Part shown: positions 1-64,000 of the stretch, piece after piece | How positions within the stretch are numbered: position 1 is the first letter of the stretch | How the letters are laid out: each line of letters begins with the position of its first letter | Position numbers and translations under genes: made by a program | Notes under the pieces: generated by a model | Database searches by the model: none | Told to the model about the DNA's origin: nothing | The model's input: only the letters and a program-made list of their open reading frames with translations | From: Escherichia phage vB-Eco-KMB40 | Sequence record: OR539220.1 | DNA: 64,000 bases | Reading direction: 5' to 3' (one strand)

Positions 1-6
1 TCCTTA

Positions 7-2184
7 TTAGGCCGCAAGGGCCTTCATAGTTTTGGCGATTTGGGAAACTTCATCATCACTTAAAGAGTTGCGATATCCGATGAAGTCGGAAACAATACGG
101 AATTTCTTGGTAAACTCAGCAACCATTTTATCACTGTTTTTTGAAGCATTATTTGATAATACATCAAAAAGATTAGTTACTGTCCAGATGTCATGACCGA
201 TGGTATCTTTTCCACCATTAAAATATACACCACGCAATGAACTAACTATATTAGCGAGTCGTGTATATTCTTCAGAAACTTCATCTGTACTGAAGTACTT
301 CATCATAAAATCTAGTTCAGGATACTTGATAATTTTATCAATATATCGTTGAGCTGAACTTGAATAACCTACGTACTTATCATAATCTACATCATCAAAA
401 GCATCTACATATAAATCACGCAAAGCTTCAAAAATACATTGGCACTGACCGAGTTCTTTTACCTTTTTCTGTAAAAGCGGACGAATAACATAAAATTCAT
501 TAATGCCAATAAGATTAGCCATACGAATCAAAATATTCATAGATGGATGACAGAGAGATGTAGTACCATCCATAGAGAAAATATCAGAACGATGCATATA
601 CGCTACATAACCAGTAATTTCATCTGCTTCTGACGTAAGTGTAAATAGTTCCTCTTTTTCCCAGCGCCCATCTTTAATTTCAAACTTAAATGCTGTAGCA
701 GCTTTAGGACGAGGAGCTTTACTTTTAACTATCTTTGGAATATAGCTTTTAACTAAAGCTTCAATTTCTGACAAATAATGAATGTTAACTTCATCACTTT
801 CAAACATCGCCATAATATCAGGAAGCAAATCAATCTGCGATTCTACTTCTGGATTAATAAACAGAAGACGCTCATTGTGATGAATATTCAAAGTGTTATT
901 AAATTCACTATCATCTAACGCATGTGCTAATCCACGGACAATATTAACACGATTTTTAATATTATCAATAACGATATTAATTTTTGTTGTATTGATACCA
1001 AACAGACGATAACTTGATGCAACGGCTGAAGTTTCATGACTTTGCTTAATGCGTTTCAGTCGAGGGTCAAGATTTACTTCATACACAACTCCTGCATTAC
1101 ATAACTTACTATCAGGTTCAAACATGCTCTGCATCTTTTTATATGACAGATTTTTAGTCGTGAATTTGACTGAATTACTAATCATATAATCTCGAGCAGA
1201 ATACCCCATCTTCATTAATTCGCGATATGTATGACGAGGAGATGTAGATTCTTTAAATCGTTTTACATCTTCATTAAATGCTTTCTCACTGAGTTCTTTA
1301 ACTCGTTCAATGATATTTTTACGAGTGCGATCATCTAGTGAAAGAGCCTCGCGAGATGGAGCAATATCAAGTGAACCCATTGGAAACTTAATGTAATTCA
1401 CTTCATTGCGAATGCTTAGCCAGTTACGGTCTCTAATAACACCATCGATAGGATAAACAATACCGCCATAGATAGCATATAATCCACCACGATCAGGCCA
1501 GTATCTTTCTGGATTTACACCATAATAATCATCAAAATCAGGAAAATAATCAATTTCGCGGTCAAGACCATTAATGATAGCCAAATCTTTGAACGGTCGC
1601 ATAATATAAGAAACTTCATAAGCAAAGTTTCTAAAGTCTTTTTCTTCAACTGGAACTACGATTTCAATACCAGTTTTATCATCTGGACCCATTTCTTTTA
1701 CGAATGTAGGTTTAATTTGTGGACCATCGCCATCCATGTAAGCTACATAACCACGAATTTCACCTTTATGATACGAAGTAATACTAAACGTATCAGTATA
1801 ACTAAACGGAGATTTAGAACCTAAACCAAATCCGCCAATAAAGTCATTAGATTCAGCCTTAGATGAACTGAAGTATGAATTATACAACCCAGGAGAATTA
1901 TCATCACCTTGAATATCAAAATCACTCATACCCGGACCAAAATCTCGACAAACAAATCGTGGGTCTAATCGTCCTGGAACTTGTATGATAAATTTTTCAG
2001 GATTTCCATTGAGAGCATGGGCATCAATCATGTTAGTAATTAATTCACGGACTACTGCGCGAATCTTGTTTGTATACAAATCAGATGACAGAATTTTAAA
2101 TACTTTAGGAGATGCTGTGATGCTAAATGCTTTTGATTTAGAACCATTACCAAGAATTGTTTCTTTTTCAGTGGTGATAATCAT
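7..2184 (-). CDS. rIIA: rIIA protein (725 aa)
   Basis: 725-aa ORF, same length as T4 rIIA, N-terminal ATPase-like region; followed by rIIA.1 and gene 39 as in T4. Confidence 0.9.
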
Positions 2185-2194
2185 AATTTCCTCA

Positions 2195-2398
2195 TTAATT
2201 CATATTACGCTTAATAACTTCAGCAACTTCTAGTAGTTCATCTTTAGTTGCAGTGTCGGATTGAATTTTATCTCTAATATCTTTAAAGCGGTTTTTAAAT
2301 TCTTCGGCTTCTCCCATATCGAAAAAGCGTTGAATGATTCTATATTCTCGATGAACTGCTTTATCAAAAAGTTCTAAATTTACTTTATATGATTTCAT
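2195..2398 (-). CDS. rIIA.1: rIIA.1-like small protein (67 aa)
   Basis: 67-aa ORF directly upstream of rIIA, same position and size as T4 rIIA.1. Confidence 0.7.
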
Positions 2399-2423
2399 TT
2401 CAATATCCTCATTTGCCCAATTA

Positions 2424-2453
2424 ATTATACCACATCCTTGTGGTAAAGTAAAC
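2424..2453 (-). promoter_or_regulatory. early sigma70-type promoter (GTTTAC -35, TATAAT -10)
   Basis: minus strand GTTTAC at 2448-2453 and TATAAT at 2424-2429, 18 nt apart; upstream of rIIA.1/rIIA; 32 nt identical to promoter at 46641. Confidence 0.6.
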
Positions 2454-4270
2454 TACTGACTCATCCATTCTTTACGAAGGTCAGCATTATCTCCCATGAG
2501 CATTTCAAAAAGCTCTTTCCAGTTCTCAGGAAGTTTAACAACATCATATACTGGATTTTGAATCATCTCACGATATTCAGATTTTTCCAAAGAGCCAAGT
2601 CCCTTAATATAACGGATGCTATGTTTAGGTAGAGCATCTTTGGCACTCTCATATTCAGCGACTGTATAAAACCATTCTTGTTTTTTACCGACCTGAGCGA
2701 TGATTACAGGAGTTTTGACAAAACGAATTCGTCCTTGCTCAAACAATTCTGGCCAATTACTAAAAAATCCGAGCAAAGAAGGATAAATGCTTCCTAGACC
2801 ATCATGGTCAGCATCAGTCATAATAGCAATATTATGATAATTCAAGTTTTCAGCTTTTTCACCGAGAACTAATCCAGTGATTGCGCAAATATCAAATAGT
2901 TCTTTGTTTTTAAGCATATCTGCATAAGACATACCCCAACTGTTGAGAACTTTACCGCGCAATGGATAACCACCGTGAAGTTCTTTATCGCGAACATCAA
3001 TAAGATATCCGATAGCAGAATCACCCTCAGTCAAGAAAAGAGTAGTGTCAGCATCTTTACCACAAAGATTCGCTTTGATATGTTTATGAACCTTAGCTTT
3101 AGAAGCCTTTTTAGCTGCTTTAGTTTCTGCTGCTTTTTCTGCTGCCAATTTACGAGCCAAAGCAGCTTCAATAATTGGCATCAAAATTGCTTCATTATTT
3201 AGAATAGCACGTGAAATCTTTTTAGCATCAAGCTGAATATGACTACGGATTTCACCAAATGGAGAAGTCAAACGCTCTTTAGTTTGAGAATCAAATCGCA
3301 TGTTTTTCATATCACGAACAAACATAACGATAGTCAAACATTCTTTGACACGCGCTTTAGTTACATCAATTTTGAACTTACGTTTGATTTGTGGAATAAG
3401 GTCTTCACAAATATCATCCATAACACAGTCAATGTGATGGCCACCATTCTTAGTATGAATGTTATTGACGTATGTTAATTGACGAAATCCATCCGGTGAA
3501 CGACCAACCGCAATAGAACAATTTTCTTGTTCTTGAACAATAGCATGTTCATCATACTGTCGTGCATATTTCTTAAAATTGCCCTGAACCTTTTTACCAT
3601 TAAAGGTAAATTGAATATCAGGATAAACAACAGCAAGTGTCTGGAGACGATCTAATGTAATGTCAAGATAAACCTGAGATAGCTCATTAGTTTCAAATGA
3701 CATAAAATCAGGAATGAAAGTAACGCGAGTTCCTTTCCATTTTCCAGGAATATCTTCCCATGATTTATTTTCCATGCCATTTGAACAACGAACTACAATA
3801 TTATTTTGACCATCACCAGTTTCACCGACAAACATCACAGAAAAAATGTTTGTCAAACTAGAACCAACACCATTCATACCGCCGGTGACGCGTTCTTTAT
3901 CATCACCGAAGTTACCACCTGCTTTTGGAATAGTCCATGCAGCAACAGGACCAGGAATTTCTTCACCGGTAGGTGTTTTAACCATCGCTTGCGGAATACC
4001 ACGACCGTTATCTTCAACTGTTACTTGATTGTTTTTAATAGTAACATTAATTTTATTTGCGAATTTAAACTTAGTACGAATACCTTCATCTACTGAGTTA
4101 TCGATAATTTCATCAATAAGCTTAACAAGACCAGGTACATACTGAACACTTTCCCATTTACCAAACAGAAAGCGCTCATGCATTTCATTAGCAGAAGAGC
4201 CAATGTACATGCCACTACGCTTTTTGATATGTTCAATATCGCTCAGAATTTTAATTTCATTCTTAATCAT
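2453..4270 (-). CDS. 39: DNA topoisomerase II large subunit, unsplit (605 aa)
   Basis: GyrB-like ATPase motifs, N-terminus MIKNEIKILSDIEHIKKRSGMYIGS as T4 gp39; continuous ORF covers the part encoded separately by gene 60 in T4; track start at 4273 is GTG, ATG at 4270. Confidence 0.9.
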   Translation of the reverse strand: MIKNEIKILSDIEHIKKRSGMYIGSSANEMHERFLFGKWESVQYVPGLVKLIDEIIDNSVDEGIRTKFKFANKINVTIKNNQVTVEDNGRGIPQAMVKTPTGEEIPGPVAAWTIPKAGGNFGDDKERVTGGMNGVGSSLTNIFSVMFVGETGDGQNNIVVRCSNGMENKSWEDIPGKWKGTRVTFIPDFMSFETNELSQVYLDITLDRLQTLAVVYPDIQFTFNGKKVQGNFKKYARQYDEHAIVQEQENCSIAVGRSPDGFRQLTYVNNIHTKNGGHHIDCVMDDICEDLIPQIKRKFKIDVTKARVKECLTIVMFVRDMKNMRFDSQTKERLTSPFGEIRSHIQLDAKKISRAILNNEAILMPIIEAALARKLAAEKAAETKAAKKASKAKVHKHIKANLCGKDADTTLFLTEGDSAIGYLIDVRDKELHGGYPLRGKVLNSWGMSYADMLKNKELFDICAITGLVLGEKAENLNYHNIAIMTDADHDGLGSIYPSLLGFFSNWPELFEQGRIRFVKTPVIIAQVGKKQEWFYTVAEYESAKDALPKHSIRYIKGLGSLEKSEYREMIQNPVYDVVKLPENWKELFEMLMGDNADLRKEWMSQ

Positions 4271-4297
4271 CACTTATCCTCGTTTGGTTTCGGGAAT

Positions 4298-4322
4298 ATT
4301 ATACTCCGGTAATCATAAAGCT
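4298..4322 (-). promoter_or_regulatory. candidate middle promoter (MotA-box-like AGCTTTA, 12-nt spacer, TATAAT)
   Basis: minus strand AGCTTTA at 4316-4322, TATAAT at 4298-4303; upstream of gene 39 start. Confidence 0.4.
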
Positions 4323-4340
4323 AAAGGCCCGAAGGCCTTT
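4323..4340 (-). terminator. intrinsic terminator hairpin (UUCG loop)
   Basis: AAAGGCC-cgaa-GGCCTTT perfect 7-bp stem, U-rich flank; right after stop of 4340..4600 ORF. Confidence 0.6.
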
Positions 4341-4600
4341 TATTTAAAACGGATAGTCGAATCCTTAAAGAACAGCCCAGAACATACTGTTCCTTCTACT
4401 TTCTGCCCAGTAGGTCCAATAGCACGAAATCCAGTATGCTGGAAATCATTTTCAGAGCAACCGAACCAATTATATCCAGTGATTTCAATATTAGTAAAAC
4501 CACTTGAAGACAAAACTTTAGTTGCATTATCAGCATCAGTACATCCTACTAAAGACACTACTAATACTAATGCTGCAATAGAACGATTAATATATTTCAT
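4340..4600 (-). CDS. predicted lipoprotein (86 aa)
   Basis: signal peptide with lipobox LVGC; in 39-cef interval. Confidence 0.5.
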   Translation of the reverse strand: MKYINRSIAALVLVVSLVGCTDADNATKVLSSSGFTNIEITGYNWFGCSENDFQHTGFRAIGPTGQKVEGTVCSGLFFKDSTIRFK

Positions 4601-4602
4601 AA

Positions 4603-4779
4603 TTACCCTTTAAGCAAGTCGTAAAATCCGCCATTCACATGCTTAGGAGCGGAAACTAACCGAATAGCAATCCGATGACAATCAGGACATACATCAGTAT
4701 CTCTTTCAGAAATTTTCTTGATTTTTTCGTATTCTTTTGCACAGTCTTTGGATTGACATTTATAATCATAAAGCGGCAT
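4603..4779 (-). CDS. zinc-ribbon protein (58 aa), not in ORF track
   Basis: MPLYDYKCQSKDCAKEYEKIKKISERDTDVCPDCHRIAIRL..., Cys pairs CQSKDC and CPDC; SD AAGGA before ATG at 4779. Confidence 0.5.
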   Translation of the reverse strand: MPLYDYKCQSKDCAKEYEKIKKISERDTDVCPDCHRIAIRLVSAPKHVNGGFYDLLKG

Positions 4780-4781
4780 AA

Positions 4782-5195
4782 TTATTCCTTAAAGTGAGCT
4801 TTCAACATCTGATACAAGGACCATGCCTGTTCATTATTTTCAATAGTAACTTTCATTACAGGGAATTTAGATGGATCAGTTATCGGTGCAGATTCTTCCT
4901 GCTCTTCAGCTGCCTGGTATGGATTTTCAACTTCATTAAAGAACTCAGCTTCGCTCGTTGAAAGCCAAATAAAGTCTTCATCCAAAATATCTTTACCAGA
5001 AGATAGTACTAAATTTCCAGTAGATGTCACAATTTTAGTAGGACGCCCGTAATAGTCAACATCTAAAATTTTAAAAGGTTCCATACCTAAACGGCGCGCA
5101 TAGATTCCGTTATCAGTATGGTCTTTAATAAAATTTTCTTGAGCTTGTTTATTTTTAAATTGATACCATTTATTAACTTCAAATTTAATAGCCAT
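4782..5195 (-). CDS. hypothetical protein (137 aa)
   Basis: ORF in 39-cef interval; no recognised motif. Confidence 0.5.
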
Positions 5196-5410
5196 TAATA
5201 AATTTCCTTCCAGTAAGTTGTGCCATCTTCAGTAATTTCACGAAATACACCATAAATTGGCTGTTTATCGCCGACTTTCTCATACACATAAACCGAAGTC
5301 AAGTGAGTAAACTTGATGGTGTGTTCCTTTTGAACTACTACCAAATCTGGATCAAATAATACATCTTCAAATTCATCATTAGTGCAGTTCTGAACAATTT
5401 TACGTTTCAT
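5195..5410 (-). CDS. hypothetical protein (71 aa), at position and size of T4 cef
   Basis: 71-aa ORF with SD GAGGAAA; assignment by position and length only. Confidence 0.4.
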
Positions 5411-5508
5411 TATAATTTCCTCATTAATTGAACAGTGGAGCGATGCGTTTCAAAAGAGTAGCAGCACCTTTAGCGAATTTTCATTTTATTCTCCAAGTTG
5501 TTTTCTGT

Positions 5509-5551
5509 ATCAGTAGTTGATATTGATATAGTACCATAATCAACTACTGAT
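5509..5551. repeat. 13-bp perfect inverted repeat around a promoter -10-like element
   Basis: ATCAGTAGTTGAT at 5509-5521 and ATCAACTACTGAT at 5539-5551, 17-nt spacer attgatatagtaccata. Confidence 0.7.
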
Positions 5552-5579
5552 GTATATAGTTTTATGAAAAATTTAAACT

Positions 5580-6068
5580 TTATGCATAGAGAGCATTGCT
5601 ATAGTGTTTAATCCAGCTTTCAGGAATGACTTTGTATGTTCCTAAAAATACCACATTGTACAGCTTAACACCATCTTCTACCCATTGATCAGTAATGTAT
5701 GCACACATAGCGCGAGTATAACAAGCCTTTCCATCATCTTTGATAAATTTAAATTCACAAGGAGCAATGAACTTGATAGCCTGACCGAGTTTCCACTTAA
5801 AGTCTACACCTACATGCGAAGTATCAATCGTTTCAATTCCTTTAGCGGGAACAGCTTTCAAAAACGCAGGCTCAAGAAATTTCGCACGAACATAGCCAAA
5901 CTGAGGTTTAGACTTTCCATCCTTAGGAATAATACGCACTTTTACTTCAGAATCTTCATCTTTAACGCCATGTTTAAGCTGAATGCTTACAATTTCAACC
6001 AATTTTCCTGCTGCTTTAGAACGGGATTTATCAGATACACGAGCAATTTCACCAATATTAATAATCAT
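5580..6068 (-). CDS. motB: MotB-like protein (162 aa)
   Basis: 162 aa as T4 MotB; position between cef-like ORF and dexA. Confidence 0.6.
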   Translation of the reverse strand: MIINIGEIARVSDKSRSKAAGKLVEIVSIQLKHGVKDEDSEVKVRIIPKDGKSKPQFGYVRAKFLEPAFLKAVPAKGIETIDTSHVGVDFKWKLGQAIKFIAPCEFKFIKDDGKACYTRAMCAYITDQWVEDGVKLYNVVFLGTYKVIPESWIKHYSNALYA

Positions 6069-6112
6069 AGTTATCTCTCACTTGTTAAAAAGATTTTATA
6101 CTCCACAGGACC

Positions 6113-6142
6113 ATTATACTCTGGTCCCAAGAGTTTGTAAAC
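6113..6142 (-). promoter_or_regulatory. early sigma70-type promoter
   Basis: GTTTAC at 6137-6142, TATAAT at 6113-6118; upstream of motB. Confidence 0.55.
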
Positions 6143-6144
6143 TA

Positions 6145-6687
6145 TTACTTCAAAATAGCTACCACCGCACTACGAGGTACTACACTAAAATCACCTGCAT
6201 GAACAACGTTCAGAAGTTCAACACCATCTTCAATCCACTGGTCTGTTACCCAACCACAGACCGAAATAAATGGAGTCTTGATAGCTACAGCACGAGTTAG
6301 AAGGTCGGTAGGGTCTTGTTCTTCAACTTCTTGGAACAGGATGAACTCATCTTCATAAACCAGGTTTTTCTTTATTTTGTTATTATCTAACCGGCGACCG
6401 TGGATGACGTAAGATTTGTCAAACCACTCACTTTTGGCAAATTCTTCAACAATAAATTCGCCTTCGCCAAAAACATCAGTCAGAGTTTTATGACCGGAAA
6501 TCAAGGCATTAGTTTTAATTTTAGGTTCAACCAGTTTGTAGGTTTTGCCGATTTCAATAGTGGTAGTCATAGTAGGTTCCTTAATTTCCAGTGGTTTAAC
6601 AGGGCATACATAAGTGCTTACAACATCAAAATCAATCAGTTTAGCTACCGGATTCGATATGTATTCAGGATTATAATTAAATTTCAT
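6145..6687 (-). CDS. MotB paralogue (180 aa)
   Basis: C-terminus VTDQWIEDGVELLNVVHAGDFSVVP resembles motB ITDQWVEDGVKLYNVVFLGTYKVIP. Confidence 0.5.
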   Translation of the reverse strand: MKFNYNPEYISNPVAKLIDFDVVSTYVCPVKPLEIKEPTMTTTIEIGKTYKLVEPKIKTNALISGHKTLTDVFGEGEFIVEEFAKSEWFDKSYVIHGRRLDNNKIKKNLVYEDEFILFQEVEEQDPTDLLTRAVAIKTPFISVCGWVTDQWIEDGVELLNVVHAGDFSVVPRSAVVAILK

Positions 6688-6689
6688 AA

Positions 6690-7190
6690 TTATCTCATTT
6701 CAATAAAATCTACAAGTTCAGCATGGGATTTACGGAACATTACCTGGCGTCCGCCAATGATAACTTCATCTTCAGGAACTTCATATACGGCGAGATAAAA
6801 TCCTTTAGAAGATAATTCTTCCCGCTCTTCTCGTGTGAACCATCTCATCATATCATATTCACTAGCGAAAGCAAAATGATAAAGAGCTATAAACCATCCT
6901 GGAATATGATATTCTACTCCAACATAATCTTTCTTGAACTTAGTATTAATTACTATATTAGCGTTTTTAACTAATAGTTTATCTTCGTGTGGTAAAGGAA
7001 TTCTTTTATTATCATCGCTATGATGCATAAAATTAGGTCTGTCATAACCTACGTGTAATAGCCACTCTTCGCTCCATGAATCTATTATACTCCTGTACGG
7101 CGTTATTTGAACACAAAGATTTCGACGTATTGTTATAGCATCTTCATAATCAAGAATACTAAACGATGATTCAACACGATAAATTTTCAT
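6690..7190 (-). CDS. hypothetical protein (166 aa)
   Basis: track ORF 6690..7229 trimmed to ATG at 7190 with SD GAGGA, because promoter -10 lies at 7218-7223. Confidence 0.45.
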   Translation of the reverse strand: MKIYRVESSFSILDYEDAITIRRNLCVQITPYRSIIDSWSEEWLLHVGYDRPNFMHHSDDNKRIPLPHEDKLLVKNANIVINTKFKKDYVGVEYHIPGWFIALYHFAFASEYDMMRWFTREEREELSSKGFYLAVYEVPEDEVIIGGRQVMFRKSHAELVDFIEMR

Positions 7191-7217
7191 TTTATTATCC
7201 TCAGTAGCTATGGTGTT

Positions 7218-7247
7218 ATAGTACCACAACTAACCGAGGAAGTAAAC
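7218..7247 (-). promoter_or_regulatory. early sigma70-type promoter
   Basis: GTTTAC at 7242-7247, TACTAT at 7218-7223. Confidence 0.5.
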
Positions 7248-7254
7248 AATTTTT

Positions 7255-7938
7255 TTATCGTTTTGTTGGAAGAGACAGAGGATCGCATTCTTCCTCTGAT
7301 GGAGCATCTTCAAGACCCATAGCATATCGCAAAGCATACTTCATCATCAAGATGTCTTTCGCACAGTCATGAATAGAATCATGCGCAACGAATCCATCTA
7401 AAGTTCCTTTTGGAAGAGGACACGTGGTCATATCACGAACAAGCAGAAGTGCTTCAATTCTGGTACGAATATCACGCTGATTCCAGAATTTACATGGTTC
7501 TAACTTAAATGTGTCAAGCTCATTCTCAGAAACACCATTAAGACGTTGAATATCACGAATTAGATCGACTAAAATTGGAAAATCAAACGACATTCCACGG
7601 CACCAGCCTTGAGATTTCCAAGGATCGATATTATGCGCATTGATGTAATCATTAAATTTTGCAATACCATCGATGGTGCTTACATCTTCATCTGATGGTG
7701 CAATATTTTTTCTAGCTTCAGGTGATTGATTTTTCCACCATTCAATAGTGCTTTTAGTAAAAAGACGATGTCCTTTTTGGCTTTTTAAATCAAATTTGAT
7801 TTTAATGCCGCGTGAAACTAATTCATCAAATGTTTCAACTACTTCTGGGTTAGGGTCAAAAGCAATTACAGCTAAATCAATAACAGCTGCTTTTTCACCA
7901 CTTCCCATTGTTTCAAAATCTATAATAAAATCAAACAT
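7255..7938 (-). CDS. dexA: exonuclease A, DnaQ-like 3'-5' exonuclease (227 aa)
   Basis: 227 aa as T4 DexA; N-terminal FIIDFETMG exonuclease motif. Confidence 0.85.
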   Translation of the reverse strand: MFDFIIDFETMGSGEKAAVIDLAVIAFDPNPEVVETFDELVSRGIKIKFDLKSQKGHRLFTKSTIEWWKNQSPEARKNIAPSDEDVSTIDGIAKFNDYINAHNIDPWKSQGWCRGMSFDFPILVDLIRDIQRLNGVSENELDTFKLEPCKFWNQRDIRTRIEALLLVRDMTTCPLPKGTLDGFVAHDSIHDCAKDILMMKYALRYAMGLEDAPSEEECDPLSLPTKR

Positions 7939-8180
7939 TAAATTTTCCTTGCTAAATCGCGAATTTGACCTACAGTATAGTCTTGAATATAAACTTTATT
8001 AATAGGTTCATCAATAAATTTTGCCATAGATTCAATATCTTTTTGTATCTCTTCAAGACTGTATACTATCTTTGAAGCTTTTTCGCGAATAGTAATATTT
8101 TCAGGACCCGGATTTTCTTCAATGACAGCTTTAACGTTTGTCATAAGAGATTTAAACTGGTACCAACTCAATTCAATCAT
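7938..8180 (-). CDS. hypothetical small protein (80 aa)
   Basis: track ORF trimmed to ATG at 8180, which overlaps upstream stop. Confidence 0.4.
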   Translation of the reverse strand: MIELSWYQFKSLMTNVKAVIEENPGPENITIREKASKIVYSLEEIQKDIESMAKFIDEPINKVYIQDYTVGQIRDLARKI

Positions 8181-8433
8181 TAATAACCGCCTTATAAAGA
8201 TGGCTAATTTCACCTAAAATGTAATCACTGATTGTAACAGTTTTTACTTCACCACAAAAGAATTCTAACGCAATCAAATCTCGTTCAATTTCTTCCAATT
8301 GAAGCATTAACTTGCCTGATTCAGTTTTCACATTTTTGCGATTTTTGCTATAAGCTATTTCATAAATTTCGCTTACTTTATCTTGAAGAAGATAAAACTG
8401 ATCTTTAGTTATTTCCACGAATAGCTTCCTCAA
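8173..8433 (-). CDS. hypothetical small protein (86 aa)
   Basis: ORF between dexA and dda. Confidence 0.45.
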   Translation of the reverse strand: MRKLFVEITKDQFYLLQDKVSEIYEIAYSKNRKNVKTESGKLMLQLEEIERDLIALEFFCGEVKTVTISDYILGEISHLYKAVIND

Positions 8434-8439
8434 ATTTAA

Positions 8440-9759
8440 TCATACATAAAATACATCATAACGACCACGGGTAACACCAACATAAAGAAGTTGTTGGGCC
8501 AATTCAGCATCTGCATAATGAATACAAGGCGTATAAATGAAAGCACGGTCTACAGACATACCTTGCGCTTTATGGAATGTTGATGCAGGAAGTGCTTTCA
8601 CTTTACTGAACTGTGATTTAGCATCCCAAAAATCACTCCACGGAGCTTTTCCGCCTTTGTTCCAATTTTTATAAGTTTCTGCCGTTTTACCTAAAAATAA
8701 ATTAAACTTATATAGCTCTTCATCAGATGAAATTATTTTAATCTTTTCACGATAATATTCATCATCGCCATAAGTTTCTACTGTTAAATCCCAATGACGA
8801 ATTAAGTATTCTCCAGGAACACCACGAGCTTTAACAAATGTTGATGTATATTCTGCTTCTATAATACGAACTAATTGTCCGTTATTAAAAATAATTTCTG
8901 AAACAGGCTTTCCATCAATTTTATATGTTTTAATTAATGGTTCCTGCATTACAATAATTTCACCGACAATAAAATCTTTATCAGTTTCAAAAATCTTTTT
9001 ACGAATAATGCTATTTAACTTATCAACAGATTTATTCGTAAATGCCATTACGCGGTTTTCAAACAAATCATCTAGAGATTTGACGATTGAAAAATAATTT
9101 ACCATAAAATCGCGTAAAGCGGTATCACCTGTAAATCCACGTACTCCATGCCCGTCAACAATTTTATCATAAATCCACTTACCGTTACGAACGTCAGTAG
9201 CTACATCAATAATAGGAGCATTACTGCGTTTAACTTCAGTGAGTTCGCACTGATAAAAATCTTTATGCGTAAAGAATGGACTGATATAAGCAGTGTTTTC
9301 TCCTGGGTCAACAGGTCTAATTTGCTTATTATCACCTATTCCAATTATAGTACACCACGGCGGGATAGTTGAAAGCAGAATTTTAAATAGCTTTCTATCA
9401 TACATTGACACTTCATCGCAGATTAATACCCTGCATTTAGCTAAATCTGGTACTTCTTTTTGTTCAAAAAGAACATTTTCTTCATATGTTACTGGGTTAA
9501 TTTTAAGAATACTATGAATAGTACTCGCTTCTTTCCCTGATAGTTTTGAAAGAATCTTTTTAGCTGCATGAGTAGGAGCTGCTAAAATAATACCAGTTTC
9601 ACCCGTAGATATTAAAGCTTCAATGATGAACTTGGTAAGAGTAGTCTTACCAGTACCAGCAGGTCCATTAATAGTTACATGATGTTTCTTTTCTTTAATA
9701 GCCTTCATAACAATGTTAAAGGCATTTTTCTGGCCTTCGGTCAAATCATCAAATGTCAT
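8440..9759 (-). CDS. dda: Dda DNA helicase, SF1 (439 aa)
   Basis: Walker A GPAGTGKT, 439 aa as T4 Dda. Confidence 0.9.
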   Translation of the reverse strand: MTFDDLTEGQKNAFNIVMKAIKEKKHHVTINGPAGTGKTTLTKFIIEALISTGETGIILAAPTHAAKKILSKLSGKEASTIHSILKINPVTYEENVLFEQKEVPDLAKCRVLICDEVSMYDRKLFKILLSTIPPWCTIIGIGDNKQIRPVDPGENTAYISPFFTHKDFYQCELTEVKRSNAPIIDVATDVRNGKWIYDKIVDGHGVRGFTGDTALRDFMVNYFSIVKSLDDLFENRVMAFTNKSVDKLNSIIRKKIFETDKDFIVGEIIVMQEPLIKTYKIDGKPVSEIIFNNGQLVRIIEAEYTSTFVKARGVPGEYLIRHWDLTVETYGDDEYYREKIKIISSDEELYKFNLFLGKTAETYKNWNKGGKAPWSDFWDAKSQFSKVKALPASTFHKAQGMSVDRAFIYTPCIHYADAELAQQLLYVGVTRGRYDVFYV

Positions 9760-10067
9760 CGTAAATTCCCTGCAATTGGTATACTAACAATACGCCCAGT
9801 ATCTAAAATTCGCTGATATAATCTTTGTGTGTCTACGTCAGGCTTAACATGTTTAACTTCTATTTTATTAAACCAAAATTTACGTGGAGTCTCAACTAAT
9901 CTTGGAATTCCCTTACCTAAAGCTAGTTGATACTGCTCTTTAAGAGTGGTAAATACTTTATCAGCAATCTTCCATTCAAAAAATACAGCAGGACGATGCT
10001 CATCAAGCGGAACTGGCGCCGTAAATCCGTCTTTGTCTCGGTAAACTATCGCATATACATAAACCAT
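9756..10067 (-). CDS. hypothetical protein (103 aa)
   Basis: ORF overlapping dda start by 4 nt. Confidence 0.5.
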   Translation of the reverse strand: MVYVYAIVYRDKDGFTAPVPLDEHRPAVFFEWKIADKVFTTLKEQYQLALGKGIPRLVETPRKFWFNKIEVKHVKPDVDTQRLYQRILDTGRIVSIPIAGNLR

Positions 10068-10068
10068 A

Positions 10069-10815
10069 TTATCCTCGGATAAGTTTAAAAATTGAACAAT
10101 TTAGCGGATATCCTCTTTTCAGTTTAAGTTTATCAATAAAAGACAAGTTTTGATACCGCTCTACACCTTGAATAATTTTATCACACATATCATATTGCAT
10201 TTCTGCTTCTGACAACTTTTTCACAATTTTCCAATCCGAGCCTTTAAGAAGAACGTTCAATTTAACAACTTCAGCGCCTTCTGCTATGCGAGAACCATCA
10301 ATACGAGCTTTAAGTGCTATAATCCTCAGCTTAATGTCAGAGGTCTGTTTTGATTTAGAAAGCTGAGAAATGTGTTCAATTCGGTTTTCACGTTTTTTCT
10401 GTATAGCTTTAATTTGATTATAAGTCTTTTTGATTTTAGCCCATTTCTTTTCATCTAAATTTAGTTTATGAACTTTTTTCGCAGATGAACGACCAATTCG
10501 CAAAGCAAATAAATCACGCTTTTCAATCAACTCTTCTAAAGTATAATCAGAACGAAATGTATTATACTTTTTCTTTACTGCAATAACATTCCCTTTAATG
10601 TATCCAACGTTATTATCAAAACGTTCTAATGATAATTTCTCTCCTTCAATACGATTATCAAAAGGTTCTCCCGAGTAAGCGCAAACTTTCTGATCTAAAA
10701 TGTTCTTAATGTAATTGAAGTCTAAGTTAAAATCTTTAGAACGTCTTTTTGCAGATGCCTGAGTATGCTCTAGACGACGTTTAATTTTACGAATTTGATT
10801 ATTAGACAGCTTCAT
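10069..10815 (-). CDS. srd: Srd-position protein (248 aa)
   Basis: basic 248-aa ORF between dda.1 and modA; assignment by position and size. Confidence 0.45.
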   Translation of the reverse strand: MKLSNNQIRKIKRRLEHTQASAKRRSKDFNLDFNYIKNILDQKVCAYSGEPFDNRIEGEKLSLERFDNNVGYIKGNVIAVKKKYNTFRSDYTLEELIEKRDLFALRIGRSSAKKVHKLNLDEKKWAKIKKTYNQIKAIQKKRENRIEHISQLSKSKQTSDIKLRIIALKARIDGSRIAEGAEVVKLNVLLKGSDWKIVKKLSEAEMQYDMCDKIIQGVERYQNLSFIDKLKLKRGYPLNCSIFKLIRG

Positions 10816-10851
10816 ATTTTTCTCACATCTTACGGACGGTTAATTACTTAT

Positions 10852-10881
10852 ACTATAACATTTTTACTTTAACTTGTAAAC
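10852..10881 (-). promoter_or_regulatory. early sigma70-type promoter
   Basis: GTTTAC at 10876-10881, TATAGT at 10852-10857; upstream of srd-like ORF. Confidence 0.5.
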
Positions 10882-10894
10882 AACTTTATGTAAA

Positions 10895-10921
10895 AATGCT
10901 TTAAAACTTTCATGGTATAAT
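10895..10921 (+). promoter_or_regulatory. candidate plus-strand middle-type promoter (antisense to modA)
   Basis: plus strand TGCTTTA at 10897-10903, 12-nt spacer, TATAAT at 10916-10921 preceded by TGG. Confidence 0.3.
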
Positions 10922-10938
10922 GAATCTAAGTCCTTCCA

Positions 10939-11541
10939 TTATAGATTAAATCCTTCAAAATCAAGAGTATAGATATTGTATGTTGAACACTTTTTGTACT
11001 CATATCTATCTGCAATTCTAAATACACTTCCAGCTGGTATCATTACTTCTTGTTCATCTGAAACTAATTCCATATTACGATAACGATGACTATCCGGAAA
11101 CTTAAAGTTTGGATTGTATTCTTTACAGCGTAGAGCTTTTATAGCATACTCCTGGAAATTGAATACCATAGGAGCTTTGAATTCAAAAATAACTTGTGTG
11201 TTATACTCTAAACCGGAAGCAAAATGTAGAGCTATATTTTTATCATATGAAGCTGATACTACTTTATCAAATTTAATAATATCAATTCCTTGATTTAATA
11301 CTTGTTTAGTCTCAGCTGGAACACCTCTCCAAAGAGGTTTATCGTTTGGAACCAAACGAGATTTGATTATTTCATTTAACCAAGTATGGTCATCTGGTTT
11401 GTTGGTAATACAATGAATTAAAAGTTCAATTTCAGATAAATTAAACCCTTCAGAAAGTAATTCTTCACGAATAGAAGCACGCACCGATGCATCCATTGAT
11501 TTTATTTTAAAATCTTTTAGTTGCATTACTGAGTATTTCAT
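10939..11541 (-). CDS. modA: ADP-ribosyltransferase ModA (200 aa)
   Basis: 200 aa as T4 ModA; adjacent paralogue; position after srd. Confidence 0.7.
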   Translation of the reverse strand: MKYSVMQLKDFKIKSMDASVRASIREELLSEGFNLSEIELLIHCITNKPDDHTWLNEIIKSRLVPNDKPLWRGVPAETKQVLNQGIDIIKFDKVVSASYDKNIALHFASGLEYNTQVIFEFKAPMVFNFQEYAIKALRCKEYNPNFKFPDSHRYRNMELVSDEQEVMIPAGSVFRIADRYEYKKCSTYNIYTLDFEGFNL

Positions 11542-12161
11542 TCAACTACCTCAATATCATAAACTTTAAATGTTCCAAATGAATCGTGTAATTTTTCTTT
11601 TGAAATAGAAGTTATTCTATACTTTCCAATTGGAATCATCCATTCTTGTTCACGCACAATCATCATTAAGTTATCAGTACGCTCTGAATCTAATCCATCA
11701 GTATCTTCATATGTATACTTAAACTCAGTATTAGGAGAAGAAAGTATAATATCGCTGATATGGTCAGAATAATTAAAAGCTTTATCAGTTTTTAAACGAA
11801 GTATTATTTTAGTAAAATATTCAGCATAAGAAAAAGAACATGCTGTGAGCAAACTAGTAGTAAATGAATCTACTCTGTTCGTTGAAAACACTTCTCCAAC
11901 TTGTAAATCTTTAATAAGTTCTTTTGTCGATTTTGATATACCACGATATAACTGATATGGTGATTTAGTTAAATGCTTTTTAACGATTTTATTCAACTGC
12001 CGATGAAGAGCTTCATTCTTTTTGGCTTCCATACATTGCCAAAGAACAGATTGCTCAAAGTCAGTAAATTTTTCACAGACCTTTTTATACATATCATATT
12101 GAAAATCAACGCTTTCAGCTTTTATAGATAACTGTTCAACATCTGCAAGATTAATAATCAT
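11538..12161 (-). CDS. modB: ADP-ribosyltransferase ModB (207 aa)
   Basis: 207 aa as T4 ModB; SD GGAGG. Confidence 0.7.
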   Translation of the reverse strand: MIINLADVEQLSIKAESVDFQYDMYKKVCEKFTDFEQSVLWQCMEAKKNEALHRQLNKIVKKHLTKSPYQLYRGISKSTKELIKDLQVGEVFSTNRVDSFTTSLLTACSFSYAEYFTKIILRLKTDKAFNYSDHISDIILSSPNTEFKYTYEDTDGLDSERTDNLMMIVREQEWMIPIGKYRITSISKEKLHDSFGTFKVYDIEVVE

Positions 12162-12187
12162 GATAGCCTCCGTATACTTCAGAAGCT

Positions 12188-12217
12188 ATCATATCATCGT
12201 TAGAAAGGAAAGTAAAC
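12188..12217 (-). promoter_or_regulatory. early sigma70-type promoter
   Basis: GTTTAC at 12212-12217, TATGAT at 12188-12193; upstream of modB. Confidence 0.5.
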
Positions 12218-12228
12218 AACTTTTTGAA

Positions 12229-12411
12229 TTATTTTGCCCAGGGAGCCCAGGGCGGAGGGTCAAGATGGTATGAAGCTAGTTCTTCTAGAAGAGCATCTGG
12301 GGCTTCAATTCCATAATTCTGTAATACTATACGGTACTCTTTCTTATAATCACTAGAATCATTCTGGTTATTCGTAGAATGATTATCTTCTAACATCTCA
12401 AATAAATCCAT
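12229..12411 (-). CDS. hypothetical acidic small protein (60 aa)
   Basis: ORF in modB-soc small-gene cluster. Confidence 0.4.
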   Translation of the reverse strand: MDLFEMLEDNHSTNNQNDSSDYKKEYRIVLQNYGIEAPDALLEELASYHLDPPPWAPWAK

Positions 12412-12419
12412 ATTAATTC

Positions 12420-12890
12420 CTAGCGATAAAAACCAAATTGACGATTAGCTTCAGCAATCTTTCTTTCTTCTTCGGACATTCTCCAGCGTAGTCCAACATC
12501 AAAATGAGCCCAGACCATCTTAACAAATGCATTTATATCTTTAATATCTTCAATAATGAATGTTTTACTTTTAAAAGGCTGACTCGCTAATTTAACTTTA
12601 TCATCTTCAAACAGGTCAAAAAGACCATATTCATGAGCTCTTTTATAGCCTTTAATAGTTAAAGCTTCAGAAGAAGAAAACGGTGAATCAGTATTCTGCA
12701 AAATATCTTCAGTATGCTTTATAATTAGAATAACATTTTCTGGATATTTTCTTTCTTTTATATCTTTAATTAAAAAATCCGGATTTTCTGCTAAAGGAAT
12801 AATCAATGAGCAATTTTTATCAAGCGTATTTACTGATTTACCTTCTTTGGACATAAATTCTATTGAATAGTGTTTTGCTACTTCAATCAT
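12420..12890 (-). CDS. hypothetical protein (156 aa)
   Basis: ORF in modB-soc cluster. Confidence 0.5.
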
Positions 12891-13047
12891 GTGATTTCCT
12901 TTTGCCTACTAATGGACCGTCGGGAATTTTGTTTTCCTGGATATACTTCTCATTTTCTTCCATCATTTTACTACCAATTTTAAGAAGCAAATCCATTGCT
13001 TCATTTGCTTTAGCTTTAGCCTCTTCTAACGTCATATCTTTGTTCAT
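12883..13047 (-). CDS. hypothetical small protein (54 aa), not in ORF track
   Basis: [21 protein letters not shown]...; start and stop overlap both neighbours. Confidence 0.4.
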
Positions 13048-13247
13048 GATTTATCACCATAGATGTCTCTCATCAATTTAAGCGCTGAGCGTTCTAATTT
13101 CTTTTCTTTCTCAGCACTAATCATTGATTTCATCCATTCTTCCGATTCATTCTGCATTTCTTTATTTGCTTGTTCAACCCAACCATCATCAATATACATT
13201 GAGTTTGGTCTACTGAACCATTCAAGCATCTTCTTCAGAACTTTCAT
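13044..13247 (-). CDS. hypothetical small protein (67 aa)
   Basis: ORF in modB-soc cluster. Confidence 0.4.
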
Positions 13248-13719
13248 TTGTTTTACCTAAAACAATAGTAGGAGCATCGTCAAATTCATGAATTTTGAGT
13301 AAATTTGGATTTAAATTATTCCATACATAATAAATAAAGTATGATAAAGCATCTTCACTCGCAATTATAAATTTATTTCCTTTATCTATTTTCCAGTCAT
13401 ATACTGAATCGTACGAATAAAAAGATAAAGGGTTATCATTATATTGTTCTGCGCTAACATTAATGTATTCGGATTTAGTAAATGCTTCAATTGCTCTAAA
13501 CGGACTATTTGACACAGTTTCAATAATTCCGATCTTTTTAAGTTTTATTTCAGCATCTTCTGGAACTGGCATTGAAACGAAATTTTCTACGAGATACATA
13601 GGGTTACGATAACCCTTATCAATCATTACGGCTACAGTAATTGGAACATCTTTAGCAAACGACATACTATTGCTGCTAATATACATTTCAAACAAAATCG
13701 CTTCCATAATTTTCCTCAA
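13222..13719 (-). CDS. hypothetical protein (165 aa)
   Basis: ORF in modB-soc cluster. Confidence 0.5.
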
Positions 13720-14057
13720 TCACAAGATGTAGATGAACAACTAGAATCACAAGAACTTCCACATGAATCGCCCGTCCATACATGAACAGGAACATTAGTA
13801 TCATATGAATCAGAACTAGACTGTGTATTCTGTGTATTAGATGATGTAGTAGGTGTTGACCAGCGCCAAGGATTTTTATAATATTCTTGGGCTTCTTCAT
13901 AAGTCATAGTAACTGCTTCTACTGTTCCATCTTCCATATAAACATACTCAACTACAGTTAAAGGAAGGTAGTCATTTGAAATAGGAACTACACCTTCCCC
14001 AGGAGTCGTAGAGAAAAAATCCGTAAAGAAACTTTTAAACCAATTAAAGATAAACAT
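13716..14057 (-). CDS. hypothetical protein with Cys-rich C-terminus (113 aa)
   Basis: C-terminus [18 protein letters not shown]. Confidence 0.5.
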
Positions 14058-14263
14058 TACAAAAAGCCTCTTTTGAATTCAACTTGCTTCTCACCATAAT
14101 CATATCGAATCTCTGCATTAAATTCGACAGAGCCATCTGCGTACATCATAAATGAATGCACAACAACTTCTGTAGACCATGGTTGTAGTTCATATTTCTT
14201 CATTACATGTCGTGAAATGATAATATCTAAATCTTCATTTGGTTTAATCCAACGATTTAACAT
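14057..14263 (-). CDS. hypothetical small protein (68 aa)
   Basis: ORF immediately upstream of soc. Confidence 0.45.
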   Translation of the reverse strand: MLNRWIKPNEDLDIIISRHVMKKYELQPWSTEVVVHSFMMYADGSVEFNAEIRYDYGEKQVEFKRGFL

Positions 14264-14289
14264 AGTGCTCTCCTCTATAAGATAATTCT

Positions 14290-14319
14290 ATTATACCATA
14301 CTCATTTTGGAAAGTAAAC
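14290..14319 (-). promoter_or_regulatory. early sigma70-type promoter
   Basis: GTTTAC at 14314-14319, TATAAT at 14290-14295. Confidence 0.55.
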
Positions 14320-14334
14320 CATTTAAATGAAAAA

Positions 14335-14354
14335 AGGACTCCCGAAGGAGTCCT
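14335..14354 (-). terminator. intrinsic terminator hairpin (UUCG loop) after soc
   Basis: AGGACTCC-cgaa-GGAGTCCT, 8-bp stem, followed by U5 on transcript. Confidence 0.65.
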
Positions 14355-14361
14355 TGAATTA

Positions 14362-14598
14362 TTAACCACCTATTTCTGTGGGCGTAAACATTGCAGCATT
14401 CTTAGTTTTCCAGTCAGCTGCATCAGAAACTACAGTAGAATATGCCGCCTTTTCAGAAGGAAAGGTCTGATAATGAGAATCTGCAATACGATGCTCGTTA
14501 GAATAGATTTCAAATGGAACAGAAACTTCCATACCTTTAACTTCTTTGCCTTCACCTGCTGGATGAGTAAAGGTCTTGATGTTAACGAAACCACCCAT
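14362..14598 (-). CDS. soc: small outer capsid protein Soc (78 aa)
   Basis: size and sequence consistent with T4 Soc; late promoter and SD AAGGAG upstream. Confidence 0.8.
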   Translation of the reverse strand: MGGFVNIKTFTHPAGEGKEVKGMEVSVPFEIYSNEHRIADSHYQTFPSEKAAYSTVVSDAADWKTKNAAMFTPTEIGG

Positions 14599-14629
14599 AA
14601 TAAACTCCTTTATTGTTTAATTACAGGTG

Positions 14630-14637
14630 TATTTATA
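14630..14637 (-). promoter_or_regulatory. late promoter TATAAATA for soc
   Basis: exact TATAAATA on minus strand about 32 nt upstream of soc ATG. Confidence 0.65.
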
Positions 14638-14639
14638 AC

Positions 14640-14780
14640 TTACAATTTAGCGGCTTTCCAGAGTTGTTCAATAATCTCTTGGTCTATTTCTTTAGTTATT
14701 TCATTACGTAATAAAGCAGTAAGGGCTTTCGCCCTTTTCTTATTCAACTTTTTGAGTTGACGTTTATTTAAACGAGACAT
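14640..14780 (-). CDS. hypothetical basic small protein (46 aa), not in ORF track
   Basis: MSRLNKRQLKKLNKKRAKALTALLRNEI...; ATG overlaps gene 56 stop; occupies soc-56 interval where T4 has segF. Confidence 0.4.
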   Translation of the reverse strand: MSRLNKRQLKKLNKKRAKALTALLRNEITKEIDQEIIEQLWKAAKL

Positions 14781-15298
14781 TAATAACCTCGGTCCTGACG
14801 AGCAAAGTTCTCGGCATTTTTCAGGTAATACAGTTTAAAGATTTCTTCTGCTGTAAGACCAAGACCTTGGAACATGTTCAGAACGAAATGGAGAATATCA
14901 ATCATTTCAAATTTAATTTCCAATTGGTCTTGTGGAGACAAATCAGTAATCAGAGTTTCACGGCGTTCACCATGCTGCGACTTCCAAGGTTTCCATACAG
15001 CAGATGCATCTTTTTCGCCGTTGCTCATACCACCAAGAGAAGTCAAAAGTTCGCGGAATTCATCATCAATATAATCTTTCTGATTGCGCAGCCAATCAAC
15101 AACTTCACCTGCAGTAGCCAAATCATCAGGATGACGGTTATATTCAGGTTTATCTTTAGCTAAACGAACCTGCAAAGATTTCTGCATATCAAGCATAACT
15201 TGCAGCGGGTCTTTTTCATCACCGAGAATATCCCAGTATTCATTTTGAGCTTTATCAGCGCCTTCGATCAGTTGTGAACATTCATTAAAGTATGCCAT
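14780..15298 (-). CDS. 56: dCTP pyrophosphatase (172 aa)
   Basis: N-terminus MAYFNECSQLIEG and length as T4 gp56; track ORF extends further upstream in frame. Confidence 0.8.
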   Translation of the reverse strand: MAYFNECSQLIEGADKAQNEYWDILGDEKDPLQVMLDMQKSLQVRLAKDKPEYNRHPDDLATAGEVVDWLRNQKDYIDDEFRELLTSLGGMSNGEKDASAVWKPWKSQHGERRETLITDLSPQDQLEIKFEMIDILHFVLNMFQGLGLTAEEIFKLYYLKNAENFARQDRGY

Positions 15299-15332
15299 TA
15301 TTTTTCCTTTCAATTCATGGATTAGTAGATTA

Positions 15333-15356
15333 ATTATACAATAAATATATAAAGCA
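15333..15356 (-). promoter_or_regulatory. candidate middle promoter (MotA box TGCTTTA, 11-nt spacer, TATAAT)
   Basis: minus strand TGCTTTA at 15350-15356, TATAAT at 15333-15338; upstream of gene 56. Confidence 0.45.
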
Positions 15357-15369
15357 ATAAGGAGGACAT

Positions 15370-15570
15370 ATGGTACAAAAATTAATGGCACTTATTAATG
15401 CCATAAAAGGTAATAAAAAGCGTATAGCTTTTACTATTTCTGCTATGGTAGGAATTTTACTCTGGAACTTTATTTTATCACCTGTTGCAATTGCGCATGG
15501 TATTAATATTCCAGTAGTTACTCTTGATACATTCGTAGATTTAGCATTTGCTTTAGTTGGGTTAATTTAA
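15370..15570 (+). CDS. small hydrophobic protein (66 aa), only convincing plus-strand gene here
   Basis: strong SD AAGGAGG 4 nt before ATG; two hydrophobic segments; fills the 56-61 intergenic gap; stop overlaps primase stop. Confidence 0.5.
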   Translation: MVQKLMALINAIKGNKKRIAFTISAMVGILLWNFILSPVAIAHGINIPVVTLDTFVDLAFALVGLI

Positions 15571-16595
15571 ATCTTAGCATATTTAGATAACCGCATTTTA
15601 GCCATCAACCCCTGGGCAATATTATTTTTCATATATTCCATAATTTGTTCAGGGGTTGCACCTTCCTTTCTAATCATATCATTAACATCTTTTGATTTCC
15701 AGGGAGATTTATCCCAAAACATAACCCTTTCTCCTGCATCAACTAATTTAGTCATTCGCTTAATAGTGTCAGGATGACGAGGTTCATTATCTAAAACCCA
15801 CACACGTCTATCTTTAAATGGAACAACTTCTAGGTCTAATTGACCACCCGTAATAGCTATACCATTTTCAATAAAAAGTGAATCTATAGGTCCTTCTAGA
15901 ACATATACATCGCCATCTTTAACTCGTTCGACTCCATATATTTTTGTTGCCTCAGGATAAGCCTTAATGGTGATATATTTTTGAGGAGCATCTTTCTTTA
16001 ATGCACGTCCTTGAAAAGACTCAGCTTTTCCATTAGCATTATAAATTGGAATAACAAGACGAGGCTCAGAAATTTCCTTTTTGTATGTTCCCGGTGCTAT
16101 GCTATTAACTAATTTAGGCCATTCGGTTGTAAACCAAAGATATTTCCATTTATCCTTTGGAATACAACGAGCTTTTACATATTTTATAATTGGATGGTCT
16201 TCCGCCAGTTTATCTAATCTAACGCATGACGGAAGAGATTTAATTATTTTCTTCTCAGGTTGTTTAGGAAGTTCTTTAGGTTTTTCTACTGGACGACTTT
16301 TACCTTTTTCTTTTCTTATTTCAAAGATATACTCACGATATAAATCAGGTTCAAACTCCTTTAAATATATTCCGATTGGCGCATGATAGTTACAGTTATA
16401 ACAATGAATATTTCCTTCATTATTATCACCATAATACCATCCACGAGCTTTATTCTGGTCGGTTTTTGAATCTCCACAAACAGGACATCTAAACCGCAAT
16501 TTAAAAGTTGAACTATTATTTACTTGTGTGAATTTAGGTAAATGAGCTAATGCACGGTATGCAAACTCATTATCAATCCAAGGTATTGATGACAT
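15567..16595 (-). CDS. 61: DNA primase (342 aa)
   Basis: zinc ribbon CPVCGDS...CYNC, 342 aa as T4 gp61. Confidence 0.9.
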   Translation of the reverse strand: MSSIPWIDNEFAYRALAHLPKFTQVNNSSTFKLRFRCPVCGDSKTDQNKARGWYYGDNNEGNIHCYNCNYHAPIGIYLKEFEPDLYREYIFEIRKEKGKSRPVEKPKELPKQPEKKIIKSLPSCVRLDKLAEDHPIIKYVKARCIPKDKWKYLWFTTEWPKLVNSIAPGTYKKEISEPRLVIPIYNANGKAESFQGRALKKDAPQKYITIKAYPEATKIYGVERVKDGDVYVLEGPIDSLFIENGIAITGGQLDLEVVPFKDRRVWVLDNEPRHPDTIKRMTKLVDAGERVMFWDKSPWKSKDVNDMIRKEGATPEQIMEYMKNNIAQGLMAKMRLSKYAKI

Positions 16596-16761
16596 TTTTA
16601 CTCTTCTTTTTCTTTAGATTCCTCTTTTTCTTTTTAGGAATCTGTTCAGGGCCTTTATTTACTACAGCGCCTGACGTTGTTCCAGTAGAGATATTTTCAG
16701 GATTACCACCTGAATCTCCAGCGACCATATCTTCTTTGATAAATTCTTTATATGTTTTCAT
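16573..16761 (-). CDS. 61.1-position protein with capsid-targeting-like N-terminus (62 aa)
   Basis: N-terminus MKTYKEFIKE resembles internal-protein targeting sequence MKTYQEFIAE; SD GAGG. Confidence 0.5.
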   Translation of the reverse strand: MKTYKEFIKEDMVAGDSGGNPENISTGTTSGAVVNKGPEQIPKKKKRNLKKKKSKNVINTLD

Positions 16762-16762
16762 A

Positions 16763-17389
16763 TTAACCTCTATTCATAAAAGCATTAAAAATTTGGTCAT
16801 CAATAGAAACATTTACGTTAGACTGTTTTTCAGATGGCAATTCATATCCACATATTACAATTTTATGATCAATATCAAAATACACAGAAGCAATATGATT
16901 AATGATATTTTCAGTGAAGTCTAAATCGACATCAATATCTTTTTGACCACAGCCCAAAGGATAAATAATGCGAGTAATTCGATTATCTTTAACAAATATT
17001 CCACCGACATACTCTGTACTGCGTTTAAAGTCTACACGCCGACGAAATGAAAAATATTCAGGCTCTTTATGAGCTCGGCTCATAGGACACAACGAATAAC
17101 TAGAATAAGAGATGTCAAATCCTACGCCTTCGATATGAGCCAAAGTGTCATGATTAAACCAATTATAATCGTACGCCAAATCCATTAGATTATAATATGT
17201 AAAAGGCACCGGATTAACATCATTAGTCACAAGCATGTAATTAGCAACTGCTATAATTTCATTGTTTTTAACGAATACAAACCGTGATTGATGCGAATGA
17301 CCTGGACCCGCGTTTTCACGATTAATGATATAACACTGGGCACCTTTATATTTGTATGTATCTTTGCACTTGTGCATTTGATAGAGCAT
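16763..17389 (-). CDS. 61.2-position protein (208 aa); possible AdfA homologue
   Basis: 208-aa ORF downstream of primase; name by position and recollection only. Confidence 0.35.
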   Translation of the reverse strand: MLYQMHKCKDTYKYKGAQCYIINRENAGPGHSHQSRFVFVKNNEIIAVANYMLVTNDVNPVPFTYYNLMDLAYDYNWFNHDTLAHIEGVGFDISYSSYSLCPMSRAHKEPEYFSFRRRVDFKRSTEYVGGIFVKDNRITRIIYPLGCGQKDIDVDLDFTENIINHIASVYFDIDHKIVICGYELPSEKQSNVNVSIDDQIFNAFMNRG

Positions 17390-17682
17390 TATTCACCTAC
17401 CACTTCAGCGATGATATTTTTGTTATTAAAGTTTTTATCGCAATACAGAACATAATTATACTGCATTACACCACCAGACTTAAGCTGTTTTTGCACTTCA
17501 GCTTTCATTTCAGGACGATCGCGCTCAACAATATTCATAATATCCGCTTCAATTTGAGTTTCAACCTCAGTCTGATCAGCAGTCATAGACCATTCGCACA
17601 AATCTTTATCATAACCTGCCATAGCAGGCTGAGCAGCACAAGAAGCTAAAGCAAAAATTGTAGCAAAGATAAATTTTTTCAT
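17389..17682 (-). CDS. predicted lipoprotein (97 aa)
   Basis: signal peptide with lipobox LASC. Confidence 0.5.
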   Translation of the reverse strand: MKKFIFATIFALASCAAQPAMAGYDKDLCEWSMTADQTEVETQIEADIMNIVERDRPEMKAEVQKQLKSGGVMQYNYVLYCDKNFNNKNIIAEVVGE

Positions 17683-17710
17683 GATAATCTCCTCAGTAGT
17701 TTATGTTTAT

Positions 17711-17740
17711 ATAGTATCTCAATTTCCAACAAAAGTAAAC
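17711..17740 (-). promoter_or_regulatory. early sigma70-type promoter
   Basis: GTTTAC at 17735-17740, TACTAT at 17711-17716. Confidence 0.5.
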
Positions 17741-17742
17741 AG

Positions 17743-18000
17743 TTATTTTAAAACTTCTGTGTAATCACATGTTACAAACTGTTTCTCTAGCTTGACGATT
17801 TTACGAAAGTATCTTTTACATTGACGAATCTGTCGCTTAGTAGGGCGCACAGCAAACTTAATAAATTCCACTCGACCAAATGGAGGGCTTTCTTCTGATG
17901 GAATATCTAACACCAATTCCCACGTATCCGCAATAAGTGCTTTGAATTGAGTATTTTTCCTGACGTTATACGGAGTAGGTTTAAATAAAACAATATGCAT
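17743..18000 (-). CDS. tifA: 61.4-position basic protein (85 aa); possible TifA
   Basis: ATG at 18000 with SD GAGGA overlapping dmd stop gives 85 aa; immediately downstream of dmd; name from recollection. Confidence 0.4.
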   Translation of the reverse strand: MHIVLFKPTPYNVRKNTQFKALIADTWELVLDIPSEESPPFGRVEFIKFAVRPTKRQIRQCKRYFRKIVKLEKQFVTCDYTEVLK

Positions 18001-18001
18001 A

Positions 18002-18184
18002 TTATCCTCGGCAATCCACTTCGCACACTTTCTTGTCATCAATGAAAGCTTTAACTAATGCTTTATTAACTTCAGCATATTGAGTAGTAGCCCATTGAAC
18101 GTCATCTTTCATCATTGTGATTTCTTTAGTAAACATGCTTTCATTCTTAAACCACCCCATAAAAACTACCTTTACCAATTCCAT
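18002..18184 (-). CDS. dmd: Dmd, anti-RnlA/LsoA antitoxin mimic (60 aa)
   Basis: 60-aa ORF between 61.4 and 41, size and position of T4 dmd. Confidence 0.7.
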   Translation of the reverse strand: MELVKVVFMGWFKNESMFTKEITMMKDDVQWATTQYAEVNKALVKAFIDDKKVCEVDCRG

Positions 18185-18213
18185 AACAATCTCCTCATTT
18201 AACCAACAAGACT

Positions 18214-18243
18214 ACTATACCATAGTCTTGTCAGTTTGTAAAC
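18214..18243 (-). promoter_or_regulatory. early sigma70-type promoter for dmd
   Basis: GTTTAC at 18238-18243, TATAGT at 18214-18219, SD AGGAG downstream. Confidence 0.55.
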
Positions 18244-19670
18244 TAAAATTTTAATTCATTTGCCAAAGCATCTAACTGAGCTCGAGTGGATTCATTTCTT
18301 TGATAGCGATTCTGTTCAGCCTGAATCTGTTGTGAACCTGCTACTTCACTCACTTCGGTTGGAGTAGAATCTTGTTCAATTTCTACCCATTTTTGATTTC
18401 CTTTTTGAACACCCATCAAAAACTTATTCCACTTATTCTTATCACCATATCGTGATTTGATTTGCTTAATAAGTTGTTGTTCAGCAGCTGCCAACTCCTC
18501 GGTTTCAATGACCGCAAGCATAAAATCGGCTGTCGCTGGAAGACCAGCAGATTCTGCGATATCACTCATGTTAACATCAGAAGAATCCCAAGCTTGTTTA
18601 CCAACCTGTGCTGCAGTCCAAAGAACAGTTTCGGTTTCAACAGCCAGAGCACGCAATTCCTCTGCGATAGCTTTAACAGTTGTGTAACTATTTTCTGAAT
18701 AAACTCTAATGCGGCAAGATTTACAAATACCTAGATAGTCGACAATAATGATTGTTGGAACAAAATTCTTCTTGAGCTTTAATTCATTTAAAAGTGATCG
18801 AAATGTATTAGCGTCTGCTCCACCAGTAGGATATTGTTTAACGATTAAACGACCGAGAGTAGATTTCTCACGCCATTTTTCCATTTTTCCTTTATACTCA
18901 GCGTAAGAAATATGCCCATCATCAATGTCATCAAGAGAAACATCGAGCATATTAGCGTCAATACGTTTAGCACAGACTTCTTCTGCCATTTCCATGGAGA
19001 TATAAAGAACGTTATGACCAAGCTGCAAATAATCTGCTGCTAATGAACAAAGTCCTAATGATTTACCAACGTTAACGCCAGCCATTAAAACGTTCAGTGT
19101 TCCTGTTTCAGCTCCGCCTTTAGTAATTTTATTCAAAATACGAAGTTTAAATGGAACTTTACGAGCTTTATTCATATAAGATAGCCAACGTGCTTCGTAG
19201 TCATCCATCCAATCATGACCAACGTAGCTATCAAATGAAATTGATAATGCTTGGCGCATGATGTCAGGAATAGCACCAACATCCGGCATTTTCTTATTTC
19301 GTTTTTCCGGAGGAAGTTCAGCATTAGTTTGAATTTCGATTATTTTAGACGTAGCATTAAACATCGCCCTTTGCTGAACATATTTTTCTGTTTCTTTTAC
19401 TAACCAGCTGTGGTCTTCTGGAGAATCGGCTAGTTTTGAAATAAGTGTTTTTACACCAGAATATTCCGTTTCAGTAAATGAACTATTTTCTAATGCAACA
19501 TTTAACGCATTAATAGATGGAACGCTATGATACTCATTAACATGAGATTTAATTAATTTGAACGTATTTTTAGCTGGACCACTTTCAAAATATTCTGAAT
19601 CCATATATGGCCAAACTTTTGAAAAATAAGCTTGATCAAATATGAGATGAGAAAGAATAATTTCTACCAC
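18243..19670 (-). CDS. 41: replicative DNA helicase, DnaB-like (475 aa)
   Basis: 475 aa as T4 gp41; Walker A GVNVGKS. Confidence 0.9.
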   Translation of the reverse strand: MVEIILSHLIFDQAYFSKVWPYMDSEYFESGPAKNTFKLIKSHVNEYHSVPSINALNVALENSSFTETEYSGVKTLISKLADSPEDHSWLVKETEKYVQQRAMFNATSKIIEIQTNAELPPEKRNKKMPDVGAIPDIMRQALSISFDSYVGHDWMDDYEARWLSYMNKARKVPFKLRILNKITKGGAETGTLNVLMAGVNVGKSLGLCSLAADYLQLGHNVLYISMEMAEEVCAKRIDANMLDVSLDDIDDGHISYAEYKGKMEKWREKSTLGRLIVKQYPTGGADANTFRSLLNELKLKKNFVPTIIIVDYLGICKSCRIRVYSENSYTTVKAIAEELRALAVETETVLWTAAQVGKQAWDSSDVNMSDIAESAGLPATADFMLAVIETEELAAAEQQLIKQIKSRYGDKNKWNKFLMGVQKGNQKWVEIEQDSTPTEVSEVAGSQQIQAEQNRYQRNESTRAQLDALANELKF

Positions 19671-19679
19671 ACTTACTCC

Positions 19680-20024
19680 TTAAAAGAATTTAAACTTTTT
19701 CTTTGACCTTTTATTAAATGCATCTTGTAGTTGCATTGTAATACATTTTTCTACATGAGGAGCTAACTCAGCTTTTCTTTCTTGGTCAAGAACAGCAAAG
19801 TCCATTACAACCTTTCCATTAACCCAATCTAATTTTGTCACATACACAATGTGTGTAGAACCATCTTCTAGTTTAATGACAATCTCCTGGATAACATTTT
19901 CCATGGCAGATTTAATTATCTTAAGAGATTCATTAAAAAGACGTTCTTTTCTTTCTTCTTCCCCCTCCGAAGAGGGGGATTCATCGATAATTTCTAGATC
20001 TAAATCTAAATCATCTTTATTCAT
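19680..20024 (-). CDS. 40: gene 40-position protein (114 aa)
   Basis: position between 41 and uvsX; ATG at 20024, track start is GTG. Confidence 0.5.
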   Translation of the reverse strand: MNKDDLDLDLEIIDESPSSEGEEERKERLFNESLKIIKSAMENVIQEIVIKLEDGSTHIVYVTKLDWVNGKVVMDFAVLDQERKAELAPHVEKCITMQLQDAFNKRSKKKFKFF

Positions 20025-21198
20025 TAAATTCTTCCATATCACTTAACTGCTCGAGGTCAGTTTCTAAATCAGCAGCTGATTTACTTTTACTTTCTGGAGA
20101 TTTAAATTTTTCAACCTTTGAGTTAATCAATTCATCAACTTCAGCTTCAACAATTTCATTACTATCAATAGCACCTAACTGATAAGCACGCTTAATAGCA
20201 TCACGGAATGGTTGATGCTTAAATAAAGGACCCCAGAATGTAGTGCAGTTGGTATCTTTTGCACGCCAAGATTTTTCTTCGCGAATCATCTCGCCGGTTT
20301 CTTCATCAAGAAATTCACGAGCATACCAACCATTTTTAGGTTTTACCACGAATCCTAATTCTAGAGCCATATCTAACAATCCAGAATAAGGATCGATACC
20401 GCCGTCAAATTTAACATCAATAAAGAATTTACTTTTTTCTTTAACGGTACGAGATTTTTCTACATTTAGAACAAATTGATACCCTTGAAGATCAGAACCA
20501 TCTTTAATCTGACGTTTACCGATAATGAATACGGTATCAGCCGAATACATTACGCCTGTACCACCTGTCATCACGGTTTTACTAAACATTTCAATTGTTT
20601 CAATTGTATGGTTAACCGCAACACATGGAATATTTTTAATGCTAAAGTAAGGAGTAACAATACGGAATAATGACTTCAGTGATTTAGCACGAGTCATATC
20701 TGCCACAGATTTTTCATTCAAGGCATCTTCCGTTTCTTTCTTAGAAGCCATATTACCGATTGAGTCGATGAATACAATAACTTTTTCACCACGCTCAATA
20801 GCTTCAAGCTGATTCACCATATCAATTTTCAGCTGTTCAACTGACTGAATCGGCGTATGAATTACTCGTTCCGGGTCAACTCCCATGGATCGCAAATAAG
20901 CTGGAGTAATACCAAATTCACTATCATAGAATAGACAAACCGCGTCAGGATATTTGTTCAAATATGCCGCAACCATAGTCAAAGACATATTTGATTTAAA
21001 GTGTTTAGAAGGCCCTGCGAAAATAGTTAAACCAGACTGCATGCCGCCATCAATCGCACCAGAAATAGCAATATTAAGCATTGGGATTTTTGTACGGATT
21101 ACATCCTTTTCATTAAAGAATTTAGATGTAGTCAGTTCAGCAGTCATTTTAGAAGTGGAAGCTTTAATCAAACGGGATTTTAAATCTGCAATAGACAT
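20017..21198 (-). CDS. uvsX: UvsX recombinase, RecA-like (393 aa)
   Basis: N-terminus and Walker A GPSKHFKS match T4 UvsX. Confidence 0.9.
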   Translation of the reverse strand: MSIADLKSRLIKASTSKMTAELTTSKFFNEKDVIRTKIPMLNIAISGAIDGGMQSGLTIFAGPSKHFKSNMSLTMVAAYLNKYPDAVCLFYDSEFGITPAYLRSMGVDPERVIHTPIQSVEQLKIDMVNQLEAIERGEKVIVFIDSIGNMASKKETEDALNEKSVADMTRAKSLKSLFRIVTPYFSIKNIPCVAVNHTIETIEMFSKTVMTGGTGVMYSADTVFIIGKRQIKDGSDLQGYQFVLNVEKSRTVKEKSKFFIDVKFDGGIDPYSGLLDMALELGFVVKPKNGWYAREFLDEETGEMIREEKSWRAKDTNCTTFWGPLFKHQPFRDAIKRAYQLGAIDSNEIVEAEVDELINSKVEKFKSPESKSKSAADLETDLEQLSDMEEFNE

Positions 21199-21252
21199 TC
21201 ATTTTTTCCATAGGCATCATTATATTTTCCTCACTGGTTAAAGATAGAGTAA

Positions 21253-22119
21253 TTATAACACAATAAATTTAGGCATAACTGCTATCGGATGAATAGCATT
21301 AAACTTATGAAATGCTTCTGATTTTTCTTTGCGCGAAACACACATGCGAAGAACCTTTAATGGCTCGTCTTCTTCACCCAACGATTTTCGTTTTTCGATA
21401 TTAGAAGTTTTCCAACGAGCTTGCTCTGGAAACTCTCTATTGATTTGCTCAAGCGCTCTATTATGTTTAGAATTACTACGAATTGAACTGCACCCGCCAG
21501 GAGCTTGTGCTTTTCCAGATACAACCAGATATTTGAACAAGGCCAAATGCGGATAACCTTGATTAATTAAATTGAGAAATGCATACATATCTTCGCATAA
21601 ATCAATTTTTCCATACCCAATTTGTTCTGTCGTAAGTTTTCCGAGGTCATACCATGTATTCGTGAATCCATATGAATTTTCACGATAATTACCCCAAGAT
21701 GAAGTAATTTTAAAAATAGGTAGACGAGCATGGCCATGATAATACCCGCAATCCATGGCATCTTCGACGTATTGAATCAATTCATAGAACTGTTCACGGG
21801 TTAATTGATTGACTTTATCTACACAACGACGGTCATCTCTTTTTCGCATTGAACTCATACGAATAGTAGTATCATCGTCAATCATCCAGATTCGTTGACC
21901 TGCATACATATCAGTAATTGCTTTACGAGTACCGGCAATTCCGTTTACATCATCAGGAATAGTTATAATTTTAGCTCTAGACCCATAGGCATCATAATAA
22001 GCTTTTTCTTCATGTTCACGCACTACAATATGGGGTTCATAATCAGTCGGAAACATATCAAGGGCAGAAACTGCCCCGACACGCTGATAACTTGGAATTA
22101 CGAATTGAATCATTTCCAC
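21253..22119 (-). CDS. GT-A-type glycosyltransferase at beta-gt locus (288 aa); possibly beta-alpha-glucosyltransferase
   Basis: between uvsX and 42 where T4 has beta-gt, but sequence unlike T4 beta-gt as recalled; DxD-like IDDDTT motif. Confidence 0.5.
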   Translation of the reverse strand: MEMIQFVIPSYQRVGAVSALDMFPTDYEPHIVVREHEEKAYYDAYGSRAKIITIPDDVNGIAGTRKAITDMYAGQRIWMIDDDTTIRMSSMRKRDDRRCVDKVNQLTREQFYELIQYVEDAMDCGYYHGHARLPIFKITSSWGNYRENSYGFTNTWYDLGKLTTEQIGYGKIDLCEDMYAFLNLINQGYPHLALFKYLVVSGKAQAPGGCSSIRSNSKHNRALEQINREFPEQARWKTSNIEKRKSLGEEDEPLKVLRMCVSRKEKSEAFHKFNAIHPIAVMPKFIVL

Positions 22120-22850
22120 TCACCTTTATAGTCTTTTTTCACAATATGAGTTTCGCCAGTATTCCACCAATGATCAACCAAGTAAAAATGACGAGAATAT
22201 ACATGAAGACTTCCAACATTCCATATAATAGAACCTGCTTTATACTGACGAGTTGAATCGCCTGCATTCAAATCAGATACTAATTTATCTAATACGTATT
22301 TTTGCCATGCATAATCATTACGGAATCCGAAGACCACGTCATTTGAGCGCATGCTTACTACTGCATTGACTTTCTTATCACGAATCAGGTACTGTACTGT
22401 ATTAGTACACATGAAATCTGACATACCATCTTTATTGTAGTCAAATTGCATGGATGGACGAGTATAAATCATGATACCACGTCGAGAATCAGGATTTTGA
22501 CCAAGTTCAGCTAAACACATATCATACTGGGCATAGTTATCTTCTGACCAGATAGCCCAGCCATAATTCGAGTTAATTTCACCTTTAGAAGATGCTACTT
22601 GTTGCCAAATCTTCGGTGTTTCACCCGGAATATCTTTAACGAACAAGCTCTTAGATTTATACCATTCAAGTTCACGCTGAATGTATTCATCATTAAGAGC
22701 GCCAAAAATAAACGGTTCATCTGCTATAAATGATGCGCCAATAATTTCAATAGTTTTAACGCCAGTTTTATCAACTACGAAATCTTTTTCTTTTAATGCA
22801 AGCCCCAAATGAAGACGGATTTCTTCAACTGTCATAGAGTCACTAATCAT
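22110..22850 (-). CDS. 42: dCMP hydroxymethylase (246 aa)
   Basis: 246 aa, thymidylate-synthase-like; matches T4 gp42. Confidence 0.9.
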   Translation of the reverse strand: MISDSMTVEEIRLHLGLALKEKDFVVDKTGVKTIEIIGASFIADEPFIFGALNDEYIQRELEWYKSKSLFVKDIPGETPKIWQQVASSKGEINSNYGWAIWSEDNYAQYDMCLAELGQNPDSRRGIMIYTRPSMQFDYNKDGMSDFMCTNTVQYLIRDKKVNAVVSMRSNDVVFGFRNDYAWQKYVLDKLVSDLNAGDSTRQYKAGSIIWNVGSLHVYSRHFYLVDHWWNTGETHIVKKDYKGEWK

Positions 22851-22857
22851 TTAAACC

Positions 22858-23007
22858 TCAATTGATACATTCATATTTAACTTGTAACAGTAATAAACCC
22901 CAGCCTAAAATAATAGTTGGAATCATAAGAGGAACCGTTACACTATAGTATATACTTATTATAATCATCAAGATTAAAAGCAACACTGCTATAATTTTGC
23001 TTTTCAT
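22858..23007 (-). CDS. small membrane peptide (49 aa), not in ORF track
   Basis: MKSKIIAVLLLILMIIISIYYSVTVPLMIPTIILGWGLLLLQVKYECIN; ATG overlaps imm stop. Confidence 0.4.
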   Translation of the reverse strand: MKSKIIAVLLLILMIIISIYYSVTVPLMIPTIILGWGLLLLQVKYECIN

Positions 23008-23255
23008 TCCTTCTCTCTGATGATAATTACCTGATTTGGTTGTGCAGACTTTTTAGTTTCACCCGCAATTGACCAAATAAATGTAATAAACCAACCAATA
23101 ATTGACCAGTTAAACAGTAAAGATGTGAAAAAGATTCCTACTGTCGATTTTGACCCACGCATCAAGGCGATAAACCATGGAAGCATGTATATAATAATAG
23201 CCAACACACCTGAAACTAAAACCATAAAAATTGAACCTGCTACTAAAGTTTCCAT
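23004..23255 (-). CDS. imm: Imm superinfection immunity membrane protein (83 aa)
   Basis: 83 aa, two TM segments, position after gene 42. Confidence 0.8.
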   Translation of the reverse strand: METLVAGSIFMVLVSGVLAIIIYMLPWFIALMRGSKSTVGIFFTSLLFNWSIIGWFITFIWSIAGETKKSAQPNQVIIIREKE

Positions 23256-23262
23256 GTTTTCC

Positions 23263-23643
23263 TCACTTAGTCAAATTTTTTACACATGAATTATAAGAAT
23301 TCACTACATACTCCATCGGAGCATTTTTACCGGTACGCCATTGGTAATTATTAGCCCAATTAGCCCAAATTTCGGCGCAGTAGTTTTCAATTTTTTCTTC
23401 GCGTGTAATTACATCAGAATTACGATATGCTTGAGCAGATTCATCTGGACGAATAGCTTCGTCAAAATTCGCCTGCATTTGTTCTACTGTCTGTTTTGGA
23501 GCTTCTTTATAACACTTGACATTAGGATTATAAAATTTGCTTGAACAATTTACAATTTTTCCTACATCAGACTGATTTACTACCGGTCCTTGAGCTACAC
23601 AACCAGTAAGACCTAATGCAATAACCAAAATAGCGATTTTCAT
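23263..23643 (-). CDS. predicted lipoprotein (126 aa)
   Basis: signal peptide with lipobox LTGC. Confidence 0.5.
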   Translation of the reverse strand: MKIAILVIALGLTGCVAQGPVVNQSDVGKIVNCSSKFYNPNVKCYKEAPKQTVEQMQANFDEAIRPDESAQAYRNSDVITREEKIENYCAEIWANWANNYQWRTGKNAPMEYVVNSYNSCVKNLTK

Positions 23644-23653
23644 AATAATTTCC

Positions 23654-23902
23654 TCAAATGCAAGTAGTAATTACTCCAGTAGTGCTTATGCAGGTATTAC
23701 CCATTTGCACACCTAAAGATCCATTTGTATTCACATGAAGATTATCATCAATTTTAACTGATATTTTACCATTAGTGTGAATAACGGTGCTAGATTCAAT
23801 CACAGGTTGAGTATCATTTTCAACACTAACAAATGGAACTGCTGCTAATGCAACTAAACAAACTGCTAAGCATCCCATAATAATTTTCATTTTATTCTCC
23901 AA
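23654..23902 (-). CDS. secreted/membrane small protein (82 aa)
   Basis: N-terminal hydrophobic signal; SD GGAG. Confidence 0.5.
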   Translation of the reverse strand: MENKMKIIMGCLAVCLVALAAVPFVSVENDTQPVIESSTVIHTNGKISVKIDDNLHVNTNGSLGVQMGNTCISTTGVITTCI

Positions 23903-23924
23903 ATCCGTATTAGTTGATAGTTGT

Positions 23925-23954
23925 ATAGTACCATGGAAGAACAGTCTTGTAAAC
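23925..23954 (-). promoter_or_regulatory. early sigma70-type promoter
   Basis: GTTTAC at 23949-23954, TACTAT at 23925-23930; conserved TGGTACTATACAACTATCAAC block shared with promoters at 49613 and 51052. Confidence 0.55.
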
Positions 23955-24040
23955 AGTTTTGTGAAAATTTTTTAGGGAATTCTAAAGGTCCAGAATCATC
24001 TGTTTTTCATAAGTATAGATTTATATTACTTGTATGAAAA

Positions 24041-24058
24041 AGGGACCCGGAGGTCCCT
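24041..24058 (-). terminator. intrinsic terminator hairpin after gene 43
   Basis: AGGGACC-cgga-GGTCCCT, followed by U5 on transcript. Confidence 0.6.
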
Positions 24059-24070
24059 AGATTTATTCTA

Positions 24071-26767
24071 TCAGCCAAACAGGAAGTCTAACGAAGCTTT
24101 TTCTTCATAGTCCATGCCAGCCGATTCACACATACCCGCAAGCGGTTTAACAAACGATTTTTGGAACAAAGTTGAGTAGTCAATCCAAGACAGTACGTCA
24201 GAACGAATTTCTTTTGGAAGTTCTGTACCCGACGGCCAAGCAATGCATTTGTCACCAAATGGATTTCCTTCACGCAATGGAAGAACCATTACTTTATTTC
24301 CATCCAAAATTGGAGCTACACCTAAACCGCTAACAGCTCGACGATAAGTTAGCACACCACGAATATGGAACGGACATTTAAATCCTGGCCAACCTTTATC
24401 ATCATATTTCGCTATATCGTTCGCAGTTTTTACTTCAGCAATAACTTTATAGTCAAGTTGACGATATTCTTTCTCGAAGTTCTTGTAATATTCTTGGACA
24501 GACTCTTCACCTTCCTGAAGAATACGACGAATACTTTCTTCGAGAGCTTCTTGGACCGCTTTAGGCGTTGAACTCTGCTGAGTTTCCATACCCATGATTT
24601 TTAGATGTGGTTCAGCAAAACGCTTATCTTCCATATCATAAACGTTCAGAGCATAACGCTTTTTCGCTTTCCAAAATCCACCAACGCCCTTTGAACCAAG
24701 TGGAGGGCAAGAAATAGCTTCACGGTCCATATGCATCAGATGCTCGCGGTTATTCATATAATCACATAACTCACGATATGCAACATCAATCATAGGTTCC
24801 ATCTTTTTCTTACCGAACTGATTCATGAATTCAACTAAATCGTTCTGCTCTTTGAATCGGTCAAGACCAACTTTTTCAATAACTTTATCTACACAAACAT
24901 ATACCGAATCAGTATCACCTGCTGCAATGAAATCTTCGCCATTAGTTCCGCATACTTTATTCAGATATTCATTAATTTTACGAGCAATCCACTGAATACC
25001 AACTTGGCCGAAAATTGTGATAGCAGTAGCATTTCGCAAATCATAGTAACGGAAATGAATATTACCAAGAGCACCATAAAGACTGTTAATAAGAATTTTA
25101 CGGTTCAGCTGATTTGTGTTAGCAAGTGTAGCTGCTTTTTCACATTCTTCGATCAGACTATTAAGAACAGATTCAGTGTAATTCGATAATTCATTTAAGA
25201 AATCATCACTGAACTTAACATATCGTTCAACTTCAGGTTTAGTTGAACAAGACCCTGCGCCTTTCATAATAATCTTTTTAATAGCTTCGGCATTCATTTC
25301 TTCAGCGAACATTTTCTTTTTCCAATCTTTACGCTGGAAAAATACTTTAGCGATTTCCTTTGGAATGATACCTTCTTGATGCTTATCATACATCCATCCA
25401 TTCGGAGAACAAGAATATTCATCACTTGGTTTAGGAGCTGTTCCTGCGATATATTCATGAATTGGATGAACTTTAAACTGACCACGAATAGTTTCAGGAC
25501 TAATGTTAACCTGACGAATAATGCTCGGATACAGAGACGTCAAGTCAAAACTCATAATGTATCGACGAGCAATTGGTTTAGGTTCAAACACAAATGCACC
25601 CGGAAAACTTTGTTTAACATGCGAACCTTGTTGAGGAATAACCTTATGTTCACCTTTCAATGAGTTAAAAATAATGGCATCCCAGGTTTTAATAGGACTC
25701 ATTACACCGGAAAAAGGCATTTTAGCATAATAAGACATACTTAAAACTAGATCGATAAACCCGCGAATTTTATCAATTGCTTGAACTGATTCTACGTCAA
25801 TGATGTTATAACTAATGTATCGTTGATGATTAGTCTCACGAAGTTTATTAATAGGACCATCATACGGTAATTTACCTTTTTTGGTTTCATGTTGAGCAAC
25901 TGATTCCAAAGAGAATGACGGCAAATTAGTAAAAGCGAATTTCTTGTACAAATCTAAATAATCAAGAATAGATACGCCATCAATAGAATAAATTTCTTTG
26001 CTACCGTACATATTTTGAATTAGTTTAGATTTTACTCGACCGATTGGAGAGAAGCGTTTCATACTACGTTCACCGAGAACCATTTTAACACGATTCATGA
26101 TATACGGAACGTCAAATCCCTCAATATTCCAACCGGTAAAAATAGCAGGTCGTTTCTGTTCCCAGAGATTAATATATTCCATGAGCATATCACGCTCATT
26201 ATCAAATGGCATATAAATTACTCGGTCAAGAATTTCTTGAGGAACTTCATCACCACCTTCACAGTCAAGCTTAGCAGCTAACTTTGCATCCCATTTTGAT
26301 ACTGAACCGTACATTGAATTCAAAAGGTCGAAAACATAAAAACGATCATCAATTGAATCGTAATGAGTGATAGCATCAATTTCATATTCAGCTTTCATTG
26401 GGTCAGGAAATTTATCACCAGTAACCTCAATGTCACAGTTAGCTACACGAACAAATTTTCGGTCATAAACAATTTCTGAACCATACGTATCACTGATATA
26501 AGCGAGTTTAAAATCGTTCATACCGAGAGCTTCGAGACCGATGTCTTCCATTCGCTTCATCCAATCTCGAGCATCTTTCATTGATGGAAATTTTTGAGGA
26601 GCGCAATTTTTACCATAGATGTCTTTGTACTTTGACTCTTCCTTACAATGTCTAAACATAGTTGGAAGATATTCTACTTCGCGAGTACGTTCCTTTCCAT
26701 TTTCATCAATATAACGTTCAACAATGTTATTTCCGACTGTTTCGATAGAGATATAAAATTCTTTCAT
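24071..26767 (-). CDS. 43: DNA polymerase, family B (898 aa)
   Basis: 898 aa, exonuclease and polymerase motifs, matches T4 gp43. Confidence 0.95.
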   Translation of the reverse strand: MKEFYISIETVGNNIVERYIDENGKERTREVEYLPTMFRHCKEESKYKDIYGKNCAPQKFPSMKDARDWMKRMEDIGLEALGMNDFKLAYISDTYGSEIVYDRKFVRVANCDIEVTGDKFPDPMKAEYEIDAITHYDSIDDRFYVFDLLNSMYGSVSKWDAKLAAKLDCEGGDEVPQEILDRVIYMPFDNERDMLMEYINLWEQKRPAIFTGWNIEGFDVPYIMNRVKMVLGERSMKRFSPIGRVKSKLIQNMYGSKEIYSIDGVSILDYLDLYKKFAFTNLPSFSLESVAQHETKKGKLPYDGPINKLRETNHQRYISYNIIDVESVQAIDKIRGFIDLVLSMSYYAKMPFSGVMSPIKTWDAIIFNSLKGEHKVIPQQGSHVKQSFPGAFVFEPKPIARRYIMSFDLTSLYPSIIRQVNISPETIRGQFKVHPIHEYIAGTAPKPSDEYSCSPNGWMYDKHQEGIIPKEIAKVFFQRKDWKKKMFAEEMNAEAIKKIIMKGAGSCSTKPEVERYVKFSDDFLNELSNYTESVLNSLIEECEKAATLANTNQLNRKILINSLYGALGNIHFRYYDLRNATAITIFGQVGIQWIARKINEYLNKVCGTNGEDFIAAGDTDSVYVCVDKVIEKVGLDRFKEQNDLVEFMNQFGKKKMEPMIDVAYRELCDYMNNREHLMHMDREAISCPPLGSKGVGGFWKAKKRYALNVYDMEDKRFAEPHLKIMGMETQQSSTPKAVQEALEESIRRILQEGEESVQEYYKNFEKEYRQLDYKVIAEVKTANDIAKYDDKGWPGFKCPFHIRGVLTYRRAVSGLGVAPILDGNKVMVLPLREGNPFGDKCIAWPSGTELPKEIRSDVLSWIDYSTLFQKSFVKPLAGMCESAGMDYEEKASLDFLFG

Positions 26768-26825
26768 AGATATTCCTTAGTTTATAGCCCGAGTTATTAG
26801 GCTCTTGATATATTATACTCCAAAT

Positions 26826-26843
26826 AAGGGGCCGAAGCCCCTT
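26826..26843 (-). terminator. intrinsic terminator hairpin after regA
   Basis: AAGGGGC-cgaa-GCCCCTT perfect 7-bp stem. Confidence 0.55.
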
Positions 26844-26845
26844 GC

Positions 26846-27214
26846 TTAATTACCAATCGTATATTTAGGAACGAGTTTCCATTCATGTTTTTGTTTAAAA
26901 GAAATAACTCGGAAGTTATTAGTTAAATCTTTCATAAAAGTTCTTTGTCCAGGAACGATTTCAATCAGTCCCCAATCTTCTAACAGCCATGCAATCGAAT
27001 CACGACGAACTTCATCTTCTTCTGTCATTTCAACTTGACGGCCATCCATACGAAGCATTTCTTTAAAATGAACGATATAGTATAGTCCTTTTTTCTGAAG
27101 AATATGACAGGACTGATACAGAACTTTATCTTTATTATTAGCAATTCCCATACGAGTCAAAGTTTCTTTTACTTTCAGAAAATCTTCAGGTTTTTTAAGA
27201 GTAATTTCAATCAT
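26846..27214 (-). CDS. regA: RegA translational repressor (122 aa)
   Basis: 122 aa, position between 62 and 43. Confidence 0.85.
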   Translation of the reverse strand: MIEITLKKPEDFLKVKETLTRMGIANNKDKVLYQSCHILQKKGLYYIVHFKEMLRMDGRQVEMTEEDEVRRDSIAWLLEDWGLIEIVPGQRTFMKDLTNNFRVISFKQKHEWKLVPKYTIGN

Positions 27215-27215
27215 T

Positions 27216-27779
27216 TTACCATTCCAATGCTAGTTTTTTGAGTTGTTTCTGTTCTTTTACGTTCTTAGTCACTTCTTTCAAAAAATCATCCGTGACTAAT
27301 CCTTTAAGTTCTTTTAATACTAAAGGTAGTTTTCCATTTTTAGTAAGAATTGATTTATAGTTAATTGCATCATTTGTATTAACTTGATACTGTTTAGCAA
27401 GTAACTTAATAATCAATACTTCGGTAGAATCTTCAACCAGTTTTGCCCATTTACCATATCTTTTACCACGAGGAACTGCAGCCATTAGATAATTAAAATG
27501 GGCTTCATCACTTAAGCCTGATCCAATTAAATTCATAGCATATACAGCTGGCATGCACTCTGGAAATTGTGATAATGCATTTTCAACCATGAATTTTGAA
27601 TAATCTTTTTGAGCAATAGAGCATTTAGTTTTATTATTAATAGCTCCAATTATTTCAAAAAACTCATTTTCAGCTTTTTCTTTAAAAGAATCAGCAGCGG
27701 ATTGGACAGCTGTCCAATCTTTTGAATACCAAGCAACTTGATGCTCGTTTAATTGAATATCATCTTCAAATAAGCTCAT
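27216..27779 (-). CDS. 62: clamp loader small subunit (187 aa)
   Basis: [22 protein letters not shown] as T4 gp62; ATG at 27779 overlaps gene 44 stop. Confidence 0.85.
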
Positions 27780-27780
27780 A

Positions 27781-28740
27781 TCACTTCCACTGCATTTCAC
27801 ATGCTAATTGAATGAAAAGATAAGCTAAATGCAATTCAGTATTAGCTGCAATACCATGATACTGATTATTTTCGCCGACAATTTCGTACATACGAATAAT
27901 ACTTTGCGGAGTTACGCGTGTATAGATTTCTTCGGCAAGTTTACCTACGAACCACGAATAATCAGCTGCATATTTTGGTGCTAAAGCTCTGAGCTGTTTA
28001 ACATCTTTATTTTTGAGAGACTCAAGAACATCATCAATAGCACCACGATCGTTAGTAACCAGTGATAAAATACCAGCATCCAAAACACCTTTAGATGAAT
28101 AACTATCGAGCTCGCCAATAGTTTTACGAAAATCAGGAAAATTCTTTTTAACCAAAGCTGCTACAACTTTCATATCAGCTATAGCAATTCCTTCACGCTT
28201 GCAGATTTCAGTCAATCGACGAATCATCTGCTTCATCATTTCAATTTTATCTTCATCGGTCGGTTGACCGAACGTAATAACTCGGCAGCGTGACTGAAGT
28301 GGTTTAATAATACCATCAATATTATTAGCAGTAATAATAATACTACAGTTTGAACTATAAGCTTCCATAAAGGAACGAAGATGTCGCTGAGACTCTGCTA
28401 ATCCTGAGCGGTCAAATTCATCAATAACGATTACTTTTTGACGACCATCAAATGAAGCGGCGCTGGCAAAATTAGTCAAAGGACCGCGAACGAAATCAAT
28501 TTTACAATCTGATCCATTCACAAACATCATATCAGCATTTACATCATGACACAATGCTTTTGCTACAGTTGTTTTACCTGTTCCTGGAGAAGGAGAATGA
28601 AGAATAATATGTGGAATCTTACCTTTACTTGTAATAGATTTAAAGGTTTCTTTATCAAAGGCGGGAAGAATACATTCATCGATAGTAGATGGACGATATT
28701 TCTGTTCAAGAATGTGTTCTTTTTCATTTACGGTAATCAT
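27781..28740 (-). CDS. 44: clamp loader large subunit, AAA+ (319 aa)
   Basis: [17 protein letters not shown], Walker A GTGKTT; ATG at 28740 with SD GAGGAAA. Confidence 0.9.
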
Positions 28741-28774
28741 AATTTCCTCATTCAAGTTTTAGTGTAAATTATAA

Positions 28775-28788
28775 AGGGCCGAAGCCCT
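28775..28788 (-). terminator. short terminator-like hairpin after gene 45
   Basis: AGGGC-cgaa-GCCCT 5-bp stem. Confidence 0.4.
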
Positions 28789-28791
28789 CTA

Positions 28792-29478
28792 TTAAAAATC
28801 GTGGGTAGAATCAGCTTCAAGAGCTACTACATAATTCGCATGTTCACCTTCAAATTTAGCAGCACCTTGTTTACCTTTTGCCCAGAGCAGAAGTTTATAA
28901 TTTCCTGGTTGCATTTTCATATTTGCCATATTGATAATGAAATTAAATGTATTTTCACCATCATAATCACCAAGAGTCAAAGAATATTTAACACGGGTCA
29001 GAGCAGAATCTTCTACTTTATTAAAACCGTTAATTACGATTTTACCTTCTTTTACCGTGATAGCAATTGTATCAATTTGCAGACCACGAGATACACGCAA
29101 CAGTTGTTGAAGGTCTTCAGCTTTAATTTCAGTAACAACAGATGCTACCGGGAATGGAATTGGTTTATTAGGAGCAACTACTGTACTCGGATCGGCTGCT
29201 GGCCAAAAAATTGTTGAGCGGGCATCAGCAATTTTAATATTTCCATCTTCTGACTGGGAAATTTCTGCATCATCATTAACTAGAGACAGAATACCGAGAA
29301 AACCGTTCAAATCGTAAATTGCTACATCAAAATCAATAACGTCAGAAATATTTGCTTCCGCATAAGTTGTACCATTAACTGCGCGAGTCATAATAAATTG
29401 ACCGGATTTAAGCATAATACCAGAGTTAATAGTAGCGAAATTTTTAAGCAGAGCAGTAGTATCTTTAGACAGTTTCAT
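28792..29478 (-). CDS. 45: sliding clamp (228 aa)
   Basis: 228 aa, matches T4 gp45. Confidence 0.9.
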   Translation of the reverse strand: MKLSKDTTALLKNFATINSGIMLKSGQFIMTRAVNGTTYAEANISDVIDFDVAIYDLNGFLGILSLVNDDAEISQSEDGNIKIADARSTIFWPAADPSTVVAPNKPIPFPVASVVTEIKAEDLQQLLRVSRGLQIDTIAITVKEGKIVINGFNKVEDSALTRVKYSLTLGDYDGENTFNFIINMANMKMQPGNYKLLLWAKGKQGAAKFEGEHANYVVALEADSTHDF

Positions 29479-29507
29479 GTAATTTCCTTCAATTCAAATG
29501 AGATTTA

Positions 29508-29532
29508 ATTTTATAACTAATTTAATAAAGCA
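29508..29532 (-). promoter_or_regulatory. candidate middle promoter (MotA box TGCTTTA, 12-nt spacer, TAAAAT)
   Basis: minus strand TGCTTTA at 29526-29532, TAAAAT at 29508-29513; upstream of gene 45. Confidence 0.4.
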
Positions 29533-29533
29533 A

Positions 29534-29923
29534 TTAACGATTAAAATCAGCTGCGATTGTTTCGGCAACAATTTGAGCGGCAACAATCAGACGTTCATCT
29601 GCATTGCCACAATATTCATCTTCAAGGCGTTCACCACATGAAGTCATAATAAATTTAGCACCAGCGTTTAGGGATTCTGTAGTATGTTTGCGCATTAGTT
29701 CAATCCATTTATTACTTACTTCACGATCGATAGCTTCATAATACGCATGACGAGCAGGTGCAGATTTAATTTTGTTCTGAATAACTTCCATTGCGTTATC
29801 AGAAAGAGACAAAACCCATGCTCGACGAATTTTATTTTGGTTTTGTGGATTTGATTCAGAACGCACGTGTTTTGGCTGAATATCTTTTACATCAACAGTA
29901 TAATTCACAGTAATTTTAGTCAT
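29534..29923 (-). CDS. rpbA: RNA polymerase binding protein RpbA (129 aa)
   Basis: 129 aa, position between 45 and 46. Confidence 0.75.
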
Positions 29924-29932
29924 AATACACCT

Positions 29933-30121
29933 TTAGTCATAATAATCAGTAACAGTCCAAGCTTCATTTCTATTGGACATTATTTTTGTATATTCTGCTT
30001 TAAATGCATTCCTAAGCATAGATTCAGTAACTATATGCTCTTCATTAGAAAAATTATTTCTCAGAATATATCGTTTTATTTCAGGAAAAGTTAATAAATG
30101 CTGTCCAGTTGAATATTCCAT
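29933..30121 (-). CDS. hypothetical small protein (62 aa)
   Basis: ORF between rpbA and 46. Confidence 0.4.
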   Translation of the reverse strand: MEYSTGQHLLTFPEIKRYILRNNFSNEEHIVTESMLRNAFKAEYTKIMSNRNEAWTVTDYYD

Positions 30122-30176
30122 GTTTTTCCTCCATAGAGATTATACTCTAATAAATTAAAGCATAATCTCTTATAAA

Positions 30177-31859
30177 TTAAACCATTACAGTAAATCGACC
30201 AACTTTCTTCATTTGAAGATGCTGACCATATTCTTGCGGGTCATGGTCTTTATGCGAAATTATAAAAACATTAGTGTTTTTCATTGAATTTATAATATTA
30301 GCTACACCTTTAATACCTTCGGCGTCAAATGACCCATCAAACACTTCATCGAGTATTAATGTACTAATACTAACACCAGATACAATAGAAGCAATATCAC
30401 GCCAAGTAAATAAAAGAGCAATATCAATTCTTGCCTTTTCACCTTCACTAAATGAAGCATAACTAAAATCTTCACGACCACGGGATTTAATTGTCTCATT
30501 AAATTCTTCATCTAATGTAAACACATAATCCGCTTCCATTATTTTAAGATAATGGTTAATCTGCTTATTAAATAATGGAATGTACTTTTTAATAATAGCA
30601 CCTTTAATACCAGAATCTTTGAGCATATCAGTCAAAATTCCTCGGTGATATTTTTCCATTACTAAATTAGTTTTTGTCTTAACAATTTTATCAAGTTCTT
30701 CTTGAAGCAGTGCTATTTCATCAGCATGGTCAATAAACTCAGAAGATGCTTTTTCTATAGCTGCTTTAACTTTTTTAGCTTTATCTACCGTCGTGATTAG
30801 AGATTGCTTTTTATTGCGAATATCATTTGCCAACGACTGCTGGGTTTTAATATTATCTCGGTATTCATCAACAAGAACTTTTAAATTATCACGATGTGTT
30901 GAAAGCTGTTCAAACGAATGCGTACATTCAGAAACTTTATCTTTAATTTTAGAAACAACTTTATCACCGGAACTTAATTGTGACAAACAGGTTGGACATA
31001 ATCCACCTTCGTGATACATATTAATGACTTTATTATACGAGTCAATTTTTGATTTAATTAAAACTGCTTCTTGACCGATTTTATTAAATGCATCAGTCGG
31101 GTCTTCGTCTAAAACAATATTAACTAATCTTTCATTAGCTTCTTCTATTTCTGATTTTAGCGTTCTAGCTTCTTTTGCCAAATCATCATACATATTTTGA
31201 AGACGAGTAAGGTTGTCACCAGTTAATTTTTTCTGGCGTTCAACGTTATCATTATATATTTTAATTTGTTGGATAATACTATCTTTTTTGACATCAAGCA
31301 CTTGGTTCTGCGAATTTAATTCACGTATTAGTGCTTTATTAAGCTTATCCATTTCAGCTAATGTTCCTACCTCAAGCAAGTCTTCCACAAGCTTTCTTCG
31401 CGCAGGGGTCGACAAACCCATGAAAGGGGTATACCCTGCTGTACCAAGGACAACAATCTGCTTGAAACTGGCATATGACATTCCGATAAGCTGTTCAAAT
31501 TCTGCTTGGAAATCTTTACTGCTGGCAGATTCATTAAGACGTGTACCGTTAACGGTGATTTCGAAAACGTTTGGTTTTTGTCCTCTTTTGATATAGTACT
31601 TTTTCTCATCATATTCCATCCACAGTTCAACTAAAAGTTCTTTCTTATTTGTGCTGTTTATTAATTGGCCTTTCTTTACATCGCGAAATGGCTTGCCAAA
31701 AAGCCCAAATGTGATGGCTTCTAGCATAGTAGACTTACCACCGCCATTTCGTCCAGTAATAAGAGTTTTTTGAACCTTATCTAATTGAATGTCAACTCCA
31801 TTTTGACCAACTGACATTATATTTTTATATTTTACTCTATTAAGTTTAAATGATTTCAT
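30177..31859 (-). CDS. 46: recombination nuclease subunit, Rad50/SbcC-like (560 aa)
   Basis: 560 aa, Walker A GRNGGGKST, coiled coil with CPTC hook; matches T4 gp46. Confidence 0.9.
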   Translation of the reverse strand: MKSFKLNRVKYKNIMSVGQNGVDIQLDKVQKTLITGRNGGGKSTMLEAITFGLFGKPFRDVKKGQLINSTNKKELLVELWMEYDEKKYYIKRGQKPNVFEITVNGTRLNESASSKDFQAEFEQLIGMSYASFKQIVVLGTAGYTPFMGLSTPARRKLVEDLLEVGTLAEMDKLNKALIRELNSQNQVLDVKKDSIIQQIKIYNDNVERQKKLTGDNLTRLQNMYDDLAKEARTLKSEIEEANERLVNIVLDEDPTDAFNKIGQEAVLIKSKIDSYNKVINMYHEGGLCPTCLSQLSSGDKVVSKIKDKVSECTHSFEQLSTHRDNLKVLVDEYRDNIKTQQSLANDIRNKKQSLITTVDKAKKVKAAIEKASSEFIDHADEIALLQEELDKIVKTKTNLVMEKYHRGILTDMLKDSGIKGAIIKKYIPLFNKQINHYLKIMEADYVFTLDEEFNETIKSRGREDFSYASFSEGEKARIDIALLFTWRDIASIVSGVSISTLILDEVFDGSFDAEGIKGVANIINSMKNTNVFIISHKDHDPQEYGQHLQMKKVGRFTVMV

Positions 31860-31874
31860 TTTGTATCCAATTGT

Positions 31875-32729
31875 TCACAATGAAGAAAATTCTTTAACTA
31901 AAGCCTGTAATGAAGCCTCTATTGGATATCCATTCTTAACTAACATTTTCCTAAACATCACATGTTTAGGACGATTATATGATATCCACAATTCATACAA
32001 TTTATCTTTATTATCCCAATGATAGCCTTTTCGTCGAGATGCTATATGAGCTTTTCTAATCTCCGGATTTTTCCAACTAGCAGCTACTGAATTTGATATA
32101 GCTATTTTATATTCAGGTTTTGATAAAGCAGCACGAACAGCCTTTTGGTGTTTAATTTTATTTTCTTCGTTATTAAACCATTCCCTTGAAGCCATTGAAA
32201 TTTTTTGTTTTGTTTTAAAATTATTTAATCTTTCTTTGTTATCTTTCCTATTTTTTGCTACTGAAAAATATTTTAATGCCCTTTCTCTAGCAGCATTTCT
32301 ATTTTGCGGATTTGAATAATACTGTTGAAGTCTTTTTGATATTGTGTCACTTACATCTTGTTTTATAAAACTATACTCAGCAGCTATTAAATCAACTTCG
32401 GCTAAAGATAAATTTTTATATGTTTTTCCTGACATCATTCTATTTAAAGCATTTAGCATTTTTCCATTTTTACCTTTTGCTAATAAGAAATGTGCTTTAA
32501 AATGATTAAAATGACTTAAATTAACTAAATTCCATGTAGATTTTAAATATTCAGGAAATATTGATTTAGGAAGCACGTGGTGTGCTTCCGTTTTACCTGG
32601 AGTTTTAACAGTTGAATTCATAGAAATAAAATTAATGTAAGACTTGGCGTCTTCTTCACTCAACGCTAATTTTTCAACTAATTCCTTTATTAAAAATTCA
32701 TCATTAATGTCAAGTTTAAAATTCTTCAC
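31875..32729 (-). CDS. free-standing HNH homing endonuclease (284 aa)
   Basis: HNH motif EAHHVLP...NLVNLSHFNHFKAH; lies between 46 and 46.1; starts with GTG overlapping 46.1 stop (GTGA). Confidence 0.7.
   Translation of the reverse strand: MKNFKLDINDEFLIKELVEKLALSEEDAKSYINFISMNSTVKTPGKTEAHHVLPKSIFPEYLKSTWNLVNLSHFNHFKAHFLLAKGKNGKMLNALNRMMSGKTYKNLSLAEVDLIAAEYSFIKQDVSDTISKRLQQYYSNPQNRNAARERALKYFSVAKNRKDNKERLNNFKTKQKISMASREWFNNEENKIKHQKAVRAALSKPEYKIAISNSVAASWKNPEIRKAHIASRRKGYHWDNKDKLYELWISYNRPKHVMFRKMLVKNGYPIEASLQALVKEFSSL
32695..32713. repeat. 19-bp direct repeat copy A (aattcatcattaatgtcaa) at 5' end of HNH gene
   Basis: identical to 32898-32916; both encode FDINDEF-type N-terminal codons. 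Confidence 0.8.
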
Positions 32730-32941
32730 AAAAGATTCCTTTTAATGTATCTTTTAGACCATTCTATCATATCATCATAATCTAAAAAGTATTCATCAAA
32801 TTCAGCCATGCAAACAACACCTTGTGCTGCTTTTGATGTGATATAAATTATTCCAACATATCTAGAATCTTCTTCGGTATAATCAATATTTGCTATGAAT
32901 TCATCATTAATGTCAAATGTCGAAAACTTCACAGTATGCAT
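32726..32941 (-). CDS. 46.1-position small protein (71 aa)
   Basis: ATG at 32941; N-terminus MHTVKFSTFDINDEF shares DINDEF with HNH ORF start. Confidence 0.45.
   Translation of the reverse strand: MHTVKFSTFDINDEFIANIDYTEEDSRYVGIIYITSKAAQGVVCMAEFDEYFLDYDDMIEWSKRYIKRNLL
32898..32916. repeat. 19-bp direct repeat copy B at 5' end of 46.1
   Basis: identical to 32695-32713. Confidence 0.8.
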
Positions 32942-33176
32942 CCTTAATACAAGATACAGCCATATCTCGTAATGATTTAGGTGTGTCATTATCTAAAATG
33001 TTGAAGTTAAAAGATACAGCCCAGTCAGTGCAGACTGTAACCTTTTTAATACAATTATCTTCAACCTCTAACGGTTCAAACCAATATTCAATAATTTCTT
33101 TATGCCCAATATCATCTTTTACTTCACATTCAAAATGCTGACTCATCATAACATTTTTAAATTCATCAAAAGTCAT
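32913..33176 (-). CDS. 46.2-position small protein (87 aa)
   Basis: ORF between 47 and 46.1. Confidence 0.45.
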   Translation of the reverse strand: MTFDEFKNVMMSQHFECEVKDDIGHKEIIEYWFEPLEVEDNCIKKVTVCTDWAVSFNFNILDNDTPKSLRDMAVSCIKDAYCEVFDI

Positions 33177-34192
33177 TGTGTTGCCTCTACATATAGCTGA
33201 TTTGCATATTGAATAAGTGCTTCGCGATCAGAATCAGTGATGTCTGGAATTGCATTAATGTATTCTTCCATCAACGTCTGAAGAGATTGAACTTCAACTT
33301 CTTCACTGTCATCTGACTCGACAGAGTTATCAATCTTTGACACAACTCGTAATGAATGCACAACTTTCTCTAGTTCAGATTCGAACTTCGTCAGATTTTT
33401 GTCTACTTCAGTTACTATAACACGTACTGATAGATTTGTAAAATCTTTATAGTCAATTTTTCCTTTAAATGGATAATGAATTCTACGATGCCAGGTAGTG
33501 TTGTTTGGAATAAATTCCATTCGTTCTGTTTCTGTATCAAACATCCAGAACCCACGAGGGTCATTCTCGTCACCGGCAGTTAGTGTCCATGGTGTCCCAA
33601 TATATCTGACGTTAGCAGCCTCAGAGATAGTATGGAAGTGACCAGACCACACCTCTTTATAAGTCTTAAGGAAATCAGGTTCAAGACCGTGAGATTTCAT
33701 TCCTTTATAAAAATAAAATCCATTCAGTTCCCAGTGACCAACACAAAAAGAAGCAGATGAAGTTTTGATGTGCTCAAGAATTTCACCAGTATTTTCTTCA
33801 CACATCCAAGGAATTAAATCAATTAAACATCCGTCAAAATCTACTGTAGTAGGCTTATCATATACTTTAACATTAGGATATTTAGCCAAAAGCTCAGTAG
33901 AGGCATTTGGAGTTAAAGTATTTTTAAAGTGCATATCATGGTTTCCTACAACAGTATGTAGGGTAATACCAGCATCATCAAGCATTTGAACTATTTCACG
34001 AGCGAACTCCATAGTTTTATGCGTGATTGCTTTTCGCACATCAAAAATATCGCCGTATTGAATCCATGTAGTAATTCCATTTTTCTTAGAATATTCTATT
34101 GCTTGTTTAATTCCATCCAACTGAATGGATTGAACCCACTCATCATCGGCTTTAACGCCTAAATGCCAATCACCTAAATTTAAAATTTTCAT
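33173..34192 (-). CDS. 47: recombination nuclease subunit, Mre11/SbcD-like (339 aa)
   Basis: phosphoesterase motifs DWHLG, GNHD; 339 aa as T4 gp47. Confidence 0.9.
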   Translation of the reverse strand: MKILNLGDWHLGVKADDEWVQSIQLDGIKQAIEYSKKNGITTWIQYGDIFDVRKAITHKTMEFAREIVQMLDDAGITLHTVVGNHDMHFKNTLTPNASTELLAKYPNVKVYDKPTTVDFDGCLIDLIPWMCEENTGEILEHIKTSSASFCVGHWELNGFYFYKGMKSHGLEPDFLKTYKEVWSGHFHTISEAANVRYIGTPWTLTAGDENDPRGFWMFDTETERMEFIPNNTTWHRRIHYPFKGKIDYKDFTNLSVRVIVTEVDKNLTKFESELEKVVHSLRVVSKIDNSVESDDSEEVEVQSLQTLMEEYINAIPDITDSDREALIQYANQLYVEATQ

Positions 34193-34329
34193 ATATCAAG
34201 AACCGTCATTGAAATGCAAAATAAAATTATTGAAATAAATCCATCTGGAGTGCTAAAGAACCCAATCCAACATGCTCTAGTGAATAGATAAAATGCGAGA
34301 AAAAGTATCACATATCCAAGAAATATCAT
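34189..34329 (-). CDS. small membrane peptide (46 aa), not in ORF track
   Basis: MIFLGYVILFLAFYLFTRACWIGFFSTPDGFISIILFCISMTVLDI; stop overlaps gene 47 ATG; SD GGAG. Confidence 0.4.
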   Translation of the reverse strand: MIFLGYVILFLAFYLFTRACWIGFFSTPDGFISIILFCISMTVLDI

Positions 34330-34352
34330 TATATCAAACTCCGTATAAAGCT

Positions 34353-34370
34353 AAAGGGCCGAAGCCCTTT
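34353..34370 (-). terminator. intrinsic terminator hairpin after a-gt, possibly bidirectional
   Basis: AAAGGGC-cgaa-GCCCTTT perfect 7-bp stem with U-rich flanks on both strands. Confidence 0.6.
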
Positions 34371-35571
34371 ATTTTGTAATAATGTCAAACTGTTCTTTAA
34401 AGCAGAAGCTTGAATCTTGATGCTGATACAAAAATTCATAAGCTTTTTCGCGTTCGCGGTCATAAAGAGTTCGGTCAGATGACAGTTCTTTAATACGTTC
34501 AAATGTTGATTCCATGTCATTTTCATCAAACCAAATGATACCGCTATCATGCGAGGTCAAAGGAGTATTATCAACACGGAATTTTAAATTTTCGCCAGTA
34601 GATTTCCAAAATACCGGAATTGTTCCACATGCACCAAGCTCGAGATGAGTATATTCTAAAGAACGTTGTAGATATTTTTTATCCAACTTACTCAACTGAT
34701 AACCAAAACCGGATTTACTCATACGTTCAAGCATTTCGCTATTTACATAACGGTCAAGAATTTGCGTTGGCAAATTAGGAGCAATTTTAATTTGGTCTAC
34801 TTGATGAAGACGATAATACTCGTATGGAATTCCTTTTTCTTTAATAGGAATGAACGCTGGAGAACGTTCCAGACCTTCCATAATAGTACTTAGTCCTGCA
34901 GGTTTAAGATGTTTTTCATGAAAATCAAACATCTGATAAAAACCTTTCCATGTGGTCGTACGACCAATCCAACGGTTGATATTCATGTTAATTTCAGAAA
35001 CATCTTTCCAGTAGGTTGACCGAACCTTCGCAATATCCATAGGAGGCTGAAAGTTATATACTGTCGGTGCTTCTTCAATATCATCAAACAGAGAAACTGT
35101 TTCAGGATACCATTCTTTCATCAGAACTTTATTAAAATCACCATTATCAGAATGGCTAAAAATAACATCAGCTCGACGAACAGTTTCTTCTAATCCCAAA
35201 TTTCGACGCAAAGAAAGAGAAGAATGGTCATGTTGATAAACTACAACACGAACAGAAGGTTTAATGTTATCAATAATTTTTTTATAGTTATTAATAGTGT
35301 CTTCTTCAACCGAAGTAGCAGGAACTGAATTGATAATTAGAATATCACAATCATTTACCAGCTTAAGTGTTTTATCATATTCTTTTGCCAATAAAACCGG
35401 AATTGAAAATGATTTATAATCATGCGCGCAATTACGAGTAAATGATTTATCTTTAGCATAAACCAAAGTTACTTCATGACCATTCTTAATAAACCAATCA
35501 CGTTGCTCAAGAGAAAATTTAGTTACACCACAACCTTCAAGACCTCGAGCCATAAAAATACATACTTTCAT
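34369..35571 (-). CDS. a-gt: alpha-glucosyltransferase (400 aa)
   Basis: N-terminus ICIFMARGLEGCGVTKFSLEQRDWFIKNGHEV and 400 aa as T4 alpha-gt. Confidence 0.9.
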   Translation of the reverse strand: MKVCIFMARGLEGCGVTKFSLEQRDWFIKNGHEVTLVYAKDKSFTRNCAHDYKSFSIPVLLAKEYDKTLKLVNDCDILIINSVPATSVEEDTINNYKKIIDNIKPSVRVVVYQHDHSSLSLRRNLGLEETVRRADVIFSHSDNGDFNKVLMKEWYPETVSLFDDIEEAPTVYNFQPPMDIAKVRSTYWKDVSEINMNINRWIGRTTTWKGFYQMFDFHEKHLKPAGLSTIMEGLERSPAFIPIKEKGIPYEYYRLHQVDQIKIAPNLPTQILDRYVNSEMLERMSKSGFGYQLSKLDKKYLQRSLEYTHLELGACGTIPVFWKSTGENLKFRVDNTPLTSHDSGIIWFDENDMESTFERIKELSSDRTLYDREREKAYEFLYQHQDSSFCFKEQFDIITK

Positions 35572-35595
35572 TTAATATCCTCTTTGTTTTGGTTT

Positions 35596-35619
35596 ATTTT
35601 ACCAAAAATTTATAAAGCA
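35596..35619 (-). promoter_or_regulatory. candidate middle promoter (MotA box TGCTTTA, 11-nt spacer, TAAAAT)
   Basis: minus strand TGCTTTA at 35613-35619, TAAAAT at 35596-35601; upstream of a-gt. Confidence 0.35.
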
Positions 35620-35622
35620 ATA

Positions 35623-35640
35623 TAGGAGCCGAAGCTCCTA
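35623..35640 (-). terminator. intrinsic terminator hairpin
   Basis: TAGGAGC-cgaa-GCTCCTA perfect 7-bp stem. Confidence 0.5.
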
Positions 35641-35829
35641 TCCACATAATACGCCATACAGAGGCTCGTTAGAACTTTTAAATTTTATGCGCTTATATTT
35701 TATAGTTCCTTCTGCTTTAGCTTTATCATGAGACTCTTTAAAGCGTCTCATCATTTCCTCTTGAGAGGAACGAATTTTATTATAATCTATTTCAGAAGTC
35801 TGGTGTTCATCTTTCATAACTGCCACCAT
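35638..35829 (-). CDS. hypothetical small protein (63 aa)
   Basis: ORF in a-gt to 55 cluster. Confidence 0.4.
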   Translation of the reverse strand: MVAVMKDEHQTSEIDYNKIRSSQEEMMRRFKESHDKAKAEGTIKYKRIKFKSSNEPLYGVLCG

Positions 35830-36020
35830 TTTTTGACTTGATAAGAATCAACCCACACTTTCATATTGGGGTCTGCTCTTACAATAGGAGGATTAACTTC
35901 TTTAATTGAACTATCATGGTATTCTTTTTCAGAAATTTTCACACAAAGATGACCATTCAAAGATTCAGTAAATCCTGCATTAATTTTAAGACGCTTGAAT
36001 TTTACGTGTGTAAGCATCAA
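35814..36020 (-). CDS. hypothetical small protein (68 aa)
   Basis: ORF in a-gt to 55 cluster. Confidence 0.4.
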   Translation of the reverse strand: MMLTHVKFKRLKINAGFTESLNGHLCVKISEKEYHDSSIKEVNPPIVRADPNMKVWVDSYQVKKWWQL

Positions 36021-36303
36021 TCATATCCTCAATCTGCGATCTAGTAGTCTTCCAAAGAATACTGATGAGTTCATCGTTATATGGCTGTTTCAGAATATCC
36101 CGACTTTTCTTGATAGCATATTCGTATTGAGCAAAATTATTATTTTCAGCTGCAATCTGAGCGTGCTTATAAAGACGATTCAGTTCGCGTTTGTTTTTAG
36201 ACAATAACTTATTTGCTTTTCTTTCTGCTTCAAGACGGTTCTTTTCTTCAATAGAAGAAATAAGCTTTTCCACTTCATCATTAATTTCGGGTTTATCAGT
36301 CAT
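35986..36303 (-). CDS. hypothetical protein (105 aa)
   Basis: ORF in a-gt to 55 cluster. Confidence 0.45.
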   Translation of the reverse strand: MTDKPEINDEVEKLISSIEEKNRLEAERKANKLLSKNKRELNRLYKHAQIAAENNNFAQYEYAIKKSRDILKQPYNDELISILWKTTRSQIEDMIDAYTRKIQAS

Positions 36304-36304
36304 A

Positions 36305-36523
36305 TTATTTCTCTAATATAAAATAAAAATCATCATCTGTTAAATGATACCGATAGTTTAATTCTACACCATTAGATTTAAAAGCGGTATCATACGGATT
36401 TTCTGGATCAATATCAATGTCAAGAGCTAAAACTTCCCTGAGATACATTTTAAGTAAATAGGGAATAGCTTCAACTTCAGGTATTTCTTCCAAGAATCCG
36501 GAGAGGTTAATCGTTAGCCTCAT
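36305..36523 (-). CDS. hypothetical small protein (72 aa)
   Basis: ORF directly downstream of gene 55. Confidence 0.45.
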
Positions 36524-37064
36524 ATAAAAAATCCAAACTAGGAGAATCGTCTACAACACTTTTCTTTTCAGCCCCCGGTGTTCTATAGGTTGATTCTTCG
36601 TAATGCGTCATTTTATCGTAGATGTCTTGAATAAAAGTTTCATCTACTAACGCAACCATATCGTCGTCACGACTGTCATAGACATTGTGAACGAAGTAAC
36701 TATATTTCTTTGCAACTTCCTTACGTTCTTTTTTAATACGTTGGACGAATGCATTAAAACAAGCTTGAGTTATATACGCATGTGGGTTTTTATATTTCGT
36801 TTCATCAAAATTATGAAGCCCCTTAATAGAAGCTTCTATACCATCTGCAATCATTTCTTGTTTCCAAGACTGGGTGTATCCTGAAAAGTTGAAACGTTTA
36901 GATAAGCCTTCTGCAATAAGCATAATGGCTAATCCGATAGTATCATTCTGACGAACTACTTTATTTGGGTCTTTATTATTTGCTAATTCTGTTTTCCAAT
37001 CAATAATAGCCTGTAAAAGCTCTTTATTGTTTACGTAATTATATTTAGGCTTAGTTTCTGACAT
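36507..37064 (-). CDS. 55: late-transcription sigma factor gp55 (185 aa)
   Basis: [23 protein letters not shown] as T4 gp55; ATG at 37064 with SD AGAGGTG, track start is GTG. Confidence 0.85.
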
Positions 37065-37144
37065 TTTCACCTCTTAGCTCAATTCATAGATCTATTATAT
37101 CATAATATTTGAAGATCTATCTTAAAGCATAGAGGATGAATCAG

Positions 37145-37414
37145 TTATCTAAGTAAACAGTATGCTTGGAACACTTTCTCCATCATCTTTTTAAATTCAT
37201 GAATATCTATATAATGACTAGTTAAATCAGCATGATATAAAAAGTCTAAAAACTTTTCATGTGTGCTAACATATTCACTTTCATTTAATTCAGAAACATG
37301 ACTTTCCCAATATCCAACACCAGTCTTATTTGGGAAAAATGAAATTTTCATATATTGGTCAACATAGAAAATGCCATAATTTTCAATAGTAATAGAAATA
37401 TTAATAAATTTCAT
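37145..37414 (-). CDS. hypothetical protein (89 aa)
   Basis: ORF in 55-nrdH cluster. Confidence 0.4.
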   Translation of the reverse strand: MKFINISITIENYGIFYVDQYMKISFFPNKTGVGYWESHVSELNESEYVSTHEKFLDFLYHADLTSHYIDIHEFKKMMEKVFQAYCLLR

Positions 37415-37632
37415 ACATTCATCAACTTAGCCGCTTCGAGAGCTGCATCTATTGAATCAAATTGGTCAACATATTCAATCAATTCGCCGTAATTAGCATA
37501 TAACCACCATTGGCTAAATTCATACTCAAGGATGAATCCGTTTCCTTCAATTTGAGTTAAACCAATGCCATTTGTATTTACTTCATACCCAGCAAGACGC
37601 AAATCGTTAATAAGAGCTTCGTTCATATTCAT
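37411..37632 (-). CDS. hypothetical protein (73 aa)
   Basis: ORF in 55-nrdH cluster. Confidence 0.4.
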   Translation of the reverse strand: MNMNEALINDLRLAGYEVNTNGIGLTQIEGNGFILEYEFSQWWLYANYGELIEYVDQFDSIDAALEAAKLMNV

Positions 37633-37955
37633 ACCTTAGTAATTTTCAGGTCTGCAAATTTTTTCTTGCGTTGATTTTTCATGCGACGAATAGTCTTATC
37701 GGAAATTTCACGCTTTTGATAAGCTTTAGATTCTACACCGAAAGCTTTAACATCAAATTCTGACAAGATATATTGAACCAACAATTCACGGACAGTATTG
37801 CGTCCAATCTTCTGATCATTCTGTTTCATCGTCTGATGAAGCTCTTTTTCCCATTTATCCAAAATTTGAGGAGTTACAATATCGCCTTTTTCTAACAAAG
37901 AAACTACTTTATCATATGCGTAAGAATTGATGGCGTTTTTAATTTGAATAGTCAT
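37629..37955 (-). CDS. hypothetical protein (108 aa)
   Basis: ORF in 55-nrdH cluster. Confidence 0.45.
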   Translation of the reverse strand: MTIQIKNAINSYAYDKVVSLLEKGDIVTPQILDKWEKELHQTMKQNDQKIGRNTVRELLVQYILSEFDVKAFGVESKAYQKREISDKTIRRMKNQRKKKFADLKITKV

Positions 37956-37993
37956 ACATTATCCTCAATTACGTTAAAATTTTATTATCCAAA

Positions 37994-38009
37994 AAGGGCC
38001 GAAGCCCTT
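37994..38009 (-). terminator. intrinsic terminator hairpin
   Basis: AAGGGC-cgaa-GCCCTT followed by U5 on transcript. Confidence 0.6.
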
Positions 38010-38208
38010 AGCTAAACTTTTTGGCACCCTTCCAGCCTTCGTACATCATTGCGACTGACAATGACAAAGCTCCTTCACATGCTGCATACTTATTATTCCA
38101 GAACCAATTTAGAAAAACTTCATCCTCAATACCATTGTGTTTCATGTTCTGGAAAAATTTGGCGCGTTCTTCAGCAATTCGCTGTGATAATTTAGATTCA
38201 GGATTCAT
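38008..38208 (-). CDS. hypothetical protein (66 aa)
   Basis: ORF in 55-nrdH cluster. Confidence 0.4.
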   Translation of the reverse strand: MNPESKLSQRIAEERAKFFQNMKHNGIEDEVFLNWFWNNKYAACEGALSLSVAMMYEGWKGAKKFS

Positions 38209-38341
38209 TTAAATTTTTCCAGTTACCGTTTTCATCAATAAATTTAATCCAGTCATTTACTGACCACTTGGTCGTATCGCCTTTTGGAGTAACATTTAAA
38301 GTGTATAACCCTTGTTTAAAAAGCATTCGTTTGATATTCAT
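38198..38341 (-). CDS. hypothetical small protein (47 aa)
   Basis: track ORF 38198..38425 trimmed to ATG at 38341 with SD GAGGAAA. Confidence 0.35.
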   Translation of the reverse strand: MNIKRMLFKQGLYTLNVTPKGDTTKWSVNDWIKFIDENGNWKNLNES

Positions 38342-38348
38342 ATTTTCC

Positions 38349-38642
38349 TCAGCTGTAACGATAACACTCGTTTGATTTACGTTTAGCAACTCGTTGAGAA
38401 ATATTATAATCAAAATCATCATCAATGTAAACAGATTTTTTCAACTTTCTTACTTCGCCGCGTAATTGACGATTTAACTCATCTTTAACTTCTGAATCAA
38501 TACCTTTCATTCTACGCCATTTATCTGAGCGAAAAATGTTTTCAACCATATCTTTATGACTTACACCATCAGGAGCTTTACGCTTTCCGAAATAGTCATA
38601 ATCACGCACTTTTAAGTCTTTACGACGATACGTTTTACCCAT
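38349..38642 (-). CDS. hypothetical basic protein (97 aa)
   Basis: track ORF starts with GTG at 38687; first ATG at 38642 overlaps upstream stop. Confidence 0.4.
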   Translation of the reverse strand: MGKTYRRKDLKVRDYDYFGKRKAPDGVSHKDMVENIFRSDKWRRMKGIDSEVKDELNRQLRGEVRKLKKSVYIDDDFDYNISQRVAKRKSNECYRYS

Positions 38643-38817
38643 GGAGTTTAATTTCCTTAGCAACTGAACTAAATACAGCACGATCACAAATCATACGTTT
38701 ATGTAATTTGATTATAAGATAGTAAACATCAAAACCATTTACATAAGTAACACGAACAACATTACCATTAATAAGATAATACTGTCCCTTTTTAATTTCT
38801 TTATCAACCACAACCAT
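38635..38817 (-). CDS. hypothetical small protein (60 aa)
   Basis: first ORF downstream of promoter at 38848. Confidence 0.4.
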   Translation of the reverse strand: MVVVDKEIKKGQYYLINGNVVRVTYVNGFDVYYLIIKLHKRMICDRAVFSSVAKEIKLHG

Positions 38818-38847
38818 ATCAATTCCTCAAAGGTAATTCATATGTTA

Positions 38848-38877
38848 ATAATACCATGGTTTGAACTTGTTGTAAAC
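38848..38877 (-). promoter_or_regulatory. early sigma70-type promoter
   Basis: GTTTAC at 38872-38877, TATTAT at 38848-38853. Confidence 0.5.
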
Positions 38878-38958
38878 AACTTTGTGAAAAATATTTTAGG
38901 GAATGATAAGAAAGGAACGATAGCTTAGAATGGTAATATACAGAATGTGAGAAAGAAA

Positions 38959-38971
38959 GGCCCAGAGGGCC
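38959..38971 (-). terminator. terminator-like hairpin after nrdH
   Basis: GGCCC-aga-GGGCC with U-rich downstream on transcript. Confidence 0.4.
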
Positions 38972-38975
38972 CGTC

Positions 38976-39284
38976 TTAATCTTCTATGATATCTCTATCA
39001 TATCCAAGTGAAATGAGAGTTTCTTTGAAGTGTTTAATGTTCTTTTGTCTAGAATCATTAATGAAAATGACCGGATAACGAATGTTAAGAGATGTGAATC
39101 CAGCGCGTTTAGCAAGAGATACAATCAGCGGACGATCATACTCAATCTTACCATTATTTGTAAGAACTTTATAGAAAGTAAAAGGAGCATTGAGCTCCTT
39201 TAGAAGTTTTGTAACTGATTGACATCCAGGACAACGACCTACTTCATCTGGAATTCCATAGACTTCAATCTTATTTTGTTTCAC
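38976..39284 (-). CDS. nrdH: glutaredoxin-like NrdH (102 aa)
   Basis: CPGC redox motif, size, position next to nrdG/nrdD. Confidence 0.8.
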   Translation of the reverse strand: MKQNKIEVYGIPDEVGRCPGCQSVTKLLKELNAPFTFYKVLTNNGKIEYDRPLIVSLAKRAGFTSLNIRYPVIFINDSRQKNIKHFKETLISLGYDRDIIED

Positions 39285-39286
39285 AA

Positions 39287-39499
39287 CTATTCCTTACTAA
39301 GAGCAGCATTCAGCTTGTTAGTAATTTTATCCAGACGCTCATTAAACTCACTAGAAGATAAGCCCTTTTCTGGAGAAATTAAACTAATCACGAAAAATAT
39401 AGCAATAAAAGGAATAAGGAAAATAGCTCCAACTGCCATAAACAGAAAGAACGTTACAGTTGTAAGAAAATCAGCTAAACCTTTACGAAATTTATACAT
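39287..39499 (-). CDS. small membrane protein (70 aa)
   Basis: hydrophobic core; ORF between nrdG and nrdH. Confidence 0.45.
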   Translation of the reverse strand: MYKFRKGLADFLTTVTFFLFMAVGAIFLIPFIAIFFVISLISPEKGLSSSEFNERLDKITNKLNAALSKE

Positions 39500-39614
39500 A
39501 TTTTACCCTTAATTGATTAACCAAGCATTGATAAGCACTAAACTATATTGCGAATAAAATTCTGGACCAAAATGAAAAATCATATCATTTATAGTATCCA
39601 TAATGTAATTCAAT

Positions 39615-40085
39615 TTAATCATGTGTCCACACCCCATCGGTATTTGACCAAAGTCGCTGATTATCTGATCCTCGCCACAGCTTTTTAGTCGGAAGATTTT
39701 TCTCATACTTCCCATCAATAATAACATCAACATATTTAAGCATTTCTAGTTGTTTAATATCTTCAAACTTATATCCTGTCCACAACCAAATGCTTTTATT
39801 GGGATAAAGATTTTTAATAGTTTGAACCACAGAGTGAATCACGTCTCTGTTATCAGGATAAAGAGGGTCACCTCCGGTTATAGTCAATCCTTCTATATAA
39901 TCATTATTCAAACATTCAATTAATTGTTCTAGTGTTTCACCAGTGAATGGAACACCATTTCTAGCATTCCATGTTGATTTATTATAACACCCTTCACATT
40001 TATGCAAACACCCCGTAACGAAAAGAACGACCCTGCAACCAGGGCCATTCACAAAATCGCAAGGATAAAATCTATCATAATTCAT
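39615..40085 (-). CDS. nrdG: anaerobic RNR activase, radical SAM (156 aa)
   Basis: CxxxCxxC-type cluster CLHKCEGC; 156 aa as T4 NrdG. Confidence 0.85.
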   Translation of the reverse strand: MNYDRFYPCDFVNGPGCRVVLFVTGCLHKCEGCYNKSTWNARNGVPFTGETLEQLIECLNNDYIEGLTITGGDPLYPDNRDVIHSVVQTIKNLYPNKSIWLWTGYKFEDIKQLEMLKYVDVIIDGKYEKNLPTKKLWRGSDNQRLWSNTDGVWTHD

Positions 40086-41899
40086 TGGTGTTTAACCCTA
40101 TGCATGATTTCTTTATTTTTACCGAGATTAAATCCACGTTCGTTCGGATTTCCCAAATAACCACATGTTCTTCTTATTGTGTTCATCTTTTTAGGGTCAG
40201 TTTCTCCACAAATAGAACAAACAAATCCGTTTTCAGTAGGAGTCATTTCATGGGTACTTCCGCATGTAAAACATTTATCTACCGGCATATTAACACCAAA
40301 ATAATCTAAATGTTGTGCAGCATAATCCCAGACAGCCTCAAGACCCTTTAAATTGTTTTTCATATCTGGAAGTTCAACATAAGAAATGTGACCGCCTGTC
40401 GCAATGAAATGATAAGGCGCTTCACGAGAAATCTTTTCAAACGGAGTAATATTTTCTTCTACTGAAACGTGGAAACTGTTAGTGTACCAGCCTTTATCGG
40501 TAACATCTTTTACACTTCCATATTTTTCTGTATCAAGTTTACAGAAGCGATAACAAAGGTTTTCAGCAGGAGTCGAATATAAACTAAAAGCAAATCCGGT
40601 TCTTTCAGTCCACTGCTTAAGACGAGCATTCATTTTAGTTAAAATTTCTTGTCCAATATCACGACCGACAAGAATATTCAATTCATGAATACCAATGTAT
40701 CCTAAAGACACTGAACTTCTACCGCTTTTAAATAACTCAATTATATCATCATCAGGTTTAAGACGAACCCCGAATGCACCTTCTTGGTAAAGAATAGGAG
40801 CAACAGTCGCTTTAACTCCTTTTAAAGAACTAATTCTACACATCAAAGCTTCAAAACATAAATCCATTCGCTCATTGAACAATTCGATAAATTTCTGTTC
40901 ATTGAACTGTGTTCCAATATAAGAATCTAATGCGATACGAGGAAGATTCAGTGTTACAACACCGAGATTATTACGTCCATCAAGAATTTCATTACCAGTC
41001 GAATCTTTCCATACACCCAAGAAACTACGGCAACCCATTGGAGAAACAGGAATAGATGAACCTGTGATAGCTTTATTGTTCTTAGCCGAAATGATGTCAG
41101 GATACATTCTTTTGCTTGCACACTCTAGAGCAAGCTGCTTAATATCATAGTTCGGGTCGTCTTTATAAAGATTAACACCTTCTTCAACGAACATAACAAG
41201 CTTAGGGAAAATAGGAGTTATCCCATCACGACCAAGACCTTTAATACGATTTTTCAGAATTGCTTTCTGAATCATTCGTTCAGTCCAGTCAGTTCCCGTA
41301 CCAAATGTAATTGTTACAAAAGGAGTCTGTCCGTTTGAACTAAAGAGAGTATTTACTTCATATTCATAAGCTTGGAATGCATCGTATACATCTTTTTCTG
41401 TTTTAGATTGAGCATAATTCAACGCGTCAGTGATTTGCCATTTTTCTGCGTCCTCAATATGTTTTGCATAGGTGCGTTTAACATAAGGAGAAAGTACTTT
41501 ATCTACATTTGCAAAAGTCGTTCCGCCATATTGATGGGAAGCAACCTGTGCAGTAATTTGTGCCATAATTGCAGTAGCAACACCGATTGATTTAGGAGTT
41601 TCAATCTGTGCATTACCGAGCTTAAATCCGTTTTCAAGCATTCCTTTTAAATCTACTAAACAACAATTAGTAAATGGAAGAGCAGGGGAATAATCAATAT
41701 CGTGGAAATGGATAATTCCGCTTTCATGCGCTTTCATAATAAAAGACGGGACCATATTTTTGGCAATGTGTTTAGACACAATACCAGCCATAAGGTCCCG
41801 TTGAGTTGGAAAAACACGAGAATCTTTATTAGCATTCTCGTTTAAAAGGTCTTTATTAGTTTTATGAATCAATCCTTCAATTTCTTTTTCAATTGTCAT
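40082..41899 (-). CDS. nrdD: anaerobic ribonucleoside-triphosphate reductase, uninterrupted (605 aa)
   Basis: 605-aa continuous ORF, C-terminal Cys cluster; no intron interruption. Confidence 0.9.
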   Translation of the reverse strand: MTIEKEIEGLIHKTNKDLLNENANKDSRVFPTQRDLMAGIVSKHIAKNMVPSFIMKAHESGIIHFHDIDYSPALPFTNCCLVDLKGMLENGFKLGNAQIETPKSIGVATAIMAQITAQVASHQYGGTTFANVDKVLSPYVKRTYAKHIEDAEKWQITDALNYAQSKTEKDVYDAFQAYEYEVNTLFSSNGQTPFVTITFGTGTDWTERMIQKAILKNRIKGLGRDGITPIFPKLVMFVEEGVNLYKDDPNYDIKQLALECASKRMYPDIISAKNNKAITGSSIPVSPMGCRSFLGVWKDSTGNEILDGRNNLGVVTLNLPRIALDSYIGTQFNEQKFIELFNERMDLCFEALMCRISSLKGVKATVAPILYQEGAFGVRLKPDDDIIELFKSGRSSVSLGYIGIHELNILVGRDIGQEILTKMNARLKQWTERTGFAFSLYSTPAENLCYRFCKLDTEKYGSVKDVTDKGWYTNSFHVSVEENITPFEKISREAPYHFIATGGHISYVELPDMKNNLKGLEAVWDYAAQHLDYFGVNMPVDKCFTCGSTHEMTPTENGFVCSICGETDPKKMNTIRRTCGYLGNPNERGFNLGKNKEIMHRVKHQ

Positions 41900-42369
41900 T
41901 TTAAACTCTTTCTAAGCTGCTTCTTGAATGAAGCTATTAATTGTGTTTTGGTGTCAGATTCATTATATTCAAATCCTCTTTGAAGCATCTCAGCCATCAT
42001 TTCCTCTTTTCCTAAACGAGAAAATTCCTTTGATTTATCTCCAACGAAGTTAGGGTGAATATTATTTTGGGTGTAATCGGATTTTAAATAAGTAAGTAAA
42101 TTTTCTAACCATTCAAGATAATCAACCCCTTGTCCCTTTAAGCCAGAACGATTAAATTTATGCTTCATTTGACCTTCTGCGGCATTGCAGAGATTACAAA
42201 GCAATCCACGTACCTTTCCTGCTTTTGGTCCATTTAATTCATGGTCATGGTCGAGGTGATTAGCTTGAACATCAGGATTTAGTTCTCGTTGGCAAATTAA
42301 GCATTTACCGTTTTGTGCATCATAAAATTTCTGTTTTTCTTCTTTATATAATTTGCCAGTCAATAACAT
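41896..42369 (-). CDS. 49: endonuclease VII, Holliday junction resolvase (157 aa)
   Basis: matches T4 gp49 as recalled; 157 aa. Confidence 0.9.
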   Translation of the reverse strand: MLLTGKLYKEEKQKFYDAQNGKCLICQRELNPDVQANHLDHDHELNGPKAGKVRGLLCNLCNAAEGQMKHKFNRSGLKGQGVDYLEWLENLLTYLKSDYTQNNIHPNFVGDKSKEFSRLGKEEMMAEMLQRGFEYNESDTKTQLIASFKKQLRKSLK

Positions 42370-42411
42370 AATAAAACCCTTACCTTAAATAGATAAGGGT
42401 ATTTATTATTT

Positions 42412-42897
42412 TCAAGTATTGTAAAACATTTGATTCAATCGCTTATATTGCCGAATCTTTTGGTCAGAAAAAGAAATTTGGGTTTCAAGCCATTCAATAT
42501 ATTCTGCCGCAGCTTGCATCAAATTTCCTTCATAGCCATCGTTATTTTCTTGTGCAGCTAATTTAGCTAATGCGTATGAAATACGTTCACCTTGAAAATC
42601 AGCTTTAGGCTTCTGAACAACTTGATTAGTTCGCTCTACAACTTCTTCAATTTCGCCATTTTCAACGGATTCAGTATTCCATAAGCACCAATACGTAATT
42701 GGCTTATCATAGATATTAATAATCTTTCCGTCGGAAAGTTCAATTTCAATAATTCCAGTATCAGGCTCTATATCATCTTCACATTCTTTTGCAAGTTCAC
42801 GAACTTTAAAGACAGCACCTGCGCTAAGTTCCGGCCAGTAATTACACAGCCCTGTATCAGCACGATTAATTCTAAACCACTTATCTACTGTAATCAT
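42412..42897 (-). CDS. pin: PinA, Lon protease inhibitor (161 aa)
   Basis: 161 aa from ATG at 42897 with SD GGAG; position after gene 49; track start is TTG. Confidence 0.6.
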   Translation of the reverse strand: MITVDKWFRINRADTGLCNYWPELSAGAVFKVRELAKECEDDIEPDTGIIEIELSDGKIINIYDKPITYWCLWNTESVENGEIEEVVERTNQVVQKPKADFQGERISYALAKLAAQENNDGYEGNLMQAAAEYIEWLETQISFSDQKIRQYKRLNQMFYNT

Positions 42898-42937
42898 GTC
42901 CCATCTCCATATCAATTAAGTCATTTATCGTTGGTTC

Positions 42938-42967
42938 ATTATATACTGTTTCTTCATCAGTGTAAAC
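42938..42967 (-). promoter_or_regulatory. early sigma70-type promoter
   Basis: GTTTAC at 42962-42967, TATAAT at 42938-42943; upstream of pin. Confidence 0.5.
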
Positions 42968-43020
42968 CGGTTCTTCCGGCTCTGGCTCTACAGTTTCCCA
43001 TCTAGCCGCCCACCAAGGTT

Positions 43021-43341
43021 TTATAGCGTAATCCATTCTCGTACTGTCTGAGTTACTACACGTTCATGGGGCTCTACTAGTTCAACAGTCGGAACTGCAT
43101 AATACCAGTCAGAATGATAAGAACCTGACCGAGATTCATTTACAGCCACATGTACATTATGTTTTGGACTAAAGTAAACACACTGACGATATTGACATTT
43201 ACCATCTTGCACCCAGTCTTCTATTTCGACAGGTTTAAGATAATCGGAAAAATCGAAATCATAGTTTTCCGAAAATGCATCATGGTCTTCAATGATTTCG
43301 CTCAGAACTGCATCAACATCTAATTTATTTTCAATAGTCAT
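43021..43341 (-). CDS. hypothetical acidic protein (106 aa)
   Basis: ORF between nrdC and pin. Confidence 0.45.
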   Translation of the reverse strand: MTIENKLDVDAVLSEIIEDHDAFSENYDFDFSDYLKPVEIEDWVQDGKCQYRQCVYFSPKHNVHVAVNESRSGSYHSDWYYAVPTVELVEPHERVVTQTVREWITL

Positions 43342-43351
43342 TTTTCACCAA

Positions 43352-43561
43352 TTAATTTCGCAATTTATTAAGTTCTTCATCATCAATCCAGGATTCTAGT
43401 CCTGATGGCAGGTCACATTCAATTTCCCAAAGAAGTTCTTCAATTTTCTGAAGACGATCTAGTTCTTCAGCAGGAATAGTAACCATCGACGGAGCTCTTG
43501 CTACATTAATATCGTAAATCATATTTACCCCAGTTTGACCATACAATCGCCGTATTTCCAC
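43352..43561 (-). CDS. hypothetical small protein (69 aa)
   Basis: ORF between nrdC and pin. Confidence 0.4.
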   Translation of the reverse strand: MEIRRLYGQTGVNMIYDINVARAPSMVTIPAEELDRLQKIEELLWEIECDLPSGLESWIDDEELNKLRN

Positions 43562-43740
43562 TTAGAAATAGACTTTTCACCGTTAGAATAATAAACTTCA
43601 AGTTTAGCACGATTATTTTTAATTTGAATAACCTTTGCCGTCATCAAAGTTCCATACCCATAATAAACTGCAACTTCATCACCTACATATACCGCGCTTC
43701 CGCGGTAATCATGGATATAATCAGTTCCTTCGAGCATCAT
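43525..43740 (-). CDS. hypothetical small protein (71 aa)
   Basis: ORF directly downstream of nrdC. Confidence 0.4.
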   Translation of the reverse strand: MMLEGTDYIHDYRGSAVYVGDEVAVYYGYGTLMTAKVIQIKNNRAKLEVYYSNGEKSISKWKYGDCMVKLG

Positions 43741-44000
43741 TTAAAATATTCTCGCAGTTGGTCAAATCCACCAATATGACTTCCATCAGGAGCAAATACC
43801 TGAGGCATTGTCAAGCCGATTTGAGTATCACGACCTAGTTTAGTCAGAAGCTCAGCGATTTTCTCATCATCAAAAACACCTTTTTCCGGCATAATGTTGA
43901 TAAATTCAAACGGCTGTTTCTTCACGGTCAAAAGACGTTTTGCATTATCGCAATACACACATTTATGAATGTTGCTATCATAACCATATACTTTAAACAT
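43737..44000 (-). CDS. nrdC: thioredoxin/glutaredoxin NrdC (87 aa)
   Basis: CVYC active site, 87 aa as T4 thioredoxin. Confidence 0.85.
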   Translation of the reverse strand: MFKVYGYDSNIHKCVYCDNAKRLLTVKKQPFEFINIMPEKGVFDDEKIAELLTKLGRDTQIGLTMPQVFAPDGSHIGGFDQLREYFK

Positions 44001-44001
44001 A

Positions 44002-44244
44002 TTATTCCTTAATTCCTAGTACTTGTTTAAAAGTCTCGTCGTAATCAAGACTTTGACCCGTTTGTTCTTTATGTTTGTATATAATATCACTTACTTCTGA
44101 TAGCATATTTTTATATGAACGAGTTAAAGCAGATTTAAGCACGCTGTATCTATAAGGAAATTTACCATGTTCATTATAATAAGCTATTGCTAATTCACGG
44201 ACTGCCTTTTCAGCAGCCTCCATATATTCTTTACGCTTGGTCAT
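44002..44244 (-). CDS. hypothetical protein (80 aa)
   Basis: ORF in nrdC-rI cluster. Confidence 0.45.
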
Positions 44245-44246
44245 TT

Positions 44247-44636
44247 TTAATCCAAAATATTATTAGGCATTGGTTGAACACTCACAAGTTCTTTAAAGAA
44301 CTCAGTAGAGTCAGGCAATTTAACCATTTCCGGAGCATGCTTACTGAATTTATGTTTACATTGACGGCATTTATATTCAAGCTCTGGTTTACGCCAGTTA
44401 ATCAATTGAACTTGTTCAGTACCGCATTCAGGGCAATTAGGAACGTTTTTAGAAGCTCTTTCACGTCGTTCAACCATAGCCATAATAGCATCCCATGCTG
44501 GAGGTTTAAAATCTAAATCGTCGCAGCCGTGAATCTTTCCACGCATTTCCATATCATCTTCCTCACCAGCCATAATAATTTTAATTAGACTAGAATTACT
44601 TGAAGCTGCAATGTCTTCTAATAAACGCTTTTTCAT
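44247..44636 (-). CDS. zinc-ribbon protein (129 aa)
   Basis: CPEC...CRQC Cys pairs. Confidence 0.45.
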
Positions 44637-45562
44637 TTCAATACCTCAATAGCATTACGTAAACCATTTGCTTTGGCGGTTAAAGCCTTAAGAACTTTAG
44701 TATGCTCTTCAATTTGTTTTTCAACTTCAGCCAAACGGGCATTGAGATATTCACGTTCTTCACTCAGATTATCAACCTTTTCTACTTTAGGCTCTTTTAC
44801 AACTGTCTTATATGTATTAGGGTTCTTCAGTTTAATTAGAATGCGTGAACTGTATAACATTGAACCATTATCTTCGGTTTCGTCATACATTTCCACTACG
44901 TCCATAATTTTTAACATCATGCGGAGTTTATAAGACAACGAACGAATAGTTTTGTTGTGCTTATTAATTTCTTTAGCTGTCATGGCGCCAAGATTACGTG
45001 AGTAATAATAAGGAACCTGGATATTAATTAATACTGATGAACCACCTGGCTTGTGTGTTACTTCATCAGCAATAACCCAGTCCTTAACATGAACTGTATT
45101 TGTACGGTCATCGCCTGCAGTAAACAGCTTGCGAGCATGCTTAAAAAGCATATTCACTTGGTCATTGAATTGACAAGCAAATTTATCAGCAAATTTAGTT
45201 TCAGGAATGGTAGATAACCAATCAGCCAAATGGGTCTTTTTAACATCGTTAACAATAGTAAATTCAACCAAATCAGTTATAGATGTCGCAGATTTAATGA
45301 AGCTCGGCTTCATAAAGTTTTTAATGTTATCACGAGCTACAGTAGAAGATAACATACGAGAACGTTTAAACCATTCAAGCAAATTGCCTAACGAATGAGA
45401 ATAAGCGTTTTGAGTATCTTTACAGATATGATTTTCCTGACCAACATATTGAAGGAAATCACGAAGAATATTATTGATTACTGCTCTGTGCCCGATCTGA
45501 TAATTACGGTGTTTAGTAATAAGACTGTCAAAATAATCAATATAATGTTTACGAGTTTTCAT
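44633..45562 (-). CDS. hypothetical protein with C-terminal coiled coil (309 aa)
   Basis: heptad-like C-terminus ...EEREYLNARLAEVEKQIEEHTKVLKAL. Confidence 0.5.
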   Translation of the reverse strand: MKTRKHYIDYFDSLITKHRNYQIGHRAVINNILRDFLQYVGQENHICKDTQNAYSHSLGNLLEWFKRSRMLSSTVARDNIKNFMKPSFIKSATSITDLVEFTIVNDVKKTHLADWLSTIPETKFADKFACQFNDQVNMLFKHARKLFTAGDDRTNTVHVKDWVIADEVTHKPGGSSVLINIQVPYYYSRNLGAMTAKEINKHNKTIRSLSYKLRMMLKIMDVVEMYDETEDNGSMLYSSRILIKLKNPNTYKTVVKEPKVEKVDNLSEEREYLNARLAEVEKQIEEHTKVLKALTAKANGLRNAIEVLK

Positions 45563-45614
45563 GTTCTTCTCACTTGGTTAATGATTTATACTCCGAGCCA
45601 TCCTTGGCTTTAAA

Positions 45615-46613
45615 TTACTTAATTAACTGTAAAGCTTGTTCCAGACGATCCAAGCGATTGACAGATTCTTCCCAAATCTTTTTAGCCTGCTCATATTCTT
45701 TCTGCGCTTTATTAGAAATTTCTAGAACTTCTTTATAAGCTTTTTCTAGTGCAATAACTTCTGGACGAATTTCTACCGGTTCAGGTGAATCATCAAGATT
45801 ATCCATTAGTTCCTCAAGGGTAGTTTCTTCTTTAGGAGTATTCACAATTTCATCACATTTTTGTTGATAAATTTCTTTATCAGTAGGTGAGTACGCGCAC
45901 TTTACTTCACGAAGACTAATTACAATTTTATATCCTTCCCATCCGCATATATTCTTAAAAGGATATGTATGAATATTTTCTACTGTTTCCATACAAAGTA
46001 ATGCAGTCTCTAACTGACGAGTTATAGTGCTAGCAATTGAGAAAAATTTATTAATATTCTTTTGGTTAGCGTTTGGTGTAAAAAATCCATAATTCACAAA
46101 AATAGCTACTTTATTTTCATCAAGCTCATATTCTTTTACGATAATCATATCAGAAGCCAAAGGATGAATTTGACGATAATCGCCATAACATAATTTAGAA
46201 GCTGATTTTAGAATTTGTCCTTTGAAAAGTCTGAAATTACTAATCCAACGACGAGTAAAAATATTCTCAGGGTCTTCTTTATTAAGATGATAAGAATTAA
46301 CATCACCAAACCAATTATATCCTACTACATCTTTAGTTCGTTTAATTTCTTTCCCAAATTTACTAAGAATATCTCTGTTGACTAAGTATGAAAGAAGACG
46401 AGACCCTTTAAAGGTTTTCTTAATGTCATCTTTATCTGTACGACTAGAAATTTCACGAACTTCATGAATAAATTTACTGGAAGAAACAATACTTGCATCA
46501 ATACTGCTGAGCCATTGATTGATAATAGAAAGAACAGCGTTCTGACTAGACATGGGTTTAACTTTATCATCAATAACGCTATTGAATGATTTGATATATT
46601 CGTTACGAGTCAT
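45615..46613 (-). CDS. hypothetical protein with C-terminal coiled coil (332 aa)
   Basis: track ORF trimmed to ATG at 46613, because promoter -10 lies at 46641-46646. Confidence 0.5.
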   Translation of the reverse strand: MTRNEYIKSFNSVIDDKVKPMSSQNAVLSIINQWLSSIDASIVSSSKFIHEVREISSRTDKDDIKKTFKGSRLLSYLVNRDILSKFGKEIKRTKDVVGYNWFGDVNSYHLNKEDPENIFTRRWISNFRLFKGQILKSASKLCYGDYRQIHPLASDMIIVKEYELDENKVAIFVNYGFFTPNANQKNINKFFSIASTITRQLETALLCMETVENIHTYPFKNICGWEGYKIVISLREVKCAYSPTDKEIYQQKCDEIVNTPKEETTLEELMDNLDDSPEPVEIRPEVIALEKAYKEVLEISNKAQKEYEQAKKIWEESVNRLDRLEQALQLIK

Positions 46614-46640
46614 ATTAATCTCCTCAGTAGAAAGTAAGAA

Positions 46641-46670
46641 CATTATACCACATCCTTGTGGTAAAGTAAA
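46641..46670 (-). promoter_or_regulatory. early sigma70-type promoter; 32-nt exact copy of promoter at 2424
   Basis: GTTTAC at 46665-46670, TATAAT at 46641-46646; attataccacatccttgtggtaaagtaaacta identical to 2424-2455. Confidence 0.6.
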
Positions 46671-47690
46671 CTAGTTTAGTGCGTTTAGTGCGTTGTTCAG
46701 TTTAGAACGTTGCTTCGTGAGATTTTTGACTTTTTCTTGTGCTTTTTCTAGCATCTTTTCAGCTTCTAACACTTCATTGGTCGCTTTAACGAGTTCATCA
46801 TCTACTGCCTTAAGGGACTTCTCAATCGCATCCGCGTGCCATTTTTCAACAGGTTTAAGACTCGGATTTTCAGTAGGAAGAAAATTCACTTTATTAAATT
46901 TCCATGCATCTTTATTACCTGAGCTATACATCCAAAATTTAGGATCGTTTGATGAGCAATTAGATAAATTTAAGTTATCTTGCACTTCCTGCTTTTTCTC
47001 TTGTATAACTTCGTCCTTTCTCAAAAAATCGTATTTAAATGAAACGATCATATCAAGTTCATACGTTGTTGTGTCTAATTTAAATCGTTCAAAACGAGGT
47101 AAAATCTTAGATTGAACAGCGGCAACAACATCCATATACTTAAATGCTTCTGTCAACTGTGATTTAAGGCATTCACAAATTGAAAGAGAATTTTTTGTAT
47201 TAGGTTTAAAGCTAATTCGTGCAGTTCTATTATTTTCTTTTAATGGTCTTACTTCCATCTGAAGAGTATAACCATCAAATTTCAGGTTCTTTAAGTTAAT
47301 GTCAGAACCTTTTAATCGACTAGCTGTCGACAAAATTTGCTTTAATTGTTTACGGAATAGAGCAATAAATCTCCATTCAAGACGGTAATGATTTGGATTA
47401 AAAAATCCTGTTGATAAATCAACCTTACTCTGACCAACGCCTTGAACAAATAGAGGATTTTTATAATCAATAGTTTTACAGAAATCGGTGAGCTGTTCAC
47501 GAGCAGTCATTTGCGTAATATATCCAGCTTTATCAAAATGTCGCAACCATTCACTGCTATTCATATACTTAAAGTGAATGGAACTATTAACTCTATCAGG
47601 GTCTAAATTATTTTGGCACAAAAATGTCATAACATTACGGGTATAGCTGGCATTACGAACCATATCTTCAATTTGAGAACGAGTTTTCAT
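46671..47690 (-). CDS. hypothetical protein with C-terminal coiled coil (339 aa)
   Basis: C-terminus ...EVLEAEKMLEKAQEKVKNLTKQRSKLNNALNALN. Confidence 0.5.
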   Translation of the reverse strand: MKTRSQIEDMVRNASYTRNVMTFLCQNNLDPDRVNSSIHFKYMNSSEWLRHFDKAGYITQMTAREQLTDFCKTIDYKNPLFVQGVGQSKVDLSTGFFNPNHYRLEWRFIALFRKQLKQILSTASRLKGSDINLKNLKFDGYTLQMEVRPLKENNRTARISFKPNTKNSLSICECLKSQLTEAFKYMDVVAAVQSKILPRFERFKLDTTTYELDMIVSFKYDFLRKDEVIQEKKQEVQDNLNLSNCSSNDPKFWMYSSGNKDAWKFNKVNFLPTENPSLKPVEKWHADAIEKSLKAVDDELVKATNEVLEAEKMLEKAQEKVKNLTKQRSKLNNALNALN

Positions 47691-47698
47691 GGTATTCC

Positions 47699-48622
47699 TT
47701 AAGATTTAAGTAAATCAACAATTTTAATTAACTTTTCACGCTCAGATTTAGCTTTACTACTCAATCCAGATAGTCTAAAGATTTCATCGTCATATTGTTG
47801 AATAGAAATATTCAGCTCTTCAATTTGCTTATTAAAATAATCAATTTGCTCAGAATGTTTTTCGTTACTACGAACTGGTACAGGTTTTGTAGGCAATTTA
47901 GTTGAACTGGATTCATCCGGGCGATAAATTAAAATACAACTTGAACCAATTGGACATTTTGCACCAGATGAATATTCTAATGTTCCAGATTCTTTTAAAA
48001 CTTCAAAAGCTAAACAGAGATGATGACCCATATTGACATAATCAGTAGAGCGAGCTCTGATGTAATAATCATCTCCACGAGTACTAAATTTAAAGCATTT
48101 AAGGTCTTCTGTATTATTGGTCTTAAAAATCATTTGTTTATCTAGACCTTTAGCTAATCGAGCGCCTAATGCTAATAATCGTCGTTGATTTTCCCACAAA
48201 TATGCAATCATTTGGTCAAATGATAATTTTGGCATTAGTCGACCATAAAGGTCATATCCTTTATTATAATTACGAAGAATTTCACTCGCATTAATACGAG
48301 ACAATGCTCCAATTTTATTAAGGGCTTTCATGATGCGATTAGATAAACTCATTCCAGATCCGTTTGTTCGCTGTAAATGTTTTTCTAATCCAAATCCAAT
48401 ATCAACTTTAAATTTATCTAAAATTTCAGCATGAACATCTCTGTCAATAACATTCAAATCCAAAGTTGGGTTAAATCTATGAAAAAATTTATCTGGCTCT
48501 CCACGACGAAGTACAGTCCATTCATTCAATTTTTTATTAACTAAAGATTTAATTACTGTATTGACATTATTAATTACTACTGACATATTTTCCTCACTCA
48601 ATTTCAATTTTACTAAATACAC
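47699..48622 (-). CDS. hypothetical protein with C-terminal coiled coil (307 aa)
   Basis: C-terminus ...IEELNISIQQYDDEIFRLSGL. Confidence 0.5.
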   Translation of the reverse strand: MYLVKLKLSEENMSVVINNVNTVIKSLVNKKLNEWTVLRRGEPDKFFHRFNPTLDLNVIDRDVHAEILDKFKVDIGFGLEKHLQRTNGSGMSLSNRIMKALNKIGALSRINASEILRNYNKGYDLYGRLMPKLSFDQMIAYLWENQRRLLALGARLAKGLDKQMIFKTNNTEDLKCFKFSTRGDDYYIRARSTDYVNMGHHLCLAFEVLKESGTLEYSSGAKCPIGSSCILIYRPDESSSTKLPTKPVPVRSNEKHSEQIDYFNKQIEELNISIQQYDDEIFRLSGLSSKAKSEREKLIKIVDLLKS

Positions 48623-49001
48623 AGAATATGATGGAAAAGACTATATAAGCACCGCATACAGATTGAACTAATACCATTCCAAAGAACCAAACGATATTAT
48701 CAAACAATGTCTGTTTTACGTCGAAAGGACGTAAACTTACAGTAATATTATCACCTTTTTCTATTGAAGAATACATCTCTGGGGAAATATATTCACTAAA
48801 TCTATAACCGTCTTTGAGTTCATATACGGCAATAAACGATAAACTAGACCCCTTTCCTTGAGTTCCTGTAAGGGTATTAACTACAGTAACATCATAATCT
48901 TTATAATGCATATAATCATTAATAGCATAATAACCATATGCAACTACTATACATAAACAACATATCAATAAATTCAATCTTTTAATTATCAACTGTTTCA
49001 T
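48594..49001 (-). CDS. membrane protein (135 aa)
   Basis: two hydrophobic segments. Confidence 0.45.
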   Translation of the reverse strand: MKQLIIKRLNLLICCLCIVVAYGYYAINDYMHYKDYDVTVVNTLTGTQGKGSSLSFIAVYELKDGYRFSEYISPEMYSSIEKGDNITVSLRPFDVKQTLFDNIVWFFGMVLVQSVCGAYIVFSIIFCVFSKIEIE

Positions 49002-49030
49002 AATAATCTCAATTAAAAGGGCTTAGAACC

Positions 49031-49055
49031 ATTATACCATCCTTGGTATAAAGCG
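49031..49055 (-). promoter_or_regulatory. candidate middle promoter (MotA-box-like CGCTTTA, 12-nt spacer, TGGTATAAT)
   Basis: minus strand GCTTTA at 49049-49054, TATAAT at 49031-49036 preceded by TGG. Confidence 0.4.
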
Positions 49056-49056
49056 G

Positions 49057-49584
49057 TTATGCGAGTACCGTCTTTAACCGTTCTTCAAACTTCCGAAGAG
49101 TATTTTGGCGTTCAGCTCTTTGCTTTTTGTAAGTTTCAATACGCTCTGAAATGAGAGTGTATCGTTCATTTACTGATTCTTTCATAAAATCAGGAATTTC
49201 ACGAGAAGCTTTAATCTCATCAAATTTATCAATAACAGCTTGCTCTTCAGCAATTAAGTTATCATACATTAAAATATCTTTCTTGATGAACTCAATATCT
49301 TCTTGAGTTACACGAGATAATTTAGATGCTTTATCCTTTTTGTACTGTTCGTTAGTATCACGAGACCAGTGTAATGTACGATTTTTATTCGTATTTTTGT
49401 AAATTTCTACAATACCAATTTCATCAATAATAACGATCCAATTCCAACGGGATTTGTAAATTTGTCCTCCATCAACAGTGATTTCACCTCCGATTGAGAT
49501 GTCATTAAAGAACTTGCTTTGTGCTTCAGATTTAAATTTACCATCGTTGTAATTTACCAGGTTGAAAATATCTTTAGCATTCAT
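49057..49584 (-). CDS. hypothetical protein with C-terminal coiled coil (175 aa)
   Basis: track ORF trimmed to ATG at 49584 with SD GGAGG, because promoter -10 lies at 49613. Confidence 0.45.
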   Translation of the reverse strand: MNAKDIFNLVNYNDGKFKSEAQSKFFNDISIGGEITVDGGQIYKSRWNWIVIIDEIGIVEIYKNTNKNRTLHWSRDTNEQYKKDKASKLSRVTQEDIEFIKKDILMYDNLIAEEQAVIDKFDEIKASREIPDFMKESVNERYTLISERIETYKKQRAERQNTLRKFEERLKTVLA

Positions 49585-49612
49585 TTTGTGTTCCTCCGTA
49601 GTTGATAGTTGT

Positions 49613-49642
49613 ATAGTACCACAGAGGAACAGTCTTGTAAAC
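49613..49642 (-). promoter_or_regulatory. early sigma70-type promoter
   Basis: GTTTAC at 49637-49642, TACTAT at 49613-49618. Confidence 0.55.
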
Positions 49643-49644
49643 AA

Positions 49645-49959
49645 CTAAAAGAAACTTCTTTCACAATTTTTTCCACTAAACCATGCGCTGACCGCTTTCT
49701 TAGTCTCAGGAGCAGTGTTATCCATAAACCATTCAAAGGCAGCCTTTTTATGATTCTGGAGGGCTTCTCGGGCTTTAATCTGCTCACGGTCTATTAACAC
49801 TAACATATGAGCCTTTCTTGTCACCAAGGGCTTCTTATGATTTTTTGAATACTCCCAATCATTTGTCCATCGCATCGTTGTTGCGAACTGAAATACTGCT
49901 TCTTTAATTTTAGTTTCGTAAATTTCACGAGCCTTTGAGTATAACATCATTACCTCCAT
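49645..49959 (-). CDS. hypothetical protein (104 aa; start may be ATG at 49947)
   Basis: SD GGAGG best placed for ATG at 49947. Confidence 0.45.
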   Translation of the reverse strand: MEVMMLYSKAREIYETKIKEAVFQFATTMRWTNDWEYSKNHKKPLVTRKAHMLVLIDREQIKAREALQNHKKAAFEWFMDNTAPETKKAVSAWFSGKNCERSFF

Positions 49960-50048
49960 TTACCAGTTTAATTCTAGTCATCTTTTTAATGGCAGTCCAT
50001 ATAATCTATTTCTGAACTGCCTTTTTGTCATAGAAGGCCTCTTATGAA

Positions 50049-51017
50049 TTATTTCAGAAGAGTAACCTCAGCAATTTCTTCCCAACCGTTTTTGTCGGTC
50101 ATAATAAAGTCAGCAAGATAAAGTGCAGTACGCAGTGAAACATTGCGTAAACGATTAACATTGACTTTCATCCATGATAATGCTTTATAAGTTTCTTCAT
50201 CAGAAAGACCGCGTTTTTGCATCATGTCAGTTGAAAGAATAACATCTTCAACCCTGACCATAATTTCTTCATTAGTGTGAACACCCAAATCCAAATAAAC
50301 TGAGCGGGAAACTAATGCTTGTAAATGTGGAGCAAGTTTAGTACCACGGTCTAATTCGCGGTCAATGTCAACGTTTGTGATAAAAACAATCGTTCCTTTA
50401 AATTCAAACTCACGCTCAATGCCTTTTTCTTCTAAGTAAGAAGATGCGGTGCTCCAGCAGACTTTACGGGTCTCTCCGGTGTCCAGAGCAGCTTTCAGAA
50501 GATTAAGAATGTCCATATCAGAGAAAACATCCACATCATCAATCAAAAGGACAGAATTCTCTTCACGATTATTCCAAAGCTGTTCATAAAGACCGATACC
50601 AGAGATTTTACCATTAATGCTTTTATATTCGATGTATCCAATATCATTTGCTTTATTTAAAGCTTTATCTAAAGAATACGTTTTACCAATACCTGCTGCT
50701 CCAGAGATAATTAATGAACGAATGTTTCCGTTAATAATACCATTCGTCATCATTCCCATAACATTAAATCTTTTATTAATGCGGGTTTTCATATCTTCAT
50801 ACGATTCTTTAACTTCTTCAACTTTTACACCATCATATGAAATGTCTGATTTGTAAACCCAAACACCGCGACGCTTACCGTCAATTTCAACAAAAACTTT
50901 ACCATCTCCTTGTGCATCTACCGGAGCATTATCTGGGAACCATTCACCTAAGAGCTCAAAAGTTCCAGAGATTTCTTTACCGAAGTAGATACCCTTATTG
51001 ATAGTTACAGTTTTCAT
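50049..51017 (-). CDS. P-loop ATPase, AAA-like (322 aa)
   Basis: Walker A GAAGIGKT, Walker B-like VLLIDDVD; ATG at 51017 with SD GGAGAA; track ORF extends through the promoter. Confidence 0.55.
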   Translation of the reverse strand: MKTVTINKGIYFGKEISGTFELLGEWFPDNAPVDAQGDGKVFVEIDGKRRGVWVYKSDISYDGVKVEEVKESYEDMKTRINKRFNVMGMMTNGIINGNIRSLIISGAAGIGKTYSLDKALNKANDIGYIEYKSINGKISGIGLYEQLWNNREENSVLLIDDVDVFSDMDILNLLKAALDTGETRKVCWSTASSYLEEKGIEREFEFKGTIVFITNVDIDRELDRGTKLAPHLQALVSRSVYLDLGVHTNEEIMVRVEDVILSTDMMQKRGLSDEETYKALSWMKVNVNRLRNVSLRTALYLADFIMTDKNGWEEIAEVTLLK

Positions 51018-51051
51018 TTTATTCTCCAAATCCGTATCAGTTGATAGTTGT

Positions 51052-51081
51052 ATAGTACCATAAAGCTTTATGCTTGTAAAC
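51052..51081 (-). promoter_or_regulatory. early sigma70-type promoter
   Basis: GTTTAC at 51076-51081, TACTAT at 51052-51057. Confidence 0.55.
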
Positions 51082-51110
51082 CGTTTTGTGAAAAATTTTT
51101 GAAATAAAAA

Positions 51111-51128
51111 GGGAGCCCGAAGGCTCCC
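51111..51128 (-). terminator. intrinsic terminator hairpin
   Basis: GGGAGCC-cgaa-GGCTCCC followed by U-rich tract on transcript. Confidence 0.6.
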
Positions 51129-51130
51129 TA

Positions 51131-52144
51131 TCATTTATAATAACTTCGGTGGTTTTCAAGATAGACCTTCTCAAGGAAGTCATCCCAGAAACTCATGTCT
51201 ACTTTTTGCTGCATACCGTTCTTAGAAGCTTCAGTAGATGCTGCTTCTACTTGATCGACCACATCTTCCAAAAACTCTTGAACTGTTTTAAATGGATGTT
51301 TACCCAACTTCACGTCGAGAATAAATGGAGCATCTTGGAGTGGATAAACCAAGTCACCAGTTTTGTAAATTTCCAATAGTTGGAGTCCACCACGACAAGC
51401 ATGACTCAGAGCTTTCCAGTCAATGCCTTCATTAGCTTCGGCTTTACGAGCACGTTCACCATATTCAGCATCTAATTTATTCAGTGACTGCTTAAGCTCA
51501 ATAAGAGAAAGTGTTGTCTGATATTTACGACCCAACACAGTGTAGAACGTTTGCGGGCCTGTTTTCTCGTGATTATGGAACACCCATTCACAGAATTCGT
51601 TTTCTGGAAGACGATGCTTAATATCTTCAACTTTAGTGCGACGCTGCTTAATAGAACCATCTTCTTGGTAATCAACCCATTGCTCGGGGATTTGATTAAC
51701 TACTTTCAATACATCACGTAATGCAGCCAAACGAGAACCCTTGACACCGTATTTAGAAGCTTGCTTGCGAACATATCCTAAATAGGATTTCATGTTAGTT
51801 GTATAAAAACGAGAACGGTTGTCTTGAATAAACTTCCACACATCAGGCAAATCAGATTTAACCACTAGTTCAGGTGGAGTGTGAAGCATATCCAATGCTA
51901 CAGTTTCACCATCTGCTGCTAATTTAAAGAAATATTTAAGACTGTATAGTTCATGGTCAATATCATCTTTAGTGTTTTTAGATGATGTGTTGTTAGTGTT
52001 TTTACTCATGTGCTCTTTGACATTTCCGATAAGAATATCACGAGCAGGAGGAACAAAAATTTCTTTAAAATCTACATCAGATTCTGGGGTAGAAGTTCCA
52101 TAAAGATGACTACCAAAATAGCTTTTCATTACTGTTTTCATCAT
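51131..52144 (-). CDS. Pol-beta-superfamily nucleotidyltransferase-like protein (337 aa)
   Basis: GS-x10-DVD signature in FGSHLYGTSTPESDVDF. Confidence 0.45.
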   Translation of the reverse strand: MMKTVMKSYFGSHLYGTSTPESDVDFKEIFVPPARDILIGNVKEHMSKNTNNTSSKNTKDDIDHELYSLKYFFKLAADGETVALDMLHTPPELVVKSDLPDVWKFIQDNRSRFYTTNMKSYLGYVRKQASKYGVKGSRLAALRDVLKVVNQIPEQWVDYQEDGSIKQRRTKVEDIKHRLPENEFCEWVFHNHEKTGPQTFYTVLGRKYQTTLSLIELKQSLNKLDAEYGERARKAEANEGIDWKALSHACRGGLQLLEIYKTGDLVYPLQDAPFILDVKLGKHPFKTVQEFLEDVVDQVEAASTEASKNGMQQKVDMSFWDDFLEKVYLENHRSYYK

Positions 52145-52614
52145 TCAGCCTTATATTCAATAACAGGACATACTTTAGCTTTACGAGCTTTTAAAAATTC
52201 AACGATAATCGATTTCTTGGGTTGAATAGGAGGTAAACCTTTATACGCCCTATCAATATTTTCTATGTGTAAAGCATAATCCTTTTTCCATTTATAATCT
52301 TTATATTTTTCATGCAAATGCGCAGGAATAACAAATGAACCGATAATAAGTAAAACAACCAAAAGCGCAAGTATAAATGCTGATGGAAGAAGAGTCCATA
52401 AACTACCGAAAATAAGCCAACGTTGTAGGCTTTCTGCACAAATAATTGTTAGACCTGCGAGTATAGTACATCCGAAAAAAGAAACGAAAAATGTAGGGAT
52501 AACAATAGACCAAAAGTATGCACACAGTGTCTTAGGTCGTTTCCATTCGTCGTTAAACAGTTTGAATAATTTATAGTGCCAAGAGTTTTCATTAATAATC
52601 ATAATTATAATCAT
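52141..52614 (-). CDS. membrane protein (157 aa)
   Basis: three hydrophobic segments. Confidence 0.5.
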   Translation of the reverse strand: MIIIMIINENSWHYKLFKLFNDEWKRPKTLCAYFWSIVIPTFFVSFFGCTILAGLTIICAESLQRWLIFGSLWTLLPSAFILALLVVLLIIGSFVIPAHLHEKYKDYKWKKDYALHIENIDRAYKGLPPIQPKKSIIVEFLKARKAKVCPVIEYKAE

Positions 52615-53132
52615 CCTTTCATTGAAGGTGTAACAGTTGTTAAATACTTAATCATAGCCTCAGCTTCTGATTTTGATAATGAAATTTCTCCATTGTTTTG
52701 ACGAATAGAAATAAAATCCGGATGACGGTCACCACCAGCTTTTAAAACACACATATAAGTATCAGTTTCATCTTCAATATTTGAAATGATTGAAGCAGTT
52801 CCACATGAATGCGGTTTTTGATAAATCAATACAGCTTTTCTTCCGCCATTTGACTGTTCATAAACTTTTAATACATCAAACAAATCACTTCTTTTATCAA
52901 TAGCTAAAATGTTATTTTCATCTTCAACGTTAAATCCTTCGGATACTTCATAAAGTGTTACCCATAAATCGCCAATATCAATAACAGCGTTCACTTTTCC
53001 ATGACTTTCAAGAGCATGACAAATTTTCTTGATTTCGTCATAACTCATTTTAATAATATCATCTCCTTGAATAAGAAAGATGTCATTTTTAAATTCAACA
53101 CGAATTAAACCACTTCCACTTGAAATAAACAT
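52611..53132 (-). CDS. hypothetical protein (173 aa), paralogue of the disrupted gene downstream
   Basis: C-terminus EAEAMIKYLTTVTPSMKG resembles EAIALKNYLDSVIPTMISK of 53139..53540. Confidence 0.5.
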   Translation of the reverse strand: MFISSGSGLIRVEFKNDIFLIQGDDIIKMSYDEIKKICHALESHGKVNAVIDIGDLWVTLYEVSEGFNVEDENNILAIDKRSDLFDVLKVYEQSNGGRKAVLIYQKPHSCGTASIISNIEDETDTYMCVLKAGGDRHPDFISIRQNNGEISLSKSEAEAMIKYLTTVTPSMKG

Positions 53133-53138
53133 ATTTCC

Positions 53139-53748
53139 TCACTTTGAAATCATAGTTGGAATGACAGAATCAAGATAATTCTTTAGCGCAATAGCTTCGT
53201 CTTTGGTAAATGTGACAATATGTGCTCGAGAATCATCATTTTGGCGAACAAGTACGACATCGCCATCTTCATAAGAAGTCTTGACATCCAAAGTCGTAGT
53301 ATAGTTTGCAGCTACTGGATTAATAATGCTAGCACCGCGATCTTTAGCCCATTGAAGTTTAACCTTTTCGGGTGTTTCGACTGTTTCAGATTCCAAGAAT
53401 TCTTTCACCTTGGCAACGAATGTTGCCCAATTGTTGATAGAAAGACACATAAATTCAGTTTCAATAGGCAACGAATGTTGCCCAATTGTTGATAGAAAGA
53501 CACATAAATTCAGTTTCAATATTACCGCCGTAAAGGCCACGATAAAAACGAACTTGGAGGTCGCCTGTAATATTAGTTACACCGGTAACTCCTGAGGGAG
53601 CATAAGATAAAATCGCAGCCAGTTCCATAGGAAGAATAGTAATACTATCGTCTTCCTGCGTCAGAACGTATACATTATCACGTTTTTCGATAACCAGGTC
53701 ACCGAACAAATCAGTTGTTTCAATTACAGCTTTCATATTATTTACCAA
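53139..53748 (-). pseudogene. gene split by 55-bp tandem duplication frameshift (tracks 53461..53748 and 53139..53540)
   Basis: both ORFs encode IETEFMCLSINNWATFVA from the two repeat copies; removing one copy gives a single ORF of about 185 aa. Confidence 0.7.
53412..53521. repeat. perfect 55-bp tandem direct duplication (53412-53466 and 53467-53521)
   Basis: ggcaacgaatgttgcccaattgttgatagaaagacacataaattcagtttcaata present twice head to tail with no mismatch. Confidence 0.9.
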
Positions 53749-53923
53749 TTAAAGTTTCAATATAAGAATCAAGATTTACTTTAGCTTCTTCCATAAGAAT
53801 TTTGTATTTAATCTTGTTAGCATGTCCGGAGAAAGCTGATTCATCAATAATTGTTGATGTATGAACAGCTCTACTATACGTCTCAATTAATTCTCTTAAT
53901 TTAAAAGCCTGCTCACTTGTCAT
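53738..53923 (-). CDS. hypothetical small protein (61 aa)
   Basis: ORF overlapping start of disrupted gene. Confidence 0.4.
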   Translation of the reverse strand: MTSEQAFKLRELIETYSRAVHTSTIIDESAFSGHANKIKYKILMEEAKVNLDSYIETLIGK

Positions 53924-54027
53924 TACATACTCCTTTGAACCATATCAATAATGTTATTCACCAGATTATAAGTAAACATTGGGTAATTATATTGAATCAT
54001 CACATACACAACAAACAAAACTTTCAT
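53923..54027 (-). CDS. possible hydrophobic leader peptide (34 aa), not in ORF track
   Basis: MKVLFVVYVMIQYNYPMFTYNLVNNIIDMVQRSM; SD AAGGAG; first ORF after promoter at 54056. Confidence 0.3.
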   Translation of the reverse strand: MKVLFVVYVMIQYNYPMFTYNLVNNIIDMVQRSM

Positions 54028-54055
54028 TCTCTTCTCCTTGGCAGTTGACAAGATT

Positions 54056-54085
54056 ACTATACCATAACCTTGCCAACTTGTAAAC
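54056..54085 (-). promoter_or_regulatory. early sigma70-type promoter
   Basis: GTTTAC at 54080-54085, TATAGT at 54056-54061. Confidence 0.5.
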
Positions 54086-54087
54086 CA

Positions 54088-54261
54088 TTAAATGGCGTTT
54101 TCAATAAAATTCTGAAGCTTTGTGTGAGCATCAACCATGATTTTCATTTCTTCTTTGGCGAAAGCTGTACCTCTTTCCCGAGAAGAACATTCATAGTCAG
54201 AAACTGCATTAGCATATTCTTCAATTAGTTTCATTAAAAACATCTGCTTTTCAGTTTTCAT
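54088..54261 (-). CDS. hypothetical small protein (57 aa), not in ORF track
   Basis: MKTEKQMFLMKLIEEYANAVSDYECSS...; SD AGGTGG. Confidence 0.4.
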   Translation of the reverse strand: MKTEKQMFLMKLIEEYANAVSDYECSSRERGTAFAKEEMKIMVDAHTKLQNFIENAI

Positions 54262-54445
54262 TATTCCACCTAATCATTTCAAGATATTGAACTAACTTAG
54301 CTTTAGATTTATCCAAATCCTTTTTAGCTGTTTCTATACCGTCGTATGAATATCCTTCACAATGCTCAACTGCTAATTGATATGAATCTATTTCAATATC
54401 ACGTGCTAATTTAATGATTTTTTCAAACTGTTCATGTGTTAGCAT
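54251..54445 (-). CDS. hypothetical small protein (64 aa)
   Basis: ORF in pre-rI cluster. Confidence 0.4.
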   Translation of the reverse strand: MLTHEQFEKIIKLARDIEIDSYQLAVEHCEGYSYDGIETAKKDLDKSKAKLVQYLEMIRWNNEN

Positions 54446-54447
54446 AC

Positions 54448-54687
54448 TTAAACTCTCGTATTATGATCGATAATTTCATCAAGAAACATATCTAACGCTT
54501 CTAAAGCATTATCAACTTTAGTTTCAAAGTCTTTAATGCCTTTATTCGAAATACCCGATGAATACCAAGCAAAGTCAATCAGCTCTTCATCTGCTTTACG
54601 AATTGAAGCCACTAATTCCTTGATTTTATCTGCTTGCTCTATACTAATCATTATTCCACCACATATGACAGAGAGAATATTGCACAC
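54448..54687 (-). CDS. hypothetical small protein (79 aa)
   Basis: ORF in pre-rI cluster. Confidence 0.4.
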
Positions 54688-54839
54688 GCCATGTGAGTTG
54701 CAACTTCATCACACATATTATAACGTTTCTTAAGAAGTTCTACAAGTTCTTCACTAGTAACTTCATCCATGTCGACGAAAAAATCACCATTAATGATGAC
54801 GTAGATATTTCCTTCTTGATTAAGTGCTTCAATTTTCAT
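54651..54839 (-). CDS. hypothetical small protein (62 aa)
   Basis: track ORF trimmed to ATG at 54839 with SD GAGGAG, below promoter at 54868. Confidence 0.4.
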
Positions 54840-54867
54840 GATGTTCTCCTCTTTATCCGATAGTTGT

Positions 54868-54897
54868 ATAGTATCACAGCTCAAACGGAAAGTAAAC
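54868..54897 (-). promoter_or_regulatory. early sigma70-type promoter
   Basis: GTTTAC at 54892-54897, TACTAT at 54868-54873. Confidence 0.5.
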
Positions 54898-54912
54898 CGG
54901 TAAAATGAAAAA

Positions 54913-54930
54913 AGTCTCCCGAAGGAGACT
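54913..54930 (-). terminator. intrinsic terminator hairpin
   Basis: AGTCTCC-cgaa-GGAGACT followed by U5 on transcript. Confidence 0.6.
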
Positions 54931-54934
54931 AATG

Positions 54935-55321
54935 TTATTCGAGGGAAAGAAGATACTTACTCTGGTAAAACATTCCAGTAATATCATCTATCGTGCTTTG
55001 AATGGCTGGAGGCATTTCTTTATAAATGCTGTTAGATTGGTCTAGTATGCGATCAATCATTTTAATTGTGTCGGTAGGAAGTTTACTGGCATCTGGAATT
55101 GAAGGCGTGTATTTTCTACCAGAATACCCCAAATATTGCTCACCAAATTTATCAATCAAATCTGGCAATTCGGAGAAAATAAAATCGTATGCTTTGTGTC
55201 TAGCATAACTTTTAGTTTCAAAATGCGCAGAATGAAAATAAGCTTGTGCAGCCATTAATAAACCTAAGTATTCATCTGCCTTTGAAGGTTTTCCACTTTG
55301 TGAAAAGTCGCTGAATTTCAT
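54935..55321 (-). CDS. rI.-1-position protein (128 aa)
   Basis: ORF immediately downstream of rI. Confidence 0.5.
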
Positions 55322-55611
55322 TCAGTCTCCAATTTAATGTTCATAATTCTAGCGTATGATTGTGCCATCTCCGCGCCTCGTTCTATACATTCAAAATCAG
55401 AAGAGCACGGGTCATTTTTATAGGTCGTTCTCATAAAACTATAGAACTGTTCAGATGATTCTACGCTTTTATTTTCAAAAAGCATATAAACATGTCTAAT
55501 ACCAGATTCCATAAATTTATCAAAATGAGGATCGACATTCGCTTCAATTGGTGGAGATAAAGCAAATGACAATCCTAGCATGGCAAATAGTGCCGTTGCT
55601 TTTAAGGCCAT
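55318..55611 (-). CDS. rI: lysis inhibition regulator RI (97 aa)
   Basis: signal-anchor MALKATALFAMLGLSFALSP; 97 aa as T4 RI. Confidence 0.85.
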   Translation of the reverse strand: MALKATALFAMLGLSFALSPPIEANVDPHFDKFMESGIRHVYMLFENKSVESSEQFYSFMRTTYKNDPCSSDFECIERGAEMAQSYARIMNIKLETE

Positions 55612-55623
55612 AAAGGCCTCCTA

Positions 55624-55836
55624 TCATTTTTGTCCTGTATTTACTTTATGCCGATGCACGGCCTTAACTTTATCAAGGTATTTTTCAAAATTTCGCAATC
55701 TAGTATAGTCTGCCGGAGATTGGTTGAGTGATACTTCTCGACGCAAAGCTGAAATAACATTTCCAACTTCCCTACGAATTTCATCTAATTGAAGAACAGT
55801 AAGATTGCGAAGTTGCTTTTCAGTTAATTGTAGCAT
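55624..55836 (-). CDS. rI.1-position small protein (70 aa)
   Basis: ORF between tk and rI. Confidence 0.45.
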
Positions 55837-55861
55837 ATATACCCCTTTAGTTAGATAAACC

Positions 55862-55869
55862 TATTTATA
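55862..55869 (-). promoter_or_regulatory. late promoter TATAAATA upstream of rI.1/rI
   Basis: exact TATAAATA on minus strand between tk stop and rI.1 start. Confidence 0.55.
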
Positions 55870-55878
55870 ACTTTTGCA

Positions 55879-56460
55879 CTAACCGAGCTTTTTAGTTAAT
55901 TCATTCCAGTGTTTTCTACACAAAGAAACATAAATTTCATCACCAATACAGATTTGATTACCTTCTTTAACTGGTGTTCCATCTTCCATTAATCGAGCTG
56001 TCATAATCGCTTTTTTACCACAATGACAAACTGCCTTTAGTTCAATAAGTTTATCTGCAATCGCCAAAAGTTCTTTAGAACCTTCAAACAATTTTCCAGC
56101 GAAATCAGTCCTTAATCCATAAGCCATAACAGGAACATTATATGTATCAACAATTCGACTTAATTGATGCACCTGTTCAGTTTTTAAAAACTGAGCTTCA
56201 TCTACAAATACGCAATGAATATCTTTTTGTGCTTCAGCCCATTTATAGAACTCGAAAATATCCATATCATCTGTAATAATATTCGCTTCCTGTTTAATTC
56301 CAATGCGAGAAACAACTTCACAGACAGAATCGCGAGTATCAATAGCAGGCTTAAGAACTAATACACTCATTCCACGTTCTTTATAATTATGTGCAGCAGT
56401 CAAAAGAGAAGCAGATTTTCCAGCATTCATTGCTGCATAAGTAAAAATTAAACTCGCCAT
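55879..56460 (-). CDS. tk: thymidine kinase (193 aa)
   Basis: P-loop AAMNAGKS, zinc-binding Cys pairs; 193 aa as T4 Tk. Confidence 0.9.
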   Translation of the reverse strand: MASLIFTYAAMNAGKSASLLTAAHNYKERGMSVLVLKPAIDTRDSVCEVVSRIGIKQEANIITDDMDIFEFYKWAEAQKDIHCVFVDEAQFLKTEQVHQLSRIVDTYNVPVMAYGLRTDFAGKLFEGSKELLAIADKLIELKAVCHCGKKAIMTARLMEDGTPVKEGNQICIGDEIYVSLCRKHWNELTKKLG

Positions 56461-56469
56461 ATCACCTTC

Positions 56470-56655
56470 TTAAAGCGTATTCACATAAGCTATTAATTCA
56501 TTTTCTTTCTTATCAAACCGATCAGCAAATTCTTCCTGCTGTTCGGGAGATAGCGGGCCGTATTCATCATAAAAGGTGTTTGCTTCTGTATGCTCATCTA
56601 GAAGTTCATGGATAAGCCCAAACAATTTATCTTTTTGTTCTTTACTCAGACTCAT
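56470..56655 (-). CDS. hypothetical acidic small protein (61 aa)
   Basis: ORF upstream of tk. Confidence 0.4.
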   Translation of the reverse strand: MSLSKEQKDKLFGLIHELLDEHTEANTFYDEYGPLSPEQQEEFADRFDKKENELIAYVNTL

Positions 56656-56825
56656 ATATTAATTTCCAGGAGTTTTAAAATAATTCGCTTTTGCTTAAAT
56701 ATTTCCATAGTTAAATGACCAGTATCTTTTTGACCGATTCCAATGGCAAAACCTTTATTAACAGCGAGTTCAATTAAATTATCAAGCTCACGTAACACTT
56801 CGTATTGTAACTCAAAACTATTCAT
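56652..56825 (-). CDS. hypothetical small protein (57 aa), not in ORF track
   Basis: MNSFELQYEVLRELDNLIELAVNKGFAIGIGQKD...; ATGA overlaps at both ends. Confidence 0.4.
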   Translation of the reverse strand: MNSFELQYEVLRELDNLIELAVNKGFAIGIGQKDTGHLTMEIFKQKRIILKLLEINI

Positions 56826-57034
56826 TTTGGTTTACCTTCTTTAACGAAATCTGGATAAGGATAAAATCCCGAATAAAATCCTTCACCTTTATGATTGATG
56901 CATCCTTTATTAGAACAATAGCACCAATAATCAAAATCACAAGCCATTTCATCGTTGCATAAAGCAAAAACAACCGGCCATTTACACTTTTCACAATGAG
57001 CATTTTTAAGAATACTAGTTTGGCTCATAACCAT
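56822..57034 (-). CDS. Cys-rich small protein (70 aa)
   Basis: multiple Cys/His (CEKCKW...CYCSNKGCINHKGEGF). Confidence 0.4.
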   Translation of the reverse strand: MVMSQTSILKNAHCEKCKWPVVFALCNDEMACDFDYWCYCSNKGCINHKGEGFYSGFYPYPDFVKEGKPK

Positions 57035-57237
57035 GTAACCTTTAAGCAGTATTCTTCTACATGTTGTTTACGACCTTTCTTATCAATAAAGGTATATTCA
57101 ACGAATGTTCCAATGTAGTCTTTATCTACATCATGTGGACTATTAATTGGACATTTAGTACGGCAAATGCGTTCCCATTGACGAATAATTTCCACTTTGT
57201 TTTTAGGATCAAACGGATGTGGGTAATGTACTTTCAT
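57025..57237 (-). CDS. hypothetical small protein (70 aa)
   Basis: ORF in tk-regB cluster. Confidence 0.4.
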   Translation of the reverse strand: MKVHYPHPFDPKNKVEIIRQWERICRTKCPINSPHDVDKDYIGTFVEYTFIDKKGRKQHVEEYCLKVTWL

Positions 57238-57688
57238 AATCCACCACTATTAAATCAATATCAGGAGTAAACATGTCGATTAATTTAGAAACCTTATCCC
57301 AATCGCCGCCAGCAATACCACAACCTATGCGTGGAATGTAAATTACTGGTTTAAACAAAAGGGTTTCTGCCTGTAGATTTAATTCTATCATGCAGTTTAC
57401 TAAAGCACCATAATCAAGATTAGGACCTGGTTCGTATTGCGTATACAGGTTATAGCATACACCAAAACCATTAGGTTTATGTTTAAAAACAATAGACATA
57501 TCGCCTAATTTATCACGAGAACCGTACTCAGTAGTGGTTTTATCTATTTCTAAAATTTTGGGATAGGCTCTTGCTAATTGACCAGCTACACCTGAACCCA
57601 TAGTATGAAAACAATTGCACCCGTGCGCAATAATATTACCTTGAAGAAATAGGGCGACAATATCGCCCTTGATATATTTTACAATCAT
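57209..57688 (-). CDS. possible macro-domain (ADP-ribose binding/hydrolase) protein (159 aa)
   Basis: motif HGCNCFHTMGSGVAGQLARAYP; assignment tentative. Confidence 0.35.
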   Translation of the reverse strand: MIVKYIKGDIVALFLQGNIIAHGCNCFHTMGSGVAGQLARAYPKILEIDKTTTEYGSRDKLGDMSIVFKHKPNGFGVCYNLYTQYEPGPNLDYGALVNCMIELNLQAETLLFKPVIYIPRIGCGIAGGDWDKVSKLIDMFTPDIDLIVVDYESTLPTSV

Positions 57689-58026
57689 CTAGTACTCAAT
57701 CCTCGATTATAAGAATCTACCAAACGGTCAACCATTGAATGACAAGCGGCTTTATCTTTCTCCTCCGCAACTGAACATTCTAAGGTATTCCACTTTTTAG
57801 CATATCGTTTTAACAATGTATCATTTTTGTATCTGCTTGATTTATCTCTTTCTCCGTCTTTATATGCATATATTAATTTCTGTGCAAATTCAGCTTGGCA
57901 TGCTTTATTTTTCCCGCAATAATCCGCTGCAGTACGGTTTACATACTCTCTAATTTCAGTATATGATGTATCTGCTAACGCAGAAAATGAAATTAATCCT
58001 ATACATAAAACCAAAATTTTAGTCAT
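57685..58026 (-). CDS. secreted protein (113 aa), at position of vs
   Basis: signal peptide MTKILVLCIGLISFSALA. Confidence 0.4.
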   Translation of the reverse strand: MTKILVLCIGLISFSALADTSYTEIREYVNRTAADYCGKNKACQAEFAQKLIYAYKDGERDKSSRYKNDTLLKRYAKKWNTLECSVAEEKDKAACHSMVDRLVDSYNRGLSTR

Positions 58027-58564
58027 TTACTATTTCCAAAAGTTTATTATTTTTAAGGTAATTAGCCTTTTCTAGGACTTCAGAAGCATATTTAGAACCT
58101 GCTTTAACATTCCATCCCGAATTATAAGAGGATATTGCTTTTCTTATATCGCCCTTATGTATATTTAACCAATAAGAAAGTTCAATGTACGCCCAGGAAG
58201 CTGAATTGGACCGTTTATTCAACATTCTTTTTATTTCAGCATCGGTCATATTATAACCAAGTTCCTTAACTCTCGCTCGCATAGTAGGCAAATAATTTTG
58301 GAACATTCCATAAGCGTGATGCTTTGGTTTAGATTTTAAATTAACTCCGCCAGAGCTTTCTTGCCATAAAATGGCTGCCATTATATGACCTAATCCGCTC
58401 TTGTGGATATTTTTATGTGTTTTATATTTTCCATCCTTAGAAAATTGTTCCCCGAATTGATACGCGTAACGCATGTTATCGAGTTGGACATTACTGAAAG
58501 TATGCTCGGAGCTATGTGCCATCATTGAAATGGCCAATAGACCAGCGAGTAGTGCTTTTCTCAT
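58019..58564 (-). CDS. secreted lytic-transglycosylase-like protein (181 aa)
   Basis: signal peptide; SLT-like motif AAILWQESSGG. Confidence 0.5.
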   Translation of the reverse strand: MRKALLAGLLAISMMAHSSEHTFSNVQLDNMRYAYQFGEQFSKDGKYKTHKNIHKSGLGHIMAAILWQESSGGVNLKSKPKHHAYGMFQNYLPTMRARVKELGYNMTDAEIKRMLNKRSNSASWAYIELSYWLNIHKGDIRKAISSYNSGWNVKAGSKYASEVLEKANYLKNNKLLEIVND

Positions 58565-58571
58565 GCTTACC

Positions 58572-59033
58572 TCATTGAGTTTTAATTACTGCTTTAGAAG
58601 CCTTTCCTGGTAAACGACGACTGTTGATAATTGCCATCCTACATTGAAGTGACGGGTCTTTGAACTTCTCATTAGGTTTACAAACTGTAAATCCAAGCCA
58701 AAGATTTCCATCTGTAATTTCTAAACGTCCAGGACGATATTCAACTCCATCAATAAAATCCTCATCAATGTCAGGACGCGGAGGCATACTCAGGAATTCA
58801 TTAACTTCTAAAACATGGTCTTTTATTTTATGGAATAATTCAAAAACATATGTCTCATCAATCTCCCGTTGAATTGCACGATCAAGAAGATGTTGAGAAT
58901 ATTTTAGATGAAACGATGAGACCCCTGCTGCTTTTGATGCCTCACGAATCTCATTGTTAATTTGACGAAACTCCGACTCAAAGTGACGACGAAGCTTATT
59001 TCGACGGATAAAAACTTCTGTATTGATAGTCAT
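58572..59033 (-). CDS. regB: RegB endoribonuclease (153 aa)
   Basis: 153 aa as T4 RegB; promoter and SD upstream. Confidence 0.8.
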   Translation of the reverse strand: MTINTEVFIRRNKLRRHFESEFRQINNEIREASKAAGVSSFHLKYSQHLLDRAIQREIDETYVFELFHKIKDHVLEVNEFLSMPPRPDIDEDFIDGVEYRPGRLEITDGNLWLGFTVCKPNEKFKDPSLQCRMAIINSRRLPGKASKAVIKTQ

Positions 59034-59059
59034 GTTATTCTCCTCTTAACTGATAGAAA

Positions 59060-59089
59060 AATTATACCACAGTCAAGAGGAAAAGTAAA
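59060..59089 (-). promoter_or_regulatory. early sigma70-type promoter for regB
   Basis: GTTTAC at 59084-59089, TATAAT at 59060-59065. Confidence 0.55.
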
Positions 59090-59092
59090 CAG

Positions 59093-59371
59093 TTATTCTT
59101 TAAATCTAATCAATTTATTCATAGACTTTGAAACTTCTGCACGAACCTCATGTAAGTTTTTAAGCTGTTCAAGACGCTGCGTATAGTAAGCAATTTCATC
59201 TTCTTCGAGACAGTCCTGTGAATCTTCTTTAAGATAACGTGCATAGTCCTGGAAAGCTTTACGGACTACTTCCTGGAAGTCATCAAGACTTTGAATTTTC
59301 TTAGGAGCGACAGATACACGACGAGGTGCAGTATAATACTCATAACCAAACCCTGCGCTTAATTGAGCCAT
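59093..59371 (-). CDS. vs.3-position protein (92 aa)
   Basis: ATG at 59371 overlaps upstream stop (TAATG); track ORF starts further upstream. Confidence 0.4.
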
Positions 59372-59637
59372 TAGTATTTTTCCTCTGGTTGGAACACTGC
59401 GCGACAAGCCCACATACTGGCTTCTTTGAGTTTCGTTTTAGCAATAGTTAACTGATCGAGGCTTTCGGCGTAATTCTTCGCGAGTTCATCATCTTCACAG
59501 CTATCAAATGCTTCCCAAAATTCATCGTATAAAGCATCAAAGATAAGTCCTAAACGAACTTCAGCGTCTTTAATAGCATTTACTTTACCGATTTTTTCGT
59601 CGGTATGTGGCTTATAACCTTTAATATCTTCAATCAT
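59371..59637 (-). CDS. acb2: vs.4-position protein, possible Acb2 cyclic-oligonucleotide sponge (88 aa)
   Basis: ATG at 59637 with SD GAGGAAG; second ORF upstream of regB; identification from recollection of T4 Vs.4. Confidence 0.4.
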
Positions 59638-59851
59638 ATTTGACTTCCTCACCAGTACATAAATCGTATTCAACTAAACGAATAGGTTCATGAATGCCAT
59701 ATCCCTGAACAGAAATTTCTGTAGTAGGATAAATTCCATTAATATCACCCATGTTCCATGCTTCGTTAAATTGCTGTTCGCCTGAATTACTAAACCATTC
59801 GGCGAAAGCATTTAGCACATCTTCAGAACCTTCAATAATTATCTTTGCCAT
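59630..59851 (-). CDS. hypothetical small protein (73 aa)
   Basis: ORF in vs cluster. Confidence 0.4.
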   Translation of the reverse strand: MAKIIIEGSEDVLNAFAEWFSNSGEQQFNEAWNMGDINGIYPTTEISVQGYGIHEPIRLVEYDLCTGEEVKYD

Positions 59852-60213
59852 TACAAACTCTCGGTAAAGGTACGAGCGATAACGTCGCGCTGCTGTTCCG
59901 GAGTCAGAGAGTTAAAGCGAACTGCATAACCGGATACACGGATGGTCAGCTGCGGATATTTTTCCGGATGCTTAACTGCATCTTCCAGAGTTTCACGACG
60001 CAGAACGTTAACGTTCAGGTGTTGACCACCTTCAATTTTAACTGTAGGTTGTGGCTCAATTTCAATTTCACGGGCATGCAAACCATAGAAAATTTCTGGG
60101 TCTACAAAAGAGTCCTCTTTAAAGGTTTTAGAGACAATAATTCGTGCTTGAATACCATCTTCAAAATAAATAGTACCTTTATGTGTGCCTTCAAGAATTT
60201 GATATGCTTTCAT
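59851..60213 (-). CDS. autonomous glycyl-radical cofactor, GrcA/YfiD-like (120 aa)
   Basis: glycyl radical signature RVSGYAVRF and GQHLNVNVL...[15 protein letters not shown]. Confidence 0.7.
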
Positions 60214-60220
60214 ATAAACC

Positions 60221-60547
60221 TCAATTAGAAAATAAATTTATCCAAGATTGTTCTTTAATTAAAAATGGCTCAGAATCATATGCCATTAAACTTTGGGTGA
60301 TTAGTCCTTTAAAAGGTCCATCAATAAATTCCATGGTAAAATATGGAATTTTATTCATTAACTGTGCGTTAGGAGCAGTGCACAAAACTCTGCATCCTTT
60401 GAATACGCCTTTTTGTAATTTGTATTGCTTGGGATAAAATTCGCTTAAAATGTTGTTATTTGCCAAAATTTCAAAATGATTTACCAATTTATTTTTAATA
60501 GTTTTTGGCGAAAAATAGAGATATTCGAAAAGCTGTGTGTCTGTCAT
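60221..60547 (-). CDS. hypothetical protein (108 aa)
   Basis: track ORF trimmed to ATG at 60547 (TAATG overlap with upstream stop). Confidence 0.4.
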
Positions 60548-61137
60548 TATTGCATTCCGATTACGAAAAACTGTGGACGAGTAATACCACCAATGCAACA
60601 TTTACTATTACAGCAGTAGTGTACAGTGTCAATATGGACGCTATAAATCTTATCCATATCAGGAGATTTGACAGGCTCATCAATTATATACAAAATTCGC
60701 GAAAGCGATAAACCTCTGAACTTGCTTCCTTTATTACCAATAAAACTGCGTACAGAATCAGTAAATAAACGAAAACGTATATCATCATTAGAATAACGCG
60801 AAAATTCCTTTTTAATGTTATTTGCAGAAATTTTAGCGTAAGCTGAAGTATTAGAAAGAACAATAACTGTTCCGCCATCATACAGCCAATTAGCAGCAAA
60901 GTTAGTCACAGCAATTGATTTACCGGATTGACGTCCACCATCTATACGAAGTGTGCAGTACTGTTTGAGCACATCTTCCATTGGTGGAAGATAATCATTC
61001 TTACAAAGTTCTTCTACTCTAGCATCAGAATGGTGTGTAAAAGCATTCATCAGGGATAGATAAGGTCCGGTTAAAAATGTTCTCATGTTATTTCTCTTAA
61101 GGTTTTTGGGCCATTCCGTGGCGCATGAATTGTCCAT
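60547..61137 (-). CDS. P-loop protein (196 aa; alternative ATG at 61086)
   Basis: Walker A-like DGGRQSGKS. Confidence 0.4.
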   Translation of the reverse strand: MDNSCATEWPKNLKRNNMRTFLTGPYLSLMNAFTHHSDARVEELCKNDYLPPMEDVLKQYCTLRIDGGRQSGKSIAVTNFAANWLYDGGTVIVLSNTSAYAKISANNIKKEFSRYSNDDIRFRLFTDSVRSFIGNKGSKFRGLSLSRILYIIDEPVKSPDMDKIYSVHIDTVHYCCNSKCCIGGITRPQFFVIGMQ

Positions 61138-61230
61138 TTCTGTATTTACCCATTACCGCACTCAGGCTCGACCTTATTACAGGTTGGCGGGAATCCCTCA
61201 TAGAATCATGAGGTCCAGGCTGTTCCCATA

Positions 61231-61704
61231 TTATTTGAACGATTTAACGTACTGAATAGAACCTTTACTATTTACAAAGGCAATTTTACCATTTTTATTA
61301 TACATGGTAGCAGTACGTTGATAACCATAAGTTTGTTTACCAGATTGATAACCAACTAATGCGAAATTATCTTCGCCCATTTTATTCTGTTTAGCGCGAA
61401 TGCGTTCATGACCATGTGCCATAAGAACCTTAGCATCACCGGTTGCAATGGATCGACGAGTTTTTTCATCTTCAACTGTATTAACAAAGTCGTCAAATGA
61501 ATCAAATTTAGCATGTGATTTATTATACAGTTTTCCATCTACTGCATAATTATATCCCTGTACATCCATCTCAACTTCTGTACCATCATCCAATACAGCA
61601 GTGATTTTTTGACCTTTTTTAAATTTCAAAAGATCAGTAAAAGATTCAGCAATAATTTGAGAATTAATAGCTGCTTCAGTGATAAATTCTTGATATGTTT
61701 TCAT
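61231..61704 (-). CDS. internal-protein-like protein with capsid targeting sequence (157 aa)
   Basis: N-terminus MKTYQEFITEA matches T4 IP targeting sequence MKTYQEFIAEA; adjacent to denV. Confidence 0.6.
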   Translation of the reverse strand: MKTYQEFITEAAINSQIIAESFTDLLKFKKGQKITAVLDDGTEVEMDVQGYNYAVDGKLYNKSHAKFDSFDDFVNTVEDEKTRRSIATGDAKVLMAHGHERIRAKQNKMGEDNFALVGYQSGKQTYGYQRTATMYNKNGKIAFVNSKGSIQYVKSFK

Positions 61705-61713
61705 ATGTTTCCT

Positions 61714-62130
61714 TTAAATGTAAATATTTTTACCGTAATACTTATACCAATGTGGTTTCATTAAAATTTTTTCATCAAGTCGTTGTTGACTCAATTTAAT
61801 AGCTGATTTGCATGGATTATAATCATTTTTCCATTCTACTGGAATATCGCTGATGTCAGGAACTTCAGTATCTTTTATACTGAACCCTCGTTTTAAGCAT
61901 TCCGTTATAATGTCTAATTGACGCTTTCGCAAAAATTCTAACTTATCGTAAAAGAACGTAACATGACCAGAACCTAAAATAAACTCGGAAGATATTTTAA
62001 AATCTTTAACGCGCTTACCGTTTGCCACATGCTTACGAACTATACCAAAAACACGTGGCAATTCACGATATTCTGCAATTAAATGCTGATCAGTAAGTTC
62101 AGATACTAAAGTCAAATTAATACGAGTCAT
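61714..62130 (-). CDS. denV: endonuclease V, pyrimidine-dimer DNA glycosylase (138 aa)
   Basis: [12 protein letters not shown]...[10 protein letters not shown]...WYKYYGK; 138 aa as T4 DenV, visibly diverged. Confidence 0.85.
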
Positions 62131-62155
62131 TTTATCCCTCCAAGTAACTGTGAAT

Positions 62156-62185
62156 ATACTATCACAATTCTAGGAGAAAGTAAAC
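62156..62185 (-). promoter_or_regulatory. early sigma70-type promoter for denV
   Basis: GTTTAC at 62180-62185, TAGTAT at 62156-62161, SD GGAGGG. Confidence 0.5.
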
Positions 62186-62189
62186 AACT

Positions 62190-62720
<531 letters not shown>

Positions 62721-63176
62721 TTAAAAGAGGCTGTTCATTATTCGGTAAAGTGAAGGACCCATCACATATTGCCACTGAGTACGAGGAATAAGAGCAAAAG
62801 CATCCATCTCTGGAATCATAACGCCATCTTTATTTTCAAAATAAGACTCGCAATGGCAATTTCTGAACATCTCATGCTCTACTGGAATCGTATAATAAAA
62901 TAACTGTAAGTCTTTATTACTAGAATATTTAAATACACCTAGGTCTTCTAGAAGGTCTGGATTATAATTGCTAAAACCAGTCTCTTCTAAACATTCTCTT
63001 CGTGCTGCATCTAATGCGCTTAAATCGAAATTTTCTACACGGCCCTTTGGAATATCCCAGCGATGTGCCATCATTCCAGGCTTACGAGAACCAGTAACCC
63101 GACCCATAAATAAATCTTTATCTTCTGTCATAAAGATAATACCAGCTGATAGTGTTTTCATTTTAATTTCCTGCAT
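62721..63176 (-). CDS. nudE: Nudix hydrolase (151 aa)
   Basis: Nudix box GRVENFDLSALDAARRECLEETG; position next to e. Confidence 0.8.
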   Translation of the reverse strand: MQEIKMKTLSAGIIFMTEDKDLFMGRVTGSRKPGMMAHRWDIPKGRVENFDLSALDAARRECLEETGFSNYNPDLLEDLGVFKYSSNKDLQLFYYTIPVEHEMFRNCHCESYFENKDGVMIPEMDAFALIPRTQWQYVMGPSLYRIMNSLF

Positions 63177-63646
63177 TCAGTGATAAAGTTATTTAAATTT
63201 TGAGTATATTTCTTTTCATCAAAAATCTTTTGCTGTCTGCGTAAACGCCATGGCATTTCAATGAACACGCACCATATTCCTGATAATATTGCTGCTGTCA
63301 AAATATTAACAATCATAATTAAAAGAATCCAATCTCCTGTTCTGCCTATTGGACTTTCACCAAAGAAGCAAAATACAAATGATGACACAGGAAGACTAAT
63401 GATATACCACAGAATCATAATCTTATTTGTAAACCAATCAGCGTTCGTTAGCTTAGCGCGACCATTATGAATACACACAAATTTATCATCTGTTATAATA
63501 GATGGCTTAGCTGCTTGATATCCCATTCTAAACTCCCTAATCAACAAATTTTTCATATCTTCGGAACAACCATTCCAGTCAACTCTATTAACTGAAATGC
63601 CATCATCCCCATCATCTAAATCATACCAGCGAGTTTTTAAAATCAT
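63158..63646 (-). CDS. membrane protein (162 aa)
   Basis: several hydrophobic segments. Confidence 0.45.
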   Translation of the reverse strand: MILKTRWYDLDDGDDGISVNRVDWNGCSEDMKNLLIREFRMGYQAAKPSIITDDKFVCIHNGRAKLTNADWFTNKIMILWYIISLPVSSFVFCFFGESPIGRTGDWILLIMIVNILTAAILSGIWCVFIEMPWRLRRQQKIFDEKKYTQNLNNFITECRKLK

Positions 63647-63942
63647 TTAATTTTCCTGCAATCACTCACAAACTCTTCCATTGATTCTTTTTCAATATAA
63701 GACATGTAGTTGTTATATTCCTTTAATTGTATTTTGTAATCCTTTTTTCTTTGCCAATTTATTTTAAAATTATCATAATGAAAATATAACATGGTACCAA
63801 AGAATGAAAATAATGAAATAATTTTAGTATAGTGAAGTTCACTCCAAACTTCTATTATATTTACTGTGCCGTCAATGTTTAAAATAATACAGTCAATTAA
63901 CAATCCAAAAAGACTACCCGCAAGAGCTGCAGCCAACGCCAC
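63643..63942 (-). CDS. membrane protein (99 aa)
   Basis: hydrophobic N-terminal half. Confidence 0.45.
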   Translation of the reverse strand: MALAAALAGSLFGLLIDCIILNIDGTVNIIEVWSELHYTKIISLFSFFGTMLYFHYDNFKINWQRKKDYKIQLKEYNNYMSYIEKESMEEFVSDCRKIK

Positions 63943-64000
63943 AGCAAAAATTAAAAATGACTCAGGAAGAGAATATTTGACTTTATTTAGTTTTGGCTTT

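Follow-up and report, generated by a model that had tools for sequence, protein, structure and literature searches.

The lone plus-strand open reading frame (ORF) between gene 56 and the primase gene 61 of Escherichia phage vB-Eco-KMB40 is, as judged from its sequence and from its relatives, a genuine T-even protein-coding gene, which has already been catalogued as the hypothetical gene dam.1. Taken as a whole, the observations are best explained if dam.1 is a genuine late gene for a small inner-membrane protein, and we regard this explanation as likely. New in this study are a conserved late-promoter box, a predicted single-pass topology with the N-terminus inside and the C-terminus outside, which would let a conserved motif face the periplasm, and an annotation gap in the genomes of T4 and JS98. 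The stretch of DNA analysed (record OR539220.1, 64,000 nucleotides; called the window below) is a segment of a Tequatrovirus, i.e. T4-like, genome. Over bases 15200-15700 it shares 99.4% identity with Escherichia phage VEc74, the closest relative, and 95-99% with over 400 further T-even records.

As read from the window sequence, the ORF occupies 15370..15570 on the plus strand, with the ATG at 15370 and the stop codon at 15568-15570, and encodes 66 amino acids. A Shine-Dalgarno sequence AAGGAGG (15359..15365, plus strand) lies 4 nt 5' of the ATG, and GGAG(G) precedes the start codon in all homologues compared. The left neighbour is gene 56 (dCTPase, 14780..15298) and the right neighbour gene 61 (15567..16595), both of which are encoded on the minus strand. 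An earlier note, made from the letters of the window alone, had described a 66-codon plus-strand ORF with AAGGAGG among minus-strand genes, which ends stop-to-stop with the primase gene. Its coordinates could be confirmed, and in VEc74 17 of the 18 annotated genes around the locus are located on the minus strand, the sole plus-strand one being the dam.1 ORF. The stop codons of dam.1 (plus strand) and gene 61 (minus strand) indeed overlap, in a TTAA at 15567..15570, and the same layout is found in T4, RB51, EQ1 and KLB31.

The product matches PHROG 2024 ("unknown function") with an E-value of 9.6e-32, residues 2-66 aligning to positions 1-65 of the 65 profile positions. The T4T genome names the gene dam.1 (HM137666 17724..17924, protein ADJ39749.1), the RB51 record labels it "RB32ORF030w hypothetical protein, similar to RB69ORF029w", and hundreds of Tequatrovirus records list the ORF as a hypothetical protein. 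The T4 RefSeq record NC_000866 carries no annotation for the ORF at 17738..17938; likewise the JS98 record (EF469154) leaves it unannotated at about 2419-2619 of the locus segment. A few stray labels exist, namely "Holin" (UniRef, OE5505), "putative head morphogenesis protein" (T2, AP018813) and "DNA packaging ATPase" (SAKp28), which look transferred or automatic and without support.

Searches for more distant relatives returned little. Pfam and NCBIfam gave no match to the dam.1 product, the best hit of the family profile among the PDB sequences had an E-value of 0.11 (acetylcholine receptor transmembrane segments), and Foldseek of the model against BFVD and PDB retrieved only family members or noise. 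An exhaustive phmmer search of 1.8 billion representatives found phage relatives and, beyond these, only three long repeat proteins (P0032, P0036 and P0037). The latter were rejected as relatives, as they match only through a short PQQ-like beta-propeller repeat motif, "LLWNY..SSPAVANG", which resembles "LLWNF..SP.A..G" and is judged to be a short-motif coincidence. As a side observation, two database proteins, P0035 and P0170, appear to have been translated from reads of dam.1 and rI with C-to-T conversion (bisulfite-like): they differ throughout by A to V, T to I, P to L, S to F and H to Y, and this pattern marks them as artefacts in the protein collection. We found no paper that mentions the gene under any of its various names or accession numbers, and Petrov 2010 lists T4T without discussing dam.1. 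Nor did the searchable literature yield transcript, ribosome-footprint or protein data on the dam.1 locus, T4 start-site and ribosome-profiling data included. The dam.1 peptide IAFTISAMVGILLWNFILSPVAIAHGINIPVVTLDTFVDLAFALVGLI would be hard to detect by mass spectrometry.

Conservation in close relatives, on which the earlier note had made its reading depend, is evident. By tblastn about 500 records contain the dam.1 protein at 89-100% identity, and Mosigvirus and Gaprivervirus-like phages (VR20/25/26) contain it at 48-57%; in every case it adjoins the primase gene. Syntenic plus-strand ORFs between genes 56 and 61 were identified in Kanagawavirus (KLB31), Jiaodavirus (JY1) and Dhakavirus (JS98), which brings the sampled Tevenvirinae genera with a syntenic homologue to at least six (Tequatro-, Mosig-, Gapriver-like, Dhaka-, Kanagawa- and Jiaodavirus). 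A profile search collected 117 clusters at 90% identity, all of 41-73 amino acids and all from T4-like enterobacterial phages; a Karamvirus family member appeared in the fold search, and single-protein scans of viral contigs yielded only 8 loci. The multi-genus alignment had no part that was sufficiently conserved for a scan of the contigs with a degenerate pattern. In Krisch-, Pseudoteven-, Roskilde-, Gualtar-, Biquarta- and Lazarusvirus no dam.1 is present at this locus. A co-directional gene follows within a few bases after the primase gene in all six, and in Biquartavirus the gap at the locus measures only 113 nt. There is thus no room for dam.1 beside the primase gene in these distant genera, and its absence there indicates that dam.1 is an accessory rather than a core gene.

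The substitution pattern is that of a protein-coding gene. Among nine Tequatrovirus sequences the variable sites on codon positions 1, 2 and 3 number 8, 2 and 12, and the pooled pN/pS from 36 Tequatrovirus pairs reaches its minimum among the six frames in the ORF frame, at 0.16, the other five giving 0.26-3.2. Between genera dS is saturated (1.1 to more than 2) at a dN of about 0.42, and the frame is still open. By these comparisons the dam.1 reading frame is shown to be under purifying selection across at least six sampled Tevenvirinae genera. The conserved core W32 N33 ... P38. A40 ... G44 ... P48 .... D/E53 (15463..15528, plus strand, codons 32-53) was obtained from alignments of 34 diverse members, in all of which W32, N33 and P38 are invariant. 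A40, G44 and P48 are conserved in at least 94% of them, position 53 is Asp or Glu in 33, and G64 is nearly invariant.

A chance open frame in AT-rich spacer DNA would be an alternative, and it has some initial appeal since the window contains many spurious plus-strand ORFs of 60-124 amino acids. However, among the 37 plus-strand ATG-ORFs of at least 60 amino acids only dam.1 combines a full Shine-Dalgarno sequence with the lack of any overlap with a minus-strand gene. An ATG-ORF of at least 60 codons arises in just 0.8% of the shuffles of the spacer 15299..15570, and conservation, synteny, ribosome-binding site and pN/pS all speak to the contrary. The probability of a chance frame is in our view negligible.

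The earlier note had stated that T4 carries dam near this position and had seen no dam-like ORF here. Both statements are correct: T4 has dam, and a tblastn search of the window with T4 Dam gave no dam-like ORF (best E-value 0.8). The implied reading that the ORF stands in place of T4 dam has to be given up, however, since T4 carries both dam and the dam.1 ORF, the latter between dam and gene 61 (NC_000866 17738..17938). Comparison with the T4 56-61 interval, which the note had proposed, thus finds the ORF present there, 63 of the 66 amino acids being identical to the window product (95% amino-acid identity). The dam cassette is an indel which adjoins the ORF. In the genome alignment homology between the window and T4 extends to window position 15338 and resumes from 15359; the about 20 nt in between (15339-15358) correspond to about 900 bp in T4 (NC_000866 16826-17724) that bear dam. 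The same slot is filled by dam and a 546-nt ORF in T2, and by a MazG-like gene in Klebsiella phage KLB31. This varied cargo between gene 56 and dam.1 marks the junction as a recurrent cassette insertion site, at which dam and other genes come and go while both flanking promoters are left undisturbed. On the other side of gene 56, the interval towards soc is occupied in T4 by the homing endonuclease gene segF; the region 14599-14780 of the window contains only a 46-codon minus-strand ORF (14640..14780) with a Lys/Arg-rich product.

Upstream of dam.1 a late-promoter-like box AATAAATA is located at 15340..15347 on the plus strand, which matches the T4 consensus TATAAATA at 7 of 8 positions and has an A at -13. 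As the late box spans -13 to -6 (PMC1524935), transcription is predicted to start at 15353 on the plus strand, which would give a 17-nt leader that contains the ribosome-binding site. All 17 loci compared, which represent 6 genera, have the core ATAAATA, i.e. TATAAATA without its first base, at a distance of 12-22 nt upstream of the ATG. Within Tequatrovirus it is kept irrespective of whether it adjoins gene 56, dam or the T2-type ORF, three upstream contexts that are unrelated to one another. The shortest distance is seen in Jiaodavirus, where the box lies 12 nt from the ATG and the leader would be reduced to 7 nt. The motif is rare in the window, with 9 copies against 41+-6 expected, an about 4.6-fold depletion in this mostly early region. 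The copies are located at 13330+, 14636-, 15341+, 16961+, 42406-, 55868-, 60166+, 62717- and 63106+, and all four on the minus strand lie 25-31 nt ahead of the start of a known late gene (soc, gene 49, rI.-1/rI or e). The remaining plus-strand copies (13330, 16961, 60166 and 63106) are not followed by a convincing ORF.

The deviation from the consensus at -13 has precedents. An A replaces the T at this position in 9 of 50 listed T4 late promoters (PMC2988020), and Nolan et al. described position -13 as poorly conserved in T4 relatives (PMC1524935). The dam.1 boxes never have the T at -13 but A, G or C instead, and the promoter may for this reason be weak; G or C is not the common variant. The early and middle transcripts of T4 have one polarity, while late transcripts may have either (PMC2988020). 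A plus-strand gene at this locus can hardly be transcribed except late, and the expression of dam.1 is probably late, as far as the promoter sequence indicates.

On the minus strand the same few bases carry a middle-promoter-like site for gene 56 (15333..15359), read from the sequence, which consists of a MotA box TATTGCTTTA (15359-15350), an 11-nt spacer and a TATAAT (15338-15333). It fits the T4 middle-promoter pattern GCTT(N13-15)TATAAT used in the annotation of SA21RB, and an equivalent site precedes gene 56 in T4, where it is the oriA primer promoter. Gene 56 and dam.1 are separated by a spacer of 70 bp. Since the late heptamer falls inside the spacer of the gene 56 middle promoter, the two promoters are arranged back to back and overlap, and these putative middle and late promoters may be mutually exclusive in time.

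A further minus-strand element, a terminator-like hairpin followed by a T-run, was identified inside codons 6-12 of dam.1 (15375..15404), 165 nt downstream of the gene 61 stop codon. The SA21RB record lists this hairpin as a rho-independent terminator. T4 has it, but Mosig-, Gapriver-, Dhaka-, Kanagawa- and Jiaodavirus lack it. The Jiaodavirus member Klebsiella phage JY1 has the ORF and the primase gene separate, with a GC-rich palindrome GGGGCTTTGGCCCC in between (segment 2663-2680), which looks like a bidirectional terminator. For the plus strand of the window no terminator-like site was found after dam.1 before 19757, so that the late transcript should run antisense into gene 61 unless it is stopped by Rho. 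An Rfam search over 14500-16800 gave no credible RNA family.

These elements raise the question whether the locus acts mainly at the level of RNA or DNA, be it as a late promoter directed antisense into gene 61 or as the 3'UTR and terminator of gene 61 together with the gene 56/oriA promoter, the ORF being secondary. The overlapping stop codons and the missing plus-strand terminator before 19757, which would make the transcript antisense to genes 61-41, would agree with such a role, as would the terminator-like hairpin inside the ORF and the overlap of the MotA-box promoter with the late box. However, selection acts on the protein, the pN/pS being lowest in the ORF frame, and the frame as well as the W-N..P..A..G..P motif outlast the saturated synonymous divergence. 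The hairpin is moreover limited to Tequatrovirus, and Jiaodavirus has kept the ORF although a bidirectional hairpin there would block antisense read-through. We therefore consider it very improbable that the element is mainly of this kind. An RNA-level effect could nevertheless exist in addition to the dam.1 protein.

Based on the position-independent Hessa hydrophobicity scale and an AlphaFold2 model, a single transmembrane helix IAFTISAMVGILLWNFILSPVAI is predicted at codons 19-41 (15424..15492, plus strand), preceded by the basic stretch KGNKKR. In all members the best 19-residue window around the W-N motif has a Hessa sum between -2.4 and +3.8 kcal/mol, in comparison to +3 to +11 kcal/mol for the C-terminal segment across the family, in which conserved acidic residues are found. 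AlphaFold2 with the family alignment predicts helices at 2-12, 16-42 and 52-63 that are linked by a Pro-rich loop, with a mean pLDDT of 79. The N-terminal region is basic and poorly conserved in sequence between genera; the flank of the helix has a net charge of +2 to +6 in most members. The 25 C-terminal residues are largely hydrophobic with a net charge of 0 to -2. The simplest reading of this model is a single-pass protein with the N-terminus in and the C-terminus out, whose tail after the helix would be amphipathic and not a second transmembrane segment. The small membrane protein convergent with the primase gene that was suspected earlier is thus borne out by the predicted helix and the overlapping stops. 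Two hydrophobic segments, as then proposed, are visible in the window sequence, but only residues 19-41 score as transmembrane throughout the family.

The conserved residues are found from the outer half of the helix to just past its end, and the predicted functional surface would thus face the periplasm. Asparagine residues within a membrane and small-xxx-small pairs are commonly linked to helix-helix association. The invariant intramembrane Asn and the A40/G44 pair of the dam.1 protein accordingly favour a binding or regulatory role, or self-assembly.

Self-assembly would also be the basis of a holin-, viroporin- or toxin-like peptide, which would oligomerise via the intramembrane Asn and, late in infection, render the inner membrane leaky. 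The product is small, embedded in the membrane and, by inference from its promoter, expressed late. It contains at least the one transmembrane domain that is expected of a small holin (helix 19-41), and Asn33 in the helix is invariant, joined by Asp27 in Dhaka- and Slopek-type members. The UniRef name "Holin" of the OE5505 homologue points in the same direction but is probably an automatic label. A small hydrophobic peptide, as expected for a type I toxin, is present as well (66 amino acids, one transmembrane helix). With regard to an antisense RNA antitoxin, the 3' end of the gene 61 mRNA would be antisense to dam.1 up to the hairpin at 15404-15385, but that hairpin is found in Tequatrovirus only and no Rfam family matches. 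On the other hand, the C-terminus is hydrophobic with a net charge of 0 to -2 and is not the basic hydrophilic tail typical of holins, a conserved dual-start motif is missing, the endolysin gene e is about 47 kb away (it starts near 62,680), and Pfam, PHROGs and NCBIfam gave no match to a holin family. Lysis by T4 depends on the holin T, and T4 t mutants do not lyse, which means that no second holin is sufficient. The holin-like or toxin-like role put forward in the earlier note is hence not supported, in view of the acidic, hydrophobic C-terminus, the distance from e and the lack of a holin or toxin family match. We rate it as quite unlikely.

Alternatively, the helix might serve as a signal that is cut off or released, in the manner of a long Sec signal peptide or of the SAR domain of T4 RI, and about 24 periplasmic amino acids, HGINIPVVTLDTFVDLAFALVGLI, would then remain as the active product. 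A basic n-region is present, Pro38 is invariant at -5, and Ala40 occupies -3 in 32 of 34 members. A small residue is found at position 42 (-1; A 14, T 14 and S 5 of 34), and several members have Ala/Gly/Thr-rich helices of marginal hydrophobicity (+3 to +4 kcal/mol). The local alignment with the RI SAR domain scores 31, in comparison to 18+-3.9 for shuffles (p about 0.008). However, the h-region comprises 16-19 residues instead of the usual 7-15, and the Thr at -1 in 41% of the members makes a poor signal-peptidase site; hhalign against the RI family gives a probability of 0.1% and BLASTP an E-value of 0.34. A cleaved or released helix of this kind appears unlikely to us. A family relationship with the RI antiholin (PF24205) was considered separately and rejected: the pairwise alignment is suggestive, but the profile-profile comparison (hhalign 0.1%) speaks against it.

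The explanation which we prefer, dam.1 as a late gene for a small inner-membrane protein, would work as follows. After the onset of replication, RNA polymerase loaded with gp55, gp33 and gp45 would start at about 15353 from a late promoter of the A(-13) type. The short-leader mRNA would be translated into a 7-kDa protein, whose basic N-terminus would remain in the cytoplasm while residues 19-41 would cross the inner membrane. The conserved part would then be positioned at or beyond the periplasmic face, with W32-N33 in the outer half of the helix, followed by P38, A40, G44, P48 and the acidic residue 53, after which a short amphipathic helix is predicted. The buried Asn and the small-xxx-small pair A40/G44 could mediate the binding of another membrane protein or of a second dam.1 molecule.

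That such a partner belongs to the late envelope programme, i.e. to lysis timing, lysis inhibition, the control of spanin or holin, or the protection of the envelope, is a speculative suggestion, to which we give a minor but real chance. In a more specific version the W-N...P.A...G...P...E/D motif would bind a membrane protein of the phage or the host, for instance T, RI, the i-spanin or an envelope factor of the host, and would in this way adjust the timing or inhibition of lysis or the integrity of the envelope; this is put forward as a tentative and rather doubtful proposal. Should it be true, a missing player would be added to a system that includes the signalling of T-even lysis inhibition. 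In any case the late box on a strand that is transcribed only late and the topology of the family make a late envelope function of dam.1 a hypothesis that can be tested. NC_000866 and the JS98 record omit dam.1 although T4 serves as the reference phage of its family, and analyses keyed to those annotations would miss the gene. The practical consequence is modest, as dam.1 is one more small T-even hypothetical gene among many in T4.

A comparison with known systems helps to place the gene. The closest counterpart is dam.1 of T4T, which is the same gene (also known as RB32ORF030w, RB69ORF029w and PHROG 2024), encoded on the same strand and likewise placed against the 3' end of gene 61. The window differs from T4 in that dam.1 directly abuts the gene 56 promoter, the dam cassette of about 900 bp being missing. 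With soc, gene 49, e and rI.-1/rI of T4 dam.1 shares the solitary position among early genes, a late box of its own 22-31 nt 5' of the ATG and a strong ribosome-binding site. Those four share the strand of the early genes, in contrast to dam.1, which is encoded on the other strand, runs towards an early gene with overlapping stops and has a box in which A, G or C takes the place of T at -13.

At the protein level the dam.1 product resembles holins such as T4 T and lambda S in being small, membrane-inserted and, as inferred, late, and in having polar residues within the membrane; unlike them, it has no charged C-terminal tail and is encoded outside a lysis cassette. The RI antiholin of T4 is likewise small and late with a weakly hydrophobic N-terminal membrane segment that ends in F-x-L-S-P...A, but it carries a globular periplasmic domain of 70 amino acids, whereas only about 24 residues follow the helix in the dam.1 protein. 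Bacterial AcrZ, MgrB and MgtS show no sequence relationship to dam.1 and can serve only as an analogy for how it may work. They are single-pass proteins of less than 70 amino acids with conserved residues in or near the helix, as the dam.1 product is predicted to be, and they act by binding a larger membrane protein.

What the first reader, a model, noticed from the sequence alone, without database searches (positions are those of the whole stretch)
16573..16761. 61.1-position protein also begins with a capsid-targeting-like sequence
The 62-aa ORF begins MKTYKEFIKE, the same pattern as the internal-protein targeting sequence, followed by a Gly/Ser-rich linker and a Lys-rich tail (KKKKRNLKKKKSK). 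A small basic protein packaged with DNA would be a new internal-protein candidate in the primase region.
Basis: inference. Interest (0 to 1): 0.5.

Follow-up and report, generated by a model that had tools for sequence, protein, structure and literature searches.

The report
Capsid-protein fragment gene beside phage primase
The small gene just upstream of the primase gene in this T6-like phage encodes a conserved stand-alone copy of the cleavage site and "N-fist" arm of the phage's own major capsid protein, behind a head-targeting-type leader, so it is probably a small, overlooked head-associated peptide rather than a DNA-binding basic protein.

Summary
The ORF is real (16573..16761, minus strand). 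It is gene 61.1 of a T6/RB18-like T-even phage.

**Leader.** MKTYKEFIKE closely matches the capsid-targeting sequences (CTS) of internal proteins. It is 9/10 identical to RB69 ORF124c, and all four experimentally mapped positions are kept.

- The long Lys-rich tail comes from a 1-nt deletion in an A-run that I saw only in T6, G28 and G2540-3. T4 and RB18 end ...PKKKKEESKEKEE.
- The "Gly/Ser linker" is the conserved core. Residues 11-36 align with the N-fist (aa 66-91) of major capsid protein gp23, with the gp21 cleavage sites in register (HMM E 1e-11; hhalign 97%; gp23 is the only PDB hit).

**Family-wide:**
- Leaders vary: 10 aa in T-evens, a ~100-aa unknown domain elsewhere.
- [LIVM]-x-Glu precedes the core in 130 of 136 sequences.
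- Core dN/dS is about 0.15.
- The gene always sits just upstream of primase.
- It was not detected among cyanophage records, whose sampled gp23 lacks the N-fist.

**Best reading (inferred, ~0.4):** a prohead-targeted peptide cleaved by gp21.

**Against:** early transcription, no virion detection on record, and dispensable in a T4 knockdown screen.

The parts
16573..16761 (-). Gene 61.1 homologue, 62-aa frameshift allele (stop codon 16573-16575)
   Evidence: ORF list. 100% identical to a protein cluster named for phage T6. phrog_1823 at E 3.8e-32.
16767..16770 (-). Shine-Dalgarno GAGG, 5 nt (16762-16766) upstream of the ATG
   Evidence: Read directly from the sequence.
16732..16761 (-). Leader, codons 1-10, MKTYKEFIKE. 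CTS-like. Predicted gp21 cleavage after Glu10 (I-K-E|D).
   Evidence: Motif scan. Comparison with T4 and RB69 internal-protein leaders. CTS determinants from PMC9026906. Conservation of [LIVM]-x-E. Cleavage itself is inferred.
16648..16731 (-). Conserved core, codons 11-38, DMVAGDSGGNPENISTGTTSGAVVNKGP. Paralogue of gp23 aa 66-93 (N-fist 66-91 plus GP).
   Evidence: BLASTP 46% identity, E 6e-9. Family HMM against gp23, E 1e-11. hhalign 97.3%. Only PDB hit is gp23. dN/dS about 0.15. N-fist defined as aa 66-91 in PMC7136217.
16576..16647 (-). Variable tail, codons 39-62. EQIPKKKK is shared with T4; RNLKKKKSKNVINTLD is frameshift-derived.
   Evidence: DNA alignment with T4 and RB18. Family tails compared.
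16625..16629 (-). A5 run where T4 and RB18 have A6: the site of the 1-nt deletion
15567..16595 (-). Primase gene 61. Its first 23 nt are overlapped by this allele of 61.1. It is the invariable downstream neighbour of 61.1.
   Evidence: Primase lies downstream in 54 of 54 IMG/VR loci. Same order in Aeromonas phage 31, KVP40 and AB-Navy4.
18214..18242 (-). Early-promoter-like site (TTTACA-17-TATAGT, with TG) upstream of dmd. Likely source of the transcript that reaches 61.1.
   Evidence: Consensus scan. An early promoter upstream of dmd is stated in PMC9391042. T4 61.1 RNA is classed as early.

Best explanation
Gene 61.1 encodes a small protein with three parts:
- a short cleavable leader, which in T-even phages is an internal-protein-type capsid-targeting sequence;
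- a 28-residue core that is a paralogue of the first residues of mature major capsid protein gp23*, i.e. the N-fist (aa 66-91) plus Gly-Pro;
- a short lysine-rich tail of variable sequence.

**Shown:** the homology to gp23 aa ~51-101, the in-register alignment of the two cleavage sites, conservation of the site, protein-level purifying selection, and restriction to the phage groups sampled whose gp23 carries the N-fist.

**Inferred:** the protein is carried into the assembling prohead core by its leader. In other genera, the ~100-aa N-terminal domain and/or the gp23-like segment itself may do this. The prohead protease gp21 then cuts after the conserved Glu (Glu10 here). This releases a ~4.5-5.5 kDa peptide whose new N-terminus matches that of gp23*.

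**Speculative last step:** the peptide, disordered on its own, docks where a gp23 N-fist or N-arm docks, on the scaffold or on the capsid lattice. It would act as an accessory, non-essential head component or assembly modulator. Alternatively it stays with the DNA through its K-run.
For: **Homology to gp23**
- BLASTP of T4 gp61.1 aa 2-38 against gp23 aa 57-93: 46% identity, E 6e-9.
- The 61.1 family HMM hits gp23 at E 1e-11. This is the only significant non-self hit among 1802 ORF segments.
- hhalign probability 97.3%, E 1.6e-11.
- gp23 is the only PDB family hit, E 1.8e-7.
- In 1.84 billion representative proteins, the recognisable hits other than 61.1 forms are gp23-type capsid proteins plus a few long multi-stretch repeat proteins I did not examine.
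- The long-form profile extends the match to gp23 aa 51-101.

**Register**
- E10|D11 aligns with E65|A66. The N-fist is aa 66-91 (PMC7136217).

**Cleavage motif**
- Glu at P1 in 135 of 136 distinct sequences, and L/I/V/M/F at P3 in 130 of 136, despite unrelated leaders.
- This matches known gp21 sites: ITE-6 and LTE-619 in Alt (PMC5694885), and LIE-9 near the gp21 N-terminus (PMC9026906).

**Leader**
- Matches CTSs of T4 and RB69 internal proteins, with determinants 4, 7, 8 and 10 kept.
- All four internal proteins in the test set rank in the top 8 sub-threshold hits of the family HMM.
- A CTS encapsidates 'virtually any protein' it is attached to (PMC7697877).

**Selection and distribution**
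- dN/dS is about 0.15 with synonymous sites near saturation.
- 61.1 is found in 1389 phage records. Cyanophages are absent from the ten most frequent genera. A gp23 query finds 376 Synechococcus records.
- 73 of 73 sampled distant gp23 homologues lack the N-fist.

**Weak cognate co-variation**
- 61.1 cores are slightly more like their own phage's N-fist than like others': 14.90 versus 14.39 identities, P 0.004. Rare residues are shared at the same columns.

**Consistent observations**
- Early RNA class is also seen for ipI, ipII and ipIII.
- Dispensability in the laboratory fits an accessory head protein such as the internal proteins.
- AF2 predicts no autonomous fold: pLDDT 60. The N-fist itself is disordered until capsid expansion (PMC9546572).
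Against: - No record of gp61.1 in T4 heads was found in the papers I could search. T4 time-course proteomics lists its protein class as NA.
- There is no exact late promoter (TATAAATA) anywhere in the 41-61 cluster. Supply at the time of head assembly would depend on early protein persisting.
- In Mosigvirus the 61.1 leader (MKSFKEVMNE) has Val at CTS position 7, while that phage's internal proteins keep Phe. Other clades have quite different leaders. The leader is therefore not uniformly a T4-type CTS.
- Asp or Glu at P1' is not among the gp21 sites I could document.
- A ~45-aa unfolded peptide could escape through the 14-17 A prohead pores (PMC9546572).
- The capsid cryo-EM papers I word-searched contain no mention of 'extra density', 'unassigned density' or 'unidentified' density. 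I did not read them through.
- The invariable position next to primase is not explained by a head function.
Confidence: 0.4

Rival explanations
1. Primase-linked function. gp61.1 is an accessory of the gp41-gp61 primosome, or its translation serves mainly to couple or regulate translation of gene 61. The gp23 similarity would be an old exaptation with no capsid role.
For: - Primase lies immediately downstream on the same strand in 54 of 54 IMG/VR loci, mostly within 90 nt. The same holds in Aeromonas phage 31, KVP40, AB-Navy4 and two metagenomic contigs.
- In Aeromonas phage 31 the order is simply 41-61.1-61.
- The RNA is early.
- The K-rich tail could bind nucleic acid.
- In T4 the 61.1 stop codon is 2 nt from the gene 61 ATG.
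Against: - The phyletic pattern follows the capsid N-fist, not primase. 61.1 was not detected among cyanophage records, which as T4-like phages are expected to carry primase and helicase (my knowledge, not tested here), and sampled distant gp23 lacks the N-fist.
- Strong amino-acid-level selection on the gp23-like core, and conservation of a protease-type site, are not needed for translational coupling.
- The frameshift allele changes the stop/start geometry without apparent cost.
- Knockdown of 61.1 translation gave no fitness defect.
- From my own knowledge: the T4 replisome is reconstituted in vitro without gp61.1.
Confidence: 0.15
2. Counter-defence decoy. This early-made fragment mimics the exposed, still uncleaved N-terminal segment of unassembled gp23. 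It would occupy or blunt a host sensor or protease that recognises the capsid protein.
For: - In T-evens the gene lies in the dmd-tifA-sp-adfA cluster, described as an anti-toxin-antitoxin island whose other genes are 'attractive anti-toxin candidates' (PMC9391042; Pfam AdfA and Spackle).
- It is expressed early.
- It is dispensable on a laboratory host.
- gp23 is a documented trigger of at least CmdTAC (PMC11618068).
Against: - Outside the T-evens the gene is not embedded in such an island.
- The core is highly conserved across genera with different hosts, unlike arms-race proteins.
- Titrating the CmdC chaperone should activate CmdTAC rather than block it.
- From memory, not checked: the Gol peptide that triggers Lit lies at about aa 93-122, downstream of the shared segment.
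- No sensor of gp23 aa 51-93 is known to me.
Confidence: 0.12
3. Transient assembly or protease modulator. gp61.1 enters or contacts the prohead, competes with the gp23 N-terminus for scaffold (gp22) or for gp21, is cleaved, and leaves. It would not be a component of the mature virion.
For: - The same sequence evidence as the best explanation.
- The uncleaved gp23 N-terminal region is thought to contact the scaffolding core, and cleaved peptides leave through 14-17 A pores (PMC9546572).
- This would explain the absence from virion inventories.
Against: - No phenotype on knockdown.
- Early rather than late expression.
- Nothing distinguishes this from the best explanation except the fate of the peptide.
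Confidence: 0.15
4. Decaying remnant of a partial duplication of gene 23 with no function, like the alt.-1/alt.-2 duplication noted in the T4 annotation.
For: - It is a fragment of a larger gene.
- It is short and dispensable.
- The tail tolerates a frameshift.
- T4 carries other partial duplications (annotation notes on alt.-1 and alt.-2).
Against: - Intact in 1389 phage records across many genera.
- Core dN/dS about 0.15 (maximum 0.49) while synonymous sites are near saturation.
- Invariant columns across short and long forms.
Confidence: 0.03

Closest known systems
T4 internal proteins IPI, IPII, IPIII and the other CTS-bearing proteins of T-even internal-protein loci
   Same: - N-terminal leader MKT[YF][QK]EF..E, with an I/L-x-E gp21 site at residue 10.
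- Early RNA class.
- Non-essential in the laboratory.
- Small.
   Different: - The mature part is conserved across genera rather than hypervariable.
- It lies next to primase, not in the e/denV or 57B internal-protein loci.
- The mature part is a ~45-aa peptide predicted to be disordered, homologous to a capsid-protein segment.
- Many homologues lack the T4-type leader.
- Packaging has not been demonstrated.
Major capsid protein gp23 of T4: propeptide end, gp21 site and N-fist (aa ~51-101)
   Same: - About 50% identity over the N-fist.
- Same spacing from the cleaved Glu to the G-D motif.
- The match continues into the last ~15 propeptide residues in long forms.
- A basic stretch follows G-P: VRR in gp23, KKK in 61.1.
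   Different: - It lacks all of the HK97-fold body.
- GDSGG replaces GDHGY in most lineages.
- It ends in a charged tail.
- It is expressed early from the replication-gene region.
Partial gene duplications in T4 such as alt.-1 and alt.-2 (copies of the start of alt, including its MELITE leader)
   Same: A short ORF that copies the N-terminal, cleavage-site-bearing part of a head protein (one search shows alt.-1 starting MELITELFD like Alt).
   Different: 61.1 is ancient, widespread and under purifying selection. The alt duplications are described as T4-local.
Long N-terminal propeptides of head proteins in giant phages (phiKZ, SPN3US)
   Same: In long-form 61.1 homologues, a ~100-aa N-terminal domain precedes an x-x-E site, as in proteins processed by gp21-related proteases (PMC5694885).
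   Different: There is no sequence relation. Processing of the long forms is untested.

Membership tests
CTS-bearing internal head protein of T-even phages | N-terminal ~10-residue capsid-targeting sequence with an aromatic residue at position 4 and Phe at position 7 | tested here: met
   MKTYKEFIKE has Y4 and F7. It is 9/10 identical to RB69 ORF124c, and T4 gp61.1 is 7/7 identical to the start of T4 IPI. Determinants are taken from PMC9026906. Met for Tequatrovirus; not met in several other clades.
CTS-bearing internal head protein of T-even phages | gp21 cleavage site (L/I-x-E) at the end of the leader | tested here: met
   I8-K9-E10. Family-wide, Glu at P1 in 135 of 136 and a hydrophobic P3 in 130 of 136. 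This is sequence evidence only.
CTS-bearing internal head protein of T-even phages | Physically packaged in the head and injected with the DNA | not testable with these tools
   No virion MS record was found. T4 infection proteomics gives protein class NA.
CTS-bearing internal head protein of T-even phages | Mature part hypervariable between related phages, and located in the internal-protein loci | tested here: not met
   Core dN/dS is 0.15, with near-identical cores across genera. The gene is always next to primase.
Paralogue of the gp23 N-fist segment | Significant sequence similarity to gp23 aa 66-91 | tested here: met
Paralogue of the gp23 N-fist segment | Maturation cleavage site in the same register | tested here: met
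   E10|D11 aligns with E65|A66 without gaps. Actual cleavage is not testable here.
Paralogue of the gp23 N-fist segment | Occurs only where gp23 has an N-fist | tested here: met
   - The 61.1 HMM hits 8 of 8 close gp23 homologues and 0 of 73 distant ones, which lack the segment.
- 61.1 is not seen among cyanophage records although gp23 is.
- This is indirect, because absence was judged by tblastn.
Paralogue of the gp23 N-fist segment | Adopts the N-fist conformation on a capsid or scaffold partner | tested here: inconclusive
   The AF2 monomer is low-confidence (pLDDT 59.9, pTM 0.19).

The most novel reading that the evidence does not exclude
gp61.1 would be a trans-acting N-fist: a gp21-matured peptide that docks on the capsid lattice or scaffold at sites meant for the gp23 N-terminus. 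Candidate sites are positions where no neighbouring fist is supplied, near the gp24 vertices or the portal.

Its leader would also show that the T-even capsid-targeting sequence is itself derived from the ten residues preceding the gp23 cleavage site. CTS positions 4, 7, 8 and 10 correspond to gp23 F59, F62, L63 and E65. If so, internal-protein targeting evolved by copying the capsid protein's own scaffold/protease recognition element.
Probability: 0.15. Interest if true: 0.75.

Novelty: new variant of a known kind. Interest (0 to 1): 0.5.

Why it matters
T4 head assembly is one of the best-studied assembly pathways, and the CTS is used as an engineering tool.

A conserved and so far uncharacterised gene that combines a CTS-type leader, a conserved gp21-type site and a copy of the capsid protein's N-fist would:
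- add a component or modulator to that pathway;
- offer a natural probe of what the N-fist binds;
- give a testable route to the origin of the CTS.

Practically, it also shows two annotation problems:
- The names 'major capsid protein' and 'head morphogenesis protein' that pipelines give to this 54-aa ORF reflect a real but partial homology.
- The T6 allele is a frameshift variant.

Tried and rejected
- **Protein family libraries.** Pfam, NCBIfam and PADLOC-independent family scans gave no Pfam or NCBIfam hit for short or long forms. PHROGs gave only unknown-function families, plus a weak 24-residue hit to an 'internal virion protein' family.
- **Late promoter.** No exact TATAAATA lies near the gene. 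One-mismatch hits are at chance level.
- **RNA element.** No Rfam hit in 14000-20000.
- **Structure.** The AF2 model was too poor to justify a fold search.
- **Leader co-variation with each phage's own internal proteins.**
  - IMG/VR scans for the MVKQLKQLVE and Aeromonas-type leaders found nothing useful.
  - The only direct comparison, RB69, argues against strict co-variation.
- **N-terminal domain of long forms.** No hit in the window or T4 loci, in the PDB, or in Pfam.
- **gp23 set from the word-indexed protein search.** It returned only 11 fragments. IMG/VR loci were used instead.
- **Pairing metagenomic gp23 (P0155) with 61.1 (P0078) through isolate genomes.** This failed.
- **Literature.** Searches for 'gp61.1', 'gene 61.1' and '61.1'+'61.2' found only gene tables. 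The Miller 2003 T4 genome review is not held.
- **Sequencing-error explanation for the frameshift.** Rejected, because independent T6 records and two other phages share it.
Full report
**What the window is**

The region 15500-17700 is 98-99% identical to Tequatrovirus genomes (RB18, T6 and relatives). On the minus strand the gene order is:
- helicase 41 (18243..19670)
- dmd
- 61.4/tifA
- sp (17389..17682; Pfam T4_Spackle)
- 61.2/adfA (16763..17389; Pfam AdfA)
- the 62-codon ORF 16573..16761
- primase 61 (15567..16595)

The ORF is therefore gene 61.1. It is 100% identical to a protein cluster named for phage T6.

**Observation check**

The ORF, its start and its GAGG ribosome-binding site are as stated. 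The leader MKTYKEFIKE is not a chance match:
- The CTS-type pattern occurs only twice in six-frame translation of the 64 kb. Both are at gene starts. The other is the internal-protein-like gene 61231..61704 next to denV and e.

The tail is a different matter:
- A DNA alignment with T4 and RB18 shows a single missing A in the run at 16625-16629.
- T4 and RB18 gp61.1 are 54 aa, ending PKKKKEESKEKEE.
- In the window the frame shifts after KKKK, giving RNLKKKKSKNVINTLD and an ORF that overlaps gene 61 by 23 nt.
- The allele is real but rare. Two independent T6 records, vB_EcoM-G28 and G2540-3 share it. All other listed rows among 476 T-even records carry the extra base. IMG/VR holds 0 deletion versus 4 canonical copies.

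**The core is a copy of the gp23 N-fist**

The first hint was that several sources name these proteins 'major capsid (domain-containing) protein'. I then tested the similarity directly:
- T4 gp61.1 aa 2-38 aligns without gaps to T4 gp23 aa 57-93: 46% identity, E 6e-9.
- An HMM of 88 family members finds gp23 at E 1e-11. It is the only significant non-self hit among 1802 ORF segments of the window plus 61 kb of T4.
- Profile-profile comparison gives 97.3% probability.
- gp23 chains are the only hits in the whole PDB.
- In an exhaustive search of 1.84 billion representative proteins, the recognisable hits other than 61.1 forms are gp23-type capsid proteins, for example a 533-aa one matched at aa 61-101. 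A few long multi-stretch repeat proteins also appear; I did not examine them.

gp23 is cut by the prohead protease gp21 after Glu65, and the first 26 residues of mature gp23* (66-91) form the 'N-fist'. The N-fist is disordered inside the unexpanded prohead. After expansion it contacts four subunits and helps form the Soc site (PMC7136217, PMC9546572, PMC9958956). In the alignment, Glu10|Asp11 of gp61.1 coincides exactly with Glu65|Ala66.

**Family anatomy**

I collected 139 distinct homologues. tblastn finds the gene in 1389 phage records: Escherichia, Klebsiella, Shigella, Acinetobacter, Aeromonas, Enterobacter and others.

There are two architectures:
- *Short forms.* Tequatrovirus, Mosigvirus and the Klebsiella phages have a 9-13-aa leader. 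Aeromonas phages have about 20 aa.
- *Long forms.* RB43-like, PG7-like, AB-Navy4, KVP40, MP1 and RB49-like phages carry a conserved ~100-aa N-terminal domain of unknown function. It matches phrog_2086 and phrog_18642 and has no Pfam, NCBIfam or PDB match. This domain is not found elsewhere in the window or the T4 loci.

Whatever precedes it, the core (D/E)MVAGDSGG..NIA.G.T.GAV...GP follows a Glu in 135 of 136 sequences, with L/I/V/M/F two residues before it in 130 of 136. This is the form of documented gp21 sites: ITE-6 and LTE-619 in Alt, and LIE-9 near the gp21 N-terminus. The long-form profile extends the gp23 match back to aa 51, into the propeptide.

Selection and context:
- The 27-codon core has a median dN/dS of 0.15 (maximum 0.49) with mean pS 0.69. 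The protein itself is under selection, not an overlapping signal. There is no Rfam hit.
- The tail keeps only a K/R run.
- Primase is the downstream neighbour in 54 of 54 IMG/VR loci, usually within 90 nt. The upstream side varies from helicase directly adjacent to 2 kb of accessory genes.

**The leader as a CTS**

For:
- T4 gp61.1 and T4 IPI share MKTFKEF, encoded by 22 identical nucleotides.
- The window's leader differs from RB69 ORF124c (MKTYKEFIAE) at one position. RB69 has seven such proteins in its two internal-protein loci.
- The residues mapped as important for targeting (4, 7) and processing (8, 10) are all present (PMC9026906).
- The four internal proteins in my test database all fall in the top eight sub-threshold hits of the 61.1 HMM.

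Against:
- Only 60 of 139 homologues start MK[TS][YF].
- In Mosigvirus the 61.1 leader has drifted (MKSFKEVMNE; Val at position 7), although that phage's internal proteins keep the consensus.

A side observation: the ten residues before the gp23 cleavage site (AQAFGSFLTE) share exactly CTS positions 4, 7, 8 and 10.

**Does the core track its own capsid protein?**

I paired 61.1 and gp23 from the same contigs.
- In 20 lineage representatives, cognate pairs share 14.90 of 28 aligned core positions, against 14.39 (sd 0.19) after shuffling the pairing, P 0.004.
- Rare residues are shared at the same columns. Lys/Arg replaces Asn in two lineages in both proteins. Asn at one column occurs in a single lineage in both.
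- The effect is small.
- Three pairs (L247/L177, L248/L174, L257/L164) rest on the same sample rather than the same contig; two of them (L247/L177, L257/L164) are among the 20 representatives, and these two supply half of the Lys/Arg co-occurrence and the whole of the single-lineage Asn one.
- Seven closer pairs showed nothing, because their gp23 fists hardly vary.

I treat this as suggestive of a shared partner or of occasional gene conversion.

**Expression and phenotype**
- The best sigma-70-like site in the cluster lies just upstream of dmd. This matches the early promoter described in PMC9391042.
- T4 61.1 RNA is classed as early. Its protein class is NA. ipI, ipII and ipIII are early RNA, late protein (PMC9697503 supplements).
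- There is no exact late promoter in the cluster.
- In the CRISPRi-ART screen of T4, 61.1 is 'Not Fit' (score -0.84, P 0.93, four guides; PMC11879866 supplement). It is therefore dispensable on a laboratory host.
- AF2 with a 24-sequence alignment gives pLDDT 59.9, with only a short leader helix.

**Interpretation**

The shown facts are:
- homology to gp23 aa 51-101, with the cleavage sites in register;
- a conserved gp21-type site;
- a CTS-type leader in T-evens;
- purifying selection;
- distribution restricted to the phage groups sampled whose gp23 has the N-fist: 0 of 73 distant gp23 homologues have it, and 61.1 was not detected in cyanophage records although gp23 is.

The most economical reading is that the protein is brought to the prohead core and cut by gp21. 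The released peptide would begin like gp23*.

What the peptide then does is speculation. It could dock like an N-fist, modulate scaffold or protease, or stay with the DNA through its K-run.

The rivals are:
- a primase-linked role, supported only by the invariable synteny and contradicted by the phyletic pattern;
- an early capsid-mimic decoy, suggested by the anti-defence neighbours in T-evens but not elsewhere;
- a transient assembly modulator.

A dead relic is excluded by the selection data.

**Comparison with the known, and novelty**

The gene is annotated everywhere as hypothetical or mislabelled. I found no paper discussing it beyond gene tables.
- It works like a CTS-bearing head protein in its leader and cleavage site.
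- It fails two features of the internal-protein family: hypervariability and locus.
- Packaging is untested.

It is best described as a new variant of the family of gp21-processed head-associated proteins: a free-standing N-fist paralogue.

The emphasis on a basic tail is an artefact of one allele.

Noticed in passing
window 61231-61704 (-): A 157-aa protein starting MKTYQEFITE|A, next to denV (61714-62130) and lysozyme e (62190-62684). It is an internal-protein-locus gene with a canonical CTS. Its mature part is unlike T4 IPII or IPIII.
   Followed up: partly
window 16763-18184 (-): A run of counter-defence genes lies upstream of 61.1: adfA/61.2 (anti-DarT), sp (spackle), 61.4/tifA (anti-ToxN) and dmd (anti-RnlA). 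This is the 'anti-TA island' of PMC9391042.
   Followed up: partly
window 14630-14637, 55862-55869, 62711-62718 (-): The late-promoter octamer TATAAATA occurs only 3 times, against 10.5 expected. Two of the three sit just upstream of late genes: soc at 14598 and e at 62684. The motif seems counter-selected elsewhere.
   Followed up: no
window 15370-15570 (+), between genes 56 and 61: T4 has dam and segF between 56/soc and 61. This phage has neither here. Instead it has a 66-aa hydrophobic plus-strand ORF, like RB32ORF030w in RB18.
   Followed up: no
L149, L163, L167, L173, L005 and others (long 61.1 forms, residues 1-~105): A conserved ~100-aa N-terminal domain (invariant L19, W27, A29, G39, H58, K65) is fused to the 61.1 core in many non-T-even genera. 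It has no match in Pfam, NCBIfam or the PDB. Its function is unknown.
   Followed up: partly
T4 gp23 aa 56-65 (L003:5111-5140) versus internal-protein leaders: The ten residues before the gp23 cleavage site (AQAFGSFLTE) share CTS positions 4, 7, 8 and 10 with MKTYQEFIAE. This suggests that the CTS mimics the capsid protein's own pre-cleavage segment.
   Followed up: partly
L164:2210-2947; P0114, P0132, P0118, P0125, P0133: Some homologues carry a further ~90-100-aa C-terminal extension after the K-run. One (P0092) has a Cys4 zinc-ribbon-like N-terminus. The core module is therefore combined with several other domains.
   Followed up: no
L006:1460-1500 (Aeromonas phage 31): A GC-rich hairpin (AAGCCCTC-TTTT-GAGGGCTT) lies directly upstream of 61.1, between helicase 41 and 61.1. 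It hints that 61.1-61 may form their own transcription unit there.
   Followed up: no
L002:2765-3121 (RB18): RB18 and many relatives carry an extra ORF ('some similarity to gp61.2') between 61.1 and 61.2. It is absent from this window and from T4.
   Followed up: no

Follow-up and report, generated by a model that had tools for sequence, protein, structure and literature searches.

A close counterpart of the T4 anti-TA island between the helicase and primase genes of Escherichia phage vB-Eco-KMB40

Anti-toxin genes of T4 and its relatives

The T4 region that carries dmd, 61.4, and 61.2 was named the 'anti-TA island' by Srikant et al. 2022 (PMC9391042). In this region, gene 61.4, coding for an 85-aa inhibitor of ToxN (a type III toxin), was renamed tifA (Srikant et al. 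2022, eLife, PMC9391042), while gene 61.2 became adfA, encoding an anti-DarT factor (PMC9391042). The same paper refers to Otsuka & Yonesaki 2012 and to Wan 2016 for the demonstration that T4 Dmd binds and neutralises both RnlA and LsoA. It further assigns an early T4 promoter to the dmd-61.4 pair and mentions a promoter downstream of tifA (PMC9391042). Additionally, the authors of the eLife study suggested other genes of the region as possible further anti-toxin factors (PMC9391042).

A single native copy of tifA encoding F41 is sufficient against toxIN on the chromosome, whereas plasmid-borne toxIN is not overcome and selects tandem amplification of dmd-tifA (PMC9391042). RNA binding by TifA occurs through a basic helix at the C-terminus with a Pro-Thr cap (Guegler et al. 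2023, PMC10853763), and mutations of P53/T54 or K55/R56/R59 abolish both RNA binding and ToxN inhibition (PMC10853763). The potency of TifA is tuned by residue 41, at which Phe is weaker than Ser or His, and homologues vary in strength and specificity; those of T2 and T6, which exceed 96% identity to the T4 protein, are active (PMC10853763). For AdfA, His at position 164 of the RB69 protein (R164H) marks the allele that neutralises DarT1 (PMC11257639, published as PMC11825919). The block also encodes Spackle, a periplasmic protein that, according to PMC7677548, inhibits the tail lysozyme gp5 of T-even phages attempting superinfection.

Gene identities and arrangement in the window

We analysed a stretch of 64,000 nucleotides from Escherichia phage vB-Eco-KMB40 (OR539220.1), hereafter the window. 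Over 24 kb, its closest record was FriedrichZschokke (97.7% identical), and at the locus itself we found DNA-level matches in 539 phage records, with Shigella phage Sf24 at the top (98.8%). Judged by its sequence, the window derives from a Tequatrovirus, a T4-like phage but not T4 itself. We are highly confident that the small early minus-strand genes between genes 41 and 61 correspond to the anti-TA island of Tequatrovirus. The features of the locus are listed below in the order of transcription.

18243-19670, minus strand: helicase gene 41, 475 aa (ORF listing and direct reading)
18214..18242, minus strand: early sigma-70-type promoter predicted for the dmd-tifA bicistron, with an A/T-rich stretch followed by TTTACA, a 17-nt spacer, and a TG-extended TATAGT
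18002-18184, minus strand: dmd (gene 61.5), 60 aa (ORF listing and direct reading)
17743-18000, counted from its ATG, minus strand: tifA (gene 61.4), 85 aa
17684..17735, minus strand: region between tifA and sp, with GTTTAC...TACTAT as a weaker promoter-like element and GAGGAG as the ribosome-binding site of sp (direct reading)
17389-17682, minus strand: sp (gene 61.3, spackle), 97 aa
16763-17389, minus strand: adfA (gene 61.2), 208 aa
16573-16761, minus strand: gene 61.1, 62 aa, the last small ORF in the block
15567-16595, minus strand: primase gene 61, 342 aa

Along transcription, the order 41, dmd, 61.4, sp, 61.2, 61.1, 61 is that of the T4 annotation (NC_000866). The genes dmd, tifA, and adfA all lie inside 1.42 kb (16763-18184), and the flanking proteins gp41 and gp61 are identical to their T4 counterparts at 474/475 and 340/342 positions, respectively, in global alignments. 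A preliminary description of this DNA had proposed the T4 61.x layout, which the gene order bears out, and the lengths and coordinates that it gave for three minus-strand ORFs (60, 85, and 208 aa) were recovered by the ORF listing. It had also placed the cluster downstream of primase. Along transcription, however, the cluster lies upstream of gene 61, and it is merely to the right of this gene on the plus strand. Its inventory was correct for dmd, 61.4, and 61.2, but omitted the 97-aa spackle gene at 17389-17682.

The GC skew is below zero across the whole region, consistent with coding on the minus strand. ORFs on the plus strand of the interval (for example 16550-16924, 124 aa) were taken as shadows of the minus-strand genes, because the skew is negative and because T4, RB18, and Sf24 annotate only minus-strand genes there.

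The Dmd protein of the window is identical to T4 Dmd at all 60 positions of a global alignment. It matches Pfam PF17587 over residues 1-60 of 60 with 156.9 bits (cut-off 27) and PDB 5hy3 chain B, 'Antitoxin Dmd', with E = 1.8e-37; the second Dmd-type structure, 5i8j, is that of a homologue. The 85-aa protein shares 82/85 residues with T4 gp61.4, the changes in the global alignment being A35S, A81T, and I83V, and it is 100% identical to the Sf24 protein. It also matches Pfam DUF7279 (72.6 bits, cut-off 24.5) and PHROG 2375 (E = 5e-38). The 208-aa protein is identical to T4 gp61.2 at 201 positions (96.6%, global alignment), with P62, Y66, T82, A84, C147, S190, and N191 as the residues specific to the window in this comparison. 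It aligns over its full length (1-208) with the 211-position Pfam model PF23813 (AdfA) at 450.3 bits (cut-off 27), and its best record is 99.5% identical. Homologues of TifA and AdfA were present in 657 and 486 phage records, respectively, in both cases nearly all Tevenvirinae of enterobacteria. Searches by sequence found no solved structure for TifA or for AdfA.

These comparisons bear on the names that the preliminary description had offered, namely Dmd as an RnlA inhibitor, an anti-ToxIN TifA for 61.4, and AdfA for 61.2. The identities of 96.6%, 96.5%, and 100% to T4 gp61.2, gp61.4, and Dmd uphold all three, in agreement with PMC9391042 on RnlA inhibition by Dmd and on the tifA and adfA names. 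The 85-aa protein had further been described as basic and as overlapping the dmd stop codon. The former is correct (pI 9.83; 17 K+R versus 9 D+E), whereas the latter is not, since the dmd/tifA junction reads GGA TAA T ATG, leaving a 1-nt gap, as in T4.

We also considered the possibility that these are chance ORFs in AT-rich DNA whose likeness to T4 is positional only. This was rejected in view of the 96-100% identity to the T4 proteins, the Pfam matches, and the presence of the locus in hundreds of phage genomes. The Pfam E-values of the four proteins range from 2e-20 to 1e-135, all of them past the gathering scores, and the PHROG assignments agree.

The promoter scan identified TTTACA-17-TATAGT with an extended TG as the best sigma-70-like site of the region (10/12 matches). 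This element (18242-18214) adjoins dmd upstream, where the preliminary description had placed an early promoter, and its hexamers are the same in T4 and Sf24. Behind it, dmd is the first gene after the helicase gene 41, with a GAGGAG Shine-Dalgarno sequence upstream of its ATG; tifA follows directly 3', in the co-operonic arrangement known from T4. The tifA-sp intergenic stretch is 100% identical to those of T4 and Sf24. The promoter role of its GTTTAC...TACTAT element is putative, because the element scores under the threshold of the scanner. Further along, the stop codon of sp overlaps the start codon of adfA in TAATG, sharing base 17389. A Shine-Dalgarno sequence precedes the start codon of each gene in the block, and this feature, together with the abutting or overlapping junctions (TAA-T-ATG, TAATG), suits coupled translation. 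Terminator prediction yielded no intrinsic terminators delimiting the operon in this region, making read-through into 61.1 and 61 plausible, although only as a putative extension. The operon boundaries and the extent of the transcript given here are accordingly predicted ones.

Between tifA and adfA, Sp is identical to T4 Sp at 96/97 positions (global alignment). It matches Pfam PF25676 (T4_Spackle) with 151.1 bits (cut-off 27) and PDB 6x6o with E = 8e-62, one of five solved Spackle structures (6x6o, 6xc0, 6xc1, 7cn6, and 7cn7). Its N-terminus carries a signal peptide, and the mature chain in 7cn6 begins at residue 23. Spackle serves superinfection exclusion and is not an anti-defence factor. 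Its presence raises the question of whether the block simply gathers miscellaneous non-essential early genes for phage physiology, such as mRNA stability and superinfection exclusion, with no dedicated counter-defence island. Spackle sits in mid-block and, according to PMC7677548, acts in superinfection exclusion; in RB69 this block is interrupted by imm and imm.1, and gene 61.1 is without known function. Furthermore, the T4 annotation notes record that Dmd was first described by its effect on mRNA stability. However, this dmd phenotype is explained by the inhibition of RnlA/LsoA (PMC9391042), and anti-toxin activity has been shown experimentally in T4 or RB69 for three of the five small genes. 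We therefore regard a block of unrelated physiological genes as highly improbable, and retain the anti-TA island as the reading of the locus.

Gene 61.1 matches PHROG 1823 (E = 3.8e-32) and encodes 62 aa, versus 54 aa in T4 and Sf24. The difference stems from one deleted A in an indel at ~16627-16637, within the run AAAAAGAA[A]AAAG, which creates a new basic C-terminus, RNLKKKKSKNVINTLD, and an overlap of 23 nt with the start of gene 61. An assembly error was considered as the source of this frameshift and dismissed. Three independent T6 records, G28, and G2540-3 carry the identical allele of 62 aa, and because of this recurrence we consider it natural.

Alleles and predicted activities of the anti-toxin proteins

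The activities that we assign to the island are drawn from the work on T4 and RB69 and are predictions for the window. For Dmd, the 100% identity to the T4 protein suggests that RnlA and LsoA would be bound and neutralised in the same manner. For TifA, the residues at which mutation abolishes the activity of the T4 protein, P53, T54, K55, R56, and R59, are all kept (...VRPTKRQIRQCKRYFRK..., positions 53-59), and residue 41 is Phe. The protein therefore appears to be an allele of the T4 type whose RNA-binding helix is intact, and it would be expected to inhibit the ToxN endoribonuclease. The A35S change falls in or next to a loop reported near the ToxN interface. For AdfA, His165 of the window aligns opposite Arg164 of RB69, which indicates an allele of the active, DarT1-neutralising type. 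By analogy with T4 and RB69, it may bind DarT1 and block the ADP-ribosylation of DNA.

We propose the following course of events during infection. Host RNA polymerase would start at the early promoter before dmd, generating the dmd-tifA bicistron, and transcription would probably run on into sp, adfA, and 61.1, aided by the second, weaker promoter before sp. Dmd and TifA would be made at the onset of infection, while host shut-off lets the labile antitoxins decay. Dmd would then directly bind RnlA and LsoA, both RNase toxins, standing in for RnlB and LsoB. The basic C-terminal helix of TifA would hold RNA and ToxN together, so that ToxN is trapped on cellular RNA in an inactive ribonucleoprotein and, as proposed, phage mRNA is left uncut. 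AdfA is predicted to bind the ADP-ribosyltransferase DarT1, such that phage DNA is not modified. Spackle, presumably secreted to the periplasm, would block the lysozyme gp5 of T-even phages that superinfect the cell.

These expectations presuppose that the alleles of the window act on the same toxins as those studied. Alternatively, the genes might be true orthologues whose alleles either suit other toxin homologues or are redundant, providing little protection against RnlAB, ToxIN, and DarTG1, with protection coming from elsewhere, for example from AdfN (gp30.3). Deletion of adfA from T4, even combined with that of adfN, produced no AdfA-dependent phenotype on DarTG1 (PMC11257639), and T4-type AdfA may consequently have a different DarT homologue as its real target, as the authors of that work propose. 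The differences among TifA homologues in strength and specificity, with F41 as a weak allele (PMC10853763), would fit as well, as would the 7 AdfA and 3 TifA positions at which the window differs from T4. Conversely, Dmd does not differ from its T4 counterpart at any position, and His165 of AdfA and the basic helix of TifA are intact. T4 tifA knock-outs plate with ~100-fold lower efficiency on chromosomal toxIN (PMC9391042), and ectopically expressed T4 AdfA rescues RB69 on DarTG1 (PMC11257639). Weighing these observations, we consider such retuned or redundant alleles unlikely, and favor the T4-type activities outlined above. A combined proposal, in which TifA A35S and the seven AdfA changes shift specificity to other ToxN and DarT homologues and the T6-type 61.1 with its strongly basic tail acts as a further anti-toxin factor, seems to us more doubtful still.

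The gain from this analysis lies mainly in correct annotation. Most public records still label the tifA and adfA orthologues 'hypothetical protein' despite their published functions, and the anti-TA island can be recognised from raw sequence alone. This is relevant to phage therapy and to the prediction of host range, as the alleles of the window yield specific expectations. The identity of Dmd to the T4 protein predicts resistance to RnlAB and LsoAB, and the F41 type of TifA predicts resistance to chromosomal toxIN together with sensitivity to high-copy toxIN. AdfA His165 points to the DarT1-neutralising type, but the lack of a phenotype upon adfA deletion in T4 tempers the contribution to be expected during infection.

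Relation to the islands of T4, Sf24, RB69, and RB18/RB32

RB69, a Mosigvirus, carries dmd, 61.4, sp, 61.2, and 61.1 between 41 and 61 in the same order as the window, but its proteins are far more divergent: its TifA has 70 aa and 40/85 identical positions, and AdfA is identical in 144 of 216 aligned columns. Its AdfA has Arg164, the non-neutralising allele, at the position where the window has His. The RB69 block also contains imm, imm.1, and ORFs 032, 033, 040, and 041 as extra genes. Both imm and imm.1 lie between sp and 61.4 (6012-6690 of the RB69 locus sequence), a placement suggesting that the block combines anti-TA genes with those for superinfection exclusion and forms a hotspot of gene gain and loss.

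Tequatroviruses of the RB18/RB32 type have the same genes as the window at ~98.5% DNA identity, with an additional 118-aa ORF between 61.1 and 61.2 that is weakly similar to the C-terminal half of gp61.2 and absent from the window. In RB18, this ORF (1765-2121, minus strand, of the RB18 locus sequence) is annotated 'some similarity to gp61.2', and the corresponding junction of the window is at ~16762. The 118-position PHROG 4122 also aligns with the AdfA of the window over residues 112-208 (E = 2.8e-7). Judging by sequence similarity, the 118-aa ORF of RB18/RB32 may be a partial paralogue of AdfA.

Shigella phage Sf24 (MF327008) is the nearest record at the locus, with 98.8% DNA identity across 1.8 kb. 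Its TifA and Sp are the same as those of the window, AdfA differs at two residues and Dmd at one, and 61.1 is the 54-aa allele. Its tifA and adfA are labelled 'hypothetical protein'.

Relative to T4, the surroundings of the block differ in that the T4 neighbours dam and segF are missing from the window. Between genes 61 and 56 (15370-15570, plus strand), a 66-aa ORF takes the place of the T4 dam methyltransferase gene; its equivalent is annotated in RB18, in Sf24 ('predicted membrane protein'), and in RB69 (ORF029w). From soc to gene 56 (14640-14780, minus strand), the window has only a 46-aa ORF, and the T4 homing endonuclease gene segF is absent. Within the block, gene 61.1 of the window is the T6-type 62-aa frameshift allele, versus the 54-aa allele of T4. 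The dmd-tifA-sp-adfA region of T4 otherwise shares its genes, their order and orientation, and the flanks 41 and 61 with the window, and the promoter hexamers, the TAA-T-ATG and TAATG junctions, and the ribosome-binding sites match. The proteins are 96-100% identical, with 0 substitutions in Dmd, 3 in TifA, 1 in Sp, and 7 in AdfA. The system has already been described for T4 and its close relatives, and the locus presented here is a further, near-identical copy of it.

Follow-up and report, generated by a model that had tools for sequence, protein, structure and literature searches.

The gene between uvsX and gene 42 in the window (the whole 64-kb stretch of DNA that was analysed) almost certainly encodes a beta-glucosyl-HMC-alpha-glucosyltransferase (ba-gt) of the T2/T6 type, a GT-A-fold enzyme with a putative DxD-type motif that would yield gentiobiosyl-hmC after the action of alpha-gt. 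Its orthology, fold class, motif conservation and partner genes are established here, as is the absence of T4-type beta-gt from the 64 kb. It is an already known gene and not a new one, and it carries little weight as a discovery, the gene, its activity and its T-even locus all being long known. Recent papers have re-examined ba-gt by genetics, structure and LC-MS, and the use of the assignment lies in annotation and in the prediction of phenotype.

The gene, its start codon and its protein family

The listing of open reading frames confirms a minus-strand frame at 21253-22119 that encodes 288 aa when counted from a GTG codon. The sequence-only reading, an earlier note made from the DNA letters, had assigned this length to the protein; the frame stands, but the true start is likely the ATG at 22113, two codons 3′ of the GTG, and the protein is thus likely 286 aa rather than 288 aa long. 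The 286-aa form is preferred because its ATG forms part of an ATGA overlap with gene 42 (Table 1), because the sequence AGGTGA, 6 nt 5′ of the ATG, gives Shine-Dalgarno spacing, and because the corresponding ATG is used as the start in every annotated ba-gt orthologue. The GTG at 22119 is rejected as the start on the same three observations. The identical 4-nt overlap of ba-gt and gene 42 is annotated in T2, NR1, QOTSP and a51, and its arrangement suggests that the two genes may be translationally coupled.

The gene order in the window is 41-40-uvsX-ba-gt-42-imm-43, with further open reading frames matching gp41, gp40, imm and gp43, and it matches the order in the annotated T2, T4 and T6 records when the gene in the slot is denoted X. 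Both the coordinates and this T-even order bear out the earlier placement of the gene between uvsX and 42. Unlike T4, the window has no segA between uvsX and the glucosyltransferase gene, as judged by tblastn with T4 segA over the full 64 kb. A scan of 20900-23400 for sigma-70 promoters and terminators returned sites not in excess of those in shuffled sequence.

Table 1. Positions in the window of ba-gt, its neighbours and partner genes, and the motifs of its product
Feature	Position	Strand	Remarks
uvsX (393 aa)	20017..21198	-	Downstream neighbour of ba-gt; from the ORF listing
ba-gt (ggt, TAGT) CDS	21253..22113	-	286 aa plus stop codon at 21253-21255; encodes beta-glucosyl-HMC-alpha-glucosyltransferase
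Tail MPKFIVL, residues 280-286	21256..21276	-	Specific to the window; from DNA alignment with a51, NR1, T2 and T6
IDDDTT, residues 78-83 of the 286-aa protein	21865..21882	-	D79-D80-D81 invariant; directly after model strand 74-77
IPSYQR, residues 6-11	22081..22098	-	End of the first beta-strand of the nucleotide-sugar-binding fold
ATGA overlap	22110..22113	-	ba-gt start (22111-22113) overlaps the gene 42 stop TGA (22110-22112); sequence read directly
Gene 42, dCMP hydroxymethylase (246 aa)	22110..22850	-	Supplies hmC; from ORF and identity
alpha-gt (400 aa)	34369..35571	-	Makes alpha-glucosyl-hmC, the acceptor for ba-gt; intact ORF

The protein is 99% identical to T2 ba-gt and 98% identical to T6 ba-gt over residues 1-279, and it matches PHROG 842, ‘beta-glucosyl-HMC-alpha-glucosyltransferase’, with an E value of 6.5e-89. 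It also matches the Pfam family PF20691 (TAGT, TET-associated glycosyltransferase) across profile positions 2-205 of 205, with a score of 38.9 bits that is weak when taken alone and is set against a gathering threshold of 27.5 bits; the T2 and T6 ba-gt proteins match PF20691 likewise. A search of NCBIfam with the protein returned no family. The identities and the two family matches support the earlier suggestion that the enzyme is not of the T4 kind but of the beta-alpha kind found in T2 and T6. Furthermore, megablast with the gene retrieved 478 phage records, which have it at the same locus and come mostly from Tequatrovirus phages of Escherichia, Shigella and Yersinia, of which 474 have at least 80% query coverage and nearly all are 90-99% identical. 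Many of these records label the gene beta-glucosyl-HMC-alpha-glucosyltransferase, always adjoining dCMP hydroxymethylase. NR1 and QOTSP are among the matches, at 98.1% nucleotide identity.

The weakness of the Pfam score, together with the finding that TAGT homologues can be accompanied by alpha-GT, by beta-GT or by neither, in a family that is probably functionally diverse (PMC13216743), would fit a TAGT-family transferase of other specificity, acting with another sugar such as arabinose or on another acceptor. We regard such a specificity as extremely unlikely. Apart from D24N and the C-terminal tail, the NR1/QOTSP enzyme is the same as the window protein; those of T2 and T6 are 98-99% identical to the window protein, and the DNA products of these phages are known. 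In addition, the hydroxymethylase-type gp42 points to an hmC pathway and not to the 5-hydroxy-dC/arabinose pathway of Mosigvirus.

Motif conservation and the predicted fold are in line with the T2/T6-type assignment. We aligned the ba-gt family using ten cluster representatives from a word-index homologue search, ranging from 99% down to 28% identity. Residues D79, D80 and D81 are invariant across all ten homologues, and the IDDDTT segment that contains them, noted already in the sequence-only reading as DxD-like, is indeed present and occupies the usual GT-A position after a strand of the predicted model (Table 1). The three aspartates form a putative DxD-type motif that would bind metal and UDP-sugar. 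Residues I6, P7, S8, Y9 and R11 are invariant as well, and a strand of the model is formed by residues 3-7. The predicted model, of moderate confidence (pLDDT 74.7, with low-confidence segments at 131-138 and 192-211), consists of one alpha/beta/alpha domain of Rossmann-like type, similar to GT-A enzymes of solved structure. A sequence search of all PDB chains returned no solved relative, the best match (E 1.6) being an unrelated protein.

The beta-gt slot of T4

Direct BLASTP between the window protein and T4 beta-gt detects no similarity (best E 2.3), and the two fall in different Pfam families, bearing out the statement in the sequence-only reading that they do not match. Specifically, the window protein has no match to PF09198 at E values up to 1, whereas T4 beta-gt itself scores 325 bits against PF09198 and also matches a GT-B family. 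A profile match to T4 beta-gt, which the earlier note had named as evidence against its own proposal, was looked for with a negative outcome. Moreover, tblastn found no homologue of T4 beta-gt anywhere in the 64-kb window.

These comparisons bear on the possibility that the gene encodes a divergent T4-type beta-glucosyltransferase, which would add a single beta-glucose straight onto hmC. Position is the one point in its favour, as T4 beta-gt lies between uvsX/segA and gene 42. Against it stand the lack of sequence similarity, the assignment of the window protein to PF20691 only, the match of its predicted model to GT-A and not GT-B folds, and the report that phages with ba-gt and without beta-gt have no beta-glucosyl-hmC (PMC13390438). 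We consider a T4-type enzyme to have a vanishingly small probability and to be effectively refuted already.

Alpha-gt together with the T2/T6-type enzyme is, in addition, the usual arrangement in Tequatrovirus. The combination of alpha-GT and TAGT is common, while that of alpha-GT and beta-GT occurs in 6/753 phage genomes, namely T4 and close relatives (PMC13216743), and a phage that differs from T4 at this locus is therefore typical and not exceptional.

A segment of T4 (NC_000866; L003:6239-6263) matches the last 25 nt of T2/T6 ba-gt, including the stop codon, at 24/25 positions (pairwise E 2e-09). It lies between beta-gt and segA, immediately upstream of the segA start. The match suggests a relic, according to which the T4 lineage would once have had ba-gt in this slot.

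Elsewhere in the window, a 284-aa open reading frame lies between genes 46 and 47, at 31875-32729 on the minus strand; T4 lacks it, and its identity to T6ORF054 is 99.6%. It weakly resembles MobB, an HNH homing endonuclease of T4 (32% over 98 aa), and is probably a mobile endonuclease insertion.

Partner genes and the expected modification of the DNA

The window carries both genes on which ba-gt would depend. Over its full length, alpha-gt shares 99.75% identity with T2 alpha-gt and 91% with those of T4 and T6 (tblastn), while gp42 is 98% identical to T6 gp42 and 97% identical to T4 gp42. No paralogue of ba-gt was found within the window. The alpha-gt is thus T2-like, while ba-gt carries the non-T2 residues R11 and P251, so that the affinities of the two glucosyltransferase genes are mosaic.

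In the proposed pathway, gp42 would make hm-dCMP, and the phage polymerase would then incorporate hmC into DNA; alpha-gt would add an alpha-linked glucose to hmC, and ba-gt would attach a further glucose, beta-1,6-linked and taken from host UDP-glucose, to give gentiobiosyl-hmC. The donor, acceptor, linkage and biological effect attributed to ba-gt here come from the literature on its orthologues, which add a beta-1,6-linked second glucose to alpha-glucosyl-hmC and thereby form gentiobiosyl-hmC (PMC11078745; PMC6024577; 2026 bioRxiv paper). The DNA of T2 holds ~70% alpha-glucosyl, 5% gentiobiosyl and ~25% bare hmC, and that of T6 ~3% alpha-glucosyl, 72% gentiobiosyl and ~25% bare hmC (PMC11078745; PMC6024577; 2026 bioRxiv paper). 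Upon deletion of ba-gt in T6, gentiobiosyl-hmC is lost and alpha-glucosyl-hmC is the only glucosylated form (PMC11078745), and the DNA becomes a substrate for Brig1 in vitro and also for BapA (PMC11078745; 2026 bioRxiv paper). The Durham Tequatrovirus phages encode alpha-GT and TAGT without beta-GT, and HPLC/MS of their DNA detects hmdC along with its alpha-glucosyl and alpha-gentiobiosyl forms, but not the beta-glucosyl one; in NR1 and QOTSP, about one-third is hmdC and about two-thirds is gentiobiosyl (PMC13390438).

With alpha-gt followed by ba-gt, the DNA of this phage should be a mixture of bare hmC (about a quarter), alpha-glucosyl-hmC and gentiobiosyl-hmC, with no beta-glucosyl-hmC. The sequence-only reading had proposed gentiobiosyl-HMC ‘or another modification’; the former agrees with orthologue genetics and with LC-MS on near-identical phages, and the latter is not needed. 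The gentiobiosyl fraction is probably high, resembling T6 and NR1 rather than T2, because ba-gt keeps R11 and P251, which are changed in T2; the extent of second-glucose addition is nevertheless not reliably readable from sequence, since the T2 and T6 enzymes are 98-99% identical yet give 5% and 72%, respectively.

By extension of published T2/T6 work, Brig3 and other hmC-specific glycosylases should be effective against the phage on account of its bare hmC. In vitro, gentiobiosyl-hmC is resistant to Brig1; in vivo, the phage should nevertheless stay sensitive to Brig1 in the interval preceding second-glucose addition. Enzymes of the GmrSD/BrxU type should still cut the DNA, and deglucosylation of the BapA type should fail at gentiobiosyl sites.

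The substitutions R11H and P251S are present in ba-gt of 3/3 T2 records (L002:4283-5125, L007:2286-3128 and L008:2295-3137). R11 and P251 are common to the window, NR1, QOTSP, a51 and T6, and the family alignment shows no variation at R11 and almost none at P251. This pattern suggests that T2 ba-gt may be hypomorphic through R11H/P251S, which would fit its low gentiobiosylation relative to T6. In the T6 record MH550421 (L001:4951-4953), a TAG occupies ggt codon 10 (Q10*), and the annotated CDS begins at M20 and encodes 261 aa. With a start at M20, the protein would lack its first strand together with the invariant IPSYxR motif. Q10* reflects either a mutation in the phage stock or an error in the sequencing of the reference record.

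The C-terminal tail and comparison with known glycosyltransferases

Alignment of the DNA with a51, NR1, T2 and T6 reveals that 5 bp (GATTA) are missing between 21276 and 21277 of the window. The deletion, the only feature of the gene that is specific to the window, eliminates codon D280 along with the stop codon TAA, and changes the end of the protein from ...IAVD to ...IAVMPKFIVL, with the last residue replaced and six added. An 86-base query spanning the site retrieved 446 records, 444 of them in the 90-95% identity band that a 5-bp gap produces, and the five extra bases are present in all matches listed. The 286-aa protein has no exact match in a public assembly collection of 15 billion proteins, which fits a unique tail.

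The deletion could be genuine, or it could stem from an error in sequencing. We expect the change of the tail to be neutral, because the model is of low confidence at the C-terminal end, whose length differs between homologues, and we infer that the window allele is active despite its changed end. That no other phage record among the matches listed has the deletion, and that the exact protein is missing from the collection, would also accord with a ba-gt orthologue whose deletion is an assembly error, or a lesion that lowers activity and leaves mostly alpha-glucosyl-hmC in T2-like DNA. However, the frame stays open with only the last residue changed, the C-terminal residues are probably flexible, and the conserved, putatively catalytic motifs are all intact; an erroneous or impaired allele is accordingly quite unlikely, and an active ba-gt remains the preferred reading.

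A sequence TGCCTAA-N11-TATAAT lies on the minus strand at 21252-21275, just downstream of ba-gt and upstream of uvsX. It resembles a MotA-dependent middle promoter, in which a TGCTTtA box is followed after 11-13 nt by a -10 element. At its upstream edge the sequence borders directly on the 5-bp deletion, and the sigma-70 scan did not report it. It is a speculative and rather doubtful proposal that the deletion alters the activity of the enzyme or the promoter-like element of uvsX and that the low gentiobiosylation of T2 results from R11H, possibly together with P251S.

Compared with known systems, the window enzyme is closest to ba-gt of T2 and T6, with 98-99% amino acid identity, equal length apart from the tail, and the same uvsX/gene 42 slot, ATGA overlap and partners alpha-gt and gp42. 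It differs from both in the end created by the 5-bp deletion, and from T2 in having R11 and P251 in place of H11 and S251. T4 beta-gt occupies the same genomic slot and, per the literature, both enzymes modify DNA, use UDP-glucose and form beta linkages. In contrast, T4 beta-gt is unrelated in sequence, adopts a GT-B fold rather than a GT-A fold with DxD, acts on bare hmC rather than alpha-glucosyl-hmC, and has 351 aa as against 286 aa. Among cellular GT-A glycosyltransferases, those near ba-gt are the GT2-like enzymes TarS, cellulose synthase and GlfT2, and also the GT27 enzyme GalNAc-T1.
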